From: Escherichia coli | GTDB taxonomy: Bacteria > Pseudomonadota > Gammaproteobacteria > Enterobacterales > Enterobacteriaceae | Direction: 5' to 3' (one strand) | DNA: 64,000 bases | Assembly (NCBI RefSeq): GCF_003790525.1 | Contig: NZ_CP033635.1 | In this document: positions 1 to 64,000 of the stretch, one piece after another | Numbering within the stretch: position 1 is the first letter of the stretch | Layout: each line of letters starts with the position of its first letter | Notes under the pieces: generated by a model | Databases searched by the model: none | Told to the model about the DNA's origin: nothing | Seen by the model: the letters and a program-made list of their open reading frames with translations, nothing else | Made by a program: the position numbers and the translations under genes

Positions 1-265
1 GGAGGGTGAGGTGTTTGGCTTGCTATTTACCGAACTCAATAGTGCCCAGGCAAAAATCATTGCGGAACGTATGCGTAAAAATGTCGAACTCCTGACCGGC
101 TTTAGTAACAGATATGATGTTCCTGAACAAATGACCATCAGTATTGGCACGGTTTTTTCAACGGGTGACACGCATAATATCTCGCTTGTCATGACGGAAG
201 CAGATAAAGCCTTACGCGAAGCGAAAAGCGAGGGGGGCAACAAAGTGATTATTCATCATATTTAA
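1..265 (+). CDS. dgcI: diguanylate cyclase DgcI (YeaI), C-terminal fragment; 5' end upstream of window
   Basis: ORF in frame to the window edge ending at TAA 263..265; GGDEF-family C-terminal tail (...TEADKALREAKSEGGNKVIIHHI); sits immediately upstream of dgcJ as in E. coli. Confidence 0.8.
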   Translation, partial: EGEVFGLLFTELNSAQAKIIAERMRKNVELLTGFSNRYDVPEQMTISIGTVFSTGDTHNISLVMTEADKALREAKSEGGNKVIIHHI

Positions 266-445
266 GTGCAAAAATATTCAGAGCCATGCTTTTTGCGTGG
301 CTTTTGCATACAATTTATTACTATTACCCCTAAATTTCCCCTCCCCAGCGGCGCAGAGATGAGTATAATTAGCGCCCCTGTGCCAGGCCGCAATCGAACT
401 TTATCTGGTTTTCTCGTTTCACTAACCGAAGGAGTGCCATTTATC

Positions 446-1936
446 ATGAAATTGCACCATAGAATGCTCCGGCATTTTATCGCCGCAAGTGTCATTGTGC
501 TGACATCTTCCTTCCTTATTTTTGAACTTGTCGCCAGTGACAGAGCAATGAGTGCCTATCTGCGCTATATCGTGCAGAGAGCAGACTCCTCCTTTCTTTA
601 TGATAAGTATCAGAATCAGAGTATTGCCGCGCATGTGATGCGCGCTCTCGCTGCTGAGCAGTCGGAAGTGTCGCCAGAACAGCGGCGAGCCATCTGCGAG
701 GCTTTTGAGTCTGCCAATAATACCCATGGCTTAAACCTGACTGCCCATAAATACCCTGGCTTACGCGGCACACTACAAACCGCATCCACTGACTGCGACA
801 CAATTGTGGAAGCTGCTGCACTATTACCCGCTTTTGATCAGGCAGTGGAAGGCAACCGCCACCAGGATGATTACGGTTCAGGTCTTGGGATGGCCGAAGA
901 GAAATTTCACTATTATCTCGATCTCAATGACCGCTATGTCTATTTTTATGAGCCGGTTAATGTTGAGTACTTTGCGATGAATAACTGGTCCTTCCTGCAG
1001 TCAGGAAGTATTGGCATCGATCGCAAAGATATTGAAAAGGTATTTACCGGGCGTACCGTATTATCGAGCATTTACCAGGATCAGCGTACTAAACAGAACG
1101 TGATGAGTTTGCTGACGCCGGTATATGTCGCAGGGCAGCTAAAAGGGATTGTGCTGCTGGATATTAACAAAAACAATCTGCGGAATATCTTTTACACTCA
1201 TGACCGCCCTCTCCTCTGGCGTTTTCTCAATGTCACGCTAACTGATACCGATTCGGGGCGCGACATTATCATCAACCAGAGCGAAGATAATCTGTTCCAG
1301 TATGTCAGTTACGTCCATGACTTACCGGGCGGCATTCGTGTCTCGTTATCCATTGATATTCTTTACTTTATCACGTCTTCGTGGAAAAGCGTTCTGTTCT
1401 GGATTTTGACGGCGTTAATTTTGCTGAATATGGTGCGGATGCACTTCCGTTTATACCAAAATGTGTCGCGAGAAAATATTAGTGATGCGATGACTGGACT
1501 CTATAATCGCAAAATTTTAACCCCTGAACTGGAGCAGCGGTTGCAGAAACTGGTGCAATCCGGTTCTTCGGTGATGTTTATTGCAATTGACATGGACAAG
1601 TTAAAGCAAATAAATGACACCCTTGGTCATCAGGAGGGGGATTTAGCGATTACGTTATTAGCTCAGGCGATTAAACAATCGATTCGTAAAAGTGATTATG
1701 CCATCCGACTCGGTGGCGATGAATTCTGCATCATTCTTGTCGATTCGACACCGCAAATTGCAGCACAACTGCCTGAACGTATCGAAAAACGTCTGCAACA
1801 TATCGCGCCGCAGAAAGAGATCGGCTTCTCTTCCGGTATTTACGCGATGAAAGAAAACGATACGTTACATGATGCGTATAAAGCTTCCGATGAGCGTTTA
1901 TATGTCAATAAGCAGAACAAAAACAGCCGTTCATGA
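446..1936 (+). CDS. dgcJ: diguanylate cyclase DgcJ (YeaJ), 496 aa
   Basis: ORF 266..1936; ATG at 446 preceded by GGAG (431..434) gives the 496-aa product; intact GGDEF motif (RLGGDEFCIIL); N-terminal TM plus periplasmic sensor domain. Confidence 0.93.
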   Translation: MKLHHRMLRHFIAASVIVLTSSFLIFELVASDRAMSAYLRYIVQRADSSFLYDKYQNQSIAAHVMRALAAEQSEVSPEQRRAICEAFESANNTHGLNLTAHKYPGLRGTLQTASTDCDTIVEAAALLPAFDQAVEGNRHQDDYGSGLGMAEEKFHYYLDLNDRYVYFYEPVNVEYFAMNNWSFLQSGSIGIDRKDIEKVFTGRTVLSSIYQDQRTKQNVMSLLTPVYVAGQLKGIVLLDINKNNLRNIFYTHDRPLLWRFLNVTLTDTDSGRDIIINQSEDNLFQYVSYVHDLPGGIRVSLSIDILYFITSSWKSVLFWILTALILLNMVRMHFRLYQNVSRENISDAMTGLYNRKILTPELEQRLQKLVQSGSSVMFIAIDMDKLKQINDTLGHQEGDLAITLLAQAIKQSIRKSDYAIRLGGDEFCIILVDSTPQIAAQLPERIEKRLQHIAPQKEIGFSSGIYAMKENDTLHDAYKASDERLYVNKQNKNSRS

Positions 1937-1978
1937 TAACCTTCTGTAGTTGTTTGCTTGTAATCTCAGGAGCATGAA

Positions 1979-2482
1979 ATGACTGAAATGGCTAAAGGAA
2001 GCGTGACGCATCAGCGGTTAATCGCTTTATTATCGCAAGAAGGTGCTAACTTCCGCGTCGTTACCCATGAAGCGGTAGGTAAATGTGAAGCGGTGTCAGA
2101 AATTCGTGGCACCGCTTTAGGCCAGGGGGCTAAGGCACTGGTATGTAAAGTCAAAGGCAATGGCGTAAATCAACATGTTCTGGCGATCCTCGCTGCCGAT
2201 CAACAGGCCGATCTGAGCCAACTCGCCAGCCATATAGGCGGATTACGCGCTTCGTTGGCCAGCCCAGCGGAAGTCGATGAACTCACAGGCTGTGTCTTCG
2301 GCGCGATCCCCCCTTTCAGCTTCCATCCAAAACTCAAACTGGTTGCCGACCCCCTACTCTTCGAACGATTTGATGAAATCGCCTTCAATGCAGGCATGCT
2401 GGATAAATCCGTTATTTTGAAAACCGCGGATTATTTGCGTATTGCGCAACCAGAACTGGTCAATTTCCGCCGCACTGCGTAA
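1979..2482 (+). CDS. yeaK: YbaK/ProX-family aminoacyl-tRNA deacylase YeaK, 167 aa
   Basis: Full-length ORF; recognised YeaK sequence; RBS AGGAG upstream. Confidence 0.93.
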   Translation: MTEMAKGSVTHQRLIALLSQEGANFRVVTHEAVGKCEAVSEIRGTALGQGAKALVCKVKGNGVNQHVLAILAADQQADLSQLASHIGGLRASLASPAEVDELTGCVFGAIPPFSFHPKLKLVADPLLFERFDEIAFNAGMLDKSVILKTADYLRIAQPELVNFRRTA

Positions 2483-2587
2483 CTAGCCTGTCCGTTCAAT
2501 AAGCAGAACGGACAAAACCAGCACAGCAGCAATGGCAAAAAACGATGACGTGATAATCAGTGTCTCGACGAACATTTGATCGTTCAT
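2483..2587 (-). CDS. yoaI: small membrane protein YoaI, 34 aa
   Basis: Minus-strand translation [34 protein letters not shown]; below the ORF-track size cutoff; stop codon directly abuts the yeaK stop. Confidence 0.8.
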
Positions 2588-2756
2588 AGTATGCCCCCGG
2601 GAGATAGCTGTTTTCACGTTATTGTTAACGTACACAAATGGCAGTTTGATGACAGTTCGTCTGATTTTTTATGCAAAAAACGTAAAGATTTTCTACTTCC
2701 TGCCTGCAGCAAGCGTAAAGTAAGCAGGCTTATTATTTTTTGGCAAGGAAACCACG

Positions 2757-3203
2757 ATGTTTGATGTCACTTTGCTGATCCTGCTCGGGTTAGCTGCGCT
2801 GGGCTTTATCAGTCATAACACCACTGTCGCCGTTTCAATTCTGGTGTTGATCATTGTCCGCGTCACACCGTTAAGCACCTTTTTCCCGTGGATTGAAAAA
2901 CAGGGGCTAAGTATCGGGATAATCATTCTGACGATTGGCGTTATGGCTCCCATCGCCAGCGGGACGCTACCGCCCTCAACCCTGATTCACTCATTTCTGA
3001 ACTGGAAATCGCTGGTGGCAATTGCAGTCGGCGTTATTGTCTCCTGGCTGGGGGGGCGCGGCGTGACGTTAATGGGCAGCCAGCCGCAACTGGTCGCCGG
3101 GCTGCTGGTGGGCACTGTTTTAGGCGTGGCGCTGTTTCGCGGCGTACCGGTTGGCCCGCTTATTGCCGCGGGTCTGGTTTCGCTGATTGTGGGGAAACAG
3201 TAG
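2757..3203 (+). CDS. yeaL: UPF0756 inner membrane protein YeaL, 148 aa
   Basis: Full-length ORF; highly hydrophobic multi-TM protein; conserved position. Confidence 0.92.
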
Positions 3204-3981
3204 TTAATCCCGCAATATATCGGCCTGGCGTTTGCCCCAGGCCTTTCTTAAACATAGTAATAAAGGCCGTTGTTGAATCATACCCCAGCGTATGAGCAAC
3301 TTTCTGTACAGTATCGCCTTTCACTAATCCCTGAAGCGCCATAATCAGCTGTAACTGCTGACGCCACTGGCGAAAACTCAACCCCGTCTCTTTCACTATC
3401 AGCCGGGCAAGATTGCGTTCACTCATCGCAAAAAAGCCAGCCCATTGCCCCAATGAGCCCCACTCGACGGGCTCTTTCGCCATCATCTCCACCATCGTGC
3501 GGATTTTAGGATGAGAAGAAACGGGCAGGTGCAGCTGTTGTTGTGGCTGCTGAGGGAGTTCATCAAACAGGACCTGAATTAATCTGCGGGTCATCGGCTC
3601 AGCACGCTGAGTCGTCGTCCTGTTTGCCAGGGTTAAAATTAATTCCCGGCATAAGGGCGATATTTTCAATGTGCAACATGTTGTCGGCATTGTCACTGCG
3701 CTGGGCTCGATAAACAGAAAACAGAGTTCAGCGTTAGCTGTCACTTGATTGCTATGTTTCACCCCGCCCGGTATCCAAACCGCATATTGTGGCGGCACCA
3801 TCCACAAAGCATTTTCCACCGTACAGGTAATTGCACCATGTAGCGCCAGTATCAACTGCCCTTTGCGGTGCTGATGTACAGGACTGGTTAACTCATCCGT
3901 TCCGGCGTGAATACAAAATGCGACCGCGGCCTCATGGTGTCGGTCGGGTTCATAGCCATTGAGATTCAACCTGTGCATCAT
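3160..3981 (-). CDS. nimR: AraC-family transcriptional regulator NimR (YeaM), 273 aa
   Basis: Full-length ORF; C-terminal AraC-type HTH; divergent from nimT; 3' end overlaps yeaL convergently by 44 nt. Confidence 0.93.
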
Positions 3982-4077
3982 TTTGTCCGAATTTAGCGAT
4001 AATTTGTCATTTTAGCTTGATTCAACATAACAATAAAAACGGTAAGGTACAGCCTCGTTTGTAACAATGAGAAGCAT

Positions 4078-5259
4078 ATGACCTGTTCAACTTCATTAAG
4101 CGGCAAAAACAGGATTGTCCTTATCGCTGGTATTCTGATGATTGCCACAACATTACGCGTCACCTTTACCGGCGCAGCACCGTTACTGGATACGATTCGT
4201 TCCGCTTACTCGCTGACGACAGCGCAAACCGGCTTATTGACCACCCTGCCATTATTGGCCTTTGCGCTAATCTCACCTTTGGCCGCCCCGGTGGCGCGAC
4301 GTTTTGGTATGGAACGTAGCCTGTTTGCCGCGTTACTTTTGATCTGTGCAGGTATCGCAATTCGCTCTCTCCCTTCGCCTTACTTATTATTTGGCGGTAC
4401 AGCGGTCATTGGCGGTGGGATTGCATTAGGTAATGTCTTACTGCCAGGATTAATTAAACGCGATTTCCCTCATTCCGTCGCCAGACTTACCGGCGCATAT
4501 TCCCTGACAATGGGAGCTGCGGCGGCACTGGGATCGGCTATGGTAGTGCCGCTGGCTTTGAACGGTTTTGGCTGGCGAGGCGCGTTGCTCATGCTGATGT
4601 GTTTTCCTCTGCTGGCTCTTTTTTTATGGCTGCCACAGTGGCGAAGTCAACAACATGCAAATTTGAGTACCTCACGCGCCTTACATACTCGGGGTATCTG
4701 GCGTTCGCCGCTTGCCTGGCAGGTAACATTGTTTCTTGGGATCAACTCACTCGTCTATTACGTGATTATTGGCTGGCTTCCGGCGATCCTCATCAGTCAC
4801 GGCTATAGCGAAGCACAGGCGGGTTCACTGCATGGTTTGCTGCAACTAGCCACAGCAGCTCCCGGTTTGCTGATCCCACTTTTCTTACATCATGTGAAAG
4901 ATCAGCGTGGTATTGCAGCGTTCGTTGCCTTGATGTGCGCAGTGGGCGCGGTTGGGCTCTGCTTTATGCCAGCACACGCGATCACCTGGACTCTGCTTTT
5001 CGGTTTTGGTTCCGGCGCAACAATGATACTGGGGTTGACGTTCATTGGTCTGCGGGCAAGTTCTGCGCATCAGGCGGCGGCACTCTCGGGGATGGCACAA
5101 TCCGTCGGGTATTTGCTGGCAGCCTGTGGGCCGCCGCTGATGGGTAAAATACACGATGCTAACGGTGACTGGTCCGTACCACTGATGGGTGTTGCAATAC
5201 TTTCACTACTGATGGCGATTTTCGGACTTTGCGCCGGGAGAGACAAAGAAATTCGCTAA
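4078..5259 (+). CDS. nimT: MFS transporter NimT (YeaN), 2-nitroimidazole exporter, 393 aa
   Basis: Full-length ORF; 12-TM MFS profile; divergent from nimR. Confidence 0.93.
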   Translation: MTCSTSLSGKNRIVLIAGILMIATTLRVTFTGAAPLLDTIRSAYSLTTAQTGLLTTLPLLAFALISPLAAPVARRFGMERSLFAALLLICAGIAIRSLPSPYLLFGGTAVIGGGIALGNVLLPGLIKRDFPHSVARLTGAYSLTMGAAAALGSAMVVPLALNGFGWRGALLMLMCFPLLALFLWLPQWRSQQHANLSTSRALHTRGIWRSPLAWQVTLFLGINSLVYYVIIGWLPAILISHGYSEAQAGSLHGLLQLATAAPGLLIPLFLHHVKDQRGIAAFVALMCAVGAVGLCFMPAHAITWTLLFGFGSGATMILGLTFIGLRASSAHQAAALSGMAQSVGYLLAACGPPLMGKIHDANGDWSVPLMGVAILSLLMAIFGLCAGRDKEIR

Positions 5260-5313
5260 TATCCGGTGCTATAGTGACGTGACAAATCATGCGTGAAAGG
5301 GAGAACAAACACG

Positions 5314-5661
5314 ATGAATATTCAGTGCAAACGCGTTTATGATCCGGCTGAACAGAGCGATGGTTATCGCGTACTGGTCGACCGCCTCTGGCCGCGCGGT
5401 ATCAAAAAAACCGATTTAGCCCTTGATGAGTGGGATAAAGAAATCACGCCGTCAACGGAACTGCGCAAAGCCTTTCACGGCGAAGTCGTCGATTTTGCAA
5501 CCTTTCGCGAGCAATATCTTGCAGAACTGGCGCAACACGAGCAAGAAGGAAAGCGGCTGGCAAACATCGCCAAAAAACAGCCGCTGACCCTGCTCTACTC
5601 AGCAAAAAACACCACGCAGAACCATGCGCTGGTGCTGGCCGACTGGCTACGTAGCTTATGA
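5314..5661 (+). CDS. yeaO: DUF488 family protein YeaO, 115 aa
   Basis: ORF 5293..5661; ATG at 5314 with RBS AAGGGAGA gives the 115-aa product (MNIQCKRVYDPAEQSDGYRVLVDRLWPRG...). Confidence 0.9.
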   Translation: MNIQCKRVYDPAEQSDGYRVLVDRLWPRGIKKTDLALDEWDKEITPSTELRKAFHGEVVDFATFREQYLAELAQHEQEGKRLANIAKKQPLTLLYSAKNTTQNHALVLADWLRSL

Positions 5662-5682
5662 TTTTAGTACAGCATCCGGCGG

Positions 5683-5937
5683 TTATTTTTCACCAGCCGG
5701 ATGATCCCGTCGCCACAATGCCCATTCATCAATCGTTTCACCGCCCGGTAATTTGCAATTGTTGCTGACCCCTTGCGCTGTCTGCACTGGAATGAGCGTC
5801 CCGCCCTTCTGCTGGCAATAGACCGACGCCGGATTTGCCATACCAATCTGCGGCGGTTTAGGTGCTTCTGGCTGAGAAGAGGTTGAACAACCAGCCAGAA
5901 CCAGCAAGCAAGGCAGAACAAAACTGATAATTTTCAT
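5683..5937 (-). CDS. yoaF: DUF333 lipoprotein YoaF, 84 aa
   Basis: Full-length ORF; signal peptide with lipobox (LVLAGCSTS). Confidence 0.9.
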   Translation of the reverse strand: MKIISFVLPCLLVLAGCSTSSQPEAPKPPQIGMANPASVYCQQKGGTLIPVQTAQGVSNNCKLPGGETIDEWALWRRDHPAGEK

Positions 5938-6119
5938 TTATTGATCTCACATATTTATCCAGGCTTAGAGTATCGCGGTATCGTTTTGTTTTGCAGCACT
6001 ATTTTTATTACATTCACTCAAATCATATTACGCCTTGTTTCATCTTTGTTGATGATGTTTTATCATGCCTGCAAAGATTAAATAATCAGCATTTACCCGC
6101 CGTATCCTGGAGTTGTTTC

Positions 6120-7145
6120 GTGTCAGATCAGATTATCGCCCGCGTCTCGCAATCCCTTGCCAAAGAACAGTCACTGGAAAGCCTGGTCCGACAGCTTCTG
6201 GAGATGCTGGAAATGGTCACTGATATGGAATCAACCTACCTGACCAAAGTGGATGTCGAAGCGCGCCTGCAGCATATAATGTTTGCCCGTAACAGCCAGA
6301 AAATGCACATCCCGGAGAATTTTACCGTCTCGTGGGATTATTCGTTATGCAAACGCGCCATTGATGAAAACTGCTTTTTCAGCGATGAAGTCCCCGACCG
6401 TTGGGGCGACTGTATTGCGGCACGCAATCTTGGCATCACCACATTTCTGAGCACGCCAATTCACTTACCGGATGGATCATTCTATGGCACGCTTTGCGCC
6501 GCCAGCAGTGAGAAGCGCCAGTGGAGTGAACGCGCGGAACAGGTTTTGCAGTTATTCGCCGGACTGATTGCACAATATATTCAAAAAGAGGCGCTGGTAG
6601 AACAGCTGCGCGAAGCCAATGCCGCACTGATAGCGCAATCGTATACCGACTCGTTAACCGGGCTACCGAATCGGCGGGCGATTTTTGAAAATCTGACGAC
6701 GCTGTTTTCTCTCGCCCGGCATCTTAACCATAAGATAATGATCGCGTTTATCGACCTGGATAACTTCAAATTAATCAACGATCGTTTTGGTCATAATAGT
6801 GGCGATCTGTTTCTCATTCAGGTTGGCGAGCGCCTTAATACGCTCCAGCAAAATGGCGAAGTTATTGGTCGTCTCGGCGGTGATGAGTTTTTGGTTGTTT
6901 CACTGAACAACGAGAATACGGATATTTCGTCGCTGCGAGAACGTATTCAACAGCAAATACGTGGAGAATATCACTTAGGTGATGTTGATTTGTATTATCC
7001 CGGTGCCAGTCTTGGCATAGTAGAAGTCGATCCTGAAACGACCGATGCAGACAGTGCCCTGCATGCTGCCGATATCGCGATGTATCAGGAGAAAAAACAC
7101 AAACAGAAAACACCTTTTGTCGCGCATCCAGCGCTACATTCCTGA
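6120..7145 (+). CDS. dgcP: diguanylate cyclase DgcP (YeaP), GAF-GGDEF, 341 aa
   Basis: ORF 5991..7145; GTG at 6120 gives the 341-aa product; intact GGDEF motif (RLGGDEFLVVS); N-terminal GAF-like domain. Confidence 0.92.
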   Translation: MSDQIIARVSQSLAKEQSLESLVRQLLEMLEMVTDMESTYLTKVDVEARLQHIMFARNSQKMHIPENFTVSWDYSLCKRAIDENCFFSDEVPDRWGDCIAARNLGITTFLSTPIHLPDGSFYGTLCAASSEKRQWSERAEQVLQLFAGLIAQYIQKEALVEQLREANAALIAQSYTDSLTGLPNRRAIFENLTTLFSLARHLNHKIMIAFIDLDNFKLINDRFGHNSGDLFLIQVGERLNTLQQNGEVIGRLGGDEFLVVSLNNENTDISSLRERIQQQIRGEYHLGDVDLYYPGASLGIVEVDPETTDADSALHAADIAMYQEKKHKQKTPFVAHPALHS

Positions 7146-7177
7146 GGCGTATTCACATCCTTTTGATTGGTGATAAC

Positions 7178-7276
7178 ATGCGAATCGGTATTATTTTTCC
7201 GGTTGTAATCTTTATTACAGCGGTCGTATTTTTAGCATGGTTTTTTATTGGCGGCTATGCTGCCCCGGGAGCATAA
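7178..7276 (+). CDS. yoaK: small membrane protein YoaK, 32 aa
   Basis: Translation MRIGIIFPVVIFITAVVFLAWFFIGGYAAPGA*; single predicted TM helix; below the ORF-track cutoff. Confidence 0.8.
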   Translation: MRIGIIFPVVIFITAVVFLAWFFIGGYAAPGA

Positions 7277-7278
7277 AG

Positions 7279-7353
7279 ATGAAAAAAACAACGATTATTA
7301 TGATGGGTGTGGCGATTATTGTCGTACTCGGCACTGAGCTGGGATGGTGGTAA
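7279..7353 (+). CDS. yoaJ: small membrane protein YoaJ, 24 aa
   Basis: Translation MKKTTIIMMGVAIIVVLGTELGWW*; starts 2 nt after the yoaK stop. Confidence 0.78.
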   Translation: MKKTTIIMMGVAIIVVLGTELGWW

Positions 7354-7411
7354 CGTCACATCTAGAAAATAGCAAAGGCTGCCTGTGTGCAGCCTTTGTG
7401 CAATTTACGCG

Positions 7412-7660
7412 TTAACTTTTAATCTTTCTGTAGATAAACAGCACGACAATCGCGCCAATAACGGCAACCACGAAGCTGCCAAAATTGAAGCCATCGACTT
7501 TACCAAAGCCAAACAGCGTGCTGATCCATCCGCCGACTACGGCACCGACTATCCCCAGCAGGATAGTCATAAAGAATCCACCACCATCTTTACCTGGCAT
7601 GATCCACTTCGCCAGAATACCGGCAATAAGCCCAAAAATAATCCATGACAGAATGCCCAT
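7412..7660 (-). CDS. yeaQ: GlsB/YeaQ/YmgE-family stress-induced membrane protein YeaQ, 82 aa
   Basis: Full-length ORF; glycine-rich transmembrane protein. Confidence 0.92.
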   Translation of the reverse strand: MGILSWIIFGLIAGILAKWIMPGKDGGGFFMTILLGIVGAVVGGWISTLFGFGKVDGFNFGSFVVAVIGAIVVLFIYRKIKS

Positions 7661-7807
7661 TGTTTCCTCACTTATCTGTTTTGCATTAGCGGGTTAGTCG
7701 CTGATAAAAAGCATAGCACAACATCGGGAGGGCAAGATTTGTGACGAGCATCACGGAGGATTTTTTTGCGATGGCGCAGAAATTGCGCCATCAACGATCA
7801 GTGATAA

Positions 7808-7990
7808 TTACCAACCACAAACATCATGTTCGTTTTCCGTGTCATAAGAACGCACGGTATTCACCAGATCTTTTATCACTTCAGCCGCCACTTCTGGCAC
7901 CAGCAAAGTCATCGGCGTCTCTGTTTCATAATCGACAGAAACGCCATTGCTGTTATTGGTGACGGTCACGGTATACGTTGCTTTGCCCAT
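7808..7990 (-). CDS. yoaG: DUF1869 protein YoaG, 60 aa
   Basis: Full-length ORF; lies 3 nt downstream of yeaR (yeaR-yoaG operon). Confidence 0.9.
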   Translation of the reverse strand: MGKATYTVTVTNNSNGVSVDYETETPMTLLVPEVAAEVIKDLVNTVRSYDTENEHDVCGW

Positions 7991-7993
7991 GAT

Positions 7994-8353
7994 TCATTTC
8001 CCGTTATGAATGACTTTCCGTTGTTGCGCACCTTCCATCAGGACTTCAGGGGCAACGAAGAAGTCAATGTTGAAATAAGTATCGTCAGTCATGGCTTCAA
8101 TGTTGTGCCACTTTTCTGGAGGGAACACCGCAAACTGCCCCGCTTCGATAAGGATCACTTGATCAGGCTCTGTACTGTGTTCATCAGCGTAGCCGAGATA
8201 TTTGACCGCCCCATGCATAACGGAAAGGCGTGGGTAAACCCCCGGGCGCGTTCCTTTATCAAGATGACGTTCGAATATTCCGGCAGGCGCAGTTTGTTTA
8301 TTCCAGAAAGGCGTTGAGCGCGTATGAATATAATTCTGTGGGATTTGCAGCAT
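7994..8353 (-). CDS. yeaR: DUF1971 protein YeaR, 119 aa
   Basis: Full-length ORF; conserved position. Confidence 0.92.
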   Translation of the reverse strand: MLQIPQNYIHTRSTPFWNKQTAPAGIFERHLDKGTRPGVYPRLSVMHGAVKYLGYADEHSTEPDQVILIEAGQFAVFPPEKWHNIEAMTDDTYFNIDFFVAPEVLMEGAQQRKVIHNGK

Positions 8354-8419
8354 CCTTTTCCCTCCTTCGGTGAATGCGCTGAAAACGGTTTATTTCAGCC
8401 GTTTCAGGGTACGCCTGAT

Positions 8420-8442
8420 AATTTGCATTTTAAATACCATTT
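8420..8442 (-). promoter_or_regulatory. putative NsrR operator in the yeaR-yoaG promoter
   Basis: AATTTGCATTTTAAATACCATTT, about 70-90 bp upstream of yeaR, resembles the NsrR inverted-repeat consensus (AAGATGCATTT-A-AAATACATCTT); yeaR-yoaG is a known NsrR/NarL target. Confidence 0.45.
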
Positions 8443-8525
8443 ATTGGTTACTATTTAGCACCGTATCAGAGAAAAATCAGGGAGGATTACAGATGGGAAG
8501 CCCGCGACAACGCGGGCTGAAAGCA

Positions 8526-9233
<708 letters not shown>

Positions 9234-9290
9234 TTAGAAAGGAGAAAATCAGGTTTTAACCCGATATCAACGCGATAATTGAATCATTAA

Positions 9291-10214
9291 TCAGGCATGC
9301 TCCAGTGAAAAATTCGGGTAGTGCTCGGCAAAATACTGGCGTAAAAATTCTACCGTTATCCGCACTTTCGCTGACGTCGCCAGCCTTGAAACATAAACGG
9401 CCCAGACGTTCGCTGGCTGGTAATATTCCGGTAGCACTTGCACTAAATGACCACTGGCAATGTTTTCGCTAACATCCCACCAGGAGCGCAGAGCAATCCC
9501 CTGCCCATCGAGACACCACTGATGGACAATTTCTCCATGATTAGACGACAGTGGGCCGGTAACTTTAATCGCATGGTGGCCTTCTTTATTGCGTAATTGC
9601 CAGACACCAAAAGGATGATCGCGCTCTTTAATGACCAGGCACGGCAATGCAGAAAGATCGGTTAAATGTTTCGGCGCGCCATGTTGCGCAATAAATTCCG
9701 GTGACGCGCAGAGAATGCGATAATTGGTCGCCAGTTTGCGGGCGATTAAATTAGGGGCGATATCATCGCCAATGCGAATATCGAGATCGACACCTTCATT
9801 GACCAAATCGACCAACCGGTCTTCCACATCAAAACGTAATTCCAGTTGCGGATACGCCTTCGCCAGCGCTGATAACGCCGGAGCCACCACCTGTCGTCCA
9901 AAACCAAAGCTGCTGATAATACGCAGCATCCCCTGTGGCACCTGACGCACGTCAGAAAGTTCGTCCATCATCTGACCGACATCCTGCAAAATCCGCTGCG
10001 CCCATTCATAAATCCGCTCTCCTTCTTCGGTAATGGTGACGCGGCGGGTGGTGCGGTGTAACAACACCACGTTTAGCGTTTGCTCCAGCAAGGCGATGCG
10101 CTTGCTGACGAACGCCGGAGAAACGCCCAATTCTTCTGCCACGGCGGCAAAACCAGCCCGGCGAGCCACCAGCATAAAGACGCGCAAATCGTTCAGCAGC
10201 GGTAAATTATTCAT
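9291..10214 (-). CDS. dmlR: LysR-family transcriptional regulator DmlR (YeaT), 307 aa
   Basis: ORF 9291..10235; ATG at 10214 (MNNLPLLNDLRVF...) gives 307 aa; N-terminal LysR HTH; divergent from dmlA. Confidence 0.92.
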   Translation of the reverse strand: MNNLPLLNDLRVFMLVARRAGFAAVAEELGVSPAFVSKRIALLEQTLNVVLLHRTTRRVTITEEGERIYEWAQRILQDVGQMMDELSDVRQVPQGMLRIISSFGFGRQVVAPALSALAKAYPQLELRFDVEDRLVDLVNEGVDLDIRIGDDIAPNLIARKLATNYRILCASPEFIAQHGAPKHLTDLSALPCLVIKERDHPFGVWQLRNKEGHHAIKVTGPLSSNHGEIVHQWCLDGQGIALRSWWDVSENIASGHLVQVLPEYYQPANVWAVYVSRLATSAKVRITVEFLRQYFAEHYPNFSLEHA

Positions 10215-10316
10215 GATTCGTGTTTTATGTTTCACCAGTTACAGGGATTAATTCCTTTTCAGTCAATTATAGGATGGTGATGTTGTCAATTTTGATGGTC
10301 AGGAAGTGAGAACCCA

Positions 10317-11402
10317 ATGATGAAAACGATCCGTATTGCTGCGATCCCGGGAGACGGGATTGGCAAAGAAGTCCTTCCTGAAGGGATTCGCGTGTTAAAG
10401 GCTGCCGCTGAGCGCTGGGGCTTCGCCTTGAGTTTTGAGCAAATGGAGTGGGCGAGCTGCGAGTATTACAGCCATCACGGTAAAATGATGCCGGACGACT
10501 GGCATGAGCAACTTAGCCGTTTCGACGCCATCTATTTTGGTGCCGTCGGCTGGCCGGATACCGTTCCGGACCATATTTCGTTGTGGGGTTCGCTGCTGAA
10601 ATTTCGTCGTGAGTTCGACCAGTACGTCAACCTGCGCCCGGTTCGTCTCTTTCCTGGCGTTCCCTGCCCGCTGGCGGGAAAACAGCCTGGCGACATCGAT
10701 TTTTACGTGGTCAGGGAAAACACCGAAGGAGAATATTCCTCGCTCGGCGGTAGAGTGAATGAAGGTACAGAGCATGAAGTCGTCATTCAGGAATCGGTAT
10801 TTACGCGTCGTGGTGTCGATCGCATTTTGCGTTATGCCTTTGAACTTGCACAAAGCCGCCCACGTAAGACGCTAACTTCTGCAACTAAATCGAACGGTTT
10901 AGCCATCAGCATGCCGTACTGGGATGAGCGAGTGGAAGCAATGGCCGAGAATTACCCGGAGATCTGCTGGGACAAGCAGCATATTGATATTCTCTGCGCG
11001 CGTTTTGTGATGCAGCCGGAACGCTTCGATGTGGTGGTGGCGTCCAATTTGTTTGGCGATATCCTTTCCGATCTTGGCCCGGCCTGCACCGGCACCATTG
11101 GCATTGCCCCATCCGCCAACCTGAATCCGGAACGCACTTTCCCGTCGCTCTTCGAGCCAGTCCACGGTTCCGCGCCGGATATCTACGGGAAAAACATTGC
11201 TAACCCTATCGCCACAATTTGGGCCGGTGCAATGATGCTCGATTTTCTCGGCAATGGCGATGAGCGTTTCCAGCAAGCGCATAACGGTATTCTGGCCGCG
11301 ATTGAAGAAGTGATTGCTCACGGGCCGAAAACACCTGATATGAAAGGCAATGCCACCACGCCACAGGTTGCCGACGCGATTTGCAAAATTATTTTGCGTT
11401 AA
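10317..11402 (+). CDS. dmlA: D-malate dehydrogenase (decarboxylating) DmlA (YeaU), 361 aa
   Basis: Full-length ORF; isocitrate/isopropylmalate/tartrate dehydrogenase family. Confidence 0.93.
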   Translation: MMKTIRIAAIPGDGIGKEVLPEGIRVLKAAAERWGFALSFEQMEWASCEYYSHHGKMMPDDWHEQLSRFDAIYFGAVGWPDTVPDHISLWGSLLKFRREFDQYVNLRPVRLFPGVPCPLAGKQPGDIDFYVVRENTEGEYSSLGGRVNEGTEHEVVIQESVFTRRGVDRILRYAFELAQSRPRKTLTSATKSNGLAISMPYWDERVEAMAENYPEICWDKQHIDILCARFVMQPERFDVVVASNLFGDILSDLGPACTGTIGIAPSANLNPERTFPSLFEPVHGSAPDIYGKNIANPIATIWAGAMMLDFLGNGDERFQQAHNGILAAIEEVIAHGPKTPDMKGNATTPQVADAICKIILR

Positions 11403-11423
11403 GGTCAAACCAGTTTATTTGAA

Positions 11424-11450
11424 CCGCGTCACTGACGCGGTTTTTTTATT
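11424..11450 (+). terminator. intrinsic terminator downstream of dmlA
   Basis: Hairpin CCGCGTC-ACTG-ACGCGG followed by TTTTTTT. Confidence 0.7.
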
Positions 11451-11652
11451 CGTTCTTTGCAGTAAATAACCTGCGTCATTTCACCTTTTATTGTTTCCGT
11501 TTCGTGTTTTATGGCTTTCCGTATTCTTAATTGTTTAATTTATGTAACATGCAAATAATCAATTTGTTAATCACGACATACAACTCATTACCCTGCAAAT
11601 AATTACAACTGGCAAAAGCCAGAGACGGGCTTTTATGCCCAGGAGATGACTC

Positions 11653-13263
11653 ATGATGAGCAATGTTAAGAAAAAAGATGTGCCGCTGATAAGCATCAGT
11701 CTGGTGGCCATTCTTTTCATCGCAGCTGCATTAAGCCTTTTCCCACAACAATCGGCCGACGCGGCCAACGCTATATACACTTTTGTTACGCGTACGTTAG
11801 GTTCCGCCGTACAGGTATTGGTTTTGCTGGCAATGGGACTGGTGATTTATTTAGCCACCAGTAAATACGGCAATATTCGTCTTGGCGAAGGAAAACCGGA
11901 ATACAGCACGCTCTCCTGGCTGTTTATGTTTATTTGTGCCGGTTTAGGTTCTTCTACGCTTTATTGGGGGGTTGCTGAATGGGCCTATTATTATCAAACA
12001 CCTGGATTAAATATCGCACCGCGTTCACAACAGGCACTCGAATTTAGCGTCCCTTACTCCTTCTTCCACTGGGGCATCAGCGCCTGGGCAACTTATACGC
12101 TGGCCTCATTAATCATGGCTTATCACTTTCATGTGCGGAAAAACAAAGGTCTGAGTCTTTCCGGCATTATTGCCGCGATTACCGGCGTTCGCCCGCAAGG
12201 CCCGTGGGGAAAACTGGTCGATTTGATGTTCCTGATCGCCACTGTCGGCGCACTGACCATTTCCCTTGTTGTCACCGCAGCAACCTTTACCCGTGGGCTT
12301 TCCGCGCTGACCGGTTTACCCGATAATTTCACCGTGCAGGCATTTGTGATCCTGCTTTCCGGCGGCATTTTTTGCCTAAGCTCATGGATTGGTATCAACA
12401 ACGGTTTGCAACGTCTGAGCAAAATGGTTGGCTGGGGCGCGTTCCTGCTGCCATTACTGGTGCTCATTGTCGGCCCAACCGAATTTATTACCAACAGCAT
12501 CATCAATGCCATCGGCCTGACCACGCAAAACTTCCTGCAAATGAGCTTATTCACCGATCCGCTTGGCGATGGTTCATTTACCCGCAACTGGACCGTTTTC
12601 TACTGGCTGTGGTGGATCTCATACACCCCTGGCGTAGCAATGTTTGTCACCCGCGTTTCCCGCGGTCGTAAGATTAAAGAAGTTATCTGGGGACTGATCC
12701 TCGGCAGCACCGTCGGTTGCTGGTTCTTCTTCGGCGTAATGGAAAGCTATGCCATTCACCAGTTTATCAATGGCGTAATCAACGTCCCACAGGTGCTGGA
12801 AACACTGGGCGGCGAGACAGCTGTGCAGCAAGTTCTGATGTCGTTGCCAGCCGGTAAATTGTTCCTCGCCGCATACCTGGGCGTGATGATTATTTTCCTT
12901 GCCTCGCATATGGATGCAGTGGCCTACACCATGGCGGCGACCAGTACGCGTAATCTCCAGGAAGGTGACGATCCTGACCGTGGGCTGCGTCTTTTCTGGT
13001 GCGTGGTAATTACCCTGATCCCGCTTTCAATTCTTTTCACTGGCGCGTCGCTGGAAACGATGAAAACCACCGTCGTACTCACAGCCCTTCCGTTCCTCGT
13101 CATTTTACTGGTGAAAGTCGGCGGATTTATTCGCTGGCTGAAACAGGATTACGCCGACATTCCGGCTCATCAAGTTGAATATTATCTCCCGCAGACACCG
13201 GTTGAAGCCCTGGAAAAAACACCAGTGCTCCCTGCGGGAACCGTATTCAAAGGCGACAACTGA
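11653..13263 (+). CDS. yeaV: BCCT-family transporter YeaV (putative carnitine/betaine transporter)
   Basis: ORF with ATG at 11653 preceded by AGGAG; BCCT family resemblance by similarity to CaiT; exact annotated start uncertain. Confidence 0.88.
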
Positions 13264-13294
13264 GCGCCATCATCCTAACGATAAAGGTATCCCT

Positions 13295-14419
13295 ATGAGC
13301 AATCTGAGCCCTGACTTTGTACTACCCGAAAATTTTTGCGCTAACCCGCAAGAGGCGTGGACCATTCCTGCCCGTTTTTATACCGATCAGAACGCCTTTG
13401 AACACGAAAAAGAGAGCGTCTTCGCCAAAAGCTGGATTTGCGTCGCTCACAGCAGCGAACTGGCGAATGCCAATGATTATGTGACGCGTGAGATCATTGG
13501 CGAAAGCATTGTGCTGGTACGCGGTCGTGATAAGGTTTTGCGCGCGTTCTATAACGTGTGTCCGCACCGTGGTCATCAGTTGTTGAGCGGTGAAGGAAAA
13601 GCGAAAAATGTGATTACCTGCCCATATCACGCATGGGCATTCAAACTCGATGGCAACCTGGCCCATGCACGTAACTGCGAAAACGTCGCCAATTTCGATA
13701 GCGACAAAGCGCAACTGGTTCCGGTGCGTCTGGAAGAATATGCCGGATTCGTCTTCATCAACATGGACCCTAACGCCACCAGCGTAGAAGATCAGTTACC
13801 CGGTCTGGGGGCGAAAGTGCTGGAAGCCTGCCCGGAAGTCCACGACCTGAAACTGGCGGCCCGCTTTACCACCCGCACGCCTGCCAACTGGAAGAACATT
13901 GTCGATAACTATCTCGAGTGCTATCACTGTGGTCCGGCGCATCCAGGTTTCTCCGACTCCGTACAGGTTGATCGTTACTGGCACACCATGCACGGTAACT
14001 GGACGCTGCAATACGGTTTCGCCAAACCGTCCGAACAGTCTTTCAAATTCGAAGAGGGCACGGATGCGGCATTCCACGGTTTCTGGCTGTGGCCGTGCAC
14101 GATGCTGAACGTCACCCCAATCAAAGGGATGATGACGGCCATTTATGAATTCCCAGTGGATTCTGAAACTACCCTGCAAAACTACGATATTTACTTCACC
14201 AATGAAGAGTTAACCGACGAGCAAAAATCGCTGATTGAGTGGTATCGCGATGTGTTCCGTCCGGAAGATTTACGTCTGGTTGAAAGCGTACAGAAAGGGC
14301 TGAAATCGCGTGGCTATCGTGGTCAGGGGCGCATCATGGCCGACAGTAGCGGTAGCGGAATTTCCGAACATGGTATCGCCCATTTCCATAATCTGCTGGC
14401 GCAGGTGTTTAAGGACTAA
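13295..14419 (+). CDS. yeaW: carnitine monooxygenase oxygenase subunit YeaW (CntA-like Rieske protein), 374 aa
   Basis: ORF 13175..14419; ATG at 13295 gives 374 aa; Rieske motif CPHRGH...CPYHAW present. Confidence 0.92.
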   Translation: MSNLSPDFVLPENFCANPQEAWTIPARFYTDQNAFEHEKESVFAKSWICVAHSSELANANDYVTREIIGESIVLVRGRDKVLRAFYNVCPHRGHQLLSGEGKAKNVITCPYHAWAFKLDGNLAHARNCENVANFDSDKAQLVPVRLEEYAGFVFINMDPNATSVEDQLPGLGAKVLEACPEVHDLKLAARFTTRTPANWKNIVDNYLECYHCGPAHPGFSDSVQVDRYWHTMHGNWTLQYGFAKPSEQSFKFEEGTDAAFHGFWLWPCTMLNVTPIKGMMTAIYEFPVDSETTLQNYDIYFTNEELTDEQKSLIEWYRDVFRPEDLRLVESVQKGLKSRGYRGQGRIMADSSGSGISEHGIAHFHNLLAQVFKD

Positions 14420-14474
14420 TGACATCAGCGGCGGTATTTTCCGCCGCTGGGCTGATTTTTGATGGAGTACAGCA

Positions 14475-15440
14475 ATGTCAGACTATCAAATGTTTGAAGT
14501 ACAGGTGAACCAAATTGAACCGCTTACCGAACAGGTGAAACGCTTCACGCTGGTGGCAACCGATGGCAAACCATTACCTGCGTTTACCGGAGGAAGTCAC
14601 GTCATTGTGCAGATGAGCGATGGTGATAACGAGTACAGCAATGCGTATTCACTACTGAGTTCGCCGCATGACACCTCTTGTTATCAGATTGCCGTTCGGC
14701 TGGAGGAAAACTCGCGCGGCGGTTCCCGCTTTTTGCATCAGCAGGTAAAAGTGGGCGATCGGTTAACGATTTCAACGCCTAATAACCTGTTTGCGCTAAT
14801 TCCCTCGGCCAGAAAGCATCTGTTTATCGCGGGAGGCATTGGTATCACCCCTTTCCTGTCGCACCTGGCAGAGATGCAATACAGCGACGTCGACTGGCAG
14901 TTACATTACTGCTCACGAAATCCAGAAAGTTGCGCATTTCGTGATGAGCTAGTCCAGCATCCGCAGGCTGAGAAAGTTCATTTTCATCACTCATCAACCG
15001 GAACACGACTGGAATTAGCGCGATTATTGACGGATATCGAACCTGGCACACATGTTTATACCTGTGGCCCCGAGGCGCTAAATGAGGCGGTAAGAAGTGA
15101 AGCTGCGCGTCTGGACATCGCCGTCGATACGATGCACTTTGAACAATTTGCGATTGAAGACAAAACCGGCGATGCATTTACCCTGGTGCTTGCCCGTTCC
15201 GGTAAAGAGTTTGTGGTGCCGGAAGAGATGACTATTTTGCAGGTTATTGAAAATAATAAAGCAGCGAAAGTGGAATGTTTATGTCGTGAAGGGGTATGCG
15301 GAACCTGCGAAACGGCAATACTGGAAGGTGAAGCTGACCATCGGGATCAGTATTTTAGCGATGAAGAGCGTGCCAGCCAGCAAAGTATGTTGATCTGTTG
15401 TTCGCGCGCGAAGGGTAAACGCCTGGTGTTGGATTTGTAG
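14475..15440 (+). CDS. yeaX: carnitine monooxygenase reductase subunit YeaX (CntB-like), 321 aa
   Basis: Full-length ORF; plant-type 2Fe-2S cysteine cluster (CREGVCGTCE) and FNR-like flavin/NAD domain. Confidence 0.92.
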   Translation: MSDYQMFEVQVNQIEPLTEQVKRFTLVATDGKPLPAFTGGSHVIVQMSDGDNEYSNAYSLLSSPHDTSCYQIAVRLEENSRGGSRFLHQQVKVGDRLTISTPNNLFALIPSARKHLFIAGGIGITPFLSHLAEMQYSDVDWQLHYCSRNPESCAFRDELVQHPQAEKVHFHHSSTGTRLELARLLTDIEPGTHVYTCGPEALNEAVRSEAARLDIAVDTMHFEQFAIEDKTGDAFTLVLARSGKEFVVPEEMTILQVIENNKAAKVECLCREGVCGTCETAILEGEADHRDQYFSDEERASQQSMLICCSRAKGKRLVLDL

Positions 15441-15443
15441 TTT

Positions 15444-15481
15444 GCCGAAGCCGGACTGAGCGCGCTCAGTCCGGCTTCGGA
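15444..15481. terminator. long perfect palindrome between convergent yeaX and rnd (probable bidirectional terminator)
   Basis: GCCGAAGCCGGACTGAGCGCGCTCAGTCCGGCTTCGG, about 18-bp perfect arms, in the 46-bp gap between the two stop codons. Confidence 0.6.
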
Positions 15482-15486
15482 AGATT

Positions 15487-16614
15487 TTACTGCGGATATT
15501 CCTGCAATAAATTGTGTAATGCTTCCGCCATCAGCTCACCACGCCAGCCGGAAATCAGCTCCGGCAAATTGTTCTGCGGTTTCAGTTTCCAGTGCCAGTT
15601 CAGCAGTTGGTTGATTTGCCGACGCGATGCCAGCAATTCGGCGCTGATCTTGTGCGTTTCGCTCACGTCAGTAATCAGCGACTTAATCGCTTTAAACGCT
15701 TTACGATAACCCGGCATGTCCATCAGGTTAAGCATCGGCTGCGGTAAGGCCTCTTCCGGCAATGTCTGCGCTTTTTCCACCAGCGCCAGCAGCGTTTTAC
15801 CGTGAAAGCGGATTTCGCTACCGGATAAACCCAGGCTGTCCAGTTCGCCTAAACTTCCCGGCATATAACGCGCTACAGACCACAAATGCTCTTCACGCAC
15901 GACAAAGTTCACTGCCAGATCGCGCTCCCGCGCCTTGCGCAGTCGCCAATCGGCTAACAGTTGCAGACAGGCCAGTTGGCGTGTGCGTAACTGCCAGGCA
16001 TTGGTGATATCACGCCAGGCATCTTCCGGCGCAACGACTTCCTGACGACGCATTTGCATCAGGCGGCATTCATCCAGCGCCGCAGGTAGCCAGCCGGAGG
16101 CCTCCGTTTCTACCATAAGCTTGGCGGTGATCGGTAACAAATACCAGACATCCGCCGCTGCGTATTCACACTGACGTTCGGTCAGCGGTCTGGCCAGCCA
16201 GTCGGTGCGCGATTCACTCTTGTCCAGCGTAACGCCGGAATACTCTTCCACCATGGAAGCAAAACCCCATGACATCGGGCGTCCGCAGAAGGCAGCAAGG
16301 ATTTGCGTGTCAATCAGGGGTTGTGGTAATTCGCCAAAGACATTGAGGAACACTTCCAGATCTTCACTGCCCGCATGGAGAAATTTTGTGATGGACGGAT
16401 CGCGCAGGATCGCTTTCAGTGGTGACCAGTCGGAGATCCCGAGAGGATCAATTAGCGCCAGATGCTCACCATCAAAAAGTTGAATTAGACCTAGCTGCGG
16501 GTAATAGGTGCGCGTACGAACAAATTCAGTATCCAGGGCTATCGCCGGAAAGGCACGGACGGCTTCACACAAAGAAGCCAGCGCATCGTCCGTGGTAATC
16601 ATTTGGTAATTCAA
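15487..16614 (-). CDS. rnd: ribonuclease D, 375 aa
   Basis: Full-length ORF; MNYQMITTDDALASL...; start codon is TTG (plus-strand CAA at 16612..16614), as known for rnd. Confidence 0.95.
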   Translation of the reverse strand: MNYQMITTDDALASLCEAVRAFPAIALDTEFVRTRTYYPQLGLIQLFDGEHLALIDPLGISDWSPLKAILRDPSITKFLHAGSEDLEVFLNVFGELPQPLIDTQILAAFCGRPMSWGFASMVEEYSGVTLDKSESRTDWLARPLTERQCEYAAADVWYLLPITAKLMVETEASGWLPAALDECRLMQMRRQEVVAPEDAWRDITNAWQLRTRQLACLQLLADWRLRKARERDLAVNFVVREEHLWSVARYMPGSLGELDSLGLSGSEIRFHGKTLLALVEKAQTLPEEALPQPMLNLMDMPGYRKAFKAIKSLITDVSETHKISAELLASRRQINQLLNWHWKLKPQNNLPELISGWRGELMAEALHNLLQEYPQ

Positions 16615-16635
16615 ATTGTATTCTCTTTAGTGGGC

Positions 16636-16663
16636 GTCAAAAAAAACGCCGGATTAACCGGCG
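16636..16663 (-). terminator. intrinsic terminator downstream of fadD
   Basis: Minus strand ACGCCGG-TTAAT-CCGGCGT followed by TTTTTTTT. Confidence 0.7.
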
Positions 16664-16683
16664 TCTGACGACTGACTTAACGC

Positions 16684-18369
16684 TCAGGCTTTATTGTCCA
16701 CTTTGCCGCGCGCTTCGTCACGTAATTCTCGTCGCAAAATTTTTCCGACGTTAGATTTCGGTAACTCATCACGAAACTCCACCAGCTTCGGTACTTTGTA
16801 GCCCGTGAGCTGACGGCGGCAAAAAGTCACCAGTGACTCTTCGGTAAGCGATGGATCTTTTTTCACAACGAAGATTTTCACCGCTTCACCACTAGAGCCG
16901 GAAGGTACGCCAACAGCCGCGACTTCCTGTACGCCAGGATGCTGCATGACGACATCTTCAATCTCGTTGGGATAGACGTTAAAACCGGAAACCAGAATCA
17001 TGTCTTTTTTACGATCGACAATGCGCAGGAATCCTTCTTCATCCATCACCGCGATGTCGCCGGTGTGTAACCAGCCATTTTTGATGATTTCATCGGTAGC
17101 ATCCGGACGCTGCCAGTAACCCAGCATCACCTGCGGTCCTTTGACACAAAGCTCACCTGGTTGACCAGGTGGTACTTCATTATCATCATCATCCACCAGT
17201 TTGGCTTCCGTCGACGGCACCGGCAAACCGATGCTACCACTATGATAATCAATATCATACGGGTTAACGCTCACCAGCGGCGCACACTCGGTCAGGCCAT
17301 AACCTTCCAGCAGATACTGTCCAGTCAGTTTCACCCAACGTTCTGCCACCACTTGCTGAACAGGCATCCCTCCGCCTGCGGAAAGATGCAGACTGGAGAA
17401 ATCCAGCTGCTGGAACTCTTTATTGTTCAGCAACGCATTGAACAAGGTGTTAACGCCAGTGATAGCGGTAAACGGATATTTCGCTAACTCTTTTACCAAC
17501 CCTGGAATATCGCGCGGGTTAGTGATAAGCAGGTTCTGCCCCCCCAGTTCGATAAACAGCAGGCAGTTAATGGTCAGTGCAAAAATGTGATACAGCGGCA
17601 GCGCCGTCACCACCAGCTCTTTGCCCGGATGCAACAGCGGACCATAGGTCGCGTTAACCTGTTCCAGGTTCGCCAGCATATTGCGGTGAGTCAGCATCGC
17701 GCCTTTCGCCACACCAGTGGTACCGCCGGTGTATTGCAGGAAAGCTAAATCTTCCGGCACCAGTTCGGGTTTGACGTACTGCATCCGGTAGCCGTTGTGC
17801 AGGGCGCTACGAAATGAAATGGCATCTGGCAGATGGTATTTCGGCACCAGACGCTTGATGTATTTAACAACGAAATTGACTACCGTGCCTTTTGCCGTAG
17901 ATAGCTGATCGCCCATACGGGTCAGAATTACGTGCTGAACGGCGGTTTTATCAACCACTTTTTCCAGAGTGTGGGCAAAGTTAGACACGATAACAATCGC
18001 CGATGCGCCGCTATCGTTAAGCTGATGCTCAAGTTCACGCGGGGTATACAACGGGTTAACGTTTACGACAATCATCCCGGCACGCAAAATGCCAAACAGC
18101 GCCACCGGATATTGCAATAAATTAGGCATCATCAACGCAACGCGATCGCCTTTCTTCAGTCCCAACCCTTGTTGCAAATAAGCGGCAAACGCGCGACTGC
18201 GTTCTTCCAGTTTGCGGAAGGTCATCACCTCCCCCATATTCACAAACGCGGGTTGATCGGCGTAGCGCGCGACCGACTGCTCAAACATATCTACCAGAGA
18301 TTGATAACGGTCAGGGTTGATCTCCGTCGGAACGTCCGCGGGATAACGGTTAAGCCAAACCTTCTTCAA
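16684..18369 (-). CDS. fadD: long-chain-fatty-acid--CoA ligase FadD, 561 aa
   Basis: ORF 16684..18435; the 561-aa product begins [33 protein letters not shown]..., implying a TTG start at 18369; AMP-binding motifs present. Confidence 0.93.
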
Positions 18370-18441
18370 TTCTTCACCTCTAAAATGCGTGTTCGTCGTC
18401 ATCGCAACCCCAAATGATATACATGCCGTTAACATAATATT

Positions 18442-18458
18442 AACTCATCATACCAGCT
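18442..18458 (-). promoter_or_regulatory. putative FadR operator upstream of fadD
   Basis: Minus-strand AGCTGGTATGATGAGTT resembles the FadR consensus (AGCTGGTCCGACCTATACT type). Confidence 0.45.
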
Positions 18459-18573
18459 TGATAATTACCCAACGAAAAGGTTGCGAAGCGCGTCACTATT
18501 TATTTTTATCTTTACCGTAAGAATGCAGAAACAGCGGACCAGCCGCTGTTTCTTTTTCTTTAAAAACAAGCAA

Positions 18574-19155
18574 TTATTCAGTTACAACAGTTTGTACTCT
18601 CGCGGGGCCGGGATTATACCAGCCCCATCCACCGTAGCCATAGGGCCAGCCACGACCGCCATAAAACCATGGATCAATCGGCTGAGGCGGCATAATCACC
18701 TGCTGGGTTAAATGCCAACGTTTGTAACCTGTTGCCTGCATCACCATAAATTTATAGGGCGTGTTGCCGATTTTTCCGTCAACCGTACCGGTGATTGGCC
18801 CGACAACTGTCACCAGCTGCCCACGGAAATCGACCGGATCAAGAAAACCATTCACATCGGCATAAATGCGACCGCGAGAAGGTTCTCCCAGCGTCGGTCT
18901 GGCTCCGCTGTCCAGTGGTACGGTGGCAATTTCCAGGCGGGTTTTCCCTTGCTGGTTTTGTACCGCAACCACTTTGCCACCAAAGCGTGCCTCCTGACCA
19001 ACGTACAGCTGCGGCGCACTCATCACCCGAACTAAATCTTGTTGCGGCGTGGGACTGCTGCCTTTAATGGCGTCCGGCACAGTAACACAACCGCTGAGCA
19101 TTAGCGCAAACGTACCTGCCAGTATGCCTTTGATAACTTTCTTTTGAACCGCCAT
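18574..19155 (-). CDS. yeaY: Slp-family outer membrane lipoprotein YeaY, 193 aa
   Basis: Full-length ORF; signal peptide with lipobox (LMLSGC). Confidence 0.92.
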
Positions 19156-19193
19156 GATGCGACTCCTTTTTTCTCAGGGCATACTCTTAAGAT

Positions 19194-19889
19194 TCATTCT
19201 TTGCCCGGAAGTTTCTTCCATGCGACGTTGTTACGTAAATAAACCGGTTCGGCATGTTCCACCGCCACCGTTTTACCCTCGGCAAACATCTGACACGCAA
19301 TCGGCAGCATATCTTCGGCGGCAGGCAGTAACACATCGCCATCGCGCAGGGCCAACCCGCTCTCTTTACCGAGATCCGGCCAGGCTTGCCAGCCCGTACC
19401 CACGGTTACCCATTCGCCGGAAAGCTGTTGCAACCGTTCATGAACGAGTCCTGGTTTCAGTACGGCTTCTGTTTCTTCGCCGTGCCAGACGCCGTTTTCA
19501 TCGCGCTGATATTCGGCCCAGTAAACTTCCCCCATTCGCGCGTCAATGGCTGCCAGCACGCGGGTTGCGCCGTTTTTGCGCCACGCCCCTTGCGCCATGG
19601 TCATGAGCGTGGAAACGCCAATCATGGGCAGATCCGCGCCAAGCGCCAGCCCCTGCGCAATACCAATACCAATGCGCACGCCGGTAAAGCTACCGGGGCC
19701 GCGCCCGTATGCCAGAGCATTTATGTCAGTCAGGGAAGTTCCGCTGGTGGTCAGGATATCCTGCACCATCGGTAAAATTCGTTGAGTATGTTCACGAGGG
19801 CAAAGCTCAAAATGAGCGTTGACAGTACCGTCGTTCCACAGGGCGACAGAGCAGGCCTCTGTCGCGGTATCGATAGCCAGAATTCGCAT
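19194..19889 (-). CDS. tsaB: tRNA threonylcarbamoyladenosine biosynthesis protein TsaB (YeaZ), 231 aa
   Basis: Full-length ORF; [17 protein letters not shown]... Kae1/TsaD-like fold partner. Confidence 0.95.
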
Positions 19890-19946
19890 GGGTCTTCGTG
19901 CTTAGATCAATAAAAAGGCGCGCATCATACCATACTCCGTAACAAA

Positions 19947-21857
19947 TTACCTGGAGGATGGTATCGCAAGGAAGCGAACCGCACGGGCAATGTCACGGGT
20001 GCGCGGCGCGGGCGGCAGACTGGCGAGAAACGTCGCGCCGTAAGGGCGCATCACCAGCCGATTGTCACAAATCACCAAAACCCCGCGATCGTCGGCGTCG
20101 CGAATCAGTCGCCCTACTCCCTGCTTGAGAGTAATCACCGCATCCGGTAGTTGTACTTCATCGAACGGGTCACCACCACGCAAACGGCAATCTTCCATGC
20201 GCGCTTTTAATAGTGGATCATCCGGTGAGGTAAACGGCAACTTGTCGATAATCACCAATGACAATGTATCGCCACGCACATCCACCCCTTCCCAGAAGCT
20301 GCTGGTTGCCACAAGAAGCGCGTTACCGGCGCTGACAAATTGCTGCAACAGTTGCCCTTTGCTGGTTTCCCCCTGCAACAAAACGGGAAGCGTCATGGTA
20401 GCGCGGAACTGCTCAGCCAGATCGCGCATCATGGCGTGCGAGGTACAAAGCATAAAACAACGACCGTTGTTAGCTTCGATGATCGGTCGCAACATTGCCG
20501 CCAGTTGCCGTGCGGAGCCCGGTTGATTGGTTTGCGGCAGGTTGCGCGGCACACAGAGTAACGCCTGGCGGCTGTAATCAAACGGGCTGGGTAACAGCAA
20601 CGACTCCGCCTGTTCGATGCCAAGCCGCGAGGTGAAATGATGCAGATCGTCGTTCACCGACAGCGTTGCTGAGGTAAAGATCCAGCTACCGGGTTTTTGC
20701 GCCATTAACTCTTTGAATTTATCCGCCACGCTGAGCGGCGTGAGTGCCAGAGTAAAATGGCGCGAAGTGCATTCGTACCAGTAGCTGTAGCCCGGCTGAT
20801 TGATCTCTTTTAGCCGTTTCAGCCGCGTGCGATACAACGTGGCGCGCTCAAATGCCGCATCCAGCAAAGCGGAACGCCCCAGCGACAGTTTCGCCACGTC
20901 ATAACAAAGTTCCAGGGTGTCATCGAGCAGTAAAAACGCCCGTTGAATTTGCGGATTAGCTAACAGTTCGCGCAGGTTGCCACGATAACCAGGCTCACCG
21001 AGTTGCAGACGAAAATCCTGCGCGCTCTGGGCAAGGCGGTCGGCGCACTTTTGTAACTGCTGGGTGTCTTTTAATTCGGTGCGGTAGGCGATGGTGATGT
21101 CTTTTGCCAGGTCGAGCAGTTGTCGACTGGAGAGTGACTGACCAAAATACTGGCTGGCAATGTCGGGCAGTTGGTGGGCTTCGTCGAAGATCATGACGTC
21201 AGCTTCCGGGATCAGTTCGCCAAATCCACTCTCTTTCACCACCATATCCGCCAGAAAGAGATGATGGTTTACCACCACCACATCGGCGTCCATCGCTTTT
21301 TTGCGTGCTTTGACCACAAAGCAATCTTTATACATCGGGCAGTCGCTGCCAAGGCAGTTATCGTTGGTGCTGGTGACCAGCGGCCACGCCTGTGAATCTT
21401 CCGCCACGCTGACGCAGGTGCTGATATCACCATCGACTGTTTGATTAGACCAGGAGCGCAGCAGGATCACATCGCTTAAGATTTGTACCGGCAGATCGCC
21501 CCCCGCCAGCGCCTGCTGTTCGAGACGTTCGAGGCAGAGGTAGTTTGAGCGCCCTTTCAGCAACGCCAGGTTGCCCGTGTATTTCAATGCCTTTGAGACC
21601 GTTGGCAAATCGCGGCTGTAGAGCTGATCCTGCAACGCTTTTGAACCGGTCGAGATAATGACTTTCTTTTTCGCCCGCAGCGCAGGGGCCAGGTAAGCGT
21701 AGGTTTTGCCCGTACCGGTTCCGGCTTCCACCACCAGCGGCTGGCCTTTTTCTATCGCCTGGGTGACGGCTACCGCCATCTGTCGCTGTGGTTCTCGCGG
21801 CTTAAAGCCTGGTATCGCTTTCGCCAGCTGACCGTCTGGTGCAAAATCGTCCGTCAC
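19947..21857 (-). CDS. yoaA: DinG-family ATP-dependent DNA helicase YoaA, 636 aa
   Basis: Full-length ORF; Walker A (GTGKT), DEAH box (DEAH), Fe-S cysteine cluster. Confidence 0.95.
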   Translation of the reverse strand: MTDDFAPDGQLAKAIPGFKPREPQRQMAVAVTQAIEKGQPLVVEAGTGTGKTYAYLAPALRAKKKVIISTGSKALQDQLYSRDLPTVSKALKYTGNLALLKGRSNYLCLERLEQQALAGGDLPVQILSDVILLRSWSNQTVDGDISTCVSVAEDSQAWPLVTSTNDNCLGSDCPMYKDCFVVKARKKAMDADVVVVNHHLFLADMVVKESGFGELIPEADVMIFDEAHQLPDIASQYFGQSLSSRQLLDLAKDITIAYRTELKDTQQLQKCADRLAQSAQDFRLQLGEPGYRGNLRELLANPQIQRAFLLLDDTLELCYDVAKLSLGRSALLDAAFERATLYRTRLKRLKEINQPGYSYWYECTSRHFTLALTPLSVADKFKELMAQKPGSWIFTSATLSVNDDLHHFTSRLGIEQAESLLLPSPFDYSRQALLCVPRNLPQTNQPGSARQLAAMLRPIIEANNGRCFMLCTSHAMMRDLAEQFRATMTLPVLLQGETSKGQLLQQFVSAGNALLVATSSFWEGVDVRGDTLSLVIIDKLPFTSPDDPLLKARMEDCRLRGGDPFDEVQLPDAVITLKQGVGRLIRDADDRGVLVICDNRLVMRPYGATFLASLPPAPRTRDIARAVRFLAIPSSR

Positions 21858-21988
21858 ACTACCCCCTGTTGATTTGAACAGGGATTATGTCAGGATGAGG
21901 GCGCTTTCGCCAGTTGAAGTGGTGACGGCGACCTCACATTGTGGCAGTCTTTGCAGCACGAAAATGGAAGGATAATGAGGACAAAATG

Positions 21989-22333
21989 ATGACTATCGTT
22001 CGTATCGATGCTGAAGCCCGCTGGTCTGATGTGGTGATCCACAACAACACGCTATACTACACTGGTGTACCGGAAAACCTCGACGCCGATGCTTTTGAGC
22101 AAACCGCCAACACGCTGGCGCAGATTGACGCCGTGCTGGAAAAACAGGGCAGCAATAAATCGAGCATTCTGGATGCCACCATTTTCCTGGCTGATAAAAA
22201 CGACTTCGCGGCGATGAATAAAGCGTGGGATGCCTGGGTTGTCGCTGGTCATGCGCCGGTGCGCTGCACGGTACAAGCGGGTTTGATGAACCCGAAGTAT
22301 AAAGTTGAAATTAAGATTGTGGCTGCAGTGTAA
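21989..22333 (+). CDS. yoaB: RidA/YjgF-family protein YoaB, 114 aa
   Basis: ORF 21941..22333; ATG at 21989 gives 114 aa (MTIVRIDAEARW...). Confidence 0.9.
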   Translation: MTIVRIDAEARWSDVVIHNNTLYYTGVPENLDADAFEQTANTLAQIDAVLEKQGSNKSSILDATIFLADKNDFAAMNKAWDAWVVAGHAPVRCTVQAGLMNPKYKVEIKIVAAV

Positions 22334-22754
22334 GCTTTATCGAAGCATAATAAGTCAGACGATAATTTATCGATAATACTGGTCGGTTTTGCATAAATCG
22401 ACCAGAGATTAAGTTATTACTGTTGATGCTCCTGCTAATTCATTATTTATTTTTATAATTTCAATTTCATCTATAAAACTGGCTATATAAATAAACATAA
22501 CCATGCCGTTGTGTTCGCCCTCTGATTAGCAACTCTGGTTTTCTTTCTTAGCTGAACAATCTGGTTATAGCGTGAGAACTGACCGTTAATTTTCTCCCTC
22601 TTACTGGATAACACACCATGAGCTGCTACCTTTAAAACACCTGAATGTCAACAGGTTAACTCGTGCCATATCGTTATAATCCCTTTGATATTAGATGCAA
22701 ATTAAGGTCATATATAGCCTTATCGATAACATGGTTAATTTTAAGGATAAGAAT

Positions 22755-23054
22755 ATGCCTGCTGTAATAGATAAAGCCCTGGATTTCATTGGTGCCATGG
22801 ATGTATCAGCACCAACACCAAGTTCGATGAATGAAAGCACGGCGAAGGGAATCTTTAAATATTTGAAAGAACTGGGAGTACCCGCGAGTGCCGCTGATAT
22901 TACGGCGCGAGCTGACCAGGAAGGCTGGAACCCGGGGTTCACGGAAAAAATGGTTGGATGGGCAAAAAAAATGGAGTCTGGTGAACGCATTGTGATTAAA
23001 AATCCTGAATACTTTTCAACATATATGCAGGAAGAACTAAAAGCACTGGTCTAA
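22755..23054 (+). CDS. yoaC: DUF1889 protein YoaC, 99 aa
   Basis: ORF 22695..23054; ATG at 22755 (MPAVIDKALDF...) gives 99 aa; preceded by a 420-bp AT-rich intergenic region. Confidence 0.88.
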   Translation: MPAVIDKALDFIGAMDVSAPTPSSMNESTAKGIFKYLKELGVPASAADITARADQEGWNPGFTEKMVGWAKKMESGERIVIKNPEYFSTYMQEELKALV

Positions 23055-23083
23055 GTTAAATTTACATCAGCATAAATGGGTCA

Positions 23084-23120
23084 GGACGCTTTTAATCACA
23101 TATGAAAAGCGTCCTTTTTC
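23084..23120 (+). terminator. intrinsic terminator downstream of yoaC
   Basis: GGACGCTTTT-loop-AAAAGCGTCC followed by TTTTT. Confidence 0.7.
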
Positions 23121-23173
23121 TCACAATCAAATAATCATCGGCTTCTATAACGAAAGCGATACGGGTTAGTGTG

Positions 23174-23353
23174 TTACTCGTCTTCATCCTCAAAACGCGC
23201 CACGATTCGCTCGCCGGAATGGTTGGCACGCAGCTCTTCTGCCATCAACGCGATTGCCTGGCCGCTGCTCATCCCTTGAGCCATCAGTTCCTGGATCCGC
23301 TCGACAGCTTTTTGCTGCTGTTCATGGGTGAGTGAAGGTAAACCTGCAAACAT
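23174..23353 (-). CDS. yoaH: UPF0181 protein YoaH, 59 aa
   Basis: Minus-strand translation [59 protein letters not shown]; divergent from pabB. Confidence 0.85.
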
Positions 23354-23426
23354 TGTTAACTCCTGCTAAATTGTTGGCGCTAATTATTTCATGCTACCCG
23401 GCACATAGCCAGTAGAGTCAGGACTG

Positions 23427-24788
23427 ATGAAGACGTTATCTCCCGCTGTGATTACTTTACCCTGGCGTCAGGACGCCGCTGAATTTTATTTCTCACGCTT
23501 AAGCCACCTGCCGTGGGCGATGCTTTTACACTCCGGCTATGCCGATCATCCGTATAGCCGCTTTGATATTGTGGTCGCCGAGCCAATTTGCACTTTAACT
23601 ACTTTCGGTAAAGAAACCGTTATTAGTGAAAGCGATAAACGTACAACGACCACTGATGACCCGCTACAGGTGCTCCAGCAGGTGCTGGATCGCGCAGACA
23701 TTCACCCAACGCATAACGAAGATTTGCCATTTCAGGGCGGCGCGCTGGGGTTGTTTGGCTACGATCTGGGCCGCCGTTTTGAGTCACTGCCAGAAATTGC
23801 GCAGCAAGATATCGTTCTGCCGGATATGGCAGTGGGTATCTACGACTGGGCGCTGGTTGTTGACCACCAGCGTCAAACAGTTTCTTTGCTGAGTCATAAT
23901 GATGTCAATGCTCGTCGGGCCTGGCTGGAAAGCCAGCAATTCTCGCCGCAGGAAGATTTCACGCTCACTTCCGACTGGCAATCCAATATGACCCGCGAAC
24001 TGTACGGCGAAAAATTTCGCCAGGTACAGGAATATCTGCACAGCGGTGATTGCTATCAGGTGAATCTCGCCCAGCGTTTTCATGCGACCTATTCTGGCGA
24101 TGAATGGCAGGCATTCCTTCAGCTTAATCAGGCCAACCGCGCGCCGTTTAGCGCTTTTTTACGCCTTGAACAAGGCACGATTTTAAGCCTTTCGCCAGAG
24201 CGGTTTATCCTTTGTGATAACAGTGAAATCCAGACCCGCCCGATTAAAGGCACGCTACCACGCCTGCCCGATCCTCAGGAAGATAGCAAACAAGCAGAGA
24301 AACTGGCGAACTCAGCGAAAGATCGTGCCGAAAATCTGATGATTGTCGATTTAATGCGTAATGATATCGGTCGTGTTGCCGTAGCAGGTTCGGTAAAAGT
24401 ACCAGAGCTGTTCGTGGTGGAACCCTTCCCTGCCGTGCATCATCTGGTCAGCACCATAACGGCGCAACTACCAGAACAGTTACACGCCAGCGATCTGCTG
24501 CGCGCGGCTTTTCCTGGTGGCTCAATAACTGGGGCTCCGAAAGTACGGGCTATGGAAATTATCGACGAACTGGAACCGCAGCGACGCAATGCCTGGTGCG
24601 GCAGCATTGGCTATTTGAGCTTTTGCGGCAACATGGACACCAGCATTACTATCCGCACGCTGACTGCCATTAACGGACAAATTTACTGCTCTGCGGGGGG
24701 TGGAATTGTCGCCGATAGCCAGGAAGAAGCGGAATATCAGGAAACTTTTGATAAAGTTAATAAGATATTACGCCAACTGGAGAAGTAA
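23427..24788 (+). CDS. pabB: aminodeoxychorismate synthase component I PabB, 453 aa
   Basis: Full-length ORF; chorismate-binding enzyme family. Confidence 0.95.
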   Translation: MKTLSPAVITLPWRQDAAEFYFSRLSHLPWAMLLHSGYADHPYSRFDIVVAEPICTLTTFGKETVISESDKRTTTTDDPLQVLQQVLDRADIHPTHNEDLPFQGGALGLFGYDLGRRFESLPEIAQQDIVLPDMAVGIYDWALVVDHQRQTVSLLSHNDVNARRAWLESQQFSPQEDFTLTSDWQSNMTRELYGEKFRQVQEYLHSGDCYQVNLAQRFHATYSGDEWQAFLQLNQANRAPFSAFLRLEQGTILSLSPERFILCDNSEIQTRPIKGTLPRLPDPQEDSKQAEKLANSAKDRAENLMIVDLMRNDIGRVAVAGSVKVPELFVVEPFPAVHHLVSTITAQLPEQLHASDLLRAAFPGGSITGAPKVRAMEIIDELEPQRRNAWCGSIGYLSFCGNMDTSITIRTLTAINGQIYCSAGGGIVADSQEEAEYQETFDKVNKILRQLEK

Positions 24789-24791
24789 GAC

Positions 24792-25370
24792 GTGGAATAC
24801 CGTAGCCTGACGCTTGATGATTTTTTATCGCGCTTTCAACTTTTGCGCCCGCAAATTAACCGGGAAACCCTAAATCATCGTCAGGCTGCCGTGTTAATCC
24901 CCATCGTCCGTCGACCGCAACCGGGGTTGTTGCTGACTCAGCGTTCGATTCATCTGCGCAAACACGCTGGACAAGTGGCATTCCCTGGAGGCGCAGTCGA
25001 TGACACGGACGCATCCGTTATCGCCGCTGCGCTGCGCGAAGCTGAAGAAGAGGTCGCTATACCGCCTTCCACCGTTGAAGTTATCGGCGTGCTGCCGCCC
25101 GTCGATAGCGTCACTGGCTACCAGGTAACCCCAGTGGTCGGCATTATCCCGCCCGATCTGCCGTATCGCGCCAGTGAAGATGAAGTCTCGGCGGTGTTTG
25201 AAATGCCGCTCGCCCAGGCATTACATCTGGGTCGTTATCATCCTTTAGATATCTACCGCCGTGGCGATTCACATCGGGTATGGCTGTCCTGGTACGAACA
25301 GTATTTTGTATGGGGAATGACCGCAGGCATAATTCGTGAACTGGCGCTGCAAATTGGTGTGAAACCCTGA
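24792..25370 (+). CDS. nudL: Nudix CoA pyrophosphatase NudL (YeaB), 192 aa
   Basis: Full-length ORF starting (GTG) 3 nt after the pabB stop; Nudix box ([25 protein letters not shown]). Confidence 0.92.
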
Positions 25371-25553
25371 CTATACTTATCTTTACATCTACAAAACACT
25401 ACTTGAGACAATCATCGCAATATTAGTTAAATCGCGGTTTTTGATTAGTTTAATTCATGTGAATAGTTAAGCCAGTCGCCGCGTTCCCTCTTACACTATG
25501 CGCTGTTATTAGTTCGTTACTGGAAGTCCAGTCACCTTGTCAGGAGTATTATC

Positions 25554-26918
25554 GTGATTAGTCTATTCGACATGTTTAAGGTGGGGATTGGTCCCTCATC
25601 TTCCCATACCGTAGGGCCTATGAAGGCGGGTAAACAGTTCGTCGATGACCTGGTCGAAAAAGGCTTACTGGATAGCGTTACTCGCGTTGCCGTGGACGTT
25701 TATGGTTCACTGTCGCTGACGGGTAAAGGCCACCACACCGATATCGCCATTATTATGGGTCTTGCAGGTAACGAACCTGCCACCGTGGATATCGACAGTA
25801 TTCCCGGTTTTATTCGCGACGTAGAAGAGCGCGAACGTCTGCTGCTGGCACAGGGACGGCATGAAGTGGATTTCCCGCGCGACAACGGGATGCGTTTTCA
25901 TAACGGTAACCTGCCGCTGCATGAAAACGGTATGCAAATCCACGCCTATAACGGCGATGAAGTCGTCTACAGCAAAACTTATTATTCCATCGGCGGCGGT
26001 TTTATCGTCGATGAAGAACACTTTGGTCAGGATGCCGCCAACGAAGTGAGCGTGCCGTATCCGTTCAAATCTGCCACCGAACTGCTCGCGTACTGCAATG
26101 AAACCGGCTATTCGCTGTCTGGTCTCGCTATGCAGAATGAACTGGCGCTGCACAGCAAGAAAGAGATCGACGAGTATTTCGCGCATGTCTGGCAAACCAT
26201 GCAGGCATGTATCGATCGCGGGATGAACACCGAAGGCGTACTGCCAGGCCCGCTGCGCGTGCCGCGTCGTGCGTCTGCCCTGCGCCGGATGCTGGTTTCC
26301 AGCGATAAACTGTCTAACGATCCGATGAATGTCATTGACTGGGTAAACATGTTTGCGCTGGCAGTTAACGAAGAGAACGCCGCCGGTGGTCGCGTGGTAA
26401 CTGCGCCAACCAACGGTGCTTGTGGCATTGTTCCGGCAGTGCTGGCTTACTATGACCACTTTATTGAGTCCGTCAGCCCGGACATCTATACCCGCTACTT
26501 TATGGCAGCGGGTGCGATTGGTGCACTGTATAAAATGAACGCCTCTATTTCCGGTGCGGAAGTCGGTTGCCAGGGCGAAGTGGGTGTTGCCTGTTCAATG
26601 GCTGCTGCGGGCCTTGCCGAGCTGTTGGGCGGTAGCCCGGAACAGGTTTGTGTGGCGGCGGAAATTGGCATGGAGCACAACCTCGGTCTGACCTGCGACC
26701 CGGTTGCAGGGCAGGTTCAGGTGCCGTGCATTGAGCGTAATGCTATTGCCTCTGTGAAGGCGATTAACGCCGCACGGATGGCTCTGCGCCGCACCAGCGC
26801 ACCGCGCGTCTCGCTGGATAAGGTCATCGAAACGATGTACGAAACCGGTAAGGACATGAACGCCAAATACCGCGAAACCTCACGCGGTGGTCTGGCAATC
26901 AAAGTCCAGTGTGACTAA
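25554..26918 (+). CDS. sdaA: L-serine dehydratase 1 SdaA, 454 aa
   Basis: Full-length ORF with GTG start at 25554 ([23 protein letters not shown]...). Confidence 0.95.
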
Positions 26919-26928
26919 TACTTCTTAC

Positions 26929-26960
26929 TCGCCCATCTGCAACGGATGGGCGAATTTATC
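26929..26960 (+). terminator. probable intrinsic terminator downstream of sdaA
   Basis: TCGCCCATC-TGCAAC-GGATGGGCGA hairpin followed by a T-rich tail. Confidence 0.5.
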
Positions 26961-27048
26961 CCCGCTTTCTCGTCTGCTGTAATATTCCCCACTACACTTC
27001 CACTGTTGCGTCAGGCGTTTGTCGCCATACGCTTACAGGGTGGCCCGC

Positions 27049-28647
27049 ATGCAAAAAGCACAACGGATCATTAAAACCTATCGCCGTAATCGAATGATTG
27101 TTTGTACGATTTGCGCCCTCGTTACGCTCGCTTCGACCCTGAGCGTGCGATTTATTTCACAGCGTAACTTAAATCAACAACGGGTAGTACAATTCGCCAA
27201 TCACGCTGTAGAGGAATTAGATAAAGTACTGCTTCCCCTACAGGCAGGTAGCGAAGTCTTGCTTCCGCTGATTGGTCTGCCCTGCTCTGTCGCCCATTTG
27301 CCATTACGTAAACAGGCGGCAAAACTCCAAACTGTGCGATCCATTGGCCTGGTGCAAGACGGCACACTTTATTGCTCCAGCATTTTTGGTTATCGCAATG
27401 TGCCCGTCGTGGACATTCTGGCTGAACTTCCTGCACCGCAACCACTTTTACGCCTGACGATCGACCGTGCCCTGATTAAAGGCAGTCCGGTTTTGATTCA
27501 GTGGACGCCAGCAGCGGGCAGTAGCAAAGCTGGGGTCATGGAGATGATTAACATCGACTTACTGGCGGCAATGCTGCTTGAGCCACAACTGCCGCAAATC
27601 AGTAGCGCCAGCCTGACGGTGGACGATCGGCATTTGCTCTATGGTAATGGGCTGGTAGATTCCCTTCCGCAACCTGAAAACAATGAAAACTACCAGGTTT
27701 CTTCGCAACGCTTTCCTTTTACCATTAACGTTAATGGTCCGGGGGCTACGGCGCTGGCATGGCACTATCTTCCAACACAATTACCGCTGGCGGTGCTGCT
27801 AAGTTTACTGGTGGGCTACATCGCCTGGCTGGCGACCGCTTACCGGATGAGCTTTTCCCGCGAAATCAATCTGGGCCTGGCGCAACATGAGTTCGAATTG
27901 TTCTGTCAGCCTTTGCTTAATGCGCGCAGCCAGCAATGTATTGGTGTAGAGATTTTGCTTCGCTGGAACAATCCGCGTCAGGGCTGGATTTCACCGGATG
28001 TGTTTATTCCTATCGCGGAAGAACATCATTTAATTGTGCCACTGACCCGCTATGTGATGGCAGAAACCATTCGTCAGCGCCATGTTTTCCCGATGAGTAG
28101 TCAGTTTCATGTTGGCATTAACGTCGCACCCAGCCATTTTCGCCGTGGTGTGCTGATAAAAGATCTCAATCAGTACTGGTTTAGCGCTCACCCGATTCAG
28201 CAACTGATCCTCGAAATCACCGAACGCGATGCCTTACTGGATGTTGATTATCGGATTGCCCGCGAGCTACATCGTAAAAACGTCAAACTGGCGATTGATG
28301 ACTTCGGCACCGGCAACAGTTCATTTTCCTGGCTTGAAACATTACGTCCTGACGTGCTGAAAATTGATAAGTCATTTACCGCAGCTATAGGTTCTGACGC
28401 GGTTAACTCGACGGTGACCGATATCATCATCGCTCTGGGGCAAAGACTGAATATTGAACTGGTGGCGGAGGGTGTGGAAACACAAGAACAGGCGAAGTAT
28501 TTGCGCCGTCATGGGGTGCATATTTTGCAAGGGTATTTGTACGCACAGCCGATGCCGCTACGTGATTTTCCCAAATGGCTGGCGGGCAGCCAACCGCCGC
28601 CCGCCCGGCATAATGGACATATCACGCCCGTTATGCCGTTACGTTAA
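27049..28647 (+). CDS. pdeD: c-di-GMP phosphodiesterase PdeD (YoaD), CSS-EAL, 532 aa
   Basis: ORF 27019..28647; ATG at 27049 gives 532 aa; N-terminal TM plus periplasmic CSS domain; EAL domain with E(I)L signature in VEILLRW. Confidence 0.92.
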   Translation: MQKAQRIIKTYRRNRMIVCTICALVTLASTLSVRFISQRNLNQQRVVQFANHAVEELDKVLLPLQAGSEVLLPLIGLPCSVAHLPLRKQAAKLQTVRSIGLVQDGTLYCSSIFGYRNVPVVDILAELPAPQPLLRLTIDRALIKGSPVLIQWTPAAGSSKAGVMEMINIDLLAAMLLEPQLPQISSASLTVDDRHLLYGNGLVDSLPQPENNENYQVSSQRFPFTINVNGPGATALAWHYLPTQLPLAVLLSLLVGYIAWLATAYRMSFSREINLGLAQHEFELFCQPLLNARSQQCIGVEILLRWNNPRQGWISPDVFIPIAEEHHLIVPLTRYVMAETIRQRHVFPMSSQFHVGINVAPSHFRRGVLIKDLNQYWFSAHPIQQLILEITERDALLDVDYRIARELHRKNVKLAIDDFGTGNSSFSWLETLRPDVLKIDKSFTAAIGSDAVNSTVTDIIIALGQRLNIELVAEGVETQEQAKYLRRHGVHILQGYLYAQPMPLRDFPKWLAGSQPPPARHNGHITPVMPLR

Positions 28648-28650
28648 CAC

Positions 28651-30207
28651 TTACTCATCTTCATCGTGCGCCGGTTGCTCTTTAACAATGCGAACCAGAT
28701 CAACACGATAATCATTGGCTTCAATGATGGTGATATGCAGTGGCCCTACATCAATCACATCGCCCACACGGGGAATGTGACCATTTGCCGAGATCACGAG
28801 GCCCGCGACCGTCGCGATATCATCGTCATCGGCAAGGTGCTCAACATCAAGCGCCTGCTGCAAGGCATGCAAATCTGTACCGCCTTTTACCAGCCAGCCG
28901 TCACCGTCGGTAATGATTTCCGGCGTTTCGTCAGCGTCCGGGAATTCACCCGCAATGGCTTCCAGCACATCCAGCGGCGTGACCAGACCTTGTACCACAC
29001 CAAACTCGTTGGTCACGATAACAAAGCTCCCGCGAGCACGACGCAGTACGCCCAGCAGGTTGATCGGATCGAGGGTTTCCGGGACGATAATCGCCGGAGA
29101 CGCCGAAGCAATCGCCGCCACATCAACGCCCTCTTCCAGCGCCACCAGCAGTTCTTTAGCACGTACGATACCGATGATTTCATCCAGTTCACCGCGACAT
29201 ACCGGGAACAGACTGTGCGGTGAAGAGAGCAGTTGCTCGCGGATTTCATCGACCCCGAGATTAGCGTCAACCCAGCTTATTTCACCGCGCGGCGTCATGA
29301 TCCCGCGCAGAGAACGCGACGCCAGCGTCAGTACGCCGTTAATCATGTAACGTTCTTCTTCGGCAAATGCACCTTCCGGGATCGGCATCGGCATCGGGTT
29401 ATCGGCATCGTGCTGGACATTGGCCTGACGTTTCCCGCCCATCAAACGCAGGATGGCATCGGCAGTACGCGCTCGCAGCGGCAAAGTCGACTGGTGACGA
29501 ATAAAGTTGCGACGCGCAATTTGGTTAAACACTTCGATGATGATCGAGAAGCCAATCGCGGCATACAGGTAACCTTTCGGAATGTGGAAACCGAAACCTT
29601 CTGCCACCAGACTCAGACCTATCATTAACAGGAAGCTCAGACAGAGCACCACCACCGTTGGATGCTGGTTAACAAATCGCGTCAGCGGTTTCGATGCCAG
29701 CAGCATAACCGCCATCGCAATCACTACCGCCGCCATCATCACTGGCAGATGGTTAACCATCCCTACTGCCGTAATTACCGCATCCAACGAGAAGACGGCG
29801 TCAAGGATGACGATCTGTGTGACGACCACCCAGAAACTGGCGTAGCCTTTACCGTGGCCGGAATCATGATCGCGGTTTTCCAGCCGTTCATGCAGTTCGG
29901 TTGTTGCTTTGAACAGCAAGAATATCCCCCCGAACAACATAATCAGGTCGCGTCCGGAGAAGGAGAAATCCATGACGGTAAATAGCGGTTTGGTCAGCGT
30001 GACCATCCATGAAATCAGCGACAGCAGCCCCAGACGCATAATCAGCGCCAGTGATAATCCCAGCAAACGCGCTTTATCGCGTTGTTTTGGCGGCAGTTTG
30101 TCAGCAAGAATGGCGATGAAGACCAGGTTATCGATACCCAGCACAATTTCGAGAACAACAAGCGTGAGTAGCCCCGCCCAAATCGAGGGGTCCATTAAGA
30201 ATTCCAT
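28651..30207 (-). CDS. yoaE: TerC-family/CBS-CorC domain inner membrane protein YoaE, 518 aa
   Basis: Full-length ORF; N-terminal TerC-like TM region, C-terminal CBS pair and CorC/HlyC domain. Confidence 0.93.
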
Positions 30208-30669
30208 GACAAGCTCCTGCTTAAGGAATAGCTATTCGACGCCAGAAATAATGCAGGCGTAACGACAAAATGCAAACGAAAGGTGCGGCATAAAGTGCCA
30301 GAAAGGCAGGCGTTAAAAGGCCTGATGCTGAAATGACGTCGGTGACGATCCATACTGCGGGCTACTGCCCTATACTCCATGGTTGTTAAACAGGAGTTAA
30401 ACATATCAGAGACACATCTGATTTGGCAAAGATTTACCTTCCTTTGCAAACGAATGTGACAAGGATATTTTACCTTTCGAAATTTCTGCTAATCGAAAGT
30501 TAAATTACGGATCTTCATCACATAAAATAATTTTTTCGATATCTAAAATAAATCGCGAAACGCAGGGGTTTTTGGTTGTAGCCCTTATCTGAATCGATTC
30601 GATTGTGGACGACGATTCAAAAATACATCTGGCACGTTGAGGTGTTAACGATAATAAAGGAGGTAGCAA

Positions 30670-31641
30670 GTGACCATTGCTATTGTTATAGGCACACATG
30701 GTTGGGCTGCAGAGCAGTTGCTTAAAACCGCAGAAATGCTGTTAGGCGAGCAGGAAAACGTCGGCTGGATCGATTTCGTTCCAGGTGAAAATGCCGAAAC
30801 GCTGATTGAAAAGTACAACGCTCAGTTGGCAAAACTCGACACCACTAAAGGCGTGCTGTTTCTCGTTGATACATGGGGAGGCAGCCCATTCAATGCTGCC
30901 AGCCGCATTGTCGTCGACAAAGAGCATTATGAAGTCATTGCAGGCGTTAACATTCCAATGCTCGTGGAAACGTTAATGGCCCGTGATGATGACCCAAGCT
31001 TTGATGAACTGGTTGCGCTGGCAGTAGAAACAGGCCGTGAAGGCGTGAAAGCTCTGAAAGCCAAACCGGTTGAAAAAGCCGCGCCAGCACCCGCTGCCGC
31101 AGCACCAAAAGCGGCTCCAACTCCGGCAAAACCAATGGGACCAAACGACTACATGGTTATTGGCCTTGCGCGTATCGACGACCGTCTGATTCACGGTCAG
31201 GTCGCCACCCGCTGGACCAAAGAAACCAATGTCTCCCGTATTATTGTTGTTAGTGATGAAGTGGCTGCGGATACCGTTCGTAAGACACTGCTCACCCAGG
31301 TTGCACCTCCGGGCGTAACAGCACACGTAGTTGATGTTGCCAAAATGATTCGCGTCTACAACAACCCGAAATATGCTGGCGAACGCGTAATGCTGTTATT
31401 TACCAACCCAACAGATGTAGAGCGTCTCGTTGAAGGCGGCGTGAAAATCACCTCTGTTAACGTCGGTGGTATGGCATTCCGTCAGGGTAAAACCCAGGTG
31501 AATAACGCGGTTTCGGTTGATGAAAAAGATATCGAGGCGTTCAAGAAACTGAATGCGCGCGGTATTGAGCTGGAAGTCCGTAAGGTTTCCACCGATCCGA
31601 AACTGAAAATGATGGATCTGATCAGCAAAATCGATAAGTAA
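30670..31641 (+). CDS. manX: PTS mannose-specific EIIAB ManX, 323 aa
   Basis: Full-length ORF with GTG start at 30670 after AGGAGG; Ala/Pro-rich linker (KAAPAPAAAAPKAAPTPAKP) between IIA and IIB. Confidence 0.95.
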   Translation: MTIAIVIGTHGWAAEQLLKTAEMLLGEQENVGWIDFVPGENAETLIEKYNAQLAKLDTTKGVLFLVDTWGGSPFNAASRIVVDKEHYEVIAGVNIPMLVETLMARDDDPSFDELVALAVETGREGVKALKAKPVEKAAPAPAAAAPKAAPTPAKPMGPNDYMVIGLARIDDRLIHGQVATRWTKETNVSRIIVVSDEVAADTVRKTLLTQVAPPGVTAHVVDVAKMIRVYNNPKYAGERVMLLFTNPTDVERLVEGGVKITSVNVGGMAFRQGKTQVNNAVSVDEKDIEAFKKLNARGIELEVRKVSTDPKLKMMDLISKIDK

Positions 31642-31703
31642 CGTATTGTGTTGATTATCACTCAGTTTTCACACTTAAGTCTTACGTAAACAGGAGAAGT
31701 ACA

Positions 31704-32504
31704 ATGGAGATTACCACTCTTCAAATTGTGCTGGTATTTATCGTAGCCTGTATCGCAGGTATGGGATCAATCCTCGATGAATTTCAGTTTCACCGTCCGC
31801 TAATCGCGTGTACCCTGGTGGGTATCGTTCTTGGGGATATGAAAACCGGTATTATTATCGGTGGTACGCTGGAAATGATCGCGCTGGGCTGGATGAACAT
31901 CGGTGCTGCAGTTGCGCCTGACGCCGCTCTGGCTTCCATCATTTCTACTATTCTGGTTATCGCAGGTCATCAGAGCATTGGTGCAGGTATCGCACTGGCA
32001 ATCCCTCTGGCCGCTGCGGGCCAGGTACTGACCATCATCGTTCGTACTATCACCGTTGCTTTCCAGCACGCTGCGGATAAGGCTGCTGATAACGGCAACC
32101 TGACAGCGATTTCCTGGATCCACGTTTCTTCTCTGTTCCTGCAAGCAATGCGTGTGGCTATTCCGGCCGTCATCGTTGCGCTGTCTGTTGGTACCAGCGA
32201 AGTCCAGAACATGCTGAATGCGATTCCGGAAGTGGTGACCAATGGTCTGAATATCGCAGGTGGCATGATCGTAGTGGTTGGTTATGCGATGGTTATCAAC
32301 ATGATGCGTGCTGGCTACCTGATGCCGTTCTTCTACCTCGGCTTCGTAACCGCAGCATTCACCAACTTTAACCTGGTTGCTCTGGGTGTGATTGGTACTG
32401 TTATGGCAGTGCTCTACATCCAACTTAGCCCGAAATACAACCGCGTAGCCGGTGCGCCTGCTCAGGCAGCTGGTAACAACGATCTCGATAACGAACTGGA
32501 CTAA
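31704..32504 (+). CDS. manY: PTS mannose-specific EIIC ManY, 266 aa
   Basis: Full-length ORF; recognised ManY sequence. Confidence 0.95.
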   Translation: MEITTLQIVLVFIVACIAGMGSILDEFQFHRPLIACTLVGIVLGDMKTGIIIGGTLEMIALGWMNIGAAVAPDAALASIISTILVIAGHQSIGAGIALAIPLAAAGQVLTIIVRTITVAFQHAADKAADNGNLTAISWIHVSSLFLQAMRVAIPAVIVALSVGTSEVQNMLNAIPEVVTNGLNIAGGMIVVVGYAMVINMMRAGYLMPFFYLGFVTAAFTNFNLVALGVIGTVMAVLYIQLSPKYNRVAGAPAQAAGNNDLDNELD

Positions 32505-32507
32505 CAG

Positions 32508-33368
32508 GTGAGCGAAATGGTTGATACAACTCAAACTACCACCGAGAAAAAACTCACTCAAAGTGATATTCGTGGCGTCTTCCTGCGTTCTAACCTCTTC
32601 CAGGGTTCATGGAACTTCGAACGTATGCAGGCACTGGGTTTCTGCTTCTCTATGGTACCGGCAATTCGTCGACTCTACCCTGAGAACAACGAAGCTCGTA
32701 AACAAGCTATTCGCCGTCACCTGGAGTTCTTCAACACCCAGCCGTTCGTGGCTGCGCCGATTCTCGGCGTAACCCTGGCGCTGGAAGAACAGCGTGCTAA
32801 TGGCGCAGAGATCGATGACGGTGCTATCAACGGTATCAAAGTCGGTTTGATGGGGCCGCTGGCTGGTGTAGGCGACCCGATCTTCTGGGGAACCGTACGT
32901 CCGGTATTTGCAGCGCTGGGTGCCGGTATCGCAATGAGCGGCAGCCTGTTAGGTCCGCTGCTGTTCTTCATCTTGTTTAACCTGGTGCGCCTGGCAACCC
33001 GTTACTACGGCGTAGCGTATGGTTACTCCAAAGGTATCGATATCGTTAAAGATATGGGTGGTGGCTTCCTGCAAAAACTGACGGAAGGGGCGTCTATCCT
33101 CGGCCTGTTTGTCATGGGGGCATTAGTTAACAAGTGGACGCATGTCAACATCCCGCTGGTTGTCTCTCGCATTACTGACCAGACGGGCAAAGAACACGTT
33201 ACCACTGTCCAGACTATTCTGGACCAGTTAATGCCAGGCCTGGTACCACTGCTGCTGACCTTTGCTTGTATGTGGCTACTGCGCAAAAAAGTTAACCCGC
33301 TGTGGATCATCGTTGGCTTCTTCGTTATCGGTATCGCTGGTTACGCTTGCGGCCTGCTGGGACTGTAA
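32508..33368 (+). CDS. manZ: PTS mannose-specific EIID ManZ (286 aa from 32508; 283 aa if started at 32517)
   Basis: Full-length ORF; recognised ManZ sequence. Confidence 0.94.
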   Translation: MSEMVDTTQTTTEKKLTQSDIRGVFLRSNLFQGSWNFERMQALGFCFSMVPAIRRLYPENNEARKQAIRRHLEFFNTQPFVAAPILGVTLALEEQRANGAEIDDGAINGIKVGLMGPLAGVGDPIFWGTVRPVFAALGAGIAMSGSLLGPLLFFILFNLVRLATRYYGVAYGYSKGIDIVKDMGGGFLQKLTEGASILGLFVMGALVNKWTHVNIPLVVSRITDQTGKEHVTTVQTILDQLMPGLVPLLLTFACMWLLRKKVNPLWIIVGFFVIGIAGYACGLLGL

Positions 33369-33383
33369 GACTGTTGTACACTA

Positions 33384-33410
33384 CCGGGGCCTTTTGGCCC
33401 CGTTTTTTTA
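33384..33410 (+). terminator. intrinsic terminator downstream of manZ
   Basis: GGGGCC-TTTT-GGCCCC followed by GTTTTTTT. Confidence 0.75.
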
Positions 33411-33422
33411 TCTGGAGGATTA

Positions 33423-33881
33423 ATGACAATCACGGACCTGGTACTGATTCTTTTCATCGCCGCACTCCTGGCCTTCGCGATCTACGATCAGTTCATCATG
33501 CCCCGCCGTAACGGCCCCACTCTGCTGGCAATTCCTTTGCTCCGGCGTGGTCGCATCGATAGCGTTATATTCGTCGGATTGATTGTCATTCTTATCTATA
33601 ACAACGTCACGAATCATGGCGCGCTAATAACAACATGGTTATTAAGTGCACTGGCTCTGATGGGTTTTTATATATTCTGGATCCGCGTTCCGAAGATCAT
33701 CTTTAAACAAAAAGGTTTTTTCTTCGCCAATGTCTGGATTGAATATAGCCGAATCAAAGCGATGAACTTGTCGGAAGATGGCGTGTTGGTGATGCAATTA
33801 GAACAACGTCGGCTGTTAATCCGCGTTCGAAATATCGACGATCTGGAAAAAATTTATAAGCTTCTCGTTTCAACTCAATAG
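33423..33881 (+). CDS. yobD: UPF0266 inner membrane protein YobD, 152 aa
   Basis: Full-length ORF; RBS GGAGG upstream. Confidence 0.92.
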
Positions 33882-34084
33882 GTTATGAATTTAGCCAAAG
33901 CTATGTTTAGTGTATTTTTAATAATCAGACATAGCTTAGGCTATATTACCTCTTCCCTTATTTGTTATTTATTTTAACGTTTCATTGATATATAAATCTA
34001 AATGAAAATCGTTATCAATAAAGTGATGAAATAATATATTCCAACAGTTGTTTTATATTCTCAAAATATGTTAAGGTTGCGCCC

Positions 34085-34215
34085 TCATTTGGGGAGTAGC
34101 CGATTTCCAGATTCCGGAAATGTACGTGTCAACATACTCGTTGCAAAACGTGGCACGTACGGACTGAACACTTTCAGTCAGGCGAGACCATATGCACATC
34201 AATCGCTATGCCTGC
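34085..34215 (+). promoter_or_regulatory. Mn2+-sensing yybP-ykoY riboswitch in the mntP 5' leader (approximate bounds)
   Basis: Conserved UUGGGGAGUAGC (34090..34100) and ACAUACUCGUUGCAAAACG / CAGGCGAGACC elements within a roughly 230-nt leader upstream of mntP; mntP is known to carry this riboswitch. Confidence 0.7.
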
Positions 34216-34309
34216 ATGAACGCGAAAACCATCGCGGTTTGTTGTTCATGTATGCATGTTTGCTGGGGGCGATGATGTGTTTTATGGATACCCCGGTCAG
34301 GACGTTGTC

Positions 34310-34876
34310 ATGAATATCACTGCTACTGTTCTTCTTGCGTTTGGTATGTCGATGGATGCATTTGCTGCATCAATCGGTAAAGGTGCCACCCTCCATAAAC
34401 CGAAATTTTCTGAAGCGTTGCGAACCGGCCTTATTTTTGGTGCCGTCGAAACCCTGACGCCGCTGATCGGCTGGGGAATGGGCATGTTAGCCAGCCGGTT
34501 TGTCCTTGAATGGAACCACTGGATTGCGTTTGTGCTGCTGATATTCCTCGGCGGGCGAATGATTATTGAGGGTTTTCGTGGCGCAGATGATGAAGATGAA
34601 GAACCGCGCCGTCGACACGGTTTCTGGCTACTGGTAACCACCGCGATTGCCACCAGCCTGGATGCCATGGCTGTGGGTGTTGGTCTTGCTTTCCTGCAGG
34701 TTAACATTATCGCGACCGCATTGACCATTGGTTGTGCAACCTTGATTATGTCGACATTAGGGATGATGGTTGGTCGCTTTATCGGCTCAATTATTGGGAA
34801 AAAAGCGGAAATTCTCGGCGGGCTGGTGCTGATCGGTATTGGCGTCCAGATCCTCTGGACGCACTTCCACGGTTAA
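34310..34876 (+). CDS. mntP: manganese efflux pump MntP (YebN), 188 aa
   Basis: ORF 34256..34876; ATG at 34310 ([21 protein letters not shown]...) gives 188 aa. Confidence 0.92.
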
Positions 34877-35682
34877 TAAGAACGCTGCCAGAGGTGAATA
34901 TTAAAGTCCGTCTGGCAGTCGAACACTTCTTTTGCGGCCAGTGTTTGCCAGACTTCTGACTTCGCACGCCAGGCAAACGGCGTCATCTGCAATAATGCGA
35001 CGGCTTCGTCACCGCGAAGACGCATCGGATAACACAACTCATCACTCTGCTGTAATGTAAAACCTTCCAGTTGTTCTGCATGTGGTGCATGAAGATGTAC
35101 TTCATTGTAAATCAGCCCCTTCAGCTCCATCAAATGTCGCGGTCCCGGCGTGGCAGTAATGACCCAACCGCCAGGCTTCACTACTCGCGCTAATTCTTCT
35201 GCTTTACACGGCGCGTAAATACGTATTATGGCGTCCATACTGGTATCGGAAAACGGCAAACGGTGGCTGGAAGCAACACAAAAAGTGACCTGCGGATAGC
35301 GTTTCGCCGCCGCTTTTATCGCTACCTTCGAGACATCCAGACCAAACGTGGTGATTTCGGGCAGCGCATCGGCAAATGCGTGTGTGTAATACCCTTCACC
35401 ACAGCCAATATCCAGCACCGCCGTGGCCTTTTCATCAAGCCGTTCCCGCAGTTGGGCGACAATTGCATCACGCAGCGGCTGATAATGTCCGGCATCTAAG
35501 AATGCGCGGCGTGCTTGCATCATTTCCGCGCTGTCGCCCGGATCACGAGACCGTTTATGCTGAACGGGCAGCAGATTGACATACCCTTCTTTCGCCATAT
35601 CAAACTGATGTCACTGGGGACAGATATAGCTGTTTTTTTCACGCGAAAGAGGCTGATGGCAAAGTGGACAGGAAAACGACAT
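34873..35682 (-). pseudogene. rlmA: 23S rRNA (guanine745-N1)-methyltransferase RlmA (RrmA/YebH), interrupted by in-frame TGA at codon 24
   Basis: Minus strand from ATG at 35682 reads [34 protein letters not shown]...; stop at 35617..35619; longest intact ORF is 34873..35598 (241 aa from Met29) versus the 269-aa characterised protein. Confidence 0.6.
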
Positions 35683-35775
35683 GACAACTCCGGCAGGATA
35701 CTAAAGGCCGCAAGTGTAACGCGAATCACGCGGCGGGCAAATATCCGAACGCCAGGAGCGAAGATAAAGCAAAGT

Positions 35776-35803
35776 AAAAAGCCTCGCATTCGGCGAGGCT
35801 TTA
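35776..35803 (-). terminator. intrinsic terminator downstream of cspC
   Basis: Minus strand AAAGCCTCGCC-GAAT-GCGAGGCTTT followed by TT. Confidence 0.7.
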
Positions 35804-35847
35804 TAGCGAGATTGAAGCGTATTCACACTTCAGATCAGTGGATTCGA

Positions 35848-36057
35848 TCAGATAGCTGTTACGTTAACAGCTGCCGGACCTTTCTGGCCGTCCTGAATTT
35901 CGAACTCAACGTTCTGACCTTCAGCCAGAGTTTTGAAGCCATTACCCTGGATAGCGGAGAAGTGTACGAACACGTCTTTGCTGCCATCAGCCGGAGTAAT
36001 GAAGCCAAAACCTTTAGACTCGTTGAACCACTTAACCTGACCTTTAATCTTTGCCAT
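35848..36057 (-). CDS. cspC: cold shock-like protein CspC, 69 aa
   Basis: Full-length ORF; [22 protein letters not shown]... with RNP motifs. Confidence 0.97.
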
Positions 36058-36069
36058 TTGAAAAATTCC

Positions 36070-36213
36070 TTAGATTGTTTTCTTCGCCCGCAGGCATAAC
36101 ATAGATAAAACTGACACATTACTGCATGAGGCACCAATATAAGGCTCGGCAGAGAAGCGGTATTCAACGTCAACGTGTTTACTCAGGACTTCTTTACTGA
36201 AAATGCCACACAT
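36070..36213 (-). CDS. yobF: small protein YobF, 47 aa
   Basis: Minus-strand translation [47 protein letters not shown]; ends 12 nt upstream of cspC (yobF-cspC operon). Confidence 0.82.
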
Positions 36214-36882
36214 AAACAGAACTGTACCTCGTTTAACCCGAAATCTGTTATCACATACAACGTTAATTATGGCAAGCCATTTTTAAACATGTCTCGATCA
36301 GACGCACAAATCTCGATACGTCTTCCACTTTTTTTGCACACTTATGCAACGGAATACGCGCCGATATATCATTGTGCTTAACCTTGCCAGTTCAGGCAGA
36401 TACTTAAACTGACGTATTTTCTAACATAGTTCAATAAGTTCAGTTGTTCCATGCCAATGGGAGAAGTTATTACATAGTGCGTGCAATATCACATTTTCTG
36501 CTATGCAATGAATAAAAAGTTATATCACTTTTTCTCATAAAACAGTCAGTTAACGGCCATCAATCACCCCAAAGAGAAGTCAATCGCCAAAGGTATTGTA
36601 AATTTAAAATAAGAAAAATTGATGAATGCGCAAAAAAATCAAGAGAGAAACGTTTCGCTAATAAATAATACCACGCTTAATCACAAATCCGATGTAAACA
36701 TCCTAATAAATTAATGGGCTAAATATCTTTTTCTGATATCCCGTTACGCAAATAAATAATATGATAATTATTTGAAGTCAGACCAGAGTTTTAATTTGAA
36801 GCAGTTGCACCATGACAGTGCGTATAATCAGGATGAATTGAGTAACCCTTCAACGACGGGGTTACTCAAGATTGAGGAAGGA

Positions 36883-37170
36883 TTATCGTTCGGCGACCAG
36901 ACGAATAATATCTTCGTCTTCAACCGATTTTTGACTCTCAACGGTCTTTTTATCTGCTTTCTCAGGTTCGTTTGCTTCGCACAAACGACGTAACAGAGCA
37001 TTTTGACGTTTTTGCTGATCCAGCAACGCCTCAAGCAGTTCAATCTGTTCGTTAGTCCGTGAACTGGCACGATTGATAAAAAACCACAAGATAAGCCCGA
37101 TAAAAAGAACCACCACCGATACAACCAAAGACGCAATGTTCATCACGCCTGAATTTACAACTTCGTTCAT
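36883..37170 (-). CDS. yebO: small membrane protein YebO, 95 aa
   Basis: Full-length ORF; N-terminal TM helix; recognised YebO sequence. Confidence 0.9.
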   Translation of the reverse strand: MNEVVNSGVMNIASLVVSVVVLFIGLILWFFINRASSRTNEQIELLEALLDQQKRQNALLRRLCEANEPEKADKKTVESQKSVEDEDIIRLVAER

Positions 37171-37244
37171 TTCACCACCTCTGAGTAGAGGCGCTATTCT
37201 ACCACTGCTGGAGAGGAAGAAAATCTAGTGCTGAAAAAATGATA

Positions 37245-37388
37245 TCACCACGGGATAAACTGGTTAATGGCACAAATTCCGCTGAAAAATTGTACATCCT
37301 GATCGCACATCATGTTGAATACCTGCGCCCAAAGCAGCAAGCAAGCCAACACCACGACAACCAGAACGACCCATCGAAACTTTTTCAC
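37245..37388 (-). CDS. mgrB: PhoQ feedback inhibitor MgrB, 47 aa
   Basis: Minus-strand translation (GTG start) [46 protein letters not shown]; GGAG upstream. Confidence 0.88.
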
Positions 37389-37546
37389 TCCAATCTCCGT
37401 TTCACCTACCTTATGTCATTAAACTAGCATGCGTTAGTTAAACAGCGCCTAACTATGTCGATATTCGTGCTTTTTCAGAATGAGTCGCTTGCTTCAGCGC
37501 ATATTGCCGCTACGATTAAGCGAACATAAAAAGAGAAGAGGTTGTA

Positions 37547-37786
37547 ATGCGATTCATCATTCGCACAGTTATGCTGATAGCACTGGTATGGATAGGATTA
37601 TTACTCAGCGGATATGGCGTTTTGATTGGAAGCAAAGAGAATGCCGCGGGATTAGGTTTGCAATGTACCTATCTGACCGCCAGAGGCACCAGCACGGTAC
37701 AATACCTGCACACTAAAAGTGGTTTTCTGGGGATAACAGATTGCCCGTTGTTACGTAAAAGCAATATTGTGGTCGATAATGGTTAA
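37547..37786 (+). CDS. yobH: small secreted/membrane protein YobH, 79 aa
   Basis: Full-length ORF; N-terminal hydrophobic segment. Confidence 0.88.
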   Translation: MRFIIRTVMLIALVWIGLLLSGYGVLIGSKENAAGLGLQCTYLTARGTSTVQYLHTKSGFLGITDCPLLRKSNIVVDNG

Positions 37787-37887
37787 GGGTAATAAATAAC
37801 CAGATTCTCACTCATGAGTAAAATATTCTTATCGCAAGTGCGTTTAATATAACGCCACCTTCAACTTTATTTTTCTCATGCTAAATA

Positions 37888-37920
37888 AAGAACCTGTCTG
37901 TTTGATATTCAGACAGGTTC
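37888..37920 (-). terminator. hairpin terminator downstream of kdgR (also faces yobH)
   Basis: AACCTGTCTG-loop-CAGACAGGTT with T-rich flank on the minus strand. Confidence 0.55.
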
Positions 37921-37929
37921 TTACTCTCA

Positions 37930-38721
37930 TCAGAACGGATAGTCGTGATAACCCATTTGGGCAGAAATTTTGCGCGCCGCGGTATGCAACATTGCGACAT
38001 ATTCCTGTAAACGCTCTTCAGAGAAACGTAACGTCGGGAAGGAGATGCTCAAACCGGCAATGACCACGCCAAAGCGATCAAATACCGGAACCGCAATGCA
38101 TCGCAGCCCTTCTTCCTGCTCTTCATTATCTTCGCCATACCCCTGCTCGCGCACCTGGTCCAGAACGGGTAATAACGCTTCTGTACTGGTGATGGTCCGC
38201 TCGGTACTGCGTTTATACTCCACGCCCTCAAGAATTTGCTTCACTTCATCGCGATCGCGCCATGCCAGCAGTACCTTACCAATCGCGGTGCTGTACAGCG
38301 GATTACGACGCCCAATCCGTGAATACATGCGCAAATTGTACATAGAGTCAATTTTGTGGATGTAAACAATACTGTCTTCGTCCAGTGCGCCGAGGTGGAT
38401 AGTTTCTTTCGTCAGGCGGGAAATCTCACGCATCTGGATATCTGCGCTACGAATTAAATCGACGTTTTGCAACGCGCGAGCGCCCAGTTCAAACAATTTC
38501 AGGGTCAGCGAATATTTCTCCGACTCCCCTTCCTGCGCCACATAACCCAGGGTTTTCATGGTCTGTAAAAAGCGATAAACGGTGCTTTTTGACATCATGA
38601 CGCGCTGCGACAGCTCGGTTATCCCTATTTCGCGCTCTTCACCCAGCGCCTGCAAAATGCCAAAAACTTTCAGCACAGAAGATACAGAATCAGGCTGTTT
38701 ATCCAGATCTGCGTTAGCCAT
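37930..38721 (-). CDS. kdgR: IclR-family transcriptional repressor KdgR, 263 aa
   Basis: Full-length ORF; N-terminal IclR HTH. Confidence 0.95.
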   Translation of the reverse strand: MANADLDKQPDSVSSVLKVFGILQALGEEREIGITELSQRVMMSKSTVYRFLQTMKTLGYVAQEGESEKYSLTLKLFELGARALQNVDLIRSADIQMREISRLTKETIHLGALDEDSIVYIHKIDSMYNLRMYSRIGRRNPLYSTAIGKVLLAWRDRDEVKQILEGVEYKRSTERTITSTEALLPVLDQVREQGYGEDNEEQEEGLRCIAVPVFDRFGVVIAGLSISFPTLRFSEERLQEYVAMLHTAARKISAQMGYHDYPF

Positions 38722-38897
38722 TTATCACCTCATTGCGAGTGTTTTATAAAAATCAGAACTGTTTTTTATTATAATTTCGCACCTGGGTGGTCGCAATCCA
38801 TCTTTTGCCGGTTAGTTACAATTCTGCGACATCCACCGTGAATATCAGTGCTAGAATCATACCCCTGTTGATTATTCACCAAAGATATAAAATTCCT

Positions 38898-40271
38898 ATG
38901 CCAAAAGTTCAGGCCGACGGCCTGCCATTGCCCCAGCGATACGGTGCGATATTAACCATTGTGATTGGTATTTCGATGGCTGTCCTTGACGGCGCAATCG
39001 CCAACGTCGCCCTGCCAACAATCGCCACGGACCTTCATGCCACGCCAGCCAGTTCCATCTGGGTAGTGAACGCCTATCAAATCGCCATTGTCATCTCCCT
39101 GCTCTCATTTTCGTTTCTGGGCGATATGTTTGGCTATCGACGTATTTATAAATGCGGTCTGGTCGTTTTTCTGTTGTCTTCACTGTTCTGCGCCCTTTCT
39201 GATTCGCTGCAAATGCTCACCCTTGCGCGTGTCATACAAGGTTTCGGCGGTGCAGCGTTGATGAGCGTTAATACCGCACTTATCCGCCTGATCTATCCAC
39301 AACGTTTTCTGGGTAGAGGGATGGGCATAAACTCGTTTATTGTTGCCGTCTCTTCTGCTGCCGGGCCGACAATTGCTGCAGCAATCCTCTCCATCGCATC
39401 CTGGAAATGGTTATTTTTAATCAACGTACCGTTGGGTATTATCGCCCTGCTTCTGGCGATGCGTTTTCTGCCACCCAATGGTTCTCGCGCCAGTAAACCC
39501 CGTTTCGACCTGCCCAGCGCCGTGATGAACGCGTTAACCTTCGGCCTGCTTATTACTGCATTGAGTGGTTTCGCTCAGAGGCAATCGCTGACATTGATTG
39601 GTGCGGAACTGGTGGTAATGGTTGTCGTTGGTATTTTCTTTATTCGCCGCCAGCTTTCTCTTCCCGTACCGCTGCTACCGGTGGATTTACTGCGTATCCC
39701 GCTGTTTTCACTTTCTATTTGCACATCTGTTTGCTCTTTCTGCGCACAAATGCTGGCAATGGTTTCCCTTCCCTTTTACCTGCAAACCGTGCTCGGGCGT
39801 AGTGAAGTCGAAACAGGTTTACTTCTGACACCGTGGCCGTTAGCAACAATGGTGATGGCTCCACTGGCAGGCTATTTGATTGAACGCGTACATGCAGGAT
39901 TGCTGGGTGCTTTAGGGTTATTCATCATGGCTGCGGGGCTTTTTTCCCTGGTTCTGCTGCCAGCGTCACCTGCGGATATCAATATTATCTGGCCGATGAT
40001 CTTATGTGGTGCTGGATTTGGCTTGTTCCAGTCACCCAATAACCACACCATTATTACCTCCGCTCCTCGCGAACGTAGCGGTGAAGCCAGTGGCATGTTA
40101 GGGACGGCTCGTCTTCTGGGTCAGAGTAGCGGCGCGGCTCTGGTAGCGCTGATGCTAAATCAGTTTGGTGATAATGGTACGCACGTCTCGCTGATGGCTG
40201 CGGCTATTCTGGCGGTGATTGCAGCCTGTGTCAGTGGTTTACGTATCACTCAGCCACGATCCATGGCATAA
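38898..40271 (+). CDS. yebQ: MFS transporter YebQ, 457 aa
   Basis: ORF 38787..40271; ATG at 38898 (MPKVQADGLPLPQRYG...) gives 457 aa; 14-TM DHA2-type profile. Confidence 0.9.
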   Translation: MPKVQADGLPLPQRYGAILTIVIGISMAVLDGAIANVALPTIATDLHATPASSIWVVNAYQIAIVISLLSFSFLGDMFGYRRIYKCGLVVFLLSSLFCALSDSLQMLTLARVIQGFGGAALMSVNTALIRLIYPQRFLGRGMGINSFIVAVSSAAGPTIAAAILSIASWKWLFLINVPLGIIALLLAMRFLPPNGSRASKPRFDLPSAVMNALTFGLLITALSGFAQRQSLTLIGAELVVMVVVGIFFIRRQLSLPVPLLPVDLLRIPLFSLSICTSVCSFCAQMLAMVSLPFYLQTVLGRSEVETGLLLTPWPLATMVMAPLAGYLIERVHAGLLGALGLFIMAAGLFSLVLLPASPADINIIWPMILCGAGFGLFQSPNNHTIITSAPRERSGEASGMLGTARLLGQSSGAALVALMLNQFGDNGTHVSLMAAAILAVIAACVSGLRITQPRSMA

Positions 40272-40302
40272 AAAAAGCGCGTCGATCAGGACGCGCTTTT
40301 TA
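40271..40302. terminator. bidirectional intrinsic terminator between yebQ and htpX
   Basis: AAAAAAGCGCGTC-GATCAG-GACGCGCTTTTT, palindrome flanked by A-run and T-run. Confidence 0.75.
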
Positions 40303-40316
40303 GTATTTACTTCATA

Positions 40317-41198
40317 TTACTTCAGGTATTCACCCGTACGCAGAGCTTCAATACGTTTATCCAGTGGCGGGTGAGTCATGAACAACTCACTGAGCGATTT
40401 CGACTTCCCGTTAATGCAGAAAGCCATCATGCTGGTTGCTTCTTGCGGTTCATAGCTGGTTTTCAGGCGTTGCAATGCAGCAATCATTTTCTCGCGACCA
40501 ACCAGTTTTGCTGAACCCGCATCGGCGTGGAATTCACGATGACGCGAGAACCACATGGTGATAATGCTCGCCAGAATACCAAACACCAGTTCCAGAACCG
40601 TTGCAACCGCAAAGTAGATCAGCGGGTTGCCGTTGCTCTCTTCACCTTCATCACGATTTCCGCCCATAAAACCCGCGGCAAGTTGCGCCAGAATACGGGA
40701 AATAAAGATAACGAAGGTGTTCACCACGCCCTGAATCAGCGTCATGGTGACCATATCACCATTGGCGATGTGGCTGATTTCGTGAGCAATTACCGCCTCG
40801 GCTTCATCCGGGCTCATGTTCTGCAGCAAACCAGTGCTGACAGCAACCAGAGAAGCATCACGGCGCGCACCGGTTGCAAAAGCATTGATGTCCGGCGCAT
40901 GGTAGATAGCCACTTGCGGCATAGCGATCCCCGCCTGACGAGCCTGGGTTGCTACAGTATTAACCAGCCAACGTTCCCTTTCGTTACGCGGTTGCTCGAT
41001 CACTTCCCCGCCAACAGATCGTAATGCCATCCATTTGGACATCAGAAGCGAAACGAAGGAACCACCAAAACCGAACAGCAAGGCCATGATCATCAGCCCC
41101 TGAACGCTGCTCGACTGTATCCCTGTCAGGCTCAGTACCAGCCCGAAAACGACCATTACGGCCAGGTTCGTTAGCAGGAAGAGCGCGATTCGCATCAT
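40317..41198 (-). CDS. htpX: membrane zinc metalloprotease HtpX, 293 aa
   Basis: Full-length ORF; HEXXH motif (HEISH). Confidence 0.96.
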
Positions 41199-41351
41199 AA
41201 TTTTCTTTTTACCTCAGTTTAACAAAACGCAATATGCGATACCCACATCGTATGGGTTACGCGACTATTTTCAAGTCTGGATAGTGCGTAAGTCACCAGA
41301 AAGACACAACTTTACATTTTGTAGCATCTGATTTACGGCATCTTGCCGCTG

Positions 41352-41385
41352 TTAAAAAATCAGGCACAATTTCTTGTGCCTGATT
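41352..41385 (-). terminator. intrinsic terminator downstream of prc
   Basis: Minus strand AATCAGGCACAA-GAAA-TTGTGCCTGATT followed by TTTTTAA. Confidence 0.75.
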
Positions 41386-41389
41386 GATG

Positions 41390-43438
41390 TTACTTGACGG
41401 GAGCGGGTTGTTCCGCGGGTCTGGCTTTTTCAAGCTTCGCCAGATCGAGTGCGATATTCACCGTCTCATCCAGATAAGGATCTGGCTCCTGGTAATCTTT
41501 CGGTAGATCATCCAGTTTCTTCAACTCCGGTTTACCTTCGCGTTTAAAGCGTTCGTTCAAACGCGCCAGACGCGTCGCATCATCTTCATTATTCTCTTTC
41601 TCACGCACAGCGTAATTCAGAGAAACGATATTGCGCTTGTCCTTCATAGCGTTGAAGCGTGCGATATCCTTCATGATGTTCTGGAACTCAGGATCTTTCG
41701 CGATACGCGCATTATGTTCCTTCAGCAGCTCCGGTTCAAAGGCCGTTAAATCTCCTGATTTCACATAAGTCGCGGCATCAATGCTATCCCACGGCAGCGC
41801 GTTATCTTCGAATTTCTCACCCGTTTCCGTTTCTTCATTACCCGTCGGCATGATGATGTCTGGCGTTACGCCTTTACGTTGCGTACTGCCGCCGTTAACG
41901 CGATAGAATTTCTGGATCGTGTACTGCACAGATCCCAGCGCTGGCCATTCAGGACGTAACATCTGATCGTAGATACGGTTCAATGAACGGTATTGCTGAA
42001 CGGTGCCTTTACCAAACGTCGGTTCACCCACAACCAGCGCACGACCGTAATCCTGCATTGCCGCGGCAAAGATTTCTGAAGCCGAAGCACTGAAACGGTC
42101 AACCAGTACCACCAGCGGGCCTTTATAGAAGACCTGTCCGTCGGTATCGCTGTCTTCACGAACTTTACCGTTGTTATCACGGACCTGAACAATCGGGCCG
42201 GATGGAATAAACAGACCGGAGAGCGATACCGCTTCGGTCAGCGCCCCACCACCATTGCTACGCAGGTCGATGATGACGCTGCTGACATTCTGTTTTTCCA
42301 GTTTCTGCAGCTGTACTTTGACATCATCTGTCAAACCCACATAGAAGCCCGGAATATCCAGCACGCCGACTTTCTCTTTACCGACGGTCTTCACCGACAT
42401 TTTAACCGCGCGGTCTTCGAGACGAATACGTTCACGGGTCAACGTTACAGTACGGGTCTTGGTCCCTTTACCAGCAGGTAAAATTTCCAGACGAACTTTA
42501 CTGCCCTTCGGCCCTTTAATTAAGGCAACCACATCATCAAGACGCCAACCAATCACGTCAACCATCGGCTTGCCTGTTTGACCAACACCGACAATTTTGT
42601 CACCAACGCTGATAGCTTTACTCTTCGCTGCCGGGCCACCTGCCACCATCGAATTGATAACGGTGTAGTCATCATCCATTTGCAGCACTGCGCCAATACC
42701 TTCCAGCGACAAACTCATTTCAGTGTTGAACTGTTCGGTATTTCGCGGGGAAAGATAGTTGGTATGCGGGTCGATTTCACGCGCAAACGCCGTCATTGCC
42801 AGCGAGAAAACATCTTCGCTGTTGGTTTGCGCCAGACGACGAATGGCAAATTTGTAGCGGCGAGTCAGGGTTTCACGAATTTCTTTATCCGTTTTTCCTG
42901 CCAGCTTCAGGCTTAACTCGTCGAATTTGACTTTACTGTCCCACAGCGCGTTCAACTCAGCCTCGTTTTTCGGCCAGGGCGCTTTGCTGCGGTCAAGGTT
43001 ATAAGTGTCGTTGCCGGTGAAATCCATCGGCTTTTCCAGTACCGACAAAGCGTACTGGTAACGTTCAAAACGACGCTTTTGCGCCAGATTGTAGAGATCG
43101 TAGAAAACGTCGAGTTTGCCTGAACGCAGTTCATCGCCTAACTCGGTTTTCTTTTTCGCGAACTGTTCAACATCGCTTGCCAACAGCACGTTGTGGCTGT
43201 AATCGAGCAGATTCAGGTAGCGGTCAAAGATTTTGGCCGAAAATGCCTGATCGAGGTCGAACTGGCGATAATGAGAACGGGTGAAGCGCGACGTTACGCG
43301 CTCACTTACCGTCGCATGCTGCGTCTCTTCCTTTAATACCGGAATTTGATCAGCACGCGTGATATCTTCTACAGCGAAGGTCTGGCCTGCTATTGCAAGC
43401 AGGCCAGCTAACGCGGTAAGCCTAAAAAACATGTTCAT
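41390..43438 (-). CDS. prc: tail-specific periplasmic protease Prc (Tsp), 682 aa
   Basis: ORF 41390..43486; ATG at 43438 (MNMFFRLTALAGLLAIAGQTFA...) gives 682 aa; PDZ and S41 peptidase regions. Confidence 0.95.
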   Translation of the reverse strand: MNMFFRLTALAGLLAIAGQTFAVEDITRADQIPVLKEETQHATVSERVTSRFTRSHYRQFDLDQAFSAKIFDRYLNLLDYSHNVLLASDVEQFAKKKTELGDELRSGKLDVFYDLYNLAQKRRFERYQYALSVLEKPMDFTGNDTYNLDRSKAPWPKNEAELNALWDSKVKFDELSLKLAGKTDKEIRETLTRRYKFAIRRLAQTNSEDVFSLAMTAFAREIDPHTNYLSPRNTEQFNTEMSLSLEGIGAVLQMDDDYTVINSMVAGGPAAKSKAISVGDKIVGVGQTGKPMVDVIGWRLDDVVALIKGPKGSKVRLEILPAGKGTKTRTVTLTRERIRLEDRAVKMSVKTVGKEKVGVLDIPGFYVGLTDDVKVQLQKLEKQNVSSVIIDLRSNGGGALTEAVSLSGLFIPSGPIVQVRDNNGKVREDSDTDGQVFYKGPLVVLVDRFSASASEIFAAAMQDYGRALVVGEPTFGKGTVQQYRSLNRIYDQMLRPEWPALGSVQYTIQKFYRVNGGSTQRKGVTPDIIMPTGNEETETGEKFEDNALPWDSIDAATYVKSGDLTAFEPELLKEHNARIAKDPEFQNIMKDIARFNAMKDKRNIVSLNYAVREKENNEDDATRLARLNERFKREGKPELKKLDDLPKDYQEPDPYLDETVNIALDLAKLEKARPAEQPAPVK

Positions 43439-43457
43439 GCCTGGCCCGGCCTCCGTT

Positions 43458-44156
43458 TCAGAACACCAGGTGTTCTGCGCGCACAATCAAAGACATACCC
43501 GAATTCAGCTGGACGCGGACGCCGTCTTTGGTGATTTCTAATACGGTGGCATCCATCGCGTTTTGACCCGCTTTCACCTTCAGGGCTTGTCCGACAGTCA
43601 GAGCTGAAATGTCAGAAACCGGGGTGTGCTGTTCTTCGCGAGGTGCTTTTACTGTTTTTGGCGCTTTCTCTACCGGCTTTTGCGCACGAGGTTTACGTTC
43701 AGCGCCTTCTTTGCGGCGTGGCGTGGTCGGACGTGGCTTGCGTTCGCGGCGCGGTGCGTCTTCTTTCTCACCAGCAGCTGCGGCAGCTTCGCGTTTTTTC
43801 GCTTGCTGTTCAGCACGCTGTGCCTGAACACGCGCTTTCGCTTCTTCAAGCTGCTTGCGAGCATGCTCGACATGTTGCTCGTCCAGCTCACCGCATGGGT
43901 TGCCGTCAAGATCGACACGCGTTGCGCCGGGTTTAACACCGTAAAGGTAACGCCAGCTCGAAGTGTAGAGACGTAAAGCGGATCGCAATTGCGTTTTGCT
44001 CAGGTTCATTTCCCCGGCAACACGATCGACCAAATCCTGAAAAATACCGATTTTCAGCGGACGCGCTTCACCTTCCGCACTGAAACAGTGGGGAAAACGT
44101 TCGGCCAGAAACGCGATTACTTCTTTACTGCTATTCAACTTAGGTTGATTTTCCAT
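43458..44156 (-). CDS. proQ: RNA chaperone ProQ, 232 aa
   Basis: Full-length ORF; N-terminal FinO-like domain, basic Ala/Lys/Arg-rich linker, C-terminal Tudor-like domain. Confidence 0.96.
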
Positions 44157-44252
44157 GAAATTTCCTGATTACAACGGACGTAGCCAACAAGCGCAGGCAT
44201 GAACAGGCGTCATTATAATGACGCTATCAGTAAATGCTACGTTATCCGTTGA

Positions 44253-44750
44253 TTATCCTGCGACGCTCGCAAAGAATTTTTTGTAATCCGTCGTTGCAAG
44301 CACCTTTTCAAGCTGTGCCACAAGCTGACGTAAGCCTTGCTCGTCCTCGTCTGTAAAGCGACCGAAGACGGTACTGTCGATGTCGAGAACACCAATAATC
44401 TGATTTTTCACCACCAGTGGCAGAACAATTTCAGAATTACTCGCCGCATCACAGGCAATATGCCCGTCAAACGCGTGAACATCCTCGATACGCTGCACTT
44501 GATTGCGGGCAACCGCAGTGCCGCATACGCCGCGCCCAACGGGTATCCGGACACAGGCAATTTTGCCCTGAAATGGTCCGAGCACCAGTGTATCGTCGTC
44601 AAGCAAATAAAAACCTGCCCAGTTTACGTCAGTGAGACGCTCATATAACAACGCACTGGTGTTCGCAAGCGTTGCCAGAAAACTGGTTTCTCCCGCCATC
44701 AGCGCGTTAAAGTCGCGATTAAAATCCGCGTAAAATTCTGCTTTGTTCAT
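44253..44750 (-). CDS. msrC: free methionine-(R)-sulfoxide reductase MsrC (YebR), GAF domain, 165 aa
   Basis: ORF 44253..44804; ATG at 44750 (MNKAEFYADFNRD...) gives 165 aa. Confidence 0.92.
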   Translation of the reverse strand: MNKAEFYADFNRDFNALMAGETSFLATLANTSALLYERLTDVNWAGFYLLDDDTLVLGPFQGKIACVRIPVGRGVCGTAVARNQVQRIEDVHAFDGHIACDAASNSEIVLPLVVKNQIIGVLDIDSTVFGRFTDEDEQGLRQLVAQLEKVLATTDYKKFFASVAG

Positions 44751-44879
44751 TATATAATCACTTGGTTGTCTTACCTGGAACTGCCAGCCTATTAAAATAA
44801 GCATTAAATGCGTTAATGCTCAAGATCATTCCCATCATGGGTTAAGATTAATGTTAATTCTTATTACATTTGGCACGTC

Positions 44880-46163
44880 ATGGCTCTTAACACACCACAA
44901 ATTACGCCGACAAAGAAGATAACAGTGAGGGCTATCGGCGAGGAACTGCCGCGTGGTGATTACCAACGTTGCCCGCAATGTGACATGCTGTTTAGCCTGC
45001 CCGAGATAAATTCTCATCAAAGTGCCTATTGTCCGCGCTGTCAGGCAAAAATTCGTGACGGGCGCGACTGGTCGCTAACGCGCCTGGCGGCAATGGCGTT
45101 CGCTATGCTGTTGTTGATGCCGTTTGCCTGGGGCGAACCGCTGTTGCATATCTGGCTGTTAGGCATCCGTATTGACGCCAACGTTATGCAAGGCATCTGG
45201 CAAATGACCAAACAGGGCGATGCGATAACGGGGTCGATGGTCTTTTTTTGCGTTATTGGTGCCCCCCTTATTCTGGTGACCTCCATAGCTTATTTATGGT
45301 TTGGTAACCGACTGGGAATGAATTTACGTCCGGTACTGCTGATGCTTGAGCGACTGAAAGAGTGGGTAATGCTCGATATCTACCTGGTCGGCATTGGCGT
45401 TGCTTCTATAAAGGTACAGGATTATGCCCATATCCAGGCGGGTGTCGGCTTGTTCTCTTTTGTGGCGTTGGTGATTTTAACGACGGTGACGTTGTCACAT
45501 CTTAATGTCGAAGAACTGTGGGAGCGATTTTATCCGCAGTGCCCCGCTACGCGAAGGGACGAGAAACTCCGTGTCTGTCTTGGGTGTCATTTTACCGGCT
45601 ATCCTGATCAGCGTGGTCGCTGCCCGCGTTGCCATATCCCGCTACGCCTGCGTCGCCGTCATAGTCTGCAAAAATGCTGGGCGGCGCTGTTAGCGTCAAT
45701 CGTTTTGTTGTTACCTGCCAACCTGTTGCCTATCTCTATCATTTATCTGAATGGTGGTCGGCAGGAAGATACGATTCTTTCCGGAATTATGTCGCTGGCA
45801 AGTAGCAACATTGCGGTTGCGGGAATCGTGTTTATCGCCAGTATTCTGGTACCGTTTACTAAAGTGATCGTCATGTTCACTTTACTGTTGAGTATTCATT
45901 TTAAATGCCAGCAAGGTTTACGCACACGCATTCTGTTACTGCGGATGGTGACCTGGATTGGTCGCTGGTCGATGCTCGACCTGTTTGTCATATCTTTAAC
46001 CATGTCGCTGATTAATCGCGATCAGATCCTCGCTTTTACTATGGGACCGGCTGCGTTTTATTTCGGCGCAGCGGTAATTTTGACTATTCTTGCTGTGGAA
46101 TGGCTGGACAGCCGCTTACTTTGGGATGCACATGAGTCAGGAAACGCCCGCTTCGACGACTGA
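44880..46163 (+). CDS. letA: PqiA-family inner membrane protein LetA (YebS), 427 aa
   Basis: Full-length ORF; two PqiA repeats each with a Cys4 zinc-ribbon (CPQC...CPRC; CLGC...CPRC). Confidence 0.93.
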
Positions 46164-48765
46164 AGCGCAGATTAAAAATAAACGCCGTATCTCACCTTTC
46201 TGGCTGCTGCCGTTCATCGCGCTAATGATTGCTGGTTGGCTGATTTGGGACAGTTATCAGGACCGGGGTAATACTGTCACCATCGACTTTATGTCGGCGG
46301 ATGGTATTGTTCCAGGCCGTACGCCTGTTCGTTATCAGGGCGTTGAAGTCGGAACTGTGCAGGATATCAGCCTCAGCGACGATCTTCGTAAGATTGAAGT
46401 CAAGGTCAGCATCAAGTCCGATATGAAAGATGCGCTGCGCGAAGAGACACAGTTCTGGTTGGTGACGCCAAAGGCCTCGTTGGCAGGTGTCTCCGGGCTG
46501 GACGCCCTCGTCGGTGGTAATTATATCGGCATGATGCCGGGCAAAGGTAAAGAGCAGGATCACTTTGTCGCACTCGACACCCAACCGAAATATCGGCTGG
46601 ACAATGGCGATCTGATGATCCACCTGCAAGCCCCCGATCTCGGTTCACTGAGCAGTGGTTCATTGGTCTATTTCCGCAAGATCCCGGTGGGTAAAGTCTA
46701 CGACTATGCCATCAATCCCAATAAGCAAGGCGTGGTGATTGATGTCCTGATCGAGCGGCGTTTTACCGATCTGGTGAAAAAAGGTAGCCGTTTCTGGAAC
46801 GTTTCCGGCGTTGATGCCAACGTCAGTATCAGTGGCGCGAAGGTGAAACTGGAAAGTCTGGCGGCACTGGTTAACGGTGCGATTGCCTTCGATTCACCTG
46901 AAGAGTCGAAACCTGCCGAGGCGGAAGATACCTTTGGTCTGTATGAAGATCTCGCCCACAGCCAGCGTGGCGTAATAATAAAACTGGAACTGCCGAGTGG
47001 GGCCGGATTAACCGCCGACTCGACGCCGTTAATGTATCAGGGGCTGGAAGTCGGACAGCTGACTAAACTGGATTTAAATCCTGGTGGTAAAGTCACTGGG
47101 GAAATGACCGTTGATCCCAGCGTCGTCACCCTGCTTCGTGAAAATACCCGCATCGAATTACGCAACCCGAAATTATCCCTTAGCGATGCCAATCTCAGCG
47201 CCCTGCTGACCGGAAAAACCTTTGAGTTGGTGCCCGGCGATGGCGAGCCACGCAAAGAGTTCGTTGTTGTGCCAGGCGAAAAAGCACTGCTGCATGAACC
47301 TGATGTTCTGACACTGACCCTGACAGCACCGGAAAGTTACGGTATTGATGCTGGTCAGCCGCTCATTCTTCACGGCGTGCAGGTAGGCCAGGTTATTGAT
47401 CGTAAACTCACCAGCAAAGGCGTCACCTTTACCGTCGCCATCGAGCCTCAGCATCGAGAACTGGTAAAAGGCGATAGCAAATTTGTCGTCAACAGCCGTG
47501 TCGACGTGAAGGTGGGGCTGGATGGCGTTGAGTTTCTCGGAGCCAGCGCCTCAGAATGGATTAACGGCGGGATACGTATTCTGCCGGGCGATAAAGGCGA
47601 GATGAAAGCCAGCTATCCACTGTATGCCAATCTGGAAAAAGCGCTGGAGAACAGCCTTAGCGATTTACCCACCACAACCCTAAGTTTGAGTGCAGAGACG
47701 CTGCCGGATGTGCAGGCAGGATCGGTAGTGCTGTACCGTAAATTTGAAGTTGGTGAAGTTATTACCGTGCGTCCGCGAGCTAACGCGTTTGATATCGATC
47801 TGCATATTAAGCCGGAGTATCGCAACCTTCTGACCAGCAATAGCGTGTTCTGGGCAGAAGGCGGGGCGAAAGTTCAGCTGAATGGTAGTGGCCTGACCGT
47901 ACAGGCATCCCCGCTCTCCAGAGCATTAAAGGGAGCCATTAGCTTCGATAACCTCAGCGGTGCCAGCGCCAGTCAGCGTAAAGGCGACAAACGTATTCTG
48001 TATGCTTCCGAAACAGCGGCCCGTGCGGTTGGCGGGCAGATTACGCTTCACGCTTTCGATGCCGGAAAACTGGCGGTCGGGATGCCAATTCGCTATCTCG
48101 GTATTGATATCGGGCAAATCCAGACGCTGTATCTGATTACCGCGCGCAATGAAGTGCAGGCAAAAGCGGTGCTCTATCCGGAGTATGTCCAGACCTTCGC
48201 CCGCGGCGGTACGCGCTTCTCGGTGGTCACACCGCAAATTTCAGCCGCGGGCGTTGAGCATCTTGATACCATCCTCCAGCCGTATATCAACGTCGAACCA
48301 GGTCGGGGTAATCCTCGCCGCGACTTTGAGTTGCAAGAAGCCACCATTACTGATTCGCGTTACCTGGATGGCTTAAGCATTATTGTTGAAGCGCCGGAAG
48401 CCGGTTCGTTAGGTATTGGTACGCCTGTGCTGTTCCGTGGTCTGGAAGTCGGTACGGTTACCGGAATGACGCTGGGGACATTGTCTGATCGCGTGATGAT
48501 TGCGATGCGCATCAGTAAACGCTATCAACACCTGGTGCGCAACAATTCCGTCTTCTGGTTGGCATCAGGTTACAGTCTGGACTTTGGTCTGACGGGCGGA
48601 GTAGTGAAAACCGGCACCTTTAACCAATTTATCCGTGGCGGCATCGCCTTCGCCACGCCTCCGGGTACGCCACTGGCACCGAAAGCCCAGGAAGGCAAGC
48701 ACTTCCTGTTGCAGGAAAGTGAACCGAAAGAGTGGCGTGAATGGGGAACTGCGCTTCCCAAATAA
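46132..48765 (+). CDS. letB: multi-MCE-domain envelope-spanning protein LetB (YebT), 877 aa
   Basis: ORF 46090..48765; ATG at 46132 (MSQETPAST...) gives 877 aa; N-terminal TM then tandem MCE domains; overlaps the letA 3' end by 32 nt. Confidence 0.93.
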
Positions 48766-48773
48766 TGCCCACT

Positions 48774-48800
48774 GCTCCGGCGTGTCTGCGCCGGAGCGTT
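48774..48800 (+). terminator. possible hairpin terminator downstream of letB
   Basis: GCTCCGGCG-TGTCT-GCGCCGGAGC followed by GTTTATG; T-tract is weak. Confidence 0.4.
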
Positions 48801-48844
48801 TATGCTAAACTGCGCGCCTGTTTTTTTGCCAGTGGTATATGCTC

Positions 48845-50284
48845 GTGGCCCAACACACCGTTTATTTCCCGGACGCCTTTCTGACACAAATGCGCGAAGC
48901 TATGCCTTCGACGCTCTCTTTTGATGATTTTCTTGCCGCCTGTCAGCGCCCGTTGCGCCGCAGCATTCGCGTTAATACGCTGAAAATCTCCGTTGCTGAT
49001 TTCCTGCAATTAACCGCTCCTTATGGCTGGACGCTTACGCCAATTCCGTGGTGTGAAGAAGGTTTCTGGATTGAACGCGACGATGAAGATGCATTGCCAT
49101 TGGGTAGTACCGCCGAGCATTTAAGCGGCCTGTTTTATATTCAGGAAGCCAGTTCAATGTTGCCCGTTGCCGCCTTGTTTGCTGACGGTAATGCACCACA
49201 GCGGGTGATGGATGTCGCTGCCGCGCCCGGCTCCAAAACGACGCAAATTGCCGCGCGGATGAATAACGAAGGGGCGATCCTTGCCAATGAGTTTTCCGCC
49301 AGTCGGGTAAAAGTGTTACATGCCAATATCAGCCGCTGTGGCATCAGTAATGTTGCGCTCACACATTTTGATGGCCGCGTGTTTGGTGCGGCAGTGCCAG
49401 AAATGTTCGATGCCATTTTGCTGGACGCTCCCTGCTCCGGCGAAGGCGTGGTGCGTAAAGATCCCGATGCGCTAAAAAACTGGTCACCAGAAAGCAATCA
49501 GGAAATCGCAGCGACCCAACGGGAACTGATCGACAGCGCCTTTCATGCATTACGCCCTGGCGGTACGCTGGTTTACTCGACCTGTACCTTAAACAGGGAA
49601 GAAAACGAAGCCGTTTGCCTGTGGCTGAAAGAGACTTACCCCGACGCAGTAGAGTTTTTACCGCTTGGCGATCTCTTCCCTGGTGCAAATAAGGCGCTGA
49701 CCGAAGAAGGCTTTTTGCATGTTTTCCCACAAATTTACGACTGCGAAGGCTTCTTCGTTGCTCGTCTGCGTAAAACTCAGGCGATCCCCGTCTTACCCGC
49801 CCCAAAATACAAAGTGGGCAATTTCCCGTTTAGCCCGGTGAAAGATCGCGAAGCCGGTCAAATTCGTCAGGCGGCTGCAGGTGTTGGCTTAAACTGGGAT
49901 GGAAACCTGCGACTCTGGCAACGCGACAAAGAACTGTGGTTGTTCCCGGTAGGCATTGAAGCCCTGATCGGTAAAGTCCGATTTTCTCGGTTGGGGATTA
50001 AACTTGCCGAAACGCATAACAAAGGTTATCGCTGGCAGCATGAAGCGGTTATTGCCCTTGCCTCCCCCGACAATGTGAACGCTTTTGAACTGACACCGCA
50101 GGAAGCGGAAGAGTGGTATCGCGGGCGCGATGTTTACCCGCAAGCCGCGCCAGTAGCGGATGATGTATTGGTTACTTTCCAGCATCAGCCGATTGGTTTA
50201 GCCAAACGAATTGGTTCGCGACTGAAAAACAGCTACCCGCGTGAACTGGTGCGAGACGGGAAACTTTTTACCGGTAACGCCTGA
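48845..50284 (+). CDS. rsmF: 16S rRNA (cytosine1407-C5)-methyltransferase RsmF (YebU), 479 aa
   Basis: ORF 48839..50284; GTG at 48845 gives the 479-aa product ([12 protein letters not shown]...); SAM-dependent MTase fold with catalytic Cys ([11 protein letters not shown]). Confidence 0.92.
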
Positions 50285-50401
50285 CAGCGCACAAAAAAAG
50301 CGCACTTTTTGACTGGCACATTCGGCTGCCTCAACTAGGCTGAAAAATGGTGCGATCGGACTGGTCGTACCACAATCGGCAGCTAAATGGAGAGCACGAA
50401 G

Positions 50402-50638
50402 ATGAAAACCAGTGTGCGCATAGGCGCTTTTGAAATCGACGACGGCGAATTACACGGCGAATCGCCGGGTGATCGAACGTTAACCATTCCTTGTAAATCA
50501 GACCCCGATTTATGTATGCAACTGGATGCCTGGGATGCTGAAACCAGTATCCCTGCCCTGCTAAATGGCGAACACTCTGTCCTTTACCGTACCCGTTACG
50601 ATCAACAATCTGATGCCTGGATTATGCGTCTTGCCTGA
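50402..50638 (+). CDS. yebV: uncharacterised protein YebV, 78 aa
   Basis: ORF 50387..50638; ATG at 50402 gives 78 aa (MKTSVRIGAFEIDDGELHG...). Confidence 0.88.
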   Translation: MKTSVRIGAFEIDDGELHGESPGDRTLTIPCKSDPDLCMQLDAWDAETSIPALLNGEHSVLYRTRYDQQSDAWIMRLA

Positions 50639-50742
50639 TCCAAAAAGAACCCGTCGGCATGGCGGGTTATTTGTCCTGGTTATTCCCCCGTTGTAAAATC
50701 TCACCTAAACTTAACGGTACGGCACCACACTTCGGGGATGAA

Positions 50743-50934
50743 ATGTTCGCGCTGGTACTTTTTGTTTGCTACCTGGATGGCGGTTGTGAAGATATTGTTG
50801 TGGATGTCTACAACACGGAACAGCAGTGTCTTTATTCTATGAGCGATCAACGGATCCGCCATGGCGGTTGTTTTCCGATTGAGGATTTTATAGATGGTTT
50901 CTGGCGACCTGCACAGGAATACGGTGATTTTTAA
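50743..50934 (+). CDS. yebW: uncharacterised protein YebW, 63 aa
   Basis: ORF 50659..50934; ATG at 50743 gives 63 aa (MFALVLFVCYLDGGCEDIVVDVYNTEQQCLY...). Confidence 0.85.
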   Translation: MFALVLFVCYLDGGCEDIVVDVYNTEQQCLYSMSDQRIRHGGCFPIEDFIDGFWRPAQEYGDF

Positions 50935-51591
50935 TTATTGCAATTGCACAAGAGTCAGTTCGCCCCCAAAGACAGCACCTGTATCAATATAATGCAGGTT
51001 GCCAATATCCACGCGATGGCGCAACGGTGTATGACCAAACCAGAAATGATCAGCACCTGTAATTCCCTGCCCTTTTTGGCGTTCACCTAACCGCGAGCGG
51101 CTCCACAAGACCTGATGCAAATCGACGTCCTTTTGCCATTCATAAACATCATCCGGATAATCGGCATGGGCAATAACATGTTTGCCGGTGCGACTGTGTA
51201 CTTCAAGAATAAAGGGCAAATACTGACATTTTTCCAGCGCCGTTTTCGCTTGTTTCTGTTGATAATCTGCCAGCGCAATAAACCAGTTGCCGCCATTCAT
51301 CAACCACAAAGACATCTGCTGGGATGCCAGCGCATCCATCGCCATCTGTTCATGATTGCCTCTTACCGCACGAACCCAATGTTGTTCCAGTAACTGCAGA
51401 CAACGTAAACTTTGCTGCCCACGATCGATAACGTCTCCCACTGAGATAAGTAAATCTCGCCACGGATCAAAACGACAATGCCATAATTTGCGGCGCAACT
51501 GCTCAAGACAACCGTGTATATCGCCTGAAAGCCAGATATGTCGCCATTGATGACCCGCAATTCTCTGATAAACGGGCGCAGGCTGTTTCAT
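50935..51591 (-). CDS. pphA: serine/threonine protein phosphatase 1 PphA (PrpA), 218 aa
   Basis: ORF 50935..51594; metallophosphatase motifs (GDIHG, GDVIDRG, GNHE); stop directly abuts the yebW stop. Confidence 0.93.
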   Translation of the reverse strand: MKQPAPVYQRIAGHQWRHIWLSGDIHGCLEQLRRKLWHCRFDPWRDLLISVGDVIDRGQQSLRCLQLLEQHWVRAVRGNHEQMAMDALASQQMSLWLMNGGNWFIALADYQQKQAKTALEKCQYLPFILEVHSRTGKHVIAHADYPDDVYEWQKDVDLHQVLWSRSRLGERQKGQGITGADHFWFGHTPLRHRVDIGNLHYIDTGAVFGGELTLVQLQ

Positions 51592-51725
51592 CAATATTTT
51601 CCTCCCGCGCTAAAGATCACATAATCTTAACAAGAATGTTAAAAAACGCTGGACTCAGACAGTAGAGTGTGTGTTATGGTTGACTATAAAGTCAGCGAAG
51701 GGAATGCTTCTGGCTTTTAACAGAT

Positions 51726-51828
51726 AAAAAGAGACCGAACACGATTCCTGTATTCGGTCCAGGGAAATGGCTCTTGGGAGAGAGCCGTGCGCTAAAAGTT
51801 GGCATTAATGCAGGCTTAGTTGCCTTGC
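51726..51828 (-). ncRNA. sdsR: small regulatory RNA SdsR (RyeB)
   Basis: Minus strand reads GCAAGGCAACUAAGCCUGCAUUAAUGCCAACUUUUAGCGCACGGCUCUCUCCCAAGAGCCAUUUCCCUGGACCGAAUACAGGAAUCGUGUUCGGUCUCUUUUU, matching remembered SdsR including its 3' terminator hairpin and U-tail; sigma-S-type -10 (CTATTCTTAA) just upstream. Confidence 0.85.
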
Positions 51829-51915
51829 TCTTTAAGAATAGATGACGACGCCAGATTTTCCAGTTTGCGTGCAAAATGGTCAATAAAAAGCGCGGTGGTC
51901 ATCAGCTTAAATGTT

Positions 51916-51957
51916 AAAAACCGCCCGTTCTGGTGAAAGAACTGAGGCGGTTTTTTT
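51916..51957. terminator. bidirectional intrinsic terminator (RyeA on +, yebY on -)
   Basis: AAAAACCGCCCGTTC-loop-GAACTGAGGCGGTTTTTTT; A-run and T-run flank an imperfect stem. Confidence 0.65.
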
Positions 51958-51986
51958 ATTGGAAATCAAAAGGCTATTTTAGGTAA

Positions 51987-52328
51987 TTAACAGAGTTTTT
52001 CAGCTCGTTCTATAAACGGTGCCAGACTCATTTTTTCGCCGGGATTGTTAGGATCATTAATCTGAATCACCGAAATGGGTTGGGCTTTAGTCTTCCCACT
52101 GGCAACTTCCTTTTGTGCGATATCGTTTAAAGGATACTGCACGAGGGTACTTGGGTTGATGACATACAAAGCATTACCCGGTCGGCAAGTCAGCATCACC
52201 TCTTCGCGATTAAACGCCCATTTGTCTTTACCCACTTCAAAACGGCTGACGGTAATCACCTGCGGTGCAGCCAGCGCCGCTGCAGAACTGGTGAGTAACA
52301 GAAACGCCAGAATACTTTTTTTCATCAT
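51987..52328 (-). CDS. yebY: DUF2511 periplasmic protein YebY, 113 aa
   Basis: Full-length ORF; signal peptide ([20 protein letters not shown]). Confidence 0.9.
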
Positions 52329-52340
52329 TTTCGTAATCCA

Positions 52341-53213
52341 TCAAAAAGGTTCGAGAGTCGCAAGCAGGCTGATGATCACCAGCACTACCGCACCTATCGC
52401 CCATTCGAGTTTAGTCATCCACACAAACCAGGGTGCCGCACGATCTTCATCCTGCCTCATGCGCGGTACAAGAACATAACGATTAGCCAGCGCAATGACC
52501 ACCATAATCATCACCAGGATGGCTTTGAGCAATAAGAGTTGGCCCCAGTAAGTCGTAAGCGTGGGGGGAAATCCGGTAATCAACAATGCATTAAGCACGC
52601 CGCTTGCCAGTACGCCGATCACCGCAAAATGCCCGCACCAGGAAAAACGCATCAGCGCCTGAATAGCCTGGTGTCGCCAACGGCCTTTGATGAGTTGCAT
52701 ACACCAGAGCACCGGCAGTAATCCCCCAAACCACGCCGCCGCACAAATCAGGTGAATCGCGTGATTAGTCTGATGGATTTTCGCCGTTACCCCTTCATTC
52801 AGCGTCGCATGCCCGACTCCCGCCAGCAGAAAAAATTGCGCGGTAGTGAGCATAAACAGCAAACGTGGCATATTCCGCGGTTGCATAAGGGCGACGATCA
52901 ACGTTACGAGGGCGAGAACAATTTGCCATAACCAGACGCCACCAAACTGCGCTTGCAAAACAGCCTGCCAAATGTTTGGCGAAAATACATCTGACCATCC
53001 CGTTCCCATCAACCCGCCCTGAACGGCGAGCATTGCAGTGGCACTGATCAAACTCCAGACGGCAGCGTGCTGTTGTAAACGCAGAAAACGCTTCGTCAGC
53101 AAGCGACGAATCGTTAAGGGGGCCAGCCAGGCACCGTACATTGCGAAGCCAAAAACCAACATCAGCGAGGTGAAATGGATAAATCGCAGCGCGATCCAGG
53201 TAAACGCCAGCAT
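52341..53213 (-). CDS. yebZ: CopD-family inner membrane protein YebZ, 290 aa
   Basis: Full-length ORF; 8-TM CopD-like profile. Confidence 0.92.
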   Translation of the reverse strand: MLAFTWIALRFIHFTSLMLVFGFAMYGAWLAPLTIRRLLTKRFLRLQQHAAVWSLISATAMLAVQGGLMGTGWSDVFSPNIWQAVLQAQFGGVWLWQIVLALVTLIVALMQPRNMPRLLFMLTTAQFFLLAGVGHATLNEGVTAKIHQTNHAIHLICAAAWFGGLLPVLWCMQLIKGRWRHQAIQALMRFSWCGHFAVIGVLASGVLNALLITGFPPTLTTYWGQLLLLKAILVMIMVVIALANRYVLVPRMRQDEDRAAPWFVWMTKLEWAIGAVVLVIISLLATLEPF

Positions 53214-53216
53214 GAT

Positions 53217-53591
53217 TTATTTCACGCTAAAGGTGTAGTGTCCTTTCGTTTTATGCCCGTCCACCGAAACAACATGCCAGTTAACGGTGTAGGTTCCGGG
53301 TTTCAGCGAATCGGCCAGTGGAACAATCAGTTGCTTTGGGTCCTGCTCATTTCGCTTCGCCGGTAATGTTTTAATATTTTCGTTTTTTGGCCCCGTGATT
53401 TTTGCACCACTGAATCCTGTTTCAACGCCTTCCGAGAAGTTTAAAGTGATTGCCTGCGGGGCAGCTGTCAGTTGCGCATTTGCTGCAGGATACTGATGCA
53501 TTAAATGCGCATGTGCCCAGACGGAAGGTGTCACCAACGAAGTGGTCAGGATTGCCAGCGCGTAGCGAAGGGAGCGTGCAGTTGAAGCCAT
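53217..53591 (-). CDS. yobA: CopC-family periplasmic copper-binding protein YobA, 124 aa
   Basis: Full-length ORF; signal peptide ending VWA, predicted mature N-terminus HAHLMHQ (His1 as in CopC). Confidence 0.92.
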   Translation of the reverse strand: MASTARSLRYALAILTTSLVTPSVWAHAHLMHQYPAANAQLTAAPQAITLNFSEGVETGFSGAKITGPKNENIKTLPAKRNEQDPKQLIVPLADSLKPGTYTVNWHVVSVDGHKTKGHYTFSVK

Positions 53592-53729
53592 ATTATCTAT
53601 TCCTTTTTGTAATAACTTTTTTACAGAGCATAACCTTGTCTAATGTCTGAGTCGAGGATCATCAATTCCGGCTTGCCATCCAGGCTCACTCTTAGTAACT
53701 TTTGCCCGCGAATGATGAGGAGATTAAGA

Positions 53730-53960
53730 ATGCTGAAGAATCTGGCTAAACTGGATCAAACAGAAATGGATAAAGTGAATGTCGATTTGGCGGCGGCAGG
53801 GGTTGCATTTAAAGAACGCTACAATATGCCGGTGATCGCTGAAGCGGTTGAACGTGAACAGCCTGAACATTTGCGCAGCTGGTTTCGCGAGCGGCTTATC
53901 GCCCACCGTTTGGCTTCGGTCAATCTGTCACGTTTACTTTACGAGCCCAAACTTAAATAA
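53730..53960 (+). CDS. holE: DNA polymerase III theta subunit HolE, 76 aa
   Basis: ORF 53643..53960; ATG at 53730 after GAGGAG gives 76 aa ([35 protein letters not shown]...). Confidence 0.92.
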
Positions 53961-54061
53961 AACTTATACATAGTTACACTTTCTTACATAACGCCTGCTA
54001 AATTATGAGTATTTTCTAAACCGCACCCATAATTTGCAGTCATTTTGAAAAGGAAGTCATT

Positions 54062-54718
54062 ATGTCGTTCTGGAAAGTTGCAGCAGCGCAATATGAGCCT
54101 CGTAAAACCTCACTCACCGAACAGGTAGCTCATCATCTGGAGTTTGTGAGGGCCGCCGCCAGGCAACAATGTCAGCTGTTAGTTTTTCCATCGCTTTCTT
54201 TACTGGGGTGTGATTATTCGCGACGTGCCCTTCCTGCCCCCCCCGATCTCTCGCTATTAGACCCGCTTTGTTATGCTGCAACGACCTGGCGAATGACTAT
54301 CATTGCCGGCCTTCCCGTTGAATATAACGATCGCTTTATTCGTGGAATTGCGGTGTTCGCACCGTGGCGAAAAACGCCAGGGATCTACCATCAGAGTTAT
54401 GGTGCATGTCTGGGCCGTCGTTCCAGAACCATCACGGTGGTCGATGAACAACCGGAAGGTATGGATATGGACCCGACCTGTTCACTGTTTACGACAGGGC
54501 AATGTCTGGGAGAACCCGACCTGCTGGCGTCGGCCCGTCGCTTACAATTTTTTTCACATCAGTACTCGATTGCTGTGCTGATGGCAAATGCCCGTGGTAA
54601 CAGTGCACTATGGGATGAACATGGTCGTCTCATCGTTCGCGCCGATCGTGGTTCATTATTGTTAGTCGGTCAGCGTTCATCACAGGGTTGGCAAGGCGAT
54701 ATCATTCCATTACGCTAG
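54062..54718 (+). CDS. yobB: carbon-nitrogen hydrolase (nitrilase superfamily) protein YobB, 218 aa
   Basis: Full-length ORF; conserved position between holE and exoX. Confidence 0.9.
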   Translation: MSFWKVAAAQYEPRKTSLTEQVAHHLEFVRAAARQQCQLLVFPSLSLLGCDYSRRALPAPPDLSLLDPLCYAATTWRMTIIAGLPVEYNDRFIRGIAVFAPWRKTPGIYHQSYGACLGRRSRTITVVDEQPEGMDMDPTCSLFTTGQCLGEPDLLASARRLQFFSHQYSIAVLMANARGNSALWDEHGRLIVRADRGSLLLVGQRSSQGWQGDIIPLR

Positions 54719-54741
54719 GCTTTTTCGGCCTGGAGCATGCC

Positions 54742-57488
<2,747 letters not shown>

Positions 57489-57667
57489 TTATAAGGGTGG
57501 CAAAACTCACCGGGGATGCAAGCGAAACAGGGTAGTCATTGCTTAGATGATGACAGGTAATGGCGCGGATATCGAATGTTATGCAGACAGAGAAAATCAG
57601 CCTGCTCAAATGGCCGTGCGGTTCTGGATAGCCCGAAATCGTCAACTTCAGGCTATCCAGAGCGGAA

Positions 57668-58327
57668 TTATTCCGCCAAAGTGCGTTTTTGTTGTTCGAG
57701 ATCGCGTTCAATGCCTTCACGAACGTCCTGGGGAATTTTCAGCGCGTCACCCAGTGCATTCAGGTAACTGCGTTCCATAAAATGGTCAATATCAATAGCC
57801 GCGCAGCTCAGGAAATAGATTTCCAGCGCCTCTTCTTCATTGCGGACCCCGGTAGCCAGGCGTTGTGGATCCAGCGGTTGTTCGATTGCCTGCTCAATGA
57901 GTACACGCCCCTGCTCTTCCACGCCGGCTTCACGCAATTGCTGGTCGATTGCCGCACGTTCTCTGGCATCAATATGACCATCACTTTTAGCGGCAAAGAC
58001 CAGCGCAAGGATCAAACGTTCCGTACGCTCATCCAGCGGCGTACTTTGCGCGCCAAACTGCGGTTCGTCCTGATGCGCCGCGCGAATTTTATCTTTGTAT
58101 TTATTCCACAGCACCGTACCCGCGACCGCTCCGCCGCCAACCAGTAACGCGTTGGTGCCATATTTCGTAAGAAGTTTCCGTGCTGATTTATTTGCGACCA
58201 GCAGCCCAGCCAGTCCGCCTAATGCGCCTGGCACTAAAAGTTTGCCCAATCCCTGATCCGCAGACGAGGAGGTAGAAGAACGGCTTTGCCCAAGCAGGGA
58301 TTGCAGTTGATTTAACCAGTTAGCCAT
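57668..58327 (-). CDS. yebE: DUF533 inner membrane protein YebE, 219 aa
   Basis: Full-length ORF. Confidence 0.9.
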
Positions 58328-58542
58328 ATTTGCTCCTCAATAACCATTTTTAGTGCCTGTAGCATAGCGGATGAGGATGTCAGAAAATGTATATCGAGAC
58401 AAAAGATGCGCAAATAAGCGAGTCGGTAGGCCGTTATTCAAAGAAATTCGCGCCAGGTAAGGTGTTCACTGTATATCAGGTGATAAGGGTATTTTAGGTG
58501 AAAGTAGTTTGACGTTTTGAGTAGCACTGTTTGATGCTGATT

Positions 58543-58616
58543 GCCCGATGCGACGCTGTTGCGTCTTCTCAGGCCTACGATTGTGGGGCGGACAAGGCAT
58601 TCGCGCCGCATCCGCC
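58543..58616. repeat. pair of REP (repetitive extragenic palindromic) sequences in inverted orientation (BIME-like)
   Basis: GCCCGATGCGACGCTGTTGCGTCTTCTCAGGCCTAC (58543..58578) and inverted copy GGGGCGGACAAGGCATTCGCGCCGCATCCGCC (58585..58616) match the REP pattern GCC(G/T)GATGCG...GCCTAC. Confidence 0.7.
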
Positions 58617-58643
58617 AACGGTCAATCGAATTATCAGAAGCCA

Positions 58644-59048
<405 letters not shown>

Positions 59049-59066
59049 TCAGGAGCGCAAGTTGCT

Positions 59067-59357
59067 TCAGGCCGCGTGTGAGGCATCTTCCTCTTCGGAT
59101 TCAGCACCGACGACCTGTGGGGACGGTAATTTGCCGGTTTTCAGAATGGTGCTCAGCACATCTTTTTGTTCTGCCAGCCATAGCGAAAGGGCTTCACGTT
59201 GCTCGTCTTCCATTTGCACTGGAGAATTTGTCAGCCAGGTGTCAAGCAGATCCGCCGTATCAAGCATTTTGTCATAAGCATCGGCTTCCTTTTTGCTGGT
59301 AAACGACATTTTCTCTTCGCCCTCACGAATGACTACGTATTTAACTTCAACCGCCAT
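59067..59357 (-). CDS. yebG: SOS-inducible protein YebG, 96 aa
   Basis: Full-length ORF; LexA box immediately upstream. Confidence 0.93.
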   Translation of the reverse strand: MAVEVKYVVIREGEEKMSFTSKKEADAYDKMLDTADLLDTWLTNSPVQMEDEQREALSLWLAEQKDVLSTILKTGKLPSPQVVGAESEEEDASHAA

Positions 59358-59374
59358 TTGCAGCCTCTCATAAT

Positions 59375-59394
59375 AACTGTGATTTTATACAGTA
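59375..59394. promoter_or_regulatory. LexA operator (SOS box) in the yebG promoter
   Basis: AACTGTGATTTTATACAGTA = CTGT-N8-ACAG palindrome, 20 bp upstream of the yebG start. Confidence 0.8.
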
Positions 59395-59437
59395 TATTTC
59401 TTCTCGGTTGGGAAATCAACATCAACAATAAAGACAC

Positions 59438-59453
59438 GCGCAAACGTTTTCGT
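59438..59453. promoter_or_regulatory. PurR operator (PUR box) in the purT promoter
   Basis: GCGCAAACGTTTTCGT matches the PurR consensus ACGCAAACGTTTGCGT at 14 of 16 positions; about 40 bp upstream of purT. Confidence 0.75.
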
Positions 59454-59490
59454 TTATACTGCGCGCGGAATTAATCAGGGGATATTCGTT

Positions 59491-60669
59491 ATGACGTTAT
59501 TAGGCACTGCGCTGCGTCCGGCAGCAACTCGCGTGATGTTATTAGGCTCCGGTGAACTGGGTAAAGAAGTGGCAATCGAGTGTCAGCGTCTCGGCGTAGA
59601 GGTGATTGCCGTCGATCGCTATGCCGACGCGCCAGCTATGCATGTCGCGCATCGCTCCCATGTCATTAATATGCTTGATGGTGATGCATTACGCCGTGTG
59701 GTTGAACTGGAAAAACCACATTATATCGTGCCGGAGATCGAAGCTATTGCCACCGATATGCTGATCCAACTTGAAGAGGAAGGACTGAATGTTGTCCCCT
59801 GCGCGCGCGCAACGAAATTAACGATGAATCGCGAGGGTATCCGTCGCCTGGCGGCAGAAGAGCTGCAGCTGCCCACTTCCACTTATCGTTTTGCCGATAG
59901 CGAAAACCTTTTCCGCGAGGCGGTTGCTGACATCGGCTATCCCTGCATTGTTAAACCGGTGATGAGTTCCTCCGGCAAGGGGCAGACGTTTATTCGTTCT
60001 GCAGAGCAACTTGCTCAGGCATGGGAGTACGCTCAGCAAGGCGGTCGCGCCGGAGCGGGCCGTGTAATTGTTGAAGGCGTCGTTAAGTTTGATTTCGAAA
60101 TTACCCTGCTAACCGTCAGCGCGGTGGATGGCGTCCATTTCTGTGCACCGGTAGGTCATCGCCAGGAAGATGGCGACTATCGTGAATCCTGGCAACCACA
60201 ACAAATGAGCCCGCTTGCCCTTGAACGTGCGCAGGAGATTGCCCGTAAAGTGGTGCTGGCACTGGGCGGTTATGGGCTGTTTGGTGTCGAGCTGTTTGTC
60301 TGTGGTGATGAGGTGATTTTCAGTGAAGTCTCCCCTCGCCCGCATGACACCGGGATGGTGACGCTAATTTCTCAGGATCTCTCGGAGTTTGCCCTGCATG
60401 TACGTGCCTTCCTCGGACTTCCGGTTGGCGGGATCCGCCAGTATGGTCCTGCTGCTTCTGCCGTTATCCTGCCGCAACTGACCAGTCAGAATGTCACGTT
60501 TGATAATGTGCAGAATGCCGTAGGCGCAGATTTACAGATTCGTTTATTTGGTAAGCCGGAAATTGATGGCAGCCGTCGTCTGGGGGTAGCACTGGCTACT
60601 GCAGAGAGTGTTGTTGACGCCATTGAACGCGCGAAGCACGCCGCCGGACAGGTAAAAGTACAGGGTTAA
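59491..60669 (+). CDS. purT: phosphoribosylglycinamide formyltransferase 2 (formate-dependent GAR transformylase) PurT, 392 aa
   Basis: Full-length ORF; ATP-grasp enzyme. Confidence 0.96.
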
Positions 60670-60685
60670 ACCCGGCAAAAAACCG

Positions 60686-60724
60686 CTACAAAAATGCCCG
60701 ATCCTTGATCGGGCATTTTGACTT
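60686..60724. terminator. bidirectional intrinsic terminator between purT and eda
   Basis: ACAAAAATGCCCGATC-CTT-GATCGGGCATTTTGACTTTT. Confidence 0.75.
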
Positions 60725-61366
60725 TTACAGCTTAGCGCCTTCTACAGCTTCACGCGCCAGCTTAGTAATGCGGTCGTAATCGCCCGCTTCCAGCGCATCT
60801 GCCGGAACCAGCCAGGAACCACCGATGCACAGCACGCTTTTCAGCGCCAGGTAGTCACGGTAGTTAGCCGGAGAAATACCACCTGTCGGGCAGAAACGGA
60901 CCTGGGAGAACGGACCCGCGATCGCCTGCAGGGCTTTCACACCGCCGTTAGCTTCAGCCGGGAAGAATTTGAACTCTTTCAAACCGTAGTCCATACCCAG
61001 CATCAGTTCGGAAACAGTGCTGATCCCCGGAATCAGAGGAATAGTCCCTTCGGTAGCAGCTTTCAGCAGCGGCTCGGTCAGACCCGGGCTAATTGCAAAC
61101 TGTGCACCCGCTTCTGTGACTTCTGCCAGCTGCTGTGGATTCAGCACCGTACCGGCACCCACAATCGCTTCAGGCACTTCTTTGGCGATAGCTCGGATAG
61201 CGTCAACTGCGCACTCGGTACGCAGAGTCACTTCCAGAACGCGCACCCCACCAGCAACCAACGCTTTTGCCATCGGCACCGCGTGTTCCAGTTTTTTTAC
61301 CACGATAACCGGTACAACCGGGCCGGTGGTCAGGATTGATTCTGCACTTGTTTTCCAGTTTTTCAT
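60725..61366 (-). CDS. eda: KHG/KDPG aldolase Eda, 213 aa
   Basis: Full-length ORF; recognised Eda sequence ([23 protein letters not shown]...). Confidence 0.97.
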
Positions 61367-61402
61367 CAGAGTTTTCTCTCGCCTGATTACAAATTTGTCG
61401 TC

Positions 61403-63214
61403 TTAAAAAGTGATACAGGTTGCGCCCTGTTCGGCACCGGACAGTTTTTCACGCAAGGCGCTGAATAATTCACGTCCTGTTCCCACGCGTGACGCGCTCA
61501 GGTCAGGAATGTGCGGTTCGCGAGCAGCCAGTTCCGCTTCGTCTACCAGCAGCGTCAGTTCGCCTGTCTGTCCATTCACACGAATGATGTCCCCGTCGCG
61601 CACTTTTGCCAGCAGCCCGCCATCGTAGGCCTCTGGTGTTACGTGGATAGCTGACGGCACTTTACCTGAAGCGCCGGAGAGTCGTCCATCGGTAACTAAC
61701 GCAATTTTGAAACACCGGTCCAATAATACACCAAGTGGCGGCATGAGTTTATGTAATTCTGGCATTCCGTTCGCTTTTGGCCCCTGATGACGGACAACAA
61801 CGACACAATCGCGGTCCAGCAAACCCGCTTCAAAGGCCGGCATAACGTCATGCTGGCTTTCAAAAACAACCGCTGGCGCTTCAATCACCTGGTTCTCTAC
61901 CGGCACGGCAGAGGTTTTCATAACCGCACGGCCCAGGTTACCGCTTAACACTTTTGTCCCACCATGATGAGAGAAAGGTTGTTCGAAGGAAGCGATCACA
62001 TTGCTGTCGAGTGATTTTTCCGCCCCTTCCCGCCAGTCCAGTTCACCATTATTCAGCCATGGTTCAAGGGTATAACGAGACAGACCAAAGCCTGCCACCG
62101 TATTGACATCTTCATGCAGCAGGCCTGCTTTGAGCAGTTCACGCACCAGAACCGGTACGCCACCTGCCGCCTGGAAGTGGTTAATATCAGCCGGACCGTT
62201 CGGGTAGAGACGTGCCATCAGCGGTACAACATCAGAAAGGTCAGAGAAGTCATCCCAGTTAATCTGAATACCGGCCGCGCGTGCCATCGCCACCAGGTGC
62301 ATGGTGTGGTTAGTGGAACCACCGGTCGCCAGCAGTGCAACGATACCGTTCACCACCACTTTCTCATCTATCATCTTACCGATCGGCATCCATTCATTAC
62401 CATTACCGGTCATGCGTGTAACCTGGCGCGCAGCGGCTGCGGTCAAAGCATCGCGCAGCGGAGAATCCGGATGAACAAATGAAGAGCCTGGCAACTGCAT
62501 CCCCATAAACTCCACCACCATCTGGTTGGTGTTGGCAGTACCGTAGAAAGTACATGTTCCCGGCGCATGATAAGATGCGGCTTCTGACTCCAGTAGTGCC
62601 ATGCGGTCCACTTTACCTTCGGCATAAAGCTGACGAATACGCACTTTTTCTTTATTTGGCAAACCGCTTGCCATCGGTCCAGACGGCACAAACACCGCGG
62701 GCAAATGCCCAAACGACAGGGCTGCCATAGTCAGACCCGGAACAATCTTGTCGCACACACCGAGGAACAGCGCACCATCAAACATGTTATGGGACAGCCC
62801 CACCGCCGCAGACATCGCAATCACTTCGCGGCTTAACAGCGACAATTCCATTCCATCCTGCCCCTGGGTGACACCATCACACATCGCCGGAACACCGCCC
62901 GCAACCTGACCAACCGCATTTGCTTCATGCAGGGCTTTACGAATGATTTCTGGATAGTGTTCATAAGGCTGGTGCGCGGAGAGCATGTCGTTATAGGAGG
63001 TGATGATGGCGATATTGTTACGCAACATGCTTTTCAAAGAGGCTTTGTCTTCTGGCTGGCAGGCAGCGAAACCGTGTGCCAGGTTACCGCATGCCAACTG
63101 CGAACGATGAACGGTCGAAGTTTTCGCTTGTTCTATCCGGGCGAGATAAGCAGAGCGAGTCTCGCGCGAACGTTCAATGATTCGATTTGTTACGCGTAAC
63201 AATTGTGGGTTCAT
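61403..63214 (-). CDS. edd: phosphogluconate dehydratase Edd, 603 aa
   Basis: Full-length ORF; ILVD/EDD dehydratase family. Confidence 0.97.
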
Positions 63215-63333
63215 AAAGGCTCCTGAAATTGAGTTGTCAGAGCAGGATGATTCACAACGCGTTTCATTCAGAGGATTTATGACTGAAACGCCTGTAACCG
63301 GAGCTCATAGGGCAAAAACGTTTCAGTCAGTGT

Positions 63334-63370
63334 AATAAAAAAAGCCTCGTGGGTGAATCCGCACGAGGCC
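63334..63370 (-). terminator. intrinsic terminator downstream of zwf
   Basis: Minus strand GCCTCGTG-loop-CACGAGGC followed by TTTTTTTTA. Confidence 0.7.
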
Positions 63371-63408
63371 TGAAAGTGTAAAAATTGTTCTACAATCTGT
63401 GCAAGATC

Positions 63409-63424
63409 ATGTTACCGGTAAAAT
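63409..63424. promoter_or_regulatory. GntR operator upstream of edd
   Basis: ATGTTACCGGTAAAAT closely matches the GntR palindromic consensus ATGTTACCGGTAACAT. Confidence 0.7.
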
Positions 63425-63448
63425 AACCATAAAGGATGAGCGCAGATA

Positions 63449-64000
63449 TTACTCAAACTCATTCCAGGAACGACCATCCCGGGTAATCATCGCCACTGAG
63501 GCAACGGGTCCCCAGGTTCCGGCCTGATACGGTTTCGGCGCATCATTGTCCATCGCCCACGCCTCAGTAATGGAGTCTACCCATTTCCAGGCTTCTTCCA
63601 CTTCATCACGACGTACAAACAGTGCCTGAATACCACGCATGGTTTCCAGCAGCAGACGTTCATAGGCATCTGCCAGATGCGTTTGATTAAAGGTTTCTGA
63701 ATAGCTCAGATCCAGCTTGGTGATTTGCAGGTTATGTTTATGGTCAAGGCCAGGAACTTTATTTAGTACCTGGATATCCACGCCTTCATCAGGTTGCAGA
63801 CGGATAGTCAGTTTATTCTGCGGCAGATCCTGCCACGACTCTTTAAACAGATTCAGTTCAGGTGTTTTGAAATAGACCACGACTTCAGAACATTTGGTCG
63901 GCAGACGTTTACCAGTACGCAGGTAGAATGGCACACCGGCCCAGCGCCAGTTATCAATGTCGACGCGGATCGCCACGAAGGTTTCTGTATTGCTGCTCTT
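63449..64000 (-). CDS. zwf: glucose-6-phosphate dehydrogenase Zwf, C-terminal 183 codons; 5' end beyond window
   Basis: ORF in frame to the window edge; C-terminal G6PD sequence (...QAGTWGPVASVAMITRDGRSWNEFE). Confidence 0.93.
   Translation of the reverse strand, partial: KSSNTETFVAIRVDIDNWRWAGVPFYLRTGKRLPTKCSEVVVYFKTPELNLFKESWQDLPQNKLTIRLQPDEGVDIQVLNKVPGLDHKHNLQITKLDLSYSETFNQTHLADAYERLLLETMRGIQALFVRRDEVEEAWKWVDSITEAWAMDNDAPKPYQAGTWGPVASVAMITRDGRSWNEFE

Follow-up and report, generated by a model that had tools for sequence, protein, structure and literature searches.

The mgrB Upstream Region of Escherichia coli: A Very Probable PhoP Box of Canonical Spacing and a Second GTTTAA within the -10 Element

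Introduction

The gene mgrB is a textbook target of the response regulator PhoP, and its product acts as a feedback inhibitor of PhoQ. In E. coli, PmgrB(-yfp) is a PhoP-regulated reporter that responds to Mg2+ (Lippa and Goulian 2009, PMC2789325). The promoter has been dissected experimentally in Salmonella, where the gene is called yobG and the site ACAGTTACTCCTGGTTTAA, in direct orientation, was revealed by DNase footprinting with PhoP-P (Zwir et al. 2012, PMC3335776). In this promoter, the box lies 12 nt from a -10 element of sequence TAATTT, S1 mapping placed the transcription start 5 nt from the -10 element and 26 nt of leader ahead of the gene, and the transcript, which is PhoP-dependent, was found only in the wild type at low Mg2+ (PMC3335776). 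Related information is available for Shigella flexneri, in which the site equivalent to that of E. coli yoaE has been footprinted and yoaE is PhoP-regulated; a genome scan with a strict motif returned yoaE, mgtA, phoP, and yrbL in that organism, and mgrB is absent from the main text of the report (PMC5775216). Moreover, E. coli K-12 evolved under trimethoprim acquired insertion sequences upstream of mgrB, namely IS5 at -46 and IS1 at -29, -23, and -21 (PMC8483737).

The locus considered here lies on the minus strand of a 64-kb window of E. coli DNA, the window being the whole stretch that was analysed, and its upstream region is a known, ordinary PhoP-dependent and magnesium-responsive promoter. 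An original prediction, made from the letters of the window, quoted the minus-strand sequence upstream of mgrB, which matches the window exactly, and pointed to two GTTTAA elements reminiscent of PhoP half-sites. Both copies are present, at 37443..37438 and 37424..37419 on the minus strand, and the prediction was right that their spacing does not fit the 5-nt gap of PhoP boxes, as they lie 19 bp apart from start to start. The exact PhoP box had been left uncertain on this account. Here, the box, the -10 element, the leader, and the start codon are described by comparison with footprinted sites and with orthologous loci.

Locus Identity and Conservation

Many RefSeq E. coli chromosomes match the 601-bp stretch around these elements with 100% identity. 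The stretch was found in 5,423 of 5,426 complete genomes, and in the matching RefSeq chromosomes it is annotated with yobH, mgrB, and yebO, a synteny that is intact in the window. The mgrB coding sequence (37245..37388, minus strand) comprises 47 amino acids plus the stop codon and matches the MgrB family PF13998 with 66.3 bits against a cut-off of 27; the product has the features of this family, that is, a small membrane peptide with the conserved C-terminal ...IPW region. The promoter core and the coding sequence are those of K-12 b1826, and over the 331-bp stretch that covers the promoter and the mgrB coding sequence, a single base differs from K-12 MG1655, far upstream of the promoter core.

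Within the species, the mgrB promoter is present in 5,422 of 5,426 genomes. In about 2,300 of these 5,422, the 90-bp promoter and leader has a single base that is different from the window, and the PhoP box and -10 element were unaltered in the E. coli variants examined. Position 37400, two bases 5' of the mgrB GGAG, is a common A/G polymorphism in E. coli, and the G allele was found in all three variants examined.

Orthologous loci were retrieved by searching species-representative genomes with a degenerate nucleotide pattern designed on the conserved peptide CDQDVQFF. This gave 120 matches. Usable mgrB loci numbered 118 and covered more than 30 genera of Enterobacteriaceae; the other two, in a member of the Parachlamydiales (L089) and in Pseudoalteromonas (L102), were without the MgrB N-terminus and were taken as chance matches. 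The 114 distinct upstream regions were aligned ungapped and anchored on a single NGTTTA located 47-55 nt before the start codon, an anchoring that makes the GTTTA block invariant by construction. A homologous-protein search for distant MgrB homologues yielded no more than close relatives and E. coli variants with frameshifts.

The PhoP Box

The region upstream of mgrB reads, on the minus strand, TAGTTA (37455-37450), GGCGC, TGTTTA (37444-37439), ACTAACGCA-TGC (37429-37427), TAGTTT (37426-37421), AATGA, C (37415) ATAAGG and, further downstream, GGAG (37398-37395), ATTGGA, and GTG (37388). Two direct-repeat hexamers 5 nt apart, the 6-5-6 geometry of PhoP boxes, are thus found at 37455..37439. 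Half-site 2, TGTTTA (37439..37444), agrees with the consensus (T/G)GTTTA at all six positions, is conserved in the orthologues, and includes the first GTTTAA. Half-site 1, TAGTTA (37450..37455), lies 11 bp upstream of it and is an imperfect first repeat of the S2 type, with four of six positions in agreement with (T/G)GTTTA and five of six with the S2 variant (T/C)ATTTA. The 5-nt spacer GGCGC (37445..37449) has a length that is fixed in nearly all orthologues and a sequence that varies. The box is in direct orientation and ends 12 nt (ACTAACGCATGC) before TAGTTT, in the place of a -35 element; the -35 position itself is occupied by GGCGCT, which matches TTGACA at about one position in six. The uncertainty about the register can thus be settled in favour of TAGTTA-GGCGC-TGTTTA, with the canonical 5-nt gap, the imperfect upstream half-site having been missed in the first reading. 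Since its first repeat is TAGTTA, this box also escapes a strict (T/G)GTTTA-N5-(T/G)GTTTA scan.

Three lines of evidence bear on this assignment. Firstly, the footprinted box of Salmonella yobG, a comparison proposed in the original prediction, aligns base for base with the E. coli sequence, and TAGTTA is the counterpart of CAGTTA in that box. Secondly, a position weight matrix (PWM) built from 24 footprinted Salmonella PhoP boxes, with yobG excluded, gave 8.9 bits to the 19-mer ATAGTTAGGCGCTGTTTAA, which ranks 41st among 127,964 positions of the window; the matrix alone is not decisive, as 40 other positions in the 64-kb window score equal or higher. With the same matrix, the two alternative registers, drawn on the second GTTTAA or on its frame, scored -2.1 and -4.9 bits. 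The composite pattern GTTA-N5-KGTTTA-N9-TGNTANNNT had a single match in the 64 kb and none in 100 shuffles. Thirdly, the 114 upstream regions share the architecture xAGTTA-N5-(G/T)GTTTA, 12 nt, and an extended -10 element (TGnTAnnnT). Half-site 1, 11 bp upstream of the anchor, has the form xAGTTA, in which the last A is invariant, the G is present in 102 of the 114 sequences, and T in 111; half-site 2 is (G/T)GTTTA in 108 and GTTTA in 114 of 114. The 12-nt interval between box and -10 element is fixed in all 114 aligned sequences, and its last three bases are TGn, with TG in 110. Taken together, the matrix, the alignment, and the Salmonella footprint make it very probable that TAGTTA-GGCGC-TGTTTA is the PhoP box of E. 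coli mgrB, with canonical spacing. A full-text literature search for the sequence of this box returned no match.

Ten loci of the Citrobacter freundii complex (L002, L005, L016, L023, L030, L044, L067, L080, L081, and L084) have a proximal box of sequence CAGTTA-ACGCTG-GGTTTA, in which either the spacer is apparently 6 nt long or the first repeat is shifted to AGTTAA; the same ten loci have a longer leader with a duplicated GGAG.

Insertion sequences give a further view of the register. In FXCREC035 (L124, NZ_CM135826.1), a carbapenem-resistant urinary E. coli isolate, genome comparison places a natural IS5 insertion at CTAA (37434..37437, minus strand), directly after the PhoP box and between the box and the extended -10 element. 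This is the same site as that of -46::IS5 in the laboratory-evolved K-12, and it falls between the two GTTTAA copies. The PhoP site meant by the authors of that work must therefore lie upstream of -46, in agreement with a box at -67..-51.

The insertion site is also relevant to the reading in which the two GTTTAA elements are themselves both half-sites, separated by an atypical 13-nt gap with a 19-bp period. Both copies do carry a perfect GTTTA core in the same orientation. However, the insertion at -46 splits them, although its description places it downstream of the PhoP site, and a period of 19 bp corresponds to about 1.8 helical turns, which would place the sites on different faces of the DNA. 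No footprinted box in the list of Zwir 2012 (PMC3335776) has this geometry, and the first copy has a canonical partner 5 nt upstream. As for the second copy, it coincides with the invariant TAnnnT positions of the -10 element and is missing from E. albertii and from 112 of 114 orthologues. This reading is thus very improbable. Regarding the original prediction, a PhoP site in the mgrB promoter does appear to be present, and the upstream GTTTAA belongs to it as part of TGTTTA (37444..37439); the part that does not stand is the downstream copy, which overlaps the -10 element, so that the site is not built from the two elements.

Another register can be drawn from the same half-site, with a box TGTTTA-ACTAA-CGCATG (37444..37428) and a -10 element CATAAG (37415..37410) located 12 nt downstream. 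This arrangement obeys the 12-nt rule, and CATAAG resembles CATAAT, but its box scores -2.1 bits, the hexamer CGCATG is no half-site and instead contains the TG that is conserved in the extended -10 element, and the invariant TAnnnT lies 11 bp further upstream. Moreover, conservation of CATAAG is confined to Escherichia, Salmonella, and Citrobacter, and the S1-mapped transcription start of Salmonella falls within it, all of which leaves this register with scarcely any credibility.

Upstream of the region discussed so far, at 37515..37533 on the minus strand and about 100 nt upstream of the mgrB transcription start, the matrix finds a 9.9-bit match, CTTTTTATGTTCGCTTAAT. It covers the ribosome-binding region of yobH, just upstream of the divergent yobH start codon at 37547, and is probably a T-rich chance match.

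The -10 Element and the Second GTTTAA

Twelve nucleotides downstream of the box TAGTTA-GGCGC-TGTTTA, the sequence TGcTAGTTT (37429..37421) has the form of an extended sigma-70 -10 element, that is, a TG located one base before TAnnnT. The TGn extension is TGC (37427..37429), and its TG occurs in 110 of the 114 orthologues; the hexamer is TAGTTT (37421..37426), and in the TAnnnT pattern the A and the last T are invariant among the 114 sequences, whereas the first T is found in 105. The commonest hexamers in the alignment are TAACCT (44 sequences), TAATTT (22), and TATCCT (9), and TAATTT is the -10 element of E. albertii, Salmonella, and many Citrobacter. A sigma-70 promoter scan called no promoter in the mgrB upstream region, a result that is expected because the promoter is activator-dependent and without a -35 element.

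The second GTTTAA (37424..37419) consists of the last four bases of TAGTTT and the next two. The word is not enriched in the window, where it occurs 36 times, as compared with 36.6 +/- 6.1 in shuffles, and the probability of a second copy within 40 nt is about 0.01; the GTTTAA pair is real but makes no meaningful repeat. GTTTA in the register of the second copy is found only in the window and in one other Escherichia lineage (L094), i.e., in 2 of 114 sequences, and E. albertii has an identical PhoP box, TAATTT as its -10 element, and no second GTTTAA. On this alignment, the second GTTTAA arose recently as a side effect of an A-to-G change in the third position of the -10 hexamer and is not a conserved regulatory site.

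A functional role for this change has to be considered nonetheless. The Escherichia-specific G, which turns TAATTT into TAGTTT, could create an extra half-site, TAGTTTAA, at which PhoP-P at high levels would compete with RNA polymerase and cap mgrB transcription. Secondary PhoP boxes that overlap the -10 element and are predicted to be repressive have been described at other promoters, and the second box of ugtL, AATAATACTTTTAGTTTAA, ends in the same AGTTTAA (PMC3335776); the -10 change is, in addition, lineage-specific. These parallels are outweighed by the score of the corresponding 19-mer register (-4.9 bits), the partner hexamer of which, TAACGC, is unlike a half-site, and by the lack of conservation outside E. 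coli and one sister lineage. Furthermore, among PhoP reporters in E. coli, that of mgrB is reported to be the brightest (PMC2789325), which does not point to self-limitation, and a chance origin is plausible at P ~0.01 per promoter. A capping half-site is thus unlikely, and the second GTTTAA is better regarded as part of the -10 element.

Transcription Start, Leader, and Start Codon

By homology to the S1 mapping in Salmonella, the transcription start of E. coli mgrB is predicted at C37415 or A37414 (37414..37415, minus strand). The two Salmonella values, a 26-nt leader and a distance of 5 nt from the -10 element, both land on the C of the conserved CATAAG, and a moderately conserved cAt is found 6-8 nt past the -10 element in the alignment of 114 sequences. 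Because E. coli has one extra leader base as compared with Salmonella, its 5' leader, as read from sequence and alignment, would comprise about 27 nt (37389..37415). The E. coli Cappable-seq supplement of transcription start sites has no entry for the mgrB position. As for RNA elements, the leader has no significant predicted structure (z = -0.10), and no Rfam family matches the mgrB region. Elsewhere in the window, Rfam matches at the gathering score comprise SraC/RyeA with the antisense SdsR/RyeB (51722..51866), sroD (16640..16725), and a cspA-type thermoregulator leader on cspC (35773..36233).

Initiation of mgrB translation at GTG (plus-strand CAC at 37386..37388), with GGAG upstream, had also been proposed in the original prediction and is supported. 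The same GTG is the annotated start in RefSeq and in K-12, where the coding sequence of b1826 (1908623..1908766) begins at 1908766, and likewise in three other RefSeq records. The Shine-Dalgarno sequence GGAG (37395..37398, minus strand) ends 6 nt before the start codon, a spacing of about 6 nt that is conserved in most orthologues. An in-frame TGA is located 10 codons upstream, so that the GTG is the first possible start, and no in-frame ATG follows until codons 26 and 27, which fall within the transmembrane segment or beyond it. By position, Shine-Dalgarno spacing, and conservation from the start codon onwards, the sequence thus has the properties of a GTG-initiated gene.

Of the 118 orthologous loci, which represent more than 30 genera, 117 have a GTG followed by K/R-K. 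The single exception (L113) appears to stem from a fixed 81-nt offset that landed one base off, as the sequence has a GTG one base further upstream. An upstream in-frame ATG is present in 10 of 114 sequences and in none of the other 104; in three Mangrovibacter loci, an in-frame ATG directly precedes the mgrB GTG. The leader around the essentially invariant GTG is near saturation with substitutions, and adjacent positions vary freely. It is conceivable, as a tentative suggestion from this pattern, that the near-invariant GTG reflects selection for a weak start that sets the gain of the MgrB-PhoQ feedback. If this were the case, an ATG allele would over-repress PhoQ/PhoP.

Proposed Mechanism and Significance

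In the mechanism proposed for this promoter, a dimer of PhoP-P would bind head-to-tail to TAGTTA-GGCGC-TGTTTA, which stands in place of a -35 hexamer. As the end of the box lies exactly 12 nt upstream of the extended -10 element TGc-TAGTTT (37429..37421), the bound PhoP could recruit RNA polymerase to an otherwise weak promoter, at which the contacts of the polymerase would come from TGn and an imperfect hexamer. This class II-like arrangement would correspond to architecture I of Zwir et al. Transcription would start at C37415/A37414 and produce a leader of about 27 nt, followed by translation from the GTG at 37388, 6 nt after GGAG, and the MgrB product inhibits PhoQ, closing the feedback. 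PhoP binding, the exact transcription start, and the Mg2+ dependence in E. coli are here inferred from the Salmonella orthologue and the E. coli literature.

Insertions in the mgrB promoter that abolish expression are the basis of colistin resistance in Klebsiella and of trimethoprim tolerance in E. coli, and colistin resistance as a clinical consequence is known, in the cited literature, mainly from Klebsiella. The true register, with the box at 37455..37439 and the -10 element at 37426..37421, allows a correct reading of promoter mutations and IS insertions in clinical isolates. Beyond the accuracy of annotation, the significance of these results is small, and the practical lesson is methodological: a chance GTTTAA inside a -10 element can pass for the partner half-site of PhoP when a strict scan misses the true one.

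Comparison with Known Systems

Among PhoP-regulated promoters, those of mgtA, phoPQ, and yrbL, which belong to architecture I, and that of yoaE resemble the mgrB promoter in that a direct 6-5-6 repeat is located 11-12 nt from the -10 element and replaces the -35 element. Unlike the boxes of these four promoters, in which the first repeat is (T/G)GTTTA, the mgrB box begins with TAGTTA. The yoaE (mgpA) box, ATGTTTAACTCCTGTTTAA, is found in the same window at 30386..30404 on the minus strand, 7 kb from mgrB, and has the textbook form TGTTTA-N5-TGTTTA. With 13.7 bits, it is the third-best PWM match in the window. The box is situated between yoaE and manX, with TATAGG 12 nt downstream and the yoaE start, at 30207, at a distance of about 180 nt in the same direction.

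In Klebsiella pneumoniae (L096), mgrB has a comparable organization, with the box CAGTTAGCCGCGGTTTA, an interval of 12 nt, the extended -10 element TGcTATCCT, and a GTG start, and insertion sequences between the box and the gene occur in both K. pneumoniae and E. coli; the hexamer and leader sequences differ between the two species.

The yobG gene of Salmonella enterica, the promoter of which is of architecture II, is orthologous to E. coli mgrB and shares with it the synteny yobH-mgrB-yebO. In both promoters, the proximal box is in direct orientation, with a first repeat that is imperfect and a second that follows the consensus, and lies 12 nt from a weak -10 element; the TG extension, GGAG, the GTG start, and a leader length of about 26-27 nt are likewise common to the two. 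They differ in the -10 hexamer, TAATTT in Salmonella and TAGTTT in E. coli, the G at position 3 of the latter creating the spurious second GTTTAA. They also differ further upstream, as Salmonella has a second, reverse-oriented and footprinted box at -62, whereas its E. coli equivalent is degraded. The corresponding block, GAATCATTCCTAAAAA, is conserved in Salmonella, Citrobacter, Klebsiella, and Enterobacter and has decayed in E. coli, where a degenerate remnant at 37470..37488 on the plus strand aligns to Salmonella GTTTTTAGGAATGATTCAC and scores -4.8 bits in the window and -3.3 in K-12, as compared with 9.0 in Salmonella; the sole difference between the window and K-12 in the 331 bp (T vs. 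C at 37479, minus strand) is located in the spacer of this remnant. By the PWM, the second distal PhoP box that defines architecture II is lacking in E. coli, and the sequence comparison suggests that the E. coli mgrB promoter may function as a single-box promoter similar to those of architecture I.

Follow-up and report, generated by a model that had tools for sequence, protein, structure and literature searches.

Whether the translation of one gene depends on that of its upstream neighbour is a question raised by letA (yebS) and letB (yebT) of Escherichia coli, where the letB start codon lies inside the end of letA. A sequence-only reading of the locus took this arrangement as a sign of translational coupling between a PqiA-like membrane protein and its multi-MCE partner. 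We examined the junction in the window, which is the whole stretch of DNA analysed (64,000 nucleotides) and to which all coordinates refer unless stated otherwise, and in related genomes. The features at the junction are the following.

44880..46163, plus strand: letA (yebS) coding sequence, 427 aa, PqiA-family inner-membrane protein (ORF list, Pfam and RefSeq annotation of the near-identical SMS-3-5 locus).
46132..48765, plus strand: coding sequence of letB (yebT), whose 877-aa product has an N-terminal transmembrane helix and seven MCE domains (ORF, Pfam, RefSeq, conservation of the ATG and an INRI-seq peak in 5/5 replicates).
46132..46163, plus strand: dual-coding overlap of 32 nt, comprising letA codons 418-427 and the stop, and letB codons 1-10 and two bases of codon 11.
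46161..46163, plus strand: letA stop codon TGA, read from the sequence.

The sequence of positions 46130-46163 is acATGAGTCAGGAAACGCCCGCTTCGACGACTGA. The letB frame is +1 relative to that of letA and is open from 46084, and ATG 46132 straddles the letA His418 and Glu419 codons (cAT Gag). As had been pointed out from the sequence, the letB start thus falls within the last 11 letA codons in another frame, more exactly the last ten sense codons and the stop. The same 32-nt overlap with ATG 46132 is found among the ORFs of the window and in the RefSeq annotation of yebS/yebT in E. coli SMS-3-5 (4 differences from the window in 64,000 bases). It is also explicitly stated in the 2026 LetA structure paper, and the overlap is therefore already known, both annotated and published. 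Of 5426 complete E. coli genomes, all but two (5424) carry the junction region.

The proposed identities of the two proteins hold. LetA includes two stretches of the PqiA domain (PF04403, E 1e-81) and LetB seven of the MlaD/MCE domain (PF02470, E 3.6e-84), with an N-terminal transmembrane segment visible in the LetB translation. The pair has the composition of a LetAB operon: an upstream gene with two PqiA domains and a downstream gene whose product has an N-terminal transmembrane helix ahead of six to eight MCE domains. The expected chromosomal context, prc-proQ-msrC / yebS-yebT-rsmF, is present in the SMS-3-5 RefSeq annotation. The start of rsmF is itself ambiguous, since RefSeq uses GTG 48845 and an in-frame ATG is located two codons upstream at 48839. 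A pattern scan found a candidate signal after letB.

48773..48798, plus strand: GC-rich hairpin resembling a terminator, 8 nt past the letB stop, with 11 pairs (8 of them G-C) and a weak T tract; identified by pattern scan as a consensus match only.

This hairpin is probably the end of the letAB transcription unit, as judged from its sequence. For an internal letB promoter, the pattern scan returned three sites where 3.5 are expected by chance and so gives no support. Only two co-directional overlaps occur in the 64-kb window, that of letA-letB being the longer; the other is the 13-nt overlap of yoaL and yoaE (SMS-3-5 record 1358508-1358520). The convergent pair nimR/yeaL overlaps by 44 nt (SMS-3-5 record 1385512-1385555).

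Long annotated gene overlaps are frequently start-codon mispredictions. The open letB frame offers several starts besides ATG 46132: TTG 46090, which is the first start codon of the frame, ATG 46126, which the sequence-only reading did not mention, and downstream the next ATG at 46225.

46126..46128, plus strand: alternative in-frame ATG giving a 38-nt overlap; it needs GAT at Asp416 and a codon 417 beginning with G.

To compare junctions, we assembled a set of 80, composed of the window and 79 orthologous letA loci from species-representative genomes (Escherichia through Pasteurellaceae; LetA identity 41-100%), and anchored them on the invariant LetA motif DSRLxW. Counted from the first base of the LetA Trp415 codon, an ATG follows at exactly 10 nt (Trp+10) in 75/80 junctions, and it is therefore not a chance ATG. 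The letA codons that contain it are biased in the same sense. Codon 418 is CAT in 59 cases and TAT in 16; CAC and TAC do not occur, whereas elsewhere in the same genes the shares are 57% CAT and 67% TAT; the first base of codon 419 is always G while its residue varies (E, A, D or G). ATG 46126 behaves differently. It is polymorphic (M-H-M-S...) and depends on the Asp416 codon, GAT in 57 junctions vs GAC in 14, a switch which makes or breaks an ATG of this type; it has been lost in one E. coli genome (L002) through a change in codon 417 (GAT ACA) and is missing in many genera. It also directly adjoins GGG, leaving zero Shine-Dalgarno spacing.

Start-site mapping by INRI-seq (PMC9825163) agrees with these comparisons. 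In this method, a purified system is supplied with retapamulin and with templates that extend only from -30 to +153 around each start. Peaks are searched for 12-18 nt inside the annotated coding sequence, and this favours 46132 over 46126, which would place the observed peak outside that interval. ATG 46126 was rejected on these three grounds. We also considered the wider proposal that the overlap is an annotation artefact, with LetB truly starting at ATG 46126, at TTG 46090 or further downstream and with a different overlap or none at all. It draws on the general tendency of long overlaps to be mispredicted, on the in-frame position of ATG 46126 and on the place of TTG 46090 at the head of the open frame. 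However, neither of these codons is conserved, in Yersinia, Serratia and others a stop closes the letB frame just upstream of the ATG, ATG 46225 sits within the transmembrane helix, and the INRI-seq peak is where 46132 predicts it. We regard such an artefact as extremely improbable. The conservation of the ATG, the bias of codons 418 and 419 and the lack of conservation of 46126 together indicate that ATG 46132, the start adopted in the sequence-only reading, is the real letB start and is maintained by selection. Among the exceptions, Tatumella morbirosei (L055) has ATA in place of the Trp+10 ATG (TGGGATGCATATACA) and only the Trp+4 ATG is left; either the start site has shifted, or ATA itself serves as start, or the sequence is in error.

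The signals around this start are modest, and they are written in letA codons.

46122..46127, plus strand: weak Shine-Dalgarno-like element UGGGAU, formed by the letA Trp415-Asp416 codons of the DSRLxW(D/K) motif and ending 4 nt before the letB ATG.

The duplex of UGGGAU with the anti-Shine-Dalgarno sequence has an energy of -4.0 kcal/mol, which ranks 53rd among 70 start sites of the window (median -6.05). The geometry of the start is nonetheless conserved as UGG-R-A-N5-AUG: a 30-species alignment shows no variation in the TGG, in the A at alignment position 65 or in the ATG.

Sequence variation falls sharply across the overlap. Variability at letA third positions decreases from 1.05 bits upstream to 0.40 bits within the overlap, and at letB third positions it reaches up to 1.30 bits downstream of it. 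Within the overlap every letA third position is a letB second position, and the low variability is thus what dual coding predicts. One segment stands out.

46138..46145, plus strand: CAGGAAAC, with near-zero entropy in the 56 junctions that have a 32-nt overlap; both frames are constrained and any change alters at least one protein.

The near-invariance of CAGGAAAC is probably due to this dual-coding constraint, but it may also have a role at the mRNA level. The segment, located just past the letB ATG, carries an AGGA Shine-Dalgarno-like core. As for the proteins, LetA 419-427 shows no cryo-EM density and LetB 1-13 was omitted as low-confidence (PMC13017536). The overlap encodes LetA 419-427 and falls within LetB 1-13, and both of the encoded segments are disordered cytoplasmic tails.

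The letA stop, unlike the fixed start geometry, changes position: in the orthologues it ranges from 14-59 nt downstream of the letB ATG to gaps of 2-16 nt. The 32-nt overlap is by far the most frequent, with 56 junctions from three or four families. Shorter overlaps measure 14 nt (2 junctions), 17 nt (2), 23 nt (1), 26 nt (5) and 29 nt (2), those of Haemophilus and Rodentibacter rarus being 17 and 23 nt, and longer ones 35 nt (1), 41 nt (3), 44 nt (1), 50 nt (1) and 59 nt (1). Three more distant syntenic loci differ among themselves: one keeps the Trp+10 geometry with an 11-nt overlap (L085), another has an 8-nt overlap and a different start (L083) and in the third the genes are separated by a 25-nt gap (L084). 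The phase of the overlaps is constant, all lengths found (8, 11, 14, 17, 23, 26, 29, 32, 35, 41, 44, 50 and 59 nt) being congruent to 2 mod 3. In Citrobacter sp. R56 (L009), the letA stop has been replaced and four extra codons added (tail ...FADGSAD) to give the 44-nt overlap, an example of stop-codon drift inside letB.

The overlap has also been lost. In Pectobacterium (L049, 5195-5240, and L061) a 16-nt unit, CTGATGTGGRATAACA, is tandemly duplicated at the junction. The first copy encodes LetA L-M-W-D-N-T and the second, in a shifted frame, D-V-E-stop, after which the letB ATG follows 2 nt on, with the native letB upstream sequence retained. Brenneria (L048), a relative of Pectobacterium, has a single copy and a 50-nt overlap. 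The Pectobacterium duplication is the natural equivalent of laboratory refactoring. In Dickeya (L056 and L059), LetA ends right at WDND and a spacer of 15-16 nt, with zero overlap, leads to the letB ATG. These spacers carry TAGGGTAATA or TAGGATAACA before the ATG, apparently a copy of GGGATAAC in which the Shine-Dalgarno sequence is better. The losses in Pectobacterium and Dickeya, together with the variants at the three distant loci and in the paralogous pqiAB operon, indicate that the overlap, old and stable in one lineage, is not obligatory. Two further sequences met in this survey are atypical. In Yersinia aldovae ATCC 35236 (L068), the length of the tblastn match, 1244 nt, is not divisible by three and no LetA motif was found in frame, which suggests a letA frameshift or an error in an older draft assembly. 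A 747-aa protein (P0231) that matches LetA over residues 22-427 has about 320 extra residues and may be a PqiA-family fusion protein.

Can letB then be translated without letA? The most direct evidence comes from INRI-seq, since the letB template lacks the letA start. Peaks at the yebT start (1917510) were recorded in 5/5 replicates, at 29.8, 49.1, 35.1, 61.8 and 69.1 CPM, compared with 6.3-7.9 CPM at the yebS start (1916258) (Table S2, PMC9825163), and this with a letB template about 9-fold rarer than that of letA, 58.7 vs 541 CPM (Table S4, PMC9825163). The yebT peaks on a short and rarer template therefore show that, in vitro, ribosomes initiate at letB with no translation of letA, and that initiation there exceeds that at the letA start. 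They establish that the site can initiate alone, on a short template in a purified system; coupling in the native mRNA is a separate matter. The raw letB:letA peak ratio of about 6.7 is near the 6:1 stoichiometry of the complex, a match that may be a coincidence, and per template the ratio is about 60-fold.

These results bear on the mechanism suggested by the sequence-only reading, which can be stated as termination-reinitiation: ribosomes would end letA translation at UGA 46161, move back about 29 nt and restart at AUG 46132, making LetB dependent on LetA. Several observations are in its favour. Subunits of one complex are a class enriched among overlapping pairs (PMC10666635), the letB Shine-Dalgarno element is weak, bidirectional scanning after termination has been proposed for phage coat-lysis pairs (PMC12548453) and the 32-nt distance is constant in 56 junctions. 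Against it, termination-reinitiation is efficient only at stop-start spacings of about -8 to +10 nt (PMC10666635), and the letA/letB spacing of -32 nt falls outside this range. Long overlaps are about 4-fold rarer and typically uncoupled (PMC10666635), and in synthetic constructs lengthening the overlap weakened coupling, with none left at -25 nt (reviewed in PMC12548453). Moreover, the orthologues, despite their fixed start geometry, place stop and start at distances between -59 and +16 nt, and the letB start region initiates in vitro on its own. The LetAB complex includes one LetA for six LetB; if synthesis is proportional, one-for-one reinitiation would therefore supply at most a minority of LetB. 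Finally, published LetA functional assays use a refactored, non-overlapping letAB plasmid as their wild-type reference.

On balance, reinitiation at letB seems unlikely. That the two genes are co-expressed from one operon, as the sequence-only reading held, is well established; the step from overlap to coupling is unsupported, and the evidence leans against coupling as a requirement for letB, although partial coupling may exist in vivo. Initiation from a template lacking the letA start comes close, in vitro only, to a LetB translation indifferent to a block of letA, the outcome which that reading itself had named as counting against it. A different relation between the frames, a LetA-LetB fusion produced by +1 frameshifting of the prfB type, was rejected, since the letA end (GAC GAC UGA A) includes no CUU-U-type slippery site by inspection.

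Coupling could also operate through RNA structure, the letB start being masked in the mRNA and opened by letA ribosomes as in the MS2 coat-lysis and rpmI-rplT pairs. This unfolding model has been deemed plausible where the terminating upstream ribosome leaves the downstream AUG uncovered, as it would with 32 nt (PMC12548453). The single-sequence fold of the junction is no better than that of shuffled sequences (z = 0.36), and an RNAalifold consensus of 30 species includes no structure at the letB start, with four pairs elsewhere and -1.4 kcal/mol. The opening energy of the letB start site is 10.3 kcal/mol vs 14.7 +/- 3.9 kcal/mol inside the letAB coding sequence and is like that of ordinary starts (9.8 +/- 3.3 kcal/mol for 70 annotated starts of the window); it is also under the intragenic mean in 15/15 orthologues tested. 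An inhibitory structure over the downstream start, the hallmark of RNA-unfolding pairs, was thus not found, and the isolated letB start region initiates in vitro. We consider coupling by unfolding very unlikely. One local hairpin was predicted.

46149..46167, plus strand: local 7-bp hairpin CGCUUCG-ACGAC-UGAAGCG, which holds the letA stop (single-sequence fold).

This hairpin is missing from the 30-species consensus fold and its sequence is kept only in Enterobacteriaceae; a function is doubtful.

We propose as the probable explanation that letA-letB is a long phase-1 overlap retained in the letAB operon, and that ribosomes mostly initiate on letB independently. The region where they do so would consist of the weak UGGGAU, a 4-nt spacing and the AUG followed by an A-rich stretch, embedded in codons of the C-terminal DSRLxW(D/K) motif of LetA, and reading of LetA would run ten codons further, through the letB start. 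The overlap would be tolerated because the two segments it encodes are disordered cytoplasmic tails. It would persist because an overlap in the +1 frame cannot reach the 4-nt or 1-nt forms by point mutation, as has been described for phase-1 overlaps in general (-8, -11, ... -32), which mutation cannot shorten to -4 or -1 (PMC10666635). We infer that independent initiation dominates in vivo and allows an excess of LetB over LetA that matches the 1:6 complex. In the MS2 coat-lysis pair, however, coupling operates at a 50-nt overlap (PMC12548453), and this counts against independent initiation as the main route. As to expression of the two genes in the cell, in vivo Ribo-RET detected neither the letA nor the letB start (value 0 for both), the supplements of PMC5318159, PMC10746267, PMC8144880 and PMC13245402 include no entries for yebS/yebT expression, and in the proteome of PMC6544118 YebT was found and YebS was undetected.

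The fixed length of 32 nt in 56 junctions and the near-invariance of CAGGAAAC could also reflect selection on the arrangement itself rather than passive dual coding. The letB start embedded in the letA tail would then be a selected device, which either tunes the 1:6 ratio, for example by transient occlusion by letA ribosomes, or promotes co-translational assembly. In the latter variant, letB would initiate on mRNA tethered to the membrane by nascent LetA, with the LetB transmembrane helices assembling around LetA. The persistence of the Trp+10 geometry from Enterobacterales to Pasteurellales, the unusually low sequence variation in the overlap, the asymmetry of the complex and the raw INRI-seq ratio, if not coincidental, are consistent with this idea. 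Yet low variation is what dual coding alone predicts. The arrangement has been lost in Pectobacteriaceae, the start has moved in one distant locus (L083) and the genes have separated in another (L084); the paralogous pqiAB manages with a 4-nt gap and a strong GAGGAG element, and the refactored construct serves as wild type in functional assays. A selected device appears slightly less likely still than reinitiation, and we retain independent initiation from a passively kept overlap as the preferred reading.

The consequences are mainly practical, and the case opens no new biological question. A change made in the last ten letA codons, be it a mutation, a tag or a deletion, is at the same time a change to the start region of letB and to the N-terminus of its product; for this reason a refactored construct was needed in the deep mutational scan of LetA. 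The letB start would likewise be lost in single-gene letA knockouts whose deletion takes in bases before 46143; in the Keio design, reportedly only the last 21 nt of the deleted gene are kept. As a long phase-1 overlap whose downstream start is bound to a conserved codon motif of the upstream gene, the pair is also a clean and well-sampled example, and it warns against reading translational coupling from an overlap alone.

Among known systems, letA-letB most resembles the long phase-1 co-directional overlaps described by Huber et al. 2023 (PMC10666635). Its genes lie on the same strand in one operon, and the 32-nt overlap is within the 10-60 nt of this class and congruent to 2 mod 3; the 8-nt overlap of L083 is the minimum predicted for this phase. 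The letB start is anchored to a conserved LetA codon motif and the arrangement persists in two orders, which the generic scenario of stop-codon loss does not call for. Coupled pairs that overlap by 4 nt or 1 nt, such as pqiB-pqiC (ATGA, 4 nt), also encode partners of one complex and have the downstream start region inside the upstream coding sequence, but the letA stop is 29 nt past the letB start and letB initiates alone in vitro. The E. coli paralogue pqiA-pqiB has the same gene order, a W-D motif near the C-terminus of PqiA and, at the start of PqiB, a transmembrane helix preceded by a short cytoplasmic stretch; it differs in its 4-nt gap, in the strong GAGGAG located within the last pqiA codons and in having no long overlap. 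The phage MS2 coat-lysis pair (-50 nt) likewise has its downstream start well upstream of the upstream stop. In that pair the start of lysis is masked and requires translation of coat, whereas the letB start is unstructured and independent in vitro.

Follow-up and report, generated by a model that had tools for sequence, protein, structure and literature searches.

The pphA-yebY spacer of an Escherichia coli chromosome as a copy of the known sdsR/ryeA antisense sRNA pair, with conservation that tracks SdsR and its sigma-S promoter

The interval between pphA and yebY in the Escherichia coli DNA analyzed here (the window, 64,000 nucleotides of contig NZ_CP033635.1) is almost certainly the chromosomal sdsR/ryeA (ryeB/sraC) antisense sRNA pair of E. 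coli. No evidence speaks against this identity. The feature is already known and the copy described here is an ordinary one; it follows the K-12 paradigm throughout and so raises no new question, and the importance of the result is chiefly one of annotation. The locus also serves as a teaching example, in which convergent sigma-S and sigma-70 promoters, mutual RNA degradation, interference, read-through and an att-site terminator are found together.

The Rfam scan of the locus covered 49000-55000, and both strands of 51400-52200 were read directly. Direct strand reading, Rfam and folding located all of the elements named in the original prediction, and its central proposal, an overlapping SdsR (RyeB) and RyeA (SraC) pair, agreed with Rfam matches on both strands and with the MG1655 annotation. 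The flanking genes it had named were likewise recovered, both on the minus strand: pphA (phosphoprotein phosphatase 1) at 50935..51591, from the ORFs and annotation, and yebY, the upstream neighbor of sdsR on the same strand, annotated at 51987..52328. The 392-bp spacer between them (51595-51986) is 100% identical to that of E. coli SMS-3-5 (NC_010498.1 1336729-1337120). Of 5426 complete E. coli genomes, 5425 gave a match, and in 5188 of these a single stretch accounted for 80% or more of the spacer. An Rfam scan of the whole 64-kb window revealed no second SdsR/RyeA copy. Other matches in the window above the gathering score were a cspA-type thermoregulator 5' UTR (35773-36233, minus strand, 137.6 bits) and the sRNA SroD (16640-16725, minus strand, 115.2 bits). 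Near the locus, matches to rliE, mir-216, sR35 and sR23 fell far under their gathering thresholds and were set aside as chance.

On the minus strand, the full RF00111 (SdsR_RyeB) model (positions 1-100 of 100) was matched at 51825..51726; the score of 114.4 bits (E=1.7e-22) is far in excess of the gathering cutoff of 38. Together with projection from MG1655 and published ends, this match places the primary SdsR (RyeB) transcript of approximately 103 nt at 51726..51828. In K-12, primer extension puts SdsR +1 at the equivalent of 51828, one base past the start given in the older annotation (Choi et al., 2019; PMC6610125); 51828 is the very base at which the sRNA had been predicted to start, and the 3' ends lie at +100..+102, equivalent to 51729-51727 (PMC6610125). 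Positions +1 to +103 are 100% identical to K-12, and the RNA folds as three hairpins with a minimum free energy of -34.6 kcal/mol (z -3.7). With its K-12 counterpart, gene b4433, the copy shares the promoter type, the place downstream of yebY and the three-hairpin fold; it differs in the base at -1 (the older annotated +1), which is A here and G in K-12, and in one spacer substitution at -27. Given this 100% sequence identity, SdsR in this strain would be expected to accumulate in stationary phase in an RpoS-dependent manner, to bind Hfq and to repress its targets in trans.

The Rho-independent terminator of SdsR occupies 51726..51760 on the minus strand, as determined by a terminator scan, folding and covariation, and consists of an 11-bp stem with 2 G.U pairs, a 7-nt loop and a U-tail. 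Its sequence occurs once in the 64 kb, where 0 matches are expected, and the elements seen at the locus are not due to chance. The hairpin and U-tail had been correctly foreseen, but the string quoted for them, CCGAACACGAUUCCUGUAUUCGG, is the plus-strand (RyeA-sense) reading; read directly on the SdsR strand, the hairpin is CCGAAUACAGGAAUCGUGUUCGG. Across orthologues, 100% of the cells in the terminator helix are paired, and 3 pairs show compensatory changes. The hairpin is stronger on the minus strand (-15.8 kcal/mol) than on the plus strand (-11.1 kcal/mol), because several G.U terminator pairs in SdsR become A.C mismatches on the RyeA strand. Selection therefore acts on the SdsR strand, whose fold the G.U pairs favor.

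The sdsR promoter is of the sigma-S type and lies at 51832..51862 on the minus strand, an assignment that draws on the primer-defined -10, on conservation and on published sigma-S dependence. It comprises a -35 element TGGAAA (51862-51857), a 16-nt spacer, C at -13 (51841), a -10 element TATTCT (51840-51835) and the A/T-rich discriminator TAA. All of the properties given for sigma-S promoters by Frohlich et al. (2012; PMC3333887), namely C at -13, a -10 of the form TAYNCT, an A/T-rich discriminator and a 16-bp spacer, are present. The -10 itself was defined by the CTCGAG replacement primers PM_SdsRF/R, GTCATC[TATTCT]TAAAGG (Choi et al., 2019; PMC6610125). The sigma-S-like -10 originally placed directly upstream of SdsR, CTATTCTTAA, corresponds to 51841..51832 (minus strand), or -13..-4 from the SdsR start, and includes both the mapped -10 and C-13. 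Each of C-13, T-12, A-11 and T-7 was found in 110 of the 110 listed Enterobacterales loci and C-8 in 107 of them; TGG and the last A of the -35 TGGAAA were present in all 110 listed loci.

Both mapped -10 hexamers, that of sdsR and that of ryeA, are identical to K-12. The substitutions at 51855 (-27) and 51829 (-1) mean that the strength of the sdsR promoter could differ slightly from K-12. At 51855, in the sdsR spacer, the minus strand carries T, a minority base at 8% of the listed loci, and the C of K-12 is the majority base. A consensus promoter scan missed both of the experimentally defined promoters, and the minus-strand sites that it returned, TTGACC-17-GAAAAT (51883-51855) and CTGAAA-16-TAAAAT (52003-51976), were not counted as functional evidence. 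The former site, which is sigma-70-like, lies just upstream of the sdsR -35 and overlaps it, and a TTGAC block at 51888-51879 shows moderate conservation (0.57), above that of its neighbors. The site may act as an upstream element for the sdsR promoter, or may be a chance match.

On the plus strand, RyeA (SraC) spans 51688..51957 as an RNA of approximately 270 nt (261-272) that is antisense to all of SdsR, as supported by Rfam RF00101, MG1655 and RACE. The full RF00101 (SraC_RyeA) model (positions 1-145 of 145) was matched at 51722-51866 and scored 176.1 bits, the gathering cutoff being 37; the RyeA and SdsR genes overlap over 51726-51828. RyeA starts in K-12 at three adjacent sites (approximately 51686-51688), the most downstream of which is the annotated 51688, and its 3' RACE ends fall at +261..+270, equivalent to 51948-51957, with Rho-independent termination (PMC6610125). 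Complete coverage of SdsR by RyeA had been anticipated and holds; the length of about 250 nt that went with it does not, annotation and RACE giving approximately 261-272 nt.

Transcription of RyeA is assigned to a sigma-70 promoter with an extended -10, TG-t-TATGGT, at 51672..51680 on the plus strand, which is taken from published mutagenesis primers and is identical to K-12. The -10 hexamer TATGGT (51675-51680) is given by the primers TGTGTGT[TATGGT->CTCGAG]TGACTATAAAG (Choi et al., 2019; PMC6610125), and the TATGGT to CTCGAG replacement, made with primers RyeA-p3 and PM_RyeAF, abolishes RyeA in K-12 (PMC6610125). The ryeA promoter and 5' region together are identical to K-12 bar one base. 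The original prediction had built its plus-strand promoter upon a TTGACT hexamer, which is indeed present at 51680-51685 (plus strand), but it overlaps the last base of the ryeA -10 and occupies -8..-3 of RyeA +1, between the mapped -10 and the start. With the -10 at 51675-51680 and the most downstream start at 51688, TTGACT cannot be the RyeA -35 and was rejected in that role.

At the other end of RyeA, a bidirectional Rho-independent terminator at 51916..51957 (inverted repeat I2) is common to RyeA and yebY. As had been proposed, it can serve both genes, since the hairpin folds well in either orientation: the plus-strand fold has -20.6 kcal/mol (z -3.8) and a U7 tail, the minus-strand fold -19.8 kcal/mol (z -6.0) and a U5 tail. 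The mapped RyeA 3' ends (51948-51957) lie within the tail of this terminator. A simple terminator scan, which found the SdsR terminator, missed this one owing to a bulge in the stem, so that direct folding was needed. In its extended -10, start region, terminator and complete antisense overlap of SdsR, the gene is the same as RyeA (SraC, Tpke79, IS091) of K-12, gene b4432, from which it differs by 5 substitutions across 272 nt. A 15-nt direct repeat, AATGTTAAAAA(A/C)CGC, with 93% identity between its copies, flanks the RyeA unit at 51635-51649 and 51910-51924. The upstream copy (51635-51649) contains TGtTAAAAA, a possible second extended -10 approximately 35 nt upstream of the mapped one. The distance agrees with that published for the longer form of SraC in Salmonella and Shigella, and may be chance.

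The curated MG1655 record places ryeA at 1923066-1923337 (plus strand) and sdsR at 1923104-1923207 (minus strand). The window aligns to this region without indels and with 5 substitutions, so that the K-12 genes project directly to RyeA 51688-51959 and SdsR 51829-51726. The substitutions are at 51702, 51829, 51855, 51893 and 51908; all 5 are within RyeA and none is within the mapped SdsR. Although both sRNAs score far over their Rfam thresholds, neither the RefSeq/PGAP record for SMS-3-5 nor any of the 30 E. coli records that the similarity search listed annotates a feature in the spacer, and a spurious 63-aa protein could consequently arise there from naive ORF calling.

Circuit dynamics at this copy, as drawn from experiments in K-12 and Salmonella, would be those of two convergent promoters. 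The sigma-S-type promoter would fire on the minus strand at 51828 and yield the approximately 103-nt SdsR, ending at 51760-51726, and the sigma-70 extended -10 would fire on the plus strand at approximately 51688 and yield RyeA, antisense to both SdsR and the sdsR promoter and ending at 51916-51957. E-sigmaS transcribes sdsR, and RyeA is made in vitro by E-sigma70 only (PMC6610125). SdsR would build up in stationary phase and act in trans with Hfq on mRNAs such as tolC, mutS and yhcB (K-12) and ompD (Salmonella); its sigma-S dependence, Hfq association and repression of ompD are published (PMC3333887). RyeA would dominate in exponential phase; in K-12 it is the prevailing RNA early in exponential growth, and SdsR is the prevailing one in stationary phase (PMC6610125). 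The complementary RNAs would be expected to pair and destroy one another, the duplex being cut by RNase III. Mutation of each -10 raises the partner RNA and overexpression of either RNA hastens decay of the other (PMC6610125); additionally, among the clusters of RNase III-cleaved dsRNA recovered by p19 capture in stationary phase, ryeA-ryeB ranks first (PMC7373196).

Transcription from the ryeA promoter would also lower sdsR transcription through polymerase collision, and read-through of the SdsR terminator would give an sdsR-pphA transcript, which would place the phosphatase gene under the same switch. In K-12, mutation of the ryeA -10 causes SdsR to appear earlier and raises pphA mRNA, and an sdsR(-379/+222)-lacZ read-through fusion is up approximately 4-fold in the ryeA promoter mutant (PMC6610125). 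This lacZ increase is not reversed by RyeA supplied in trans and is unaltered by a terminator mutation (PMC6610125), which argues for transcriptional interference by polymerase collision. Furthermore, most pphA transcription in K-12 originates at the sdsR promoter and reaches the gene through SdsR terminator read-through (PMC6610125).

Species-representative genomes were scanned with an SdsR core pattern of 24 specified bases, which resulted in at least 120 SdsR loci, from Escherichia through Yersinia, Serratia, Dickeya and Rahnella. In the alignment of the 110 listed loci, where the 24 pattern bases are identical by construction and the rest was free to vary, identity to the window was 0.74-1.00 over SdsR (51828-51729) and 0.70-0.79 over the promoter (51868-51829). 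Just past the U-tail block it was 0.25-0.31 (51718-51699) and 0.18 (51698-51689) in the same listed loci, with a range of 0.18-0.39 over 51688-51718, and over the RyeA-only 3' part (51869-51915) it was 0.22-0.57. Conservation tracks SdsR and its sigma-S promoter, and the RyeA-only flanks are hypervariable. Within SdsR, the three helices were standard pairs in 98.9% of cells across 95 distinct orthologues among the matches listed. Compensatory double-sided changes were found in 7 SdsR pairs versus 1.8 +/- 1.0 in shuffles (0 of 500 shuffles as high), and register-shifted helix controls brought the paired fraction down to 21-43%.

The partner strand and the neighboring genes were compared across the same set. 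An element of the form TGnTA[TC][GA][GA]T occurs in the RyeA 5' flank of 26 of the 110 listed loci, at varying distances, and the ryeA promoter arrangement of the window was seen among the listed loci only in the E. coli representative. The published description is similar: sraC is poorly conserved, and the Salmonella -10 lies approximately 35 nt further upstream (PMC3333887). Of 111 listed loci, 104 have yebY upstream in the same orientation, the median distance between the end of the yebY match and SdsR +1 being 159 nt; the window fits this arrangement (yebY ends at 51987 and SdsR +1 is 51828). Downstream, pphA is present in only 5 of 88 listed loci (E. coli, three Citrobacter and one Atlantibacter). 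Taken together, the poor conservation of RyeA-specific sequence outside E. coli and the rarity of pphA in the listed loci indicate that both of these circuit parts are lineage-specific. The exact enterobacterial SdsR core was also seen in two Bacteroidota-labelled assemblies, Chryseobacterium sp. 18061 and a Flavobacterium psychrophilum MAG, most likely as a result of contamination or mis-binned contigs; Citrobacter sp. 18056, from the same numbered '_Ancestor' isolate series as Chryseobacterium sp. 18061, is also among the loci.

A different reading of the locus is that it encodes a small protein, either from the 63-aa ORF at 51692..51883 (minus strand), which begins with TTG and extends across the sdsR promoter, the whole sRNA and the SdsR terminator, or from a nested 37-aa ORF that begins with the AUG at SdsR +24 (51805), making the locus an mRNA or a dual-function RNA. 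In favor of this reading, SMS-3-5 and K-12 alike keep the 63-aa frame open, most genera have the AUG at +24 and the stretch MPTFSARLSPKSHFPGPNTGIVFGLFL, and the sdsR-pphA read-through transcripts would include the nested ORF. We nevertheless consider translation highly improbable. The TTG precedes the SdsR start by 55 nt, so that the start codon is not on SdsR, and no Shine-Dalgarno sequence was seen in the strand reading before either the TTG (51883) or the AUG (51805). The 63-aa configuration exists in 2 of the 110 listed loci, most of the others carrying an in-frame stop within SdsR, and among these loci the ORF is confined to E. coli; indels of 1-2 nt, which would shift the frame, are found in the 5' stem-loop of many genera, and the C-terminal tails encoded where the frame remains open downstream bear no resemblance from one genus to another. 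The first, second and third codon positions of the ORF vary equally (0.106, 0.128 and 0.119), without periodicity, and all 3 of the ORF substitutions relative to K-12 are non-synonymous (I10T, S19G, S61F). A Pfam search of the ORF gave no match, neither the curated MG1655 nor the PGAP annotation has a CDS at this position, and our literature search found no report tying the locus to translation. What conservation there is at the peptide level is wholly accounted for by the compensatory RNA helices. The 63-aa ORF thus displays neither the kept frame, nor the codon-position bias, nor the family homology of a small protein-coding gene; it is a non-coding artefact, and the frame loss in orthologues, absent periodicity, indels, non-synonymous changes and empty Pfam search all bear out the earlier judgment to that effect. 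A plus-strand 38-aa ORF at 51820-51936, for which a coding reading was tried alongside the 63-aa and 37-aa ORFs, was likewise rejected or without support.

Within the reading of the locus as an antisense sRNA pair, the standing of RyeA deserves separate weighing. SdsR-RyeA is one of two validated type VIII toxin-antitoxin loci (TADB 3.0, PMC10767807), catalogued as type VIII (RNA-RNA) because overexpressed SdsR is toxic via yhcB repression and RyeA counteracts it. Structurally, the window holds two RNA genes that overlap on opposite strands, as the type requires; the toxin-antitoxin label itself rests on overexpression phenotypes, in K-12. Among type VIII systems (SdsR-RyeA, CreT-CreA), the locus here is the SdsR-RyeA archetype itself. 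CreTA is linked to CRISPR-Cas whereas the SdsR-RyeA locus is not, and the SdsR toxin is primarily an Hfq-dependent sRNA of the sigma-S regulon with many targets. With RNase III-processed sense/antisense pairs such as type I Sib/Ibs it has convergent overlapping transcription, a duplex and RNase III cleavage in common; in contrast to Sib/Ibs, both partners are non-coding and no toxic peptide is made. SdsR might be suspected of being the sole element under selection, with RyeA a lineage-specific antisense transcript whose promoter happens to lie in a fast-evolving, insertion-scarred spacer, one that modulates SdsR and pphA in E. coli without being a dedicated antitoxin, such that the toxin-antitoxin label is overstated. 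The collapse of conservation right outside SdsR and its promoter, the presence of a comparable extended -10 at differing distances in just 26 of the 110 listed loci, and the G.U pairs that favor the SdsR-strand fold all point in this direction, as do published Grad-seq data, where the type I antitoxins SibA, SibB and SibC co-sediment with ProQ and RyeA does not. Set against it are the K-12 consequences of the ryeA -10 mutation described above (earlier SdsR, higher sdsR-lacZ and pphA mRNA; PMC6610125), the single base by which the ryeA promoter and 5' region differ between SMS-3-5 and K-12, and the finding that RyeA counteracts SdsR toxicity, as reported for Choi 2018 in the papers that cite it. 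Weighing both sides, we hold this narrower reading to be a genuine but lesser possibility.

The 3' end of SdsR is also where mobile elements come into the picture. The last 23 bp of ryeB (approximately 51726-51748) are described as a phage attachment site in a paper that cites Balbontin 2008 for it (PMC7380047). No second copy of the att core or terminator was found in the 64-kb window, and hence nothing is integrated here. Across listed loci, an extra att-core-like 9-mer lies within 150 nt downstream of SdsR in 26 of 106, versus 0 of 106 for a control region. The spacer downstream of SdsR (equivalent to 51570-51720) is hypervariable between genera, and partial core copies, GACCGAATA...TTCGG repeats, are seen in it; these extra partial terminator/att core copies look like scars of past integrations. 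In the listed loci, the extended -10 elements of the antisense RNA differ between genera and stand at different distances. One speculative proposal, which we regard as unlikely, is that the antisense partner is not one conserved gene and that its promoter has repeatedly been replaced by mobile elements integrating into the SdsR terminator. If true, antisense control of SdsR, and of pphA in E. coli, would have been rebuilt in each lineage from integration scars. The idea is partly published, since Balbontin et al. (2008) showed a change in the 5' part of ryeA upon integration of phage.

In keeping with an attachment site here, 237 of the 5425 matched E. coli genomes lack any one location that spans 80% or more of the spacer. 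In E. coli PEC148, the 3' end of SdsR directly adjoins a lambdoid prophage (int-xis-recET, ralR) at the position corresponding to 51725, which is consistent with the published att site in the ryeB 3' end. In E. coli FDAARGOS_944, an IS1 is inserted at the equivalent of approximately 51819, within the 5' part of SdsR.

Follow-up and report, generated by a model that had tools for sequence, protein, structure and literature searches.

We show here that the spacer between yebF and yebE of Escherichia coli SMS-3-5 contains two inverted REP sequences, and that this pair is almost certainly the SMS-3-5 orthologue of an E. coli element that has been catalogued already as REP135. The explanation that best accounts for our data as a whole, and which we consider probable, is that this REP135 orthologue is a single BIME-2-like pair that protects the 3′ end of the upstream mRNA and takes part in a Rho-dependent insulation of the two genes. 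The DNA analysed, referred to below as the window, is a stretch of 64 kb from SMS-3-5, and its yebE–yebF spacer (58328–58643) is a 100% match to NC_010498.1. The features of the locus, in window coordinates, are the following:

55401–57461, minus strand: ptrB (RefSeq annotation)
57668–58327, minus strand: yebE (RefSeq annotation)
58328–58421, minus strand: yebE-proximal spacer, conserved across Enterobacteriaceae and outside the repeat; it forms the downstream limit of an Escherichia-specific block at 58422–58643
58417–58541, minus strand: C-rich, G-poor single-copy tract, downstream of the second hairpin in the sense direction; presumed Rho-utilisation region
58542–58578, minus strand: unit A, a z2-type REP and the second hairpin on the yebF sense strand (plus strand TGCCCGATGCGACGCTGTTGCGTCTTCTCAGGCCTAC; minus strand GTAGGCCTGAGAAGACGCAACAGCGTCGCATCGGGCA)
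58579–58582, unstranded: GATT linker of 4 nt, joining unit A at its CTAC end to unit B at its GTGG end
58583–58616, plus strand: unit B, a y-type REP consisting of GTGG and then an imperfect palindrome (plus strand GTGGGGCGGACAAGGCATTCGCGCCGCATCCGCC)
58617–58643, minus strand: segment of 27 nt from the yebF stop codon to the first hairpin, within the Escherichia-specific block
58644–59000, minus strand: yebF (RefSeq annotation), with its stop codon at 58644–58646
59067–59357, minus strand: yebG (RefSeq annotation)
from 59491, plus strand: purT (RefSeq annotation)

The REP pair is located in the 3′ untranslated region of yebF and upstream of yebE, between the stop codon of the former and the start codon of the latter gene. 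Both genes are on the minus strand, and the pair therefore has the extragenic position, between tandem or convergent genes, that is characteristic of the REP family. Units A and B are inverted with their CTAC and GTGG ends facing each other, and their centres, at about 58560 and 58599.5, are 39.5 nt apart. An earlier note on this DNA had described two inverted REPs about 40 nt apart, centre to centre, in the yebE–yebF spacer, and was correct in its coordinates as well as in its description. On the sense (minus) strand of yebF, unit B is the first hairpin past the stop codon and appears in the iREP orientation with a CCAC end.

The two genes appear to be subject to different regulation. Between yebG, which is annotated as DNA damage-inducible, and purT, positions 59377–59392 read CTGTGATTTTATACAG; this fits CTGT-N8-ACAG, which we take to be the LexA box pattern, and is consistent with the annotation of yebG. 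We take the yebE-proximal spacer at 58328–58421 to be the Cpx-regulated promoter and leader of yebE. Positions 58400–58414 within it read CAAAAGATGCGCAAA (TTTGCGCATCTTTTG on the sense strand) and are conserved in all genera aligned; they resemble GTAAA-N5-GTAAA, presumably the CpxR tandem pentamer, and are possibly the CpxR box of this promoter. It has been reported that yebE has a CpxR-regulated promoter of its own (PMC6226299).

REPs have been defined as imperfect palindromes of 30–40 nt with a conserved 5′ GTAG, and they occur as unit types y, z1 and z2 (Ton-Hoang et al., PMC3333891). With lengths of 37 nt (unit A) and 34 nt (unit B) and with internal mismatches in each hairpin, both units are imperfect palindromes within this size range. 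The GTAG is intact in unit A, where it is the complement of 58575–58578, while in unit B it reads GTGG in SMS-3-5 and CTGG in K-12. The same position of unit B is GTAG in the E. coli strains E11 and C9 and in Escherichia sp. MOD1, so that GTAG is probably the ancestral state. In a search of the first 50 kb of the K-12 genome, unit A was identical at 34 of 37 positions to the z-type REP between caiB and caiA (GTAGGCCTGATAAGACGCATCAGCGTCGCATCAGGCA; E 4e-9) and at 32 of 36 positions to the yaaX–yaaA REP copy, and unit B was identical at 29 of 36 positions to three y-type REPs (y REP GTAGGCCGGATAAGGCGTTTACGCCGCATCCGGCAA; best E 3e-5). A hand alignment of unit A with the z unit of the REP325 BIME-2 array, the naRNA4 template, gave 28 identities over 33 positions; we therefore call unit A a z2 unit, a z1-versus-z2 call that rests on this comparison. 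The K-12 loci caiB–caiA, lspA–fkpB and yaaX–yaaA have the same layout as the yebF–yebE pair, namely iREP(y)-CTAC-linker-GTAG-REP(z), with linkers of 12, 16 and 35 nt.

A query of 121 nt across the pair matched 84452 places in 5425 of the 5426 complete E. coli genomes. A genome typically has 15 such places (median), SMS-3-5 has 4, and the adjoining flank of 124 nt typically has one (median); the repeated sequence is therefore restricted to the pair. This dispersal, together with the typing of the units as z2 (A) and y (B), bears out the REP family membership that had been proposed from the sequence of the window. Two possible extensions of the element were rejected. A larger mosaic repeat that includes the flanking 124 nt is incompatible with the single-copy nature of this flank, and a third, decayed REP at 58424–58462, where the sense strand has GGCGCGAAT in common with unit B and a GGCCTAC at its end, was ruled out in view of the fact that this segment is single copy, is detected by no REP method and has a GGCCTAC that is not conserved in other Escherichia species. 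Further REPs in the window were found neither with a fuzzy regular expression nor with blastn-short, using REP consensus sequences, nor with the naRNA4 model, and no other dispersed repeat was seen within the 64 kb. The statement that the pair is the only repeat-family element in the window thus holds, all three REP searches matching only the yebF–yebE pair. The number of REPs reported for SMS-3-5 is low, below 310 copies (PMC3333891), and one REP locus in 64 kb fits this report.

REP135 is listed at MG1655 positions 1929924–1930007 in the class ‘Tandem’, with yebF as its gene and yebE as the downstream gene (bioRxiv 10.64898/2026.03.23.713779 supplement), and through the alignment of the two spacers these coordinates map to 58544–58617 of the window. 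Outside one indel of 10 nt, the K-12 and SMS-3-5 spacers are 97% identical, and REP135 of K-12 has the same spacer, the same two units, the same orientation and the same flanks as the SMS-3-5 pair. The differences are a linker that is 10 nt shorter in SMS-3-5 (4 versus 14 nt), three base changes within or adjacent to unit B, and the tetranucleotide of this unit, which is GTGG in SMS-3-5 and CTGG in K-12. The name REP135 is taken from the preprint supplement; the RefSeq records NC_000913.3 and NC_010498.1 that were examined contain no REP repeat_region features. What is new here is limited to three details: an uncommon loss of 10 nt from the linker, a GTAG that has decayed in one unit, and the finding, from the comparison of genera, that a block specific to Escherichia occupies a terminator slot.

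Two classes of paired REPs have been distinguished: BIME-1 elements consist of z1 and y units with a long linker that contains an IHF site and are present in single copy, and BIME-2 elements consist of z2 and y units with a short linker and are usually found in tandem arrays, with s, l or r motifs at the flanks (PMC3333891). At yebF–yebE, one y and one z2 unit are arranged in inverse orientation around a short linker, as in BIME-2; the tandem copies of this class were not found here, the pair being single and flanked by unique sequence. The element is a single BIME-2-like pair and not a BIME-1. BIME-1/RIP elements, for example the one at yaaX–yaaA, have in common with it an inverted pair, facing GTAG ends and a single copy per locus; however, the yaaX–yaaA linker is 35 nt long and AT-rich, whereas the yebF–yebE pair has neither a long linker nor an IHF consensus. 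The IHF consensus WATCAANNNNTTR occurs in the window only at 11557 and 14484 and is absent in and near the pair. With this result and a linker of 4 nt, an IHF-binding BIME-1/RIP type was rejected, and the binding of IHF, which the earlier note had cited as a generic function of the family, does not appear to apply to this copy.

The REP325/naRNA4 element (yjdM–yjdN) is a BIME-2 with the same inverted y and z2 units and a short, non-conserved linker between the GTAG/CTAC ends. The pair at yebF–yebE differs from it in that it is a single pair and not a tandem array and in that both units are degenerate. Rfam model RF02564 (naRNA4), which was built from the REP325 array, matched the pair with 29.4, 28.3 and 25.0 bits without reaching the gathering threshold of 59.5, and these sub-threshold matches are confined to the yebF–yebE pair within the 64 kb. 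The model spans a head-to-head junction, whereas the junction of the pair is tail-to-tail. The resemblance is due to shared REP units and not to membership of that sRNA family. Several other RNA elements are present in the window. The overlapping antisense sRNAs SraC/RyeA (plus strand, 176 bits) and SdsR/RyeB (minus strand, 114 bits) are located at 51722–51866, the sRNA sroD at 16640–16725 (minus strand, 115.2 bits) and a cspA-type thermoregulator 5′ UTR at 35773–36233 (minus strand, 137.6 bits). The manganese (yybP-ykoY) riboswitch model matched 34083–34179 on the plus strand (41.9 bits against a gathering score of 45; E 6e-8), which is presumably the mntP leader.

The 10-nt deletion in the linker is the only strain-specific feature of the SMS-3-5 pair. 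The linker has 4 nt in SMS-3-5, whereas K-12 and almost every other E. coli have one of 14 nt, and the closest long-linker relative, strain P666, has the sequence GATTGTGGTGCGTTGTGGGG. The 10-nt loss occurred between two TTGTG (CACAA) direct repeats, which fits replication slippage. Using a junction query of 59 nt, the short-linker allele was matched in a single piece in 26 of 5426 complete genomes (about 0.5%), in agreement with the 26 genomes that are at least 99% identical to the spacer; among the matches listed, the other full-length junction matches are in two pieces that span 69 nt. According to the orthologue alignment, no part of the element varies more among Escherichia than the linker.

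It could be argued from this variability that the pair is an active mobile substrate that TnpA(REP) still processes, with the variable linker and the 10-nt deletion resulting from cleavage and rejoining. Unit A retains its GTAG and an interrupted stem, and TnpA(REP) cleaves within linkers and at iREP sites, which has been proposed as the source of linker variability in BIMEs (PMC3333891). However, it has also been reported that the E. coli TnpA(REP) tolerates no substitution in the GTAG (PMC8266576) and that the C|T dinucleotide at its cleavage sites is indispensable (PMC3333891). The minus strand carries the intact REP of unit A; its y iREP site, however, is CCC|CAC, and no CT occurs in the linker. 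The plus strand retains an intact GGCC|TAC site, but its REP, unit B, has GTGG and its type-I site is TGCC|C. These sites conflict with the GTAG and C|T requirements, the deletion is flanked by 5-nt direct repeats, as would be expected for slippage, and the element stays at one fixed locus in 5425 genomes, which together make ongoing processing highly improbable. With only unit A keeping its GTAG and with the C|T at the expected iREP sites changed to C|C, the pair looks fossilised as a mobile element, and we infer that it is a fossilised BIME that would be, at best, a poor transposase substrate. Of the generic REP functions listed in the earlier note, that of a target of REP-associated tyrosine transposases fits this copy only in part: the GTAG of unit B is lost, and the pair would be a crippled substrate at best.

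The structure that the pair can adopt in RNA has been kept. On the sense strand, the unit A hairpin has a folding energy of −19.6 kcal/mol (z −4.7; none of 200 shuffles was as good) and the unit B hairpin one of −18.5 kcal/mol (z −2.45), and the 121-nt region as a whole folds at −45.8 kcal/mol (z −2.46). Unit A folds better on the sense than on the antisense strand (−19.6 versus −13.6 kcal/mol) because two of its stem positions are G:U on the sense strand. In 12 Escherichia orthologues, 98.1% of the pair cells are paired, compared with 33–46% when the 3′ partners are slid by 1–3 columns, figures to be read with the provisos that these orthologues are close relatives, that the shuffle control overstates significance, that shared descent alone can exceed it and that compensatory change is seen in two pairs only. 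All 11 pairs of unit B are kept in the 12 orthologues, with one compensatory change from G:C to A:U, and the inner stem of unit A has a compensatory change from C:G to A:U in two Escherichia species. The locus thus encodes two stable sense-strand hairpins that have been kept by wobble-tolerant and compensatory changes.

This strand asymmetry is of relevance for a possible role at the level of DNA, in which the pair would bind gyrase or nucleoid proteins in the manner of BIME-2 elements and form a topological barrier between the yebG–yebF and yebE units. A combination of y and z2 units with a short linker is of the BIME-2 type, a class characterised by gyrase binding and cleavage of high affinity. 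REPs are reportedly bound by gyrase and Pol I and act as insulators of supercoiling (PMC3333891). On the other hand, BIME-2 elements are described as multiple tandem copies (PMC3333891) and only one pair is present here, REP–REP contacts and nucleoid compaction were unsupported in a recent study (bioRxiv 10.64898/2026.03.23.713779), and the G:U-dependent asymmetry of unit A points to RNA and not to duplex DNA. By analogy with known BIME-2 elements, such a role may be considered but seems quite improbable.

The conservation of the stems also bears on the simplest alternative, according to which the pair is a neutral relic of an old insertion, mediated by TnpA(REP) or otherwise, in an Escherichia ancestor and has no effect on the expression of yebF or yebE. 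Such a relic might be expected to look in part as the pair does: the GTAG of unit B is lost (GTGG here and CTGG in K-12), both units contain substitutions relative to the K-12 copies, and the linker is hypervariable, having lost bases in both SMS-3-5 and E. coli SCPM and having been rearranged in E1V33. However, the stems have remained paired in 98% of the cells, with compensatory changes, while the linker decays, and 5425 of the 5426 E. coli genomes have the pair. We therefore regard neutrality as unlikely, albeit as the most serious of the alternatives considered here, and two further observations described below, the binding of Rho to the region and the position of the pair, also argue against it.

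With regard to transcription termination, no site resembling an intrinsic terminator was found on either strand of 58328–58643. The hairpins are not followed by a U-tract, the sense strand after unit A reading AAUCAGCAUCAAAC, and an intrinsic (Rho-independent) terminator was rejected for lack of this tract. Control of translation through ribosome stalling at a stop-proximal REP is also unlikely, as the first hairpin starts 27 nt past the stop codon; the stalling effect that Liang and colleagues reportedly described in 2015 concerns REPs within about 15 nt of the stop codon. The tract at 58417–58541 contains 37 C and 16 G residues in 125 nt, with local C/G ratios of 3–12, and its excess of C over G is in the top 0.6% of all windows. 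The end of yebF thus combines a stable stem-loop lacking a U-tract with a tract richer in C than in G directly downstream, which is the arrangement associated with Rho-dependent 3′ ends. According to the model of Peters et al. and of Dar and Sorek (PMC6061677), transcripts that depend on Rho have their ends at stable stem-loops lacking a U-tract; the rut sites adjoin the stem-loop on its downstream side, and PNPase and RNase II shorten the tail as far as the stem-loop. The locus shares with the protective 3′ stem-loops of Dar and Sorek 2018 (PMC6061677) both the stable U-less stem-loops and the enrichment of C over G immediately downstream, and it is from these local sequence features that we infer that yebF belongs to this set.

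In vitro Rho-binding peaks have been reported, with and without NusG, at MG1655 1929797–1929982 on the minus (sense) strand (bioRxiv 10.64898/2026.03.23.713779 supplement). These peaks overlap REP135 by 56–58 nt and map to 58417–58592 of the window, so that they cover the C-rich tract and unit A and extend into the first part of unit B, although this evidence was obtained in vitro with the K-12 sequence, in which the linker has 14 nt, and the SMS-3-5 linker is 10 nt shorter. The binding of Rho to this region in vitro argues against a pair that has no effect on its neighbours. The same study describes REP325 as both a partial Rho-dependent terminator and a stabiliser of the upstream mRNA between tandem genes; it also reports that REP325 fragments with 2–4 hairpins are insufficient for Rho-dependent termination and that REPs do not uniformly lengthen mRNA half-lives (bioRxiv 10.64898/2026.03.23.713779). 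A full-text search of the literature found no in vivo 3′-end, bicyclomycin or half-life data on yebF, and yebF and yebE are absent from the supplements of PMC7815308.

Based on the hairpins without a U-tract, the C-rich tract, the Rho peak and the dual role of REP325, we therefore propose that the pair acts in 3′-end protection and that read-through into yebE is limited. Transcripts that read out of yebF, and probably SOS-induced yebG–yebF transcripts, would pass both hairpins. Rho would then load onto the C-rich tract, and termination would take place diffusely before or within the Cpx-controlled yebE promoter region. The resulting tail would be trimmed back by PNPase and RNase II as far as the REP hairpins, which would constitute the stable 3′ end of the yebF mRNA. 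Among the functions that the earlier note had listed for REPs, stabilisation of the upstream mRNA is the best match to the local anatomy, and its operation at yebF is deduced from this match. We would put it at somewhat better than an even chance that the pair is a stabiliser of the yebF mRNA and that, together with the C-rich tract, it serves as an insulator between the differently regulated yebF and yebE genes.

The distribution of the element is of interest in this respect. Of the 5426 complete E. coli genomes, all but one (5425) contain the spacer, and 5419 carry at least 80% of it. We also compared 80 loci encoding YebE relatives, taken from species-representative genomes. In four other Escherichia representatives the yebF–yebE spacer is 279–327 nt long, and both REP units are present in all four. 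The spacer measures 91–101 nt in most Citrobacter, Salmonella, Kosakonia, Phytobacter and related loci (85–103 nt over all short ones), and no REPs were found in the short-spacer loci of these other genera. In an alignment of 15 spacers, those from outside Escherichia align only to the 94 nt proximal to yebE (58328–58421), and the Escherichia-specific block therefore comprises 222 nt (58422–58643). This block consists of the 27 nt that follow the stop codon, the REP pair and the C-rich tract, and the specificity is hence not limited to the REP pair.

In genera without the REP pair, yebF either abuts the yebE promoter or is followed by an intrinsic terminator at the same position. Such terminators, consisting of a G+C-rich hairpin and a T-run right after the yebF stop codon, are present in Cedecea, Franconibacter and two uncultured Enterobacteriaceae, among others; an example is ACGGCGTCGCTTCTGCGGCGCCGTTTTGTTTT, at about 1873–1920 of locus L035, with similar ones in loci L039, L062, L066, L073 and L079. 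The REP pair thus fills the slot of a terminator, which also argues against a neutral relic. The spacer has been enlarged in other ways as well. In Siccibacter turicensis (L046) it is 415 nt long, and a motif of about 40 nt (…TTGCTGATGTGCTG…) is repeated several times within it; in Cedecea colo (L072) it is 264 nt long, and two copies of the terminator-like hairpin TCTCGCCGGGGTTGCCCGGCG lie on either side of another strong hairpin. These expansions may be lineage-specific repeat insertions at the same site. In E. coli 50EVAW (NZ_CP138407.1; L089, 1748–2445), an IS1 of the IS1X2 family has entered the single-copy portion of the spacer, with the REP pair on one side and the yebE promoter region on the other, and has left the REPs themselves uninterrupted.

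A more far-reaching scenario, which we put forward tentatively, is that the REP pair and the 124-nt C-rich tract entered the locus jointly as the 222-nt block and in this way created a Rho-dependent terminator or insulator with a built-in 3′ cap between the SOS-linked yebG–yebF and the Cpx-controlled yebE. The block would have replaced an ancestral arrangement, retained in Citrobacter and Salmonella, that has yebF directly next to the yebE promoter, and the pair would represent a domesticated and immobilised BIME. If this were the case, the rare 10-nt linker deletion may tune how the insulator works.

REP135 is catalogued in K-12 and REP biology is well described, and the significance of our findings beyond a correct annotation is accordingly small. 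Nevertheless, the locus combines a single REP pair and a C-rich tract between genes whose regulation is independent and has been well characterised, with SOS control for yebG and Cpx control for yebE, and may therefore provide a small natural test case for the model in which REPs act both as terminators and as stabilisers. Close relatives offer natural ‘empty-site’ and ‘intrinsic-terminator’ comparators for such an investigation, and the short-linker allele of SMS-3-5 is likewise available in nature.

Follow-up and report, generated by a model that had tools for sequence, protein, structure and literature searches.

A LexA operator and a PurR operator in the compact yebG-purT spacer of Escherichia coli, and their conservation across related species

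Genes and layout of the yebG-purT spacer

In the 64,000-nucleotide stretch of Escherichia coli DNA that we analysed as a whole (hereafter the window), the divergent genes yebG and purT are separated by a short intergenic spacer. The genes and intervals of the locus are arranged as follows.

58644..59000, minus strand: yebF, co-oriented with yebG and downstream of it (annotation)
59067..59357, minus strand: yebG, coding sequence of the DNA damage-inducible protein YebG, 96 aa (ORF list and RefSeq annotation)
59358-59490: yebG-purT spacer, 133 bp
59420..59430, no strand: junction between both -35 hexamers, 11 bp, the sole part of the spacer outside either promoter module
59491..60669, plus strand: purT, coding sequence of the formate-dependent GAR transformylase, 392 aa (ORF list and RefSeq annotation)

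YebG was assigned to the NCBIfam equivalog NF007475 (206 bits, cut-off 161), and PurT to NF006766 (654 bits, cut-off 339) as well as to TIGR01142 (649 bits, also over the cut-off). According to the annotation, yebF and yebE follow downstream of yebG, and eda and edd are located past purT. A 601-bp query taken around the spacer found matches in 5425 of the 5426 complete E. coli genomes, with 100% identity to strain AR_0013. The initial annotation of this DNA had described a 133-bp spacer between yebG on the minus strand and purT on the plus strand, with a LexA box and a PurR box placed within 80 bp of each other. This layout is correct on both counts: the open reading frames delimit positions 59358-59490, with which RefSeq agrees, and the two boxes together span 59375-59453, i.e. 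79 bp.

Scanning the region for promoter consensus matches revealed two promoter-like sites and no others, one on each strand. Promoters, operators, leaders and Shine-Dalgarno sequences make up 122 of the 133 bp of the spacer, and the junction at 59420-59430 is variable in sequence, both within E. coli and among species. A gap of 43 bp parts the edges of the SOS box and the PUR box, and their centres are 61 bp apart; neither box enters the -35 to +1 core of the opposite promoter. Counted from the inferred purT start, the SOS box occupies about -73 to -92, and the PUR box about -54 to -69 from the inferred yebG start; no shared or bidirectional operator, that is, one operator placed to affect both promoters, was found in the spacer. 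An Rfam scan of positions 58900-59700 (E<=1) returned no RNA family, indicating that the spacer holds no riboswitch or sRNA. In addition, neither a promoter-like site nor a minus-strand terminator-like site was detected in the yebG-yebF interval, in agreement with the published LexA-controlled read-through into yebF, a gene that is probably reached by transcription from the yebG promoter.

The SOS box and the yebG promoter

The following elements were recognized on the yebG side of the spacer.

59375..59394, minus strand: LexA operator (SOS box) AACTGTGATTTTATACAGTA, 20 bp, reading TACTGTATAAAATCACAGTT on the yebG strand, with the pattern CTG-N10-CAG
59391..59396, minus strand: candidate yebG -10 TATACT (consensus scan), which runs into the SOS box at its promoter-distal arm
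59414..59419, minus strand: candidate yebG -35 TTGATT (consensus scan)
59364..59369, minus strand: putative yebG Shine-Dalgarno sequence GAGAGG, 6 nt before the ATG, read from the sequence

The SOS box, which lies 17 nt from the yebG ATG, was read base for base at 59375..59394 as initially annotated, and represents the top match to the LexA weight matrix in the window. Its CTG (59377-59379) and CAG (59390-59392) enclose an AT-rich 10-nt centre, in keeping with the 20-bp palindrome TACTG(TA)5CAGTA, in which CTG-N10-CAG is the invariant part. The pattern CTGT-N8-ACAG occurs twice in the 64 kb, with the second occurrence at 21866.

The E. coli box also contains TGTGA at 59379-59383, which reads TCACA on the yebG strand and matches a CRP half-site perfectly, with a poor partner half; it may relate to the cAMP dependence reported for yebG. 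A CRP site over the SOS box was considered as a firm feature and rejected, as it comprises one good half-site only and is unconserved.

The promoter scan on the yebG strand yielded TTGATT-17-TATACT, with 9 of 12 consensus matches. The -35 is found as TTGATT or TTGAGT in Escherichia, Citrobacter, Klebsiella and Erwinia, and is not kept in Kosakonia. On the yebG strand, 77 of 79 species retain the TA just ahead of the 20-mer SOS box, and 67 of the 79 thereby have TATACT, while the LexA training sites (PMC3009722) display no comparable flank preference for TA. Because this flanking TA is conserved and other LexA sites show no such preference, TATACT is favoured as the yebG -10, and its exact register would be 59396..59391. 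The alternative is TAAAAT at 59387..59382, inside the SOS box. As a caveat, PMC6003448 shifts the RNA polymerase site of yebG downstream by 9 bp relative to an older computational annotation. Whichever -10 register applies, the SOS box covers the yebG -10 or the start site, so that its position over or adjoining the core promoter holds even with an ambiguous register.

The PUR box and the purT promoter

On the purT side, the elements were the following.

59431..59436, plus strand: purT -35 AAGACA (consensus scan)
59438..59453, plus strand: PurR operator (PUR box) GCGCAAACGTTTTCGT, 16 bp, filling the interval between the purT -35 and -10
59455..59460, plus strand: purT -10 TATACT (consensus scan)
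59477..59482, plus strand: putative purT Shine-Dalgarno sequence AGGGGA, 8 nt before the ATG

As for the SOS box, the letters at 59438..59453 correspond exactly to the PurR operator that had been proposed, which is the top PurR-matrix match of the window and the sole occurrence in it of the PUR consensus at one mismatch or fewer. The box follows the 16-bp form ACGCAAACGTTTTCNT, imperfectly palindromic around a central CpG, and has a single mismatch to the consensus, at position 1. Its other strand, ACGAAAACGTTTGCGC, is identical to the purHD operator listed in Cho 2011 (PMC3159470). The promoter scan yielded AAGACA-18-TATACT (9 of 12 consensus matches), and the PUR box, located between these two hexamers, overlaps the promoter of a purine gene. 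Transcription of purT would start near 59467. The motif AAAGACA, which includes the -35, is conserved across Enterobacteriaceae, and the Shine-Dalgarno sequence AGGGGA is invariant within the E. coli sample.

Weight-matrix scores of both operators

The LexA position weight matrix was derived from 17 boxes (Table 4 of PMC3009722, the yebG site left out), and the PurR matrix from 27 ChIP-chip motifs (Table 1 of PMC3159470, the purT site left out). The SOS box scored 23.0 bits, compared with 11.9 bits for the next-best position of the 64-kb window and a maximum of 18.9 bits over 20 window shuffles. For the PUR box, the score was 23.2 bits, against 12.8 bits for the next-best position and a maximum of 17.7 bits over 20 window shuffles. 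Both boxes are above the leave-one-out medians of validated sites (18.7 bits for LexA and 18.6 bits for PurR), and their scores thus designate them as strong members of their families; the SOS box ranks in the upper half of the validated sites, between dinI and sulA.

Short palindromes arise by chance, as exemplified by the second CTGT-N8-ACAG at 21866, and one or both motifs could in principle be functionless look-alikes. However, each box is the best match of the window by more than 10 bits and surpasses all 20 shuffles.

The second-best match to the LexA matrix, AACTGGTTAAATCAACTGCA (58302-58321, minus strand, 11.9 bits), is located just inside the 5' end of yebE, a gene for which the reported LexA dependence is only partial. 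With 11.9 bits, which corresponds to the level of shuffled sequence, this position was rejected as a LexA site.

Conservation across species

Scanning for YebG in one genome per species provided 80 loci, spanning Escherichia, Citrobacter, Salmonella, Kosakonia, Klebsiella, Raoultella, Erwinia, Pantoea, Serratia and Yersinia, and for 79 of these the DNA retrieved included purT. A YebG protein search for outgroups yielded close relatives only among the matches listed (at least 120). An SOS box (CTG-N10-CAG, 15-30 bits) was found upstream of yebG in all 79 species, 14-38 nt from the ATG, and a PUR box upstream of purT in the same 79 of 79, at 35-87 nt from the ATG and in seven sequence variants only. 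This conservation, maintained while the surrounding spacer diverges, also speaks against chance look-alikes, for which published ChIP-chip, Sort-Seq and deletion-strain data are in practice a refutation; we leave this explanation next to no chance.

yebG and purT form a directly divergent pair in 59 species, all of them Enterobacteriaceae or Erwiniaceae. We aligned 59 short spacers, those of 58 species loci together with that of the window, and observed conserved blocks at the SOS box with its flanking TA, the purT -35, the PUR box and the purT -10, with divergent sequence between them. The plus-strand block GCAGCCTC, which holds the yebG Shine-Dalgarno sequence, is also conserved in this alignment, and the purT -10 is TATACT or TATAAT in 59 of 59 aligned spacers.

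Spacer length is 128-141 bp in 58 of the 59 directly divergent species and reaches 261 bp in Klebsiella spallanzanii, whereas the neighbouring spacers are far more variable (58-124 bp for yebG-yebF, 36-862 bp for purT-eda). Such constancy next to flanking spacers that vary several-fold could hint at a constraint beyond packing, namely a functional coupling by which activity or repressor occupancy at one promoter alters the other, DNA damage tuning purT or purines tuning yebG. The routes for this would be crowded upstream contacts of the polymerases, PurR bending ~55-70 bp upstream of the yebG start, or supercoiling by divergent transcription. The distance between operator centres, which is 59-63 bp in 54 of the 59 species (69-73 bp in four and 188 bp in one), is in line with this possibility, and so are the -35 elements, 11 bp apart, as polymerase footprints assumed to extend from about -55 to +20 would overlap at ~59412-59439. 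However, the promoter, operator and leader elements occupying 122 of the 133 bp account for the constant length on their own, and packing is its best explanation since there is almost no free DNA to gain or lose.

Loci where the two modules are pulled apart

In 20 Yersiniaceae loci, representing 19 named species and one uncultured MAG (L054, L056, L057, L059-L062, L066-L069, L072-L076, L078-L080 and L082), dbpA is inserted between purT and yebG, on the yebG strand. In these loci, which belong to Yersinia, Serratia, Chimaeribacter and Edaphovirga, purT is divergent from dbpA and not from yebG. The intervening 460-aa gene was identified as the RNA helicase gene dbpA by its match to NF008744 (783 bits); in E. 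coli, dbpA is located elsewhere. The start codons of yebG and purT are 1.7-2.1 kb apart in Yersiniaceae, each gene keeping its own high-scoring box, and no strong copy of the other gene's box was detected near either of them in these loci. With both boxes kept a whole gene apart, the compact arrangement is dispensable, which argues against cross-talk and thus against functional coupling.

Smaller separations were also observed. In K. spallanzanii (L049), a 128-nt imperfect palindrome is located at the junction (~59430 equivalent), just upstream of the purT -35, with a predicted folding energy of -32.8 kcal/mol (z = -6.5). It is one of a family of dispersed repeats, of which E. coli genomes contain a median of 6 copies (60-80% identity), and we take it to resemble an ERIC/IRU element. 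Four other species (L006, L026-L028) carry 8 to 13 additional bp at the -35/-35 junction, and every larger spacer insertion is located at the equivalent of 59420-59430. That these insertions (+8 to +13 and +128 bp) sit exactly at the junction and shift the phase between the modules also weighs against coupling. Helical phasing of the operators was rejected as a constraint, centre-to-centre distances of 59-63, 69-73 and 188 bp all being found.

Variation within E. coli and Escherichia

The window differs from the MG1655 spacer by four single bases, at 59403 (C in the window, T in MG1655), 59411 (G/A), 59425 (A/G) and 59438 (G/A). The last of these is position 1 of the PUR box, with G in the window vs the consensus A in MG1655. 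Of 5406 complete E. coli genomes, 1444 (~27%) contain an identical copy of the 50-bp segment with the G allele; for the MG1655 version, with A, the count is 3697 of 5422 (~68%). The MG1655 allele of the PUR box scores 25.4 bits vs 23.2 in the window, G costing ~2 bits, and the weight-matrix model thus predicts for the G form a PurR affinity lower by this amount. Other variation in E. coli affects the centre of the SOS box (59380-59382) and the stretch from the SOS box to the purT -35. Among six other Escherichia spacers and the window, the sequence from position 2 of the PUR box through the purT ATG is invariant.

A structural variant was encountered in E. coli MS 21-1 (L083, NZ_CP146670.1, 3046300-3049600), where an insert of ~1.9 kb breaks the SOS box at the positions corresponding to 59381-59388 of the window and parts the yebG-coding side of the box from the remaining spacer. 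Encoded on the insert are an ISL3-like ISEc53 transposase and a member of the ClbS/DfsB family, to which the colibactin self-protection protein belongs.

Published experiments on both promoters

The presence, scores and conservation of the two sites are direct observations of our analysis, and their binding and regulation come from published experiments; both operators, their regulators and their placement are already known for exactly the yebG-purT locus. For yebG, TACTGTATAAAATCACAGTT is listed as the SOS box and induction by UV is confirmed in PMC3009722, which also places yebF under full LexA control, the UV-induced transcript touching both yebG and yebF. With AZT, yebG increases 4.4-fold; its expression is lexA-dependent by 9.7-fold, and its box has a heterology index of 6.3 (PMC11228462). 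In Salmonella, yebG increases 41-fold with nalidixic acid and is preceded by one box, 17 bp from the ATG (PMC8072944). For purT, Cho 2011 (PMC3159470) reported a PurR ChIP-chip peak and motif at the MG1655 position that matches 59438-59453. In that study, purT expression depends on adenine and purR, PurR with adenine represses purT, and PurR sites in general overlap the -35/-10 region.

Both promoters of this same spacer were dissected by Sort-Seq (Belliveau 2018, PNAS, PMC6003448). The yebG promoter displays LexA and RNA polymerase sites only, under the tested conditions, and is induced by mitomycin C. At purT, the repressor footprint is located between -35 and -10 and is gone in a purR deletion, and PurR is captured by affinity at the site only with hypoxanthine. 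Three 60-bp windows covering the spacer were mutagenised per gene, and PMC6003448 reports regulation in the gene-proximal 60 bp only of each reporter, which is at odds with a coupling of the two promoters. Coupling is likewise disfavoured by the transcriptome studies considered (including PMC11228462), where purT responds like other pur genes and yebG like other SOS genes.

By genomic SELEX, Shimada 2017 (PMC5493296) obtained the strongest sigma-S holoenzyme peak of the genome (390-fold) ~67 bp into purT, and a second peak (63-fold) in the yebG-purT spacer. The two peaks have the old MG1655 coordinates 1928846 and 1928972, corresponding to ~59430-59560 in the window. A sigma-70 scan around these peaks (~59430-59560) revealed no extra promoter.

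Oh and Kim reportedly described, in 1999, a stationary-phase induction of yebG that depends on cAMP and H-NS. LexA is also said to have been mapped by ChIP-chip (Wade, in 2005), and the yebG-purT intergenic region of E. coli K-12 to have been dissected by Lomba et al. in 1997.

The further inputs reported for yebG suggest that 'simple' repression may be an incomplete description of this gene. Such an extra input, exerted by the sigma-S holoenzyme or by cAMP-CRP over the SOS box or the spacer, would add to the action of LexA and PurR on their respective promoters and not replace it. It is suggested by the sigma-S SELEX peaks at the purT 5' end and in the spacer (PMC5493296), by the perfect TCACA half-site on the yebG strand of the E. 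coli box and by the reported cAMP-dependent induction of yebG in stationary phase, but the resolution of SELEX is coarse and the second CRP half-site is poor (ACTGT vs TGTGA). Moreover, the G at 59381 that creates TCACA is unconserved, being replaced by A or T in many species, including some Escherichia, and Sort-Seq gave LexA and RNA polymerase features only, under the conditions tested in PMC6003448. We regard an additional input to yebG as unlikely.

Comparison with known systems

The same locus of E. coli K-12 (PMC6003448, PMC3159470) has the gene order and 133-bp spacer of the window, an identical SOS box and a PUR box at the same place, and the window differs from it by the four spacer bases described above. 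The SOS boxes of sulA, umuDC and dinI share with that of yebG the CTG-N10-CAG pattern, the AT-rich centre and a core-promoter position close to the start codon, with no difference of substance between them. Likewise, the operators of purF, purHD, purMN and purL are promoter-overlapping 16-bp imperfect palindromes with the core AAACGTTT and a central CG. The purT operator does not differ from them, although purT was recognized as a member of the regulon later (ChIP-chip in 2011, confirmed in 2018). Another system compared is uvrA-ssb, where divergent genes also share a short common spacer with a LexA box. However, uvrA and ssb have one common SOS box, whereas the LexA box lying between yebG and purT serves yebG alone and purT has its own unrelated repressor.

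A probable pair of promoter modules back to back

Altogether, the spacer very likely consists of two independent modules, each under simple repression, that stand back to back and have no operator in common. In the yebG module, on the minus strand, a sigma-70 promoter with its -35 TTGATT at 59419..59414 and its -10 TATACT at 59396..59391 would drive yebG and then yebF by read-through. A LexA dimer bound to the SOS box at 59375-59394 would cover the -10 and the start region and exclude RNA polymerase, until DNA damage leads to RecA-stimulated self-cleavage of LexA and frees the promoter. In the purT module, on the plus strand, a sigma-70 promoter with its -35 AAGACA at 59431-59436 and its -10 TATACT at 59455-59460 would be blocked when purines are plentiful, PurR with hypoxanthine or guanine binding the PUR box at 59438-59453. 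Steric occlusion as the mechanism of repression, the start points of yebG and purT, and the exact register of the yebG -10 are what we infer. The compactness of the region would then reflect how tightly the promoters of two adjacent genes are packed into the interval between them, and no coupling device.

The initial annotation had interpreted the region as two unrelated regulons packed back to back, with a possible mutual interference between DNA-damage and purine control. Its assignment of LexA to yebG and of PurR to purT is sustained by the weight matrices, by conservation and by published experiments. The suggested interference is unsupported: the operators are 43 bp apart, Sort-Seq is directional in PMC6003448, and the modules are separable in evolution. 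Functional coupling of the two promoters is accordingly improbable in our view. A weak form, in which the near-constant spacing in Enterobacteriaceae and Erwiniaceae would reflect divergent supercoiling or competition for upstream polymerase contacts, seems a shade less probable still. Should this weak form exist, formate-dependent purine synthesis through purT would shift modestly, up or down, upon SOS induction of yebG, linking repair to nucleotide supply, and the locus would be a small example of cross-regulation by promoter architecture.

With two independent modules as the preferred reading, the finding is correct but ordinary, because both operators are real, conserved and already dissected by experiment. 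As the region has earlier served as a test case for Sort-Seq, it carries little weight as a discovery. The gain is comparative, with both boxes recovered in 79 of 79 species and a tight spacer whose only freely variable part is the 11-bp junction, and the case also indicates that an initial reading from the sequence alone was able to recognize real operators.

Finally, the centre of the SOS box (59380-59382) displays several variants in Escherichia (strain YP3, L084, and the loci L003 and L004), with the forms CTGTGATT, CTGAGATT, CTGTATTT and CTGTAATT. In the yebG box of Salmonella, a difference of one base alters the size of the uninduced ON subpopulation (PMC8072944), suggesting that these Escherichia variants might matter phenotypically.

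Follow-up and report, generated by a model that had tools for sequence, protein, structure and literature searches.

Positions 63215-63448 of the window, by which we mean the whole 64,000-nucleotide stretch of DNA that was analysed, are the 234-bp intergenic spacer between zwf and edd of Escherichia coli. Both genes lie on the minus strand, and their names were taken from the RefSeq annotation of matching E. coli genomes. The spacer was found in 5425 of 5426 complete E. coli genomes, and only two substitutions over its whole length distinguish the window from MG1655, with the repeats described below being identical. The features assigned to the locus are given here in the direction of transcription, with distances relative to a predicted start of the edd promoter P1:

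63449-64000, minus strand: 3' end of zwf (glucose-6-phosphate dehydrogenase), stop codon 63449-63451; from the ORF list and RefSeq annotation
63409-63424, no strand assigned: predicted GntR operator O1, ATGTTACCGGTAAAAT, centre at about -94.5; ATTTTACCGGTAACATGATCT is near-invariant in about 60 species
63337-63369, minus strand: intrinsic terminator of zwf, stem 63369-63362 / 63351-63344, loop CGGATTCACC, run of seven T at 63343-63337
63352-63357, minus strand: putative -35 hexamer of P1, TTCACC, inside the near-invariant terminator loop
63329-63334, minus strand: putative -10 hexamer of P1, TACACT, within near-invariant ATTACACT; predicted start at about 63322 (range 63320-63324)
63312-63327, no strand assigned: predicted Cra operator (site A), ACTGAAACGTTTTTGC, centre at about +3.5; holds most of the repeat arm 63319-63329 (arm A)
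63280-63297, no strand assigned: repeat arm B (63280-63290) in a weak Cra-like site B (63282-63297, ACTGAAACGCCTGTAA on the plus strand), at about +33.5
63253-63270, minus strand: third repeat copy C, TGAATGAAACGC at 63270-63259, direct with respect to A and inverted with respect to B; contains AACGCGTT at 63256-63263
63220-63224, minus strand: Shine-Dalgarno sequence of edd, AGGAG, assigned from the sequence and kept in an alignment of 22 species
61403-63214, minus strand: edd (phosphogluconate dehydratase) coding sequence, ATG at 63214; from the ORF list and RefSeq annotation
63187-63202, no strand assigned: predicted GntR operator O2, the perfect palindrome TTGTTACGCGTAACAA in edd codons 5-9, centre at about +128.5 and 222 bp from O1

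For comparison, edd loci were collected from 80 species, and the upstream regions of 61 Enterobacteriaceae sequences (60 loci plus the window) were aligned. The spacer has a fixed skeleton that starts with ATTTTACCGGTAACATGATCT and about 30 variable bases, followed by a hairpin with the near-invariant loop GGATTCACC and by CTTTTTT(T)ATTACACT. A 16-mer of the GCTGAAGCGATTTTGC type, represented in E. coli by ACTGAAACGTTTTTGC, comes next, and a variable leader then precedes the ribosome-binding site.

The hairpin of this skeleton is G+C-rich, lies between O1 and the inverted repeat and folds at -18.9 kcal/mol. In 30 species its stem shows compensatory changes at 4 pairs while the loop is almost constant, which confirms it as a real terminator hairpin and provided a positive control for the covariation test applied to the repeat arms. 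A promoter/terminator scanner called neither this terminator nor P1: its loop limit is 8 nt, and both P1 hexamers have 4 of 6 matches, for a total of 8 of 12 where the scanner requires at least 9.

In every genus 17 bp separate the invariant loop from TACACT, even where the T-run differs by one base, and this fixed spacing has the appearance of a sigma-70 promoter signature. The hexamers TTCACC and TACACT and their spacing, derived here from conservation in about 60 species, are the same as those given independently for the zwf-edd spacer in a genomic SELEX study, where the spacer was bound by the RpoD holoenzyme and TTCACC-17-TACACT was listed as its best promoter, a computed best match within the bound spacer and not a mapped start (Shimada et al., PMC3946193, Table 2). 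The start near 63322 was placed by the usual 7-nt distance to the -10 hexamer. The loop of the zwf terminator carries the -35 hexamer of P1, and the T-run forms the promoter spacer. For edd, the transcription start table of Kim 2012 (glucose-grown cells) lists only weak starts inside zwf, and the Cappable-seq supplement has no start entry in the coordinate range searched; the start tables without P1 are from glucose-grown cells. Two other candidate promoters near O1, TTGCAC-18-TACACT and GTAACA-17-TAGAAC, were rejected, being unconserved beyond Escherichia and Citrobacter and giving transcripts that would run into the terminator.

A GntR operator at 63409-63424 had been recognized in the first-pass annotation, and it was confirmed: O1 has a single mismatch to ATGTTACNNGTAACAT and is invariant in about 60 Enterobacteriaceae species. 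That annotation had overlooked the second operator O2, as well as the terminator, P1 and repeat copy C. O2 has two mismatches to the same consensus, confined to the outermost bases, compared with one to three in the sites identified in the control regions of gntT, gntK and idnK. Only five 16-mers with three or fewer mismatches occur in the window, and the best two, O1 and O2, flank P1. Both match the palindrome ATGTTAC-NN-GTAACAT with these mismatches, and both are conserved next to gluconate-catabolism genes, being near-invariant in the 61 sequences.

The conservation of O2 extends to synonymous sites of the edd coding sequence. Leu6 is encoded by TTA and Val8 by GTA in 61 of 61 sequences, and Thr9 by ACA in 59 of 61, whereas nearby invariant Arg, Ser and Thr residues use 3-5 codons. 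By this codon usage, O2 is held at the DNA level. O1 in turn lies a fixed 60-61 bp from the loop motif GGATTCACC that contains the -35 hexamer, and all length change between the operators occurs downstream of the promoter. The distance between O1 and O2 falls into three groups, 209-214 bp (12 species), 218-223 bp (48 species) and 232 bp (one species), with none between, although this clustering partly reflects shared ancestry. The steps correspond to about one helical turn, and such stepped distances would fit repression by DNA looping as in other LacI-family systems.

P1 is reportedly under GntR control, and the layout of its operators resembles the loop geometry of gal OE/OI or lac O1/O2. 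The GntR site pairs of gntT (141 bp apart) and gntKU (13 bp apart) have the same ATGTTAC-NN-GTAACAT palindrome and are paired as at edd. At edd, in contrast, neither operator overlaps the promoter hexamers and one is located inside the coding sequence. Double GntR sites have been noted before (PMC4052901). Outside the aligned group, loci of Serratia, Xenorhabdus, Erwinia, Rahnella and Proteus have a GntR-like TTACCGGTAAC box much nearer to edd, approximately 80-140 bp upstream, and these loci have neither the terminator-promoter skeleton nor a box within the gene.

Closer to edd than O1, a perfect 11-nt inverted repeat had been described, and it is present as TGACTGAAACG (63280-63290) and CGTTTCAGTCA (63319-63329) with a gap of 28 nt. 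The repeat is not a chance occurrence, because no more than 47 of 20,000 first-order Markov simulations of the 234-bp spacer produced a perfect 11-nt inverted repeat with a gap of 3-60 nt, and because 3 of the 15 TGAAACG heptamers in the window are clustered within 66 bp here. The third of these heptamers belongs to copy C, and the three copies, TGA(C/A)TGAAACG, have 10 of 11 bases in common. Copy C also contains the palindrome AACGCGTT, which does exist but begins one base before the position assigned to it earlier (63256-63263 instead of 63257-63264) and is by itself at chance level, with 0.75 such 8-bp palindromes expected per 234 bp. Copy C is limited to Escherichia and some Citrobacter.

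The outer bases of the arms vary, whereas the TGAAACG core is fixed in all three copies in every Escherichia sequence examined. Among the sampled variants, base 63283 in arm B is G, C or A in E. coli and T in E. albertii, and one sampled E. coli variant has a change in an arm A base as well, yet no arm change is compensated. Uncompensated arm polymorphisms were also found in E. albertii and E. whittamii. To judge from this variation, a fixed core with uncompensated outer changes is the pattern expected of a protein half-site, not of a helix.

Between arm B and copy C the spacer shows an unusual degree of polymorphism in E. coli. Positions 63255-63335 are identical in only 2959 of 5425 E. coli genomes, and in 758 of 5425 the identity is 90-95%. 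One haplotype of this segment equals the sequence of Escherichia sp. MOD1-EC7003, a match that suggests recombination between lineages.

The earlier proposal that the repeat forms a hairpin in a leader RNA was examined in two versions, namely pairing of A with B in zwf read-through transcripts, or of B with C in the P1 leader, with effects on stability, processing or translation of the edd mRNA. Folding energies speak for such structures. When arm A is transcribed, as in zwf read-through, the A:B hairpin (-20.2 kcal/mol) is the dominant structure of the ensemble, B:C reaches -12.4 kcal/mol in the P1 leader, three repeat copies permit alternative pairings, and the whole spacer folds better than shuffled sequences (z = -4.7). 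However, the leader alone reaches only z = -1.3, the strong zwf terminator upstream should limit read-through, and neither hairpin touches the Shine-Dalgarno sequence.

The position of the repeat is a further difficulty. With the predicted start, arm A (63329-63319) would run from about -7 to +4 relative to the conserved promoter P1. The P1 mRNA would hold at most its last few bases and could not form the A:B hairpin, because the start would lie inside arm A; from P1 only B:C could form. The covariation test that recovered the terminator stem gave nothing comparable for the arms. In the alignment of 22 species A:B pairing was 76.1%, equal to the shuffled mean of 76.1%, with 287 of 500 shuffles as high, and a single pair covaried, i.e. 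changed on both sides. B:C pairing was 60.3%, compared with 58.4% in shuffled controls. RNAalifold found no consensus pair in the leader, and an Rfam scan of 62900-63800 at a permissive E-value returned chance hits only, with E above 2 and scores far below gathering thresholds. Together with the uncompensated polymorphisms within E. coli, E. albertii and E. whittamii, these data leave a regulatory RNA hairpin as a very unlikely explanation. The perfect 11-nt complementarity is better read as a lineage-specific by-product than as a selected hairpin.

Each arm instead lies in a 16-bp Cra-type site of its own, and in E. coli only the site of arm A scores like a real operator. The other earlier proposal, binding of a second dimeric regulator, was right in spirit in that the arms carry the TGAAACG half-site of Cra (FruR), but the arms do not combine into a single dimer site. 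The Cra motif has been given as gcTGAAtCGaTTCAgc (PMC5888115). Sites were scored with a weight matrix made from nine MG1655 sites picked by consensus, namely two at fruB and those of ppsA, pykF, pckA, aceB, pfkA, epd and fbp. With this nine-site matrix, site A reached 12.5 bits and rank 7 among 127,970 window positions, and the known sites, scored leave-one-out, ranged from 9.1 to 20.5 bits. Its orthologues score 13-17 bits in most genera, and Klebsiella and the Enterobacter cloacae complex have lost the site. The E. coli scores of site B (2.3 bits) and copy C (0.5 bits) are both below the range of the known sites. Orthologous B sites nevertheless score 10-16 bits in some Citrobacter, Trabulsiella, Leclercia, Lelliottia and Silvania, and B is always found 30-31 bp downstream of A in the opposite orientation.

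The architecture of site A is that of known Cra operators. Those of fruB, pfkA, pykF, epd, aceB, ppsA, pckA and fbp are asymmetric 16-bp elements in which a strong GCTGAAnCG half is joined to a weak half, and site A is built likewise; it differs at its first position (A for G) and in its weak half (TT for CA). Sites B and C have only the 7-bp core in common with these operators. Site A matches the motif, is conserved and, with the predicted start, lies at or just after the RNA polymerase site, its position at the start being typical for Cra-repressed genes. A review lists edd-eda as repressed by Cra, the Cra site lying over or after that of RNA polymerase (PMC4393010). Binding of Cra and its relief by fructose-1-phosphate or fructose-1,6-bisphosphate are also reported for edd-eda in reviews (PMC4393010), and the FruR regulon takes in Entner-Doudoroff genes in Escherichia and Salmonella (PMC4052901). 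In the main text of a Cra ChIP-exo paper edd is not named among the bound sites, a RegPrecise-based supplement has no edd entry, and a full-text literature search for the operator sequences returned cloning primers only.

Two further matches to the Cra matrix were noted in the window. One, the half-site GGTGAATCC in the loop of the terminator, was discarded as a Cra site at 5.5 bits and rank 205. The best match in the window, GGTGAAACGCTTCACG at 14534-14549 with 18 bits, lies approximately 60 bp inside the coding sequence of yeaX (carnitine monooxygenase reductase), just after yeaW.

Taken together, the region is the known P1 control region of edd-eda, governed by GntR and Cra, and its repeat is best explained as a pair of facing Cra-type half-sites, not as an RNA hairpin. 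On this account, which we hold likely as a whole, two Cra-type sites contribute their outward-facing strong halves to the inverted repeat, and E. coli has retained a good site A and of site B only the core.

A narrower reading is that site A alone matters, with B and C as non-functional remnants or chance echoes and a perfect repeat that has no function of its own. It overlaps with the preferred account, and the sole difference is a residual function of B and C. The low Cra scores of B and C in E. coli agree with it, as do the absence of C outside Escherichia and some Citrobacter and the polymorphism of the B-to-C segment, which within E. coli exceeds that of the rest of the spacer. Against it, all Escherichia sequences examined keep the TGAAACG core of B and C unchanged, three copies within 66 bp are improbable by chance, and strong orthologous B sites exist in several genera. 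We regard the narrower reading as quite possible, though we would not call it probable.

The three TGA(C/A)TGAAACG copies could also be an array at +3, +33 and +62 for a regulator other than Cra, such as KdgR, which had been put forward earlier as a protein to test at this region, or another LacI-family protein. The KdgR operator is a palindrome, AATGAAACANTGTTTCATT, and the box begins with AATGAAAC. Copy C reads AATGAAAC, which equals the KdgR half-site and counts in favour of this idea, and the likeness of all three copies at 10 of 11 bases goes beyond what a Cra core needs. KdgR reportedly controls an eda promoter inside edd. The suggestion of KdgR found no support, however, in a scan of the window with the KdgR consensus: no strong match occurred anywhere, and the best matches at A and C had 6 mismatches in 18 positions, although this is a weak test. 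Moreover, E. coli strains differ in the bases that flank the TGAAACG core, and across genera the conserved 16-mers follow the Cra motif, GC flanks included. An array for KdgR or a related regulator is accordingly judged highly improbable, and Cra-type sites remain the preferred interpretation.

With GntR and Cra as the regulators, the following mechanism may be proposed. RNA polymerase would use TTCACC-17-TACACT, nested in the zwf terminator, and start near 63322. GntR, the LacI-family gluconate repressor, would bind O1 (about -94.5) and O2 (about +128.5) on both sides of the promoter and probably repress by looping out the 222 bp between them. The inverted repeat would represent the strong TGAAACG halves of two opposed 16-bp Cra-type sites with a separation of 30 bp. 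Site A, situated over the start, would be the working Cra operator, where Cra without bound fructose phosphates would block initiation or promoter escape. Site B would have decayed to a half-site in E. coli, its counterparts in several other genera being good Cra sites, and copy C would be a further half-site.

A more speculative extension, which we consider rather unlikely, is an ancestral symmetric clamp. In such an arrangement Cra operators at about +3.5 and +33.5, with their strong halves outward, would have held the initial transcribed region, maybe bridged by one tetramer. The clamp would have been enclosed in a GntR loop of about 222 bp with helical phasing, anchored upstream beyond the terminator that carries the -35 hexamer. 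It would be partly decayed in E. coli, with B and C still assisting.

Repression of edd-eda P1 by GntR and Cra is reportedly established, and the finding, although real, is an ordinary one, since control of this promoter was already known. The locus is the same as the E. coli edd-eda P1 system, the promoter hexamers match those of PMC3946193, and the Cra placement matches PMC4393010. Nothing material differs from the known system; the additional half-sites B and C, the embedding of the promoter in the zwf terminator and the GntR operator phasing may or may not already be described.

What is gained is an explanation of a striking perfect repeat in a textbook operon that needs no new RNA element, and beyond a tidier annotation it carries little weight. 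The layout is compact, with a terminator, a promoter, a Cra operator and two flanking GntR operators in about 240 bp. In engineering of Entner-Doudoroff flux, silent recoding of the 5' end of edd would destroy the GntR operator in codons 5-9, and promoter replacement can unintentionally remove control elements, as the -35 hexamer of P1 is in the loop of the zwf terminator.

Some minor elements of the leader and its surroundings were also recorded. A 14-codon ORF from 63308 was considered as a leader peptide and rejected, as it has no Shine-Dalgarno sequence and its ATG is missing in other genera. Perfect 8-bp palindromes are frequent, with seven in about 310 bp (63150-63460) compared with about one expected. 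Four of the seven are accounted for, three as cores of O1, O2 and Cra site A and one as AACGCGTT in copy C; the other three are TCGCGCGA (63162), GAACGTTC (63168) and ACAATTGT (63199). The codons beneath TCGCGCGA and GAACGTTC vary at synonymous sites. In Enterobacter, Lelliottia and relatives, the leader contains a different palindrome, GTTGTTAACAAC, at about -70 to -55 from the edd ATG, a position that corresponds to that of the B-C loop in E. coli.
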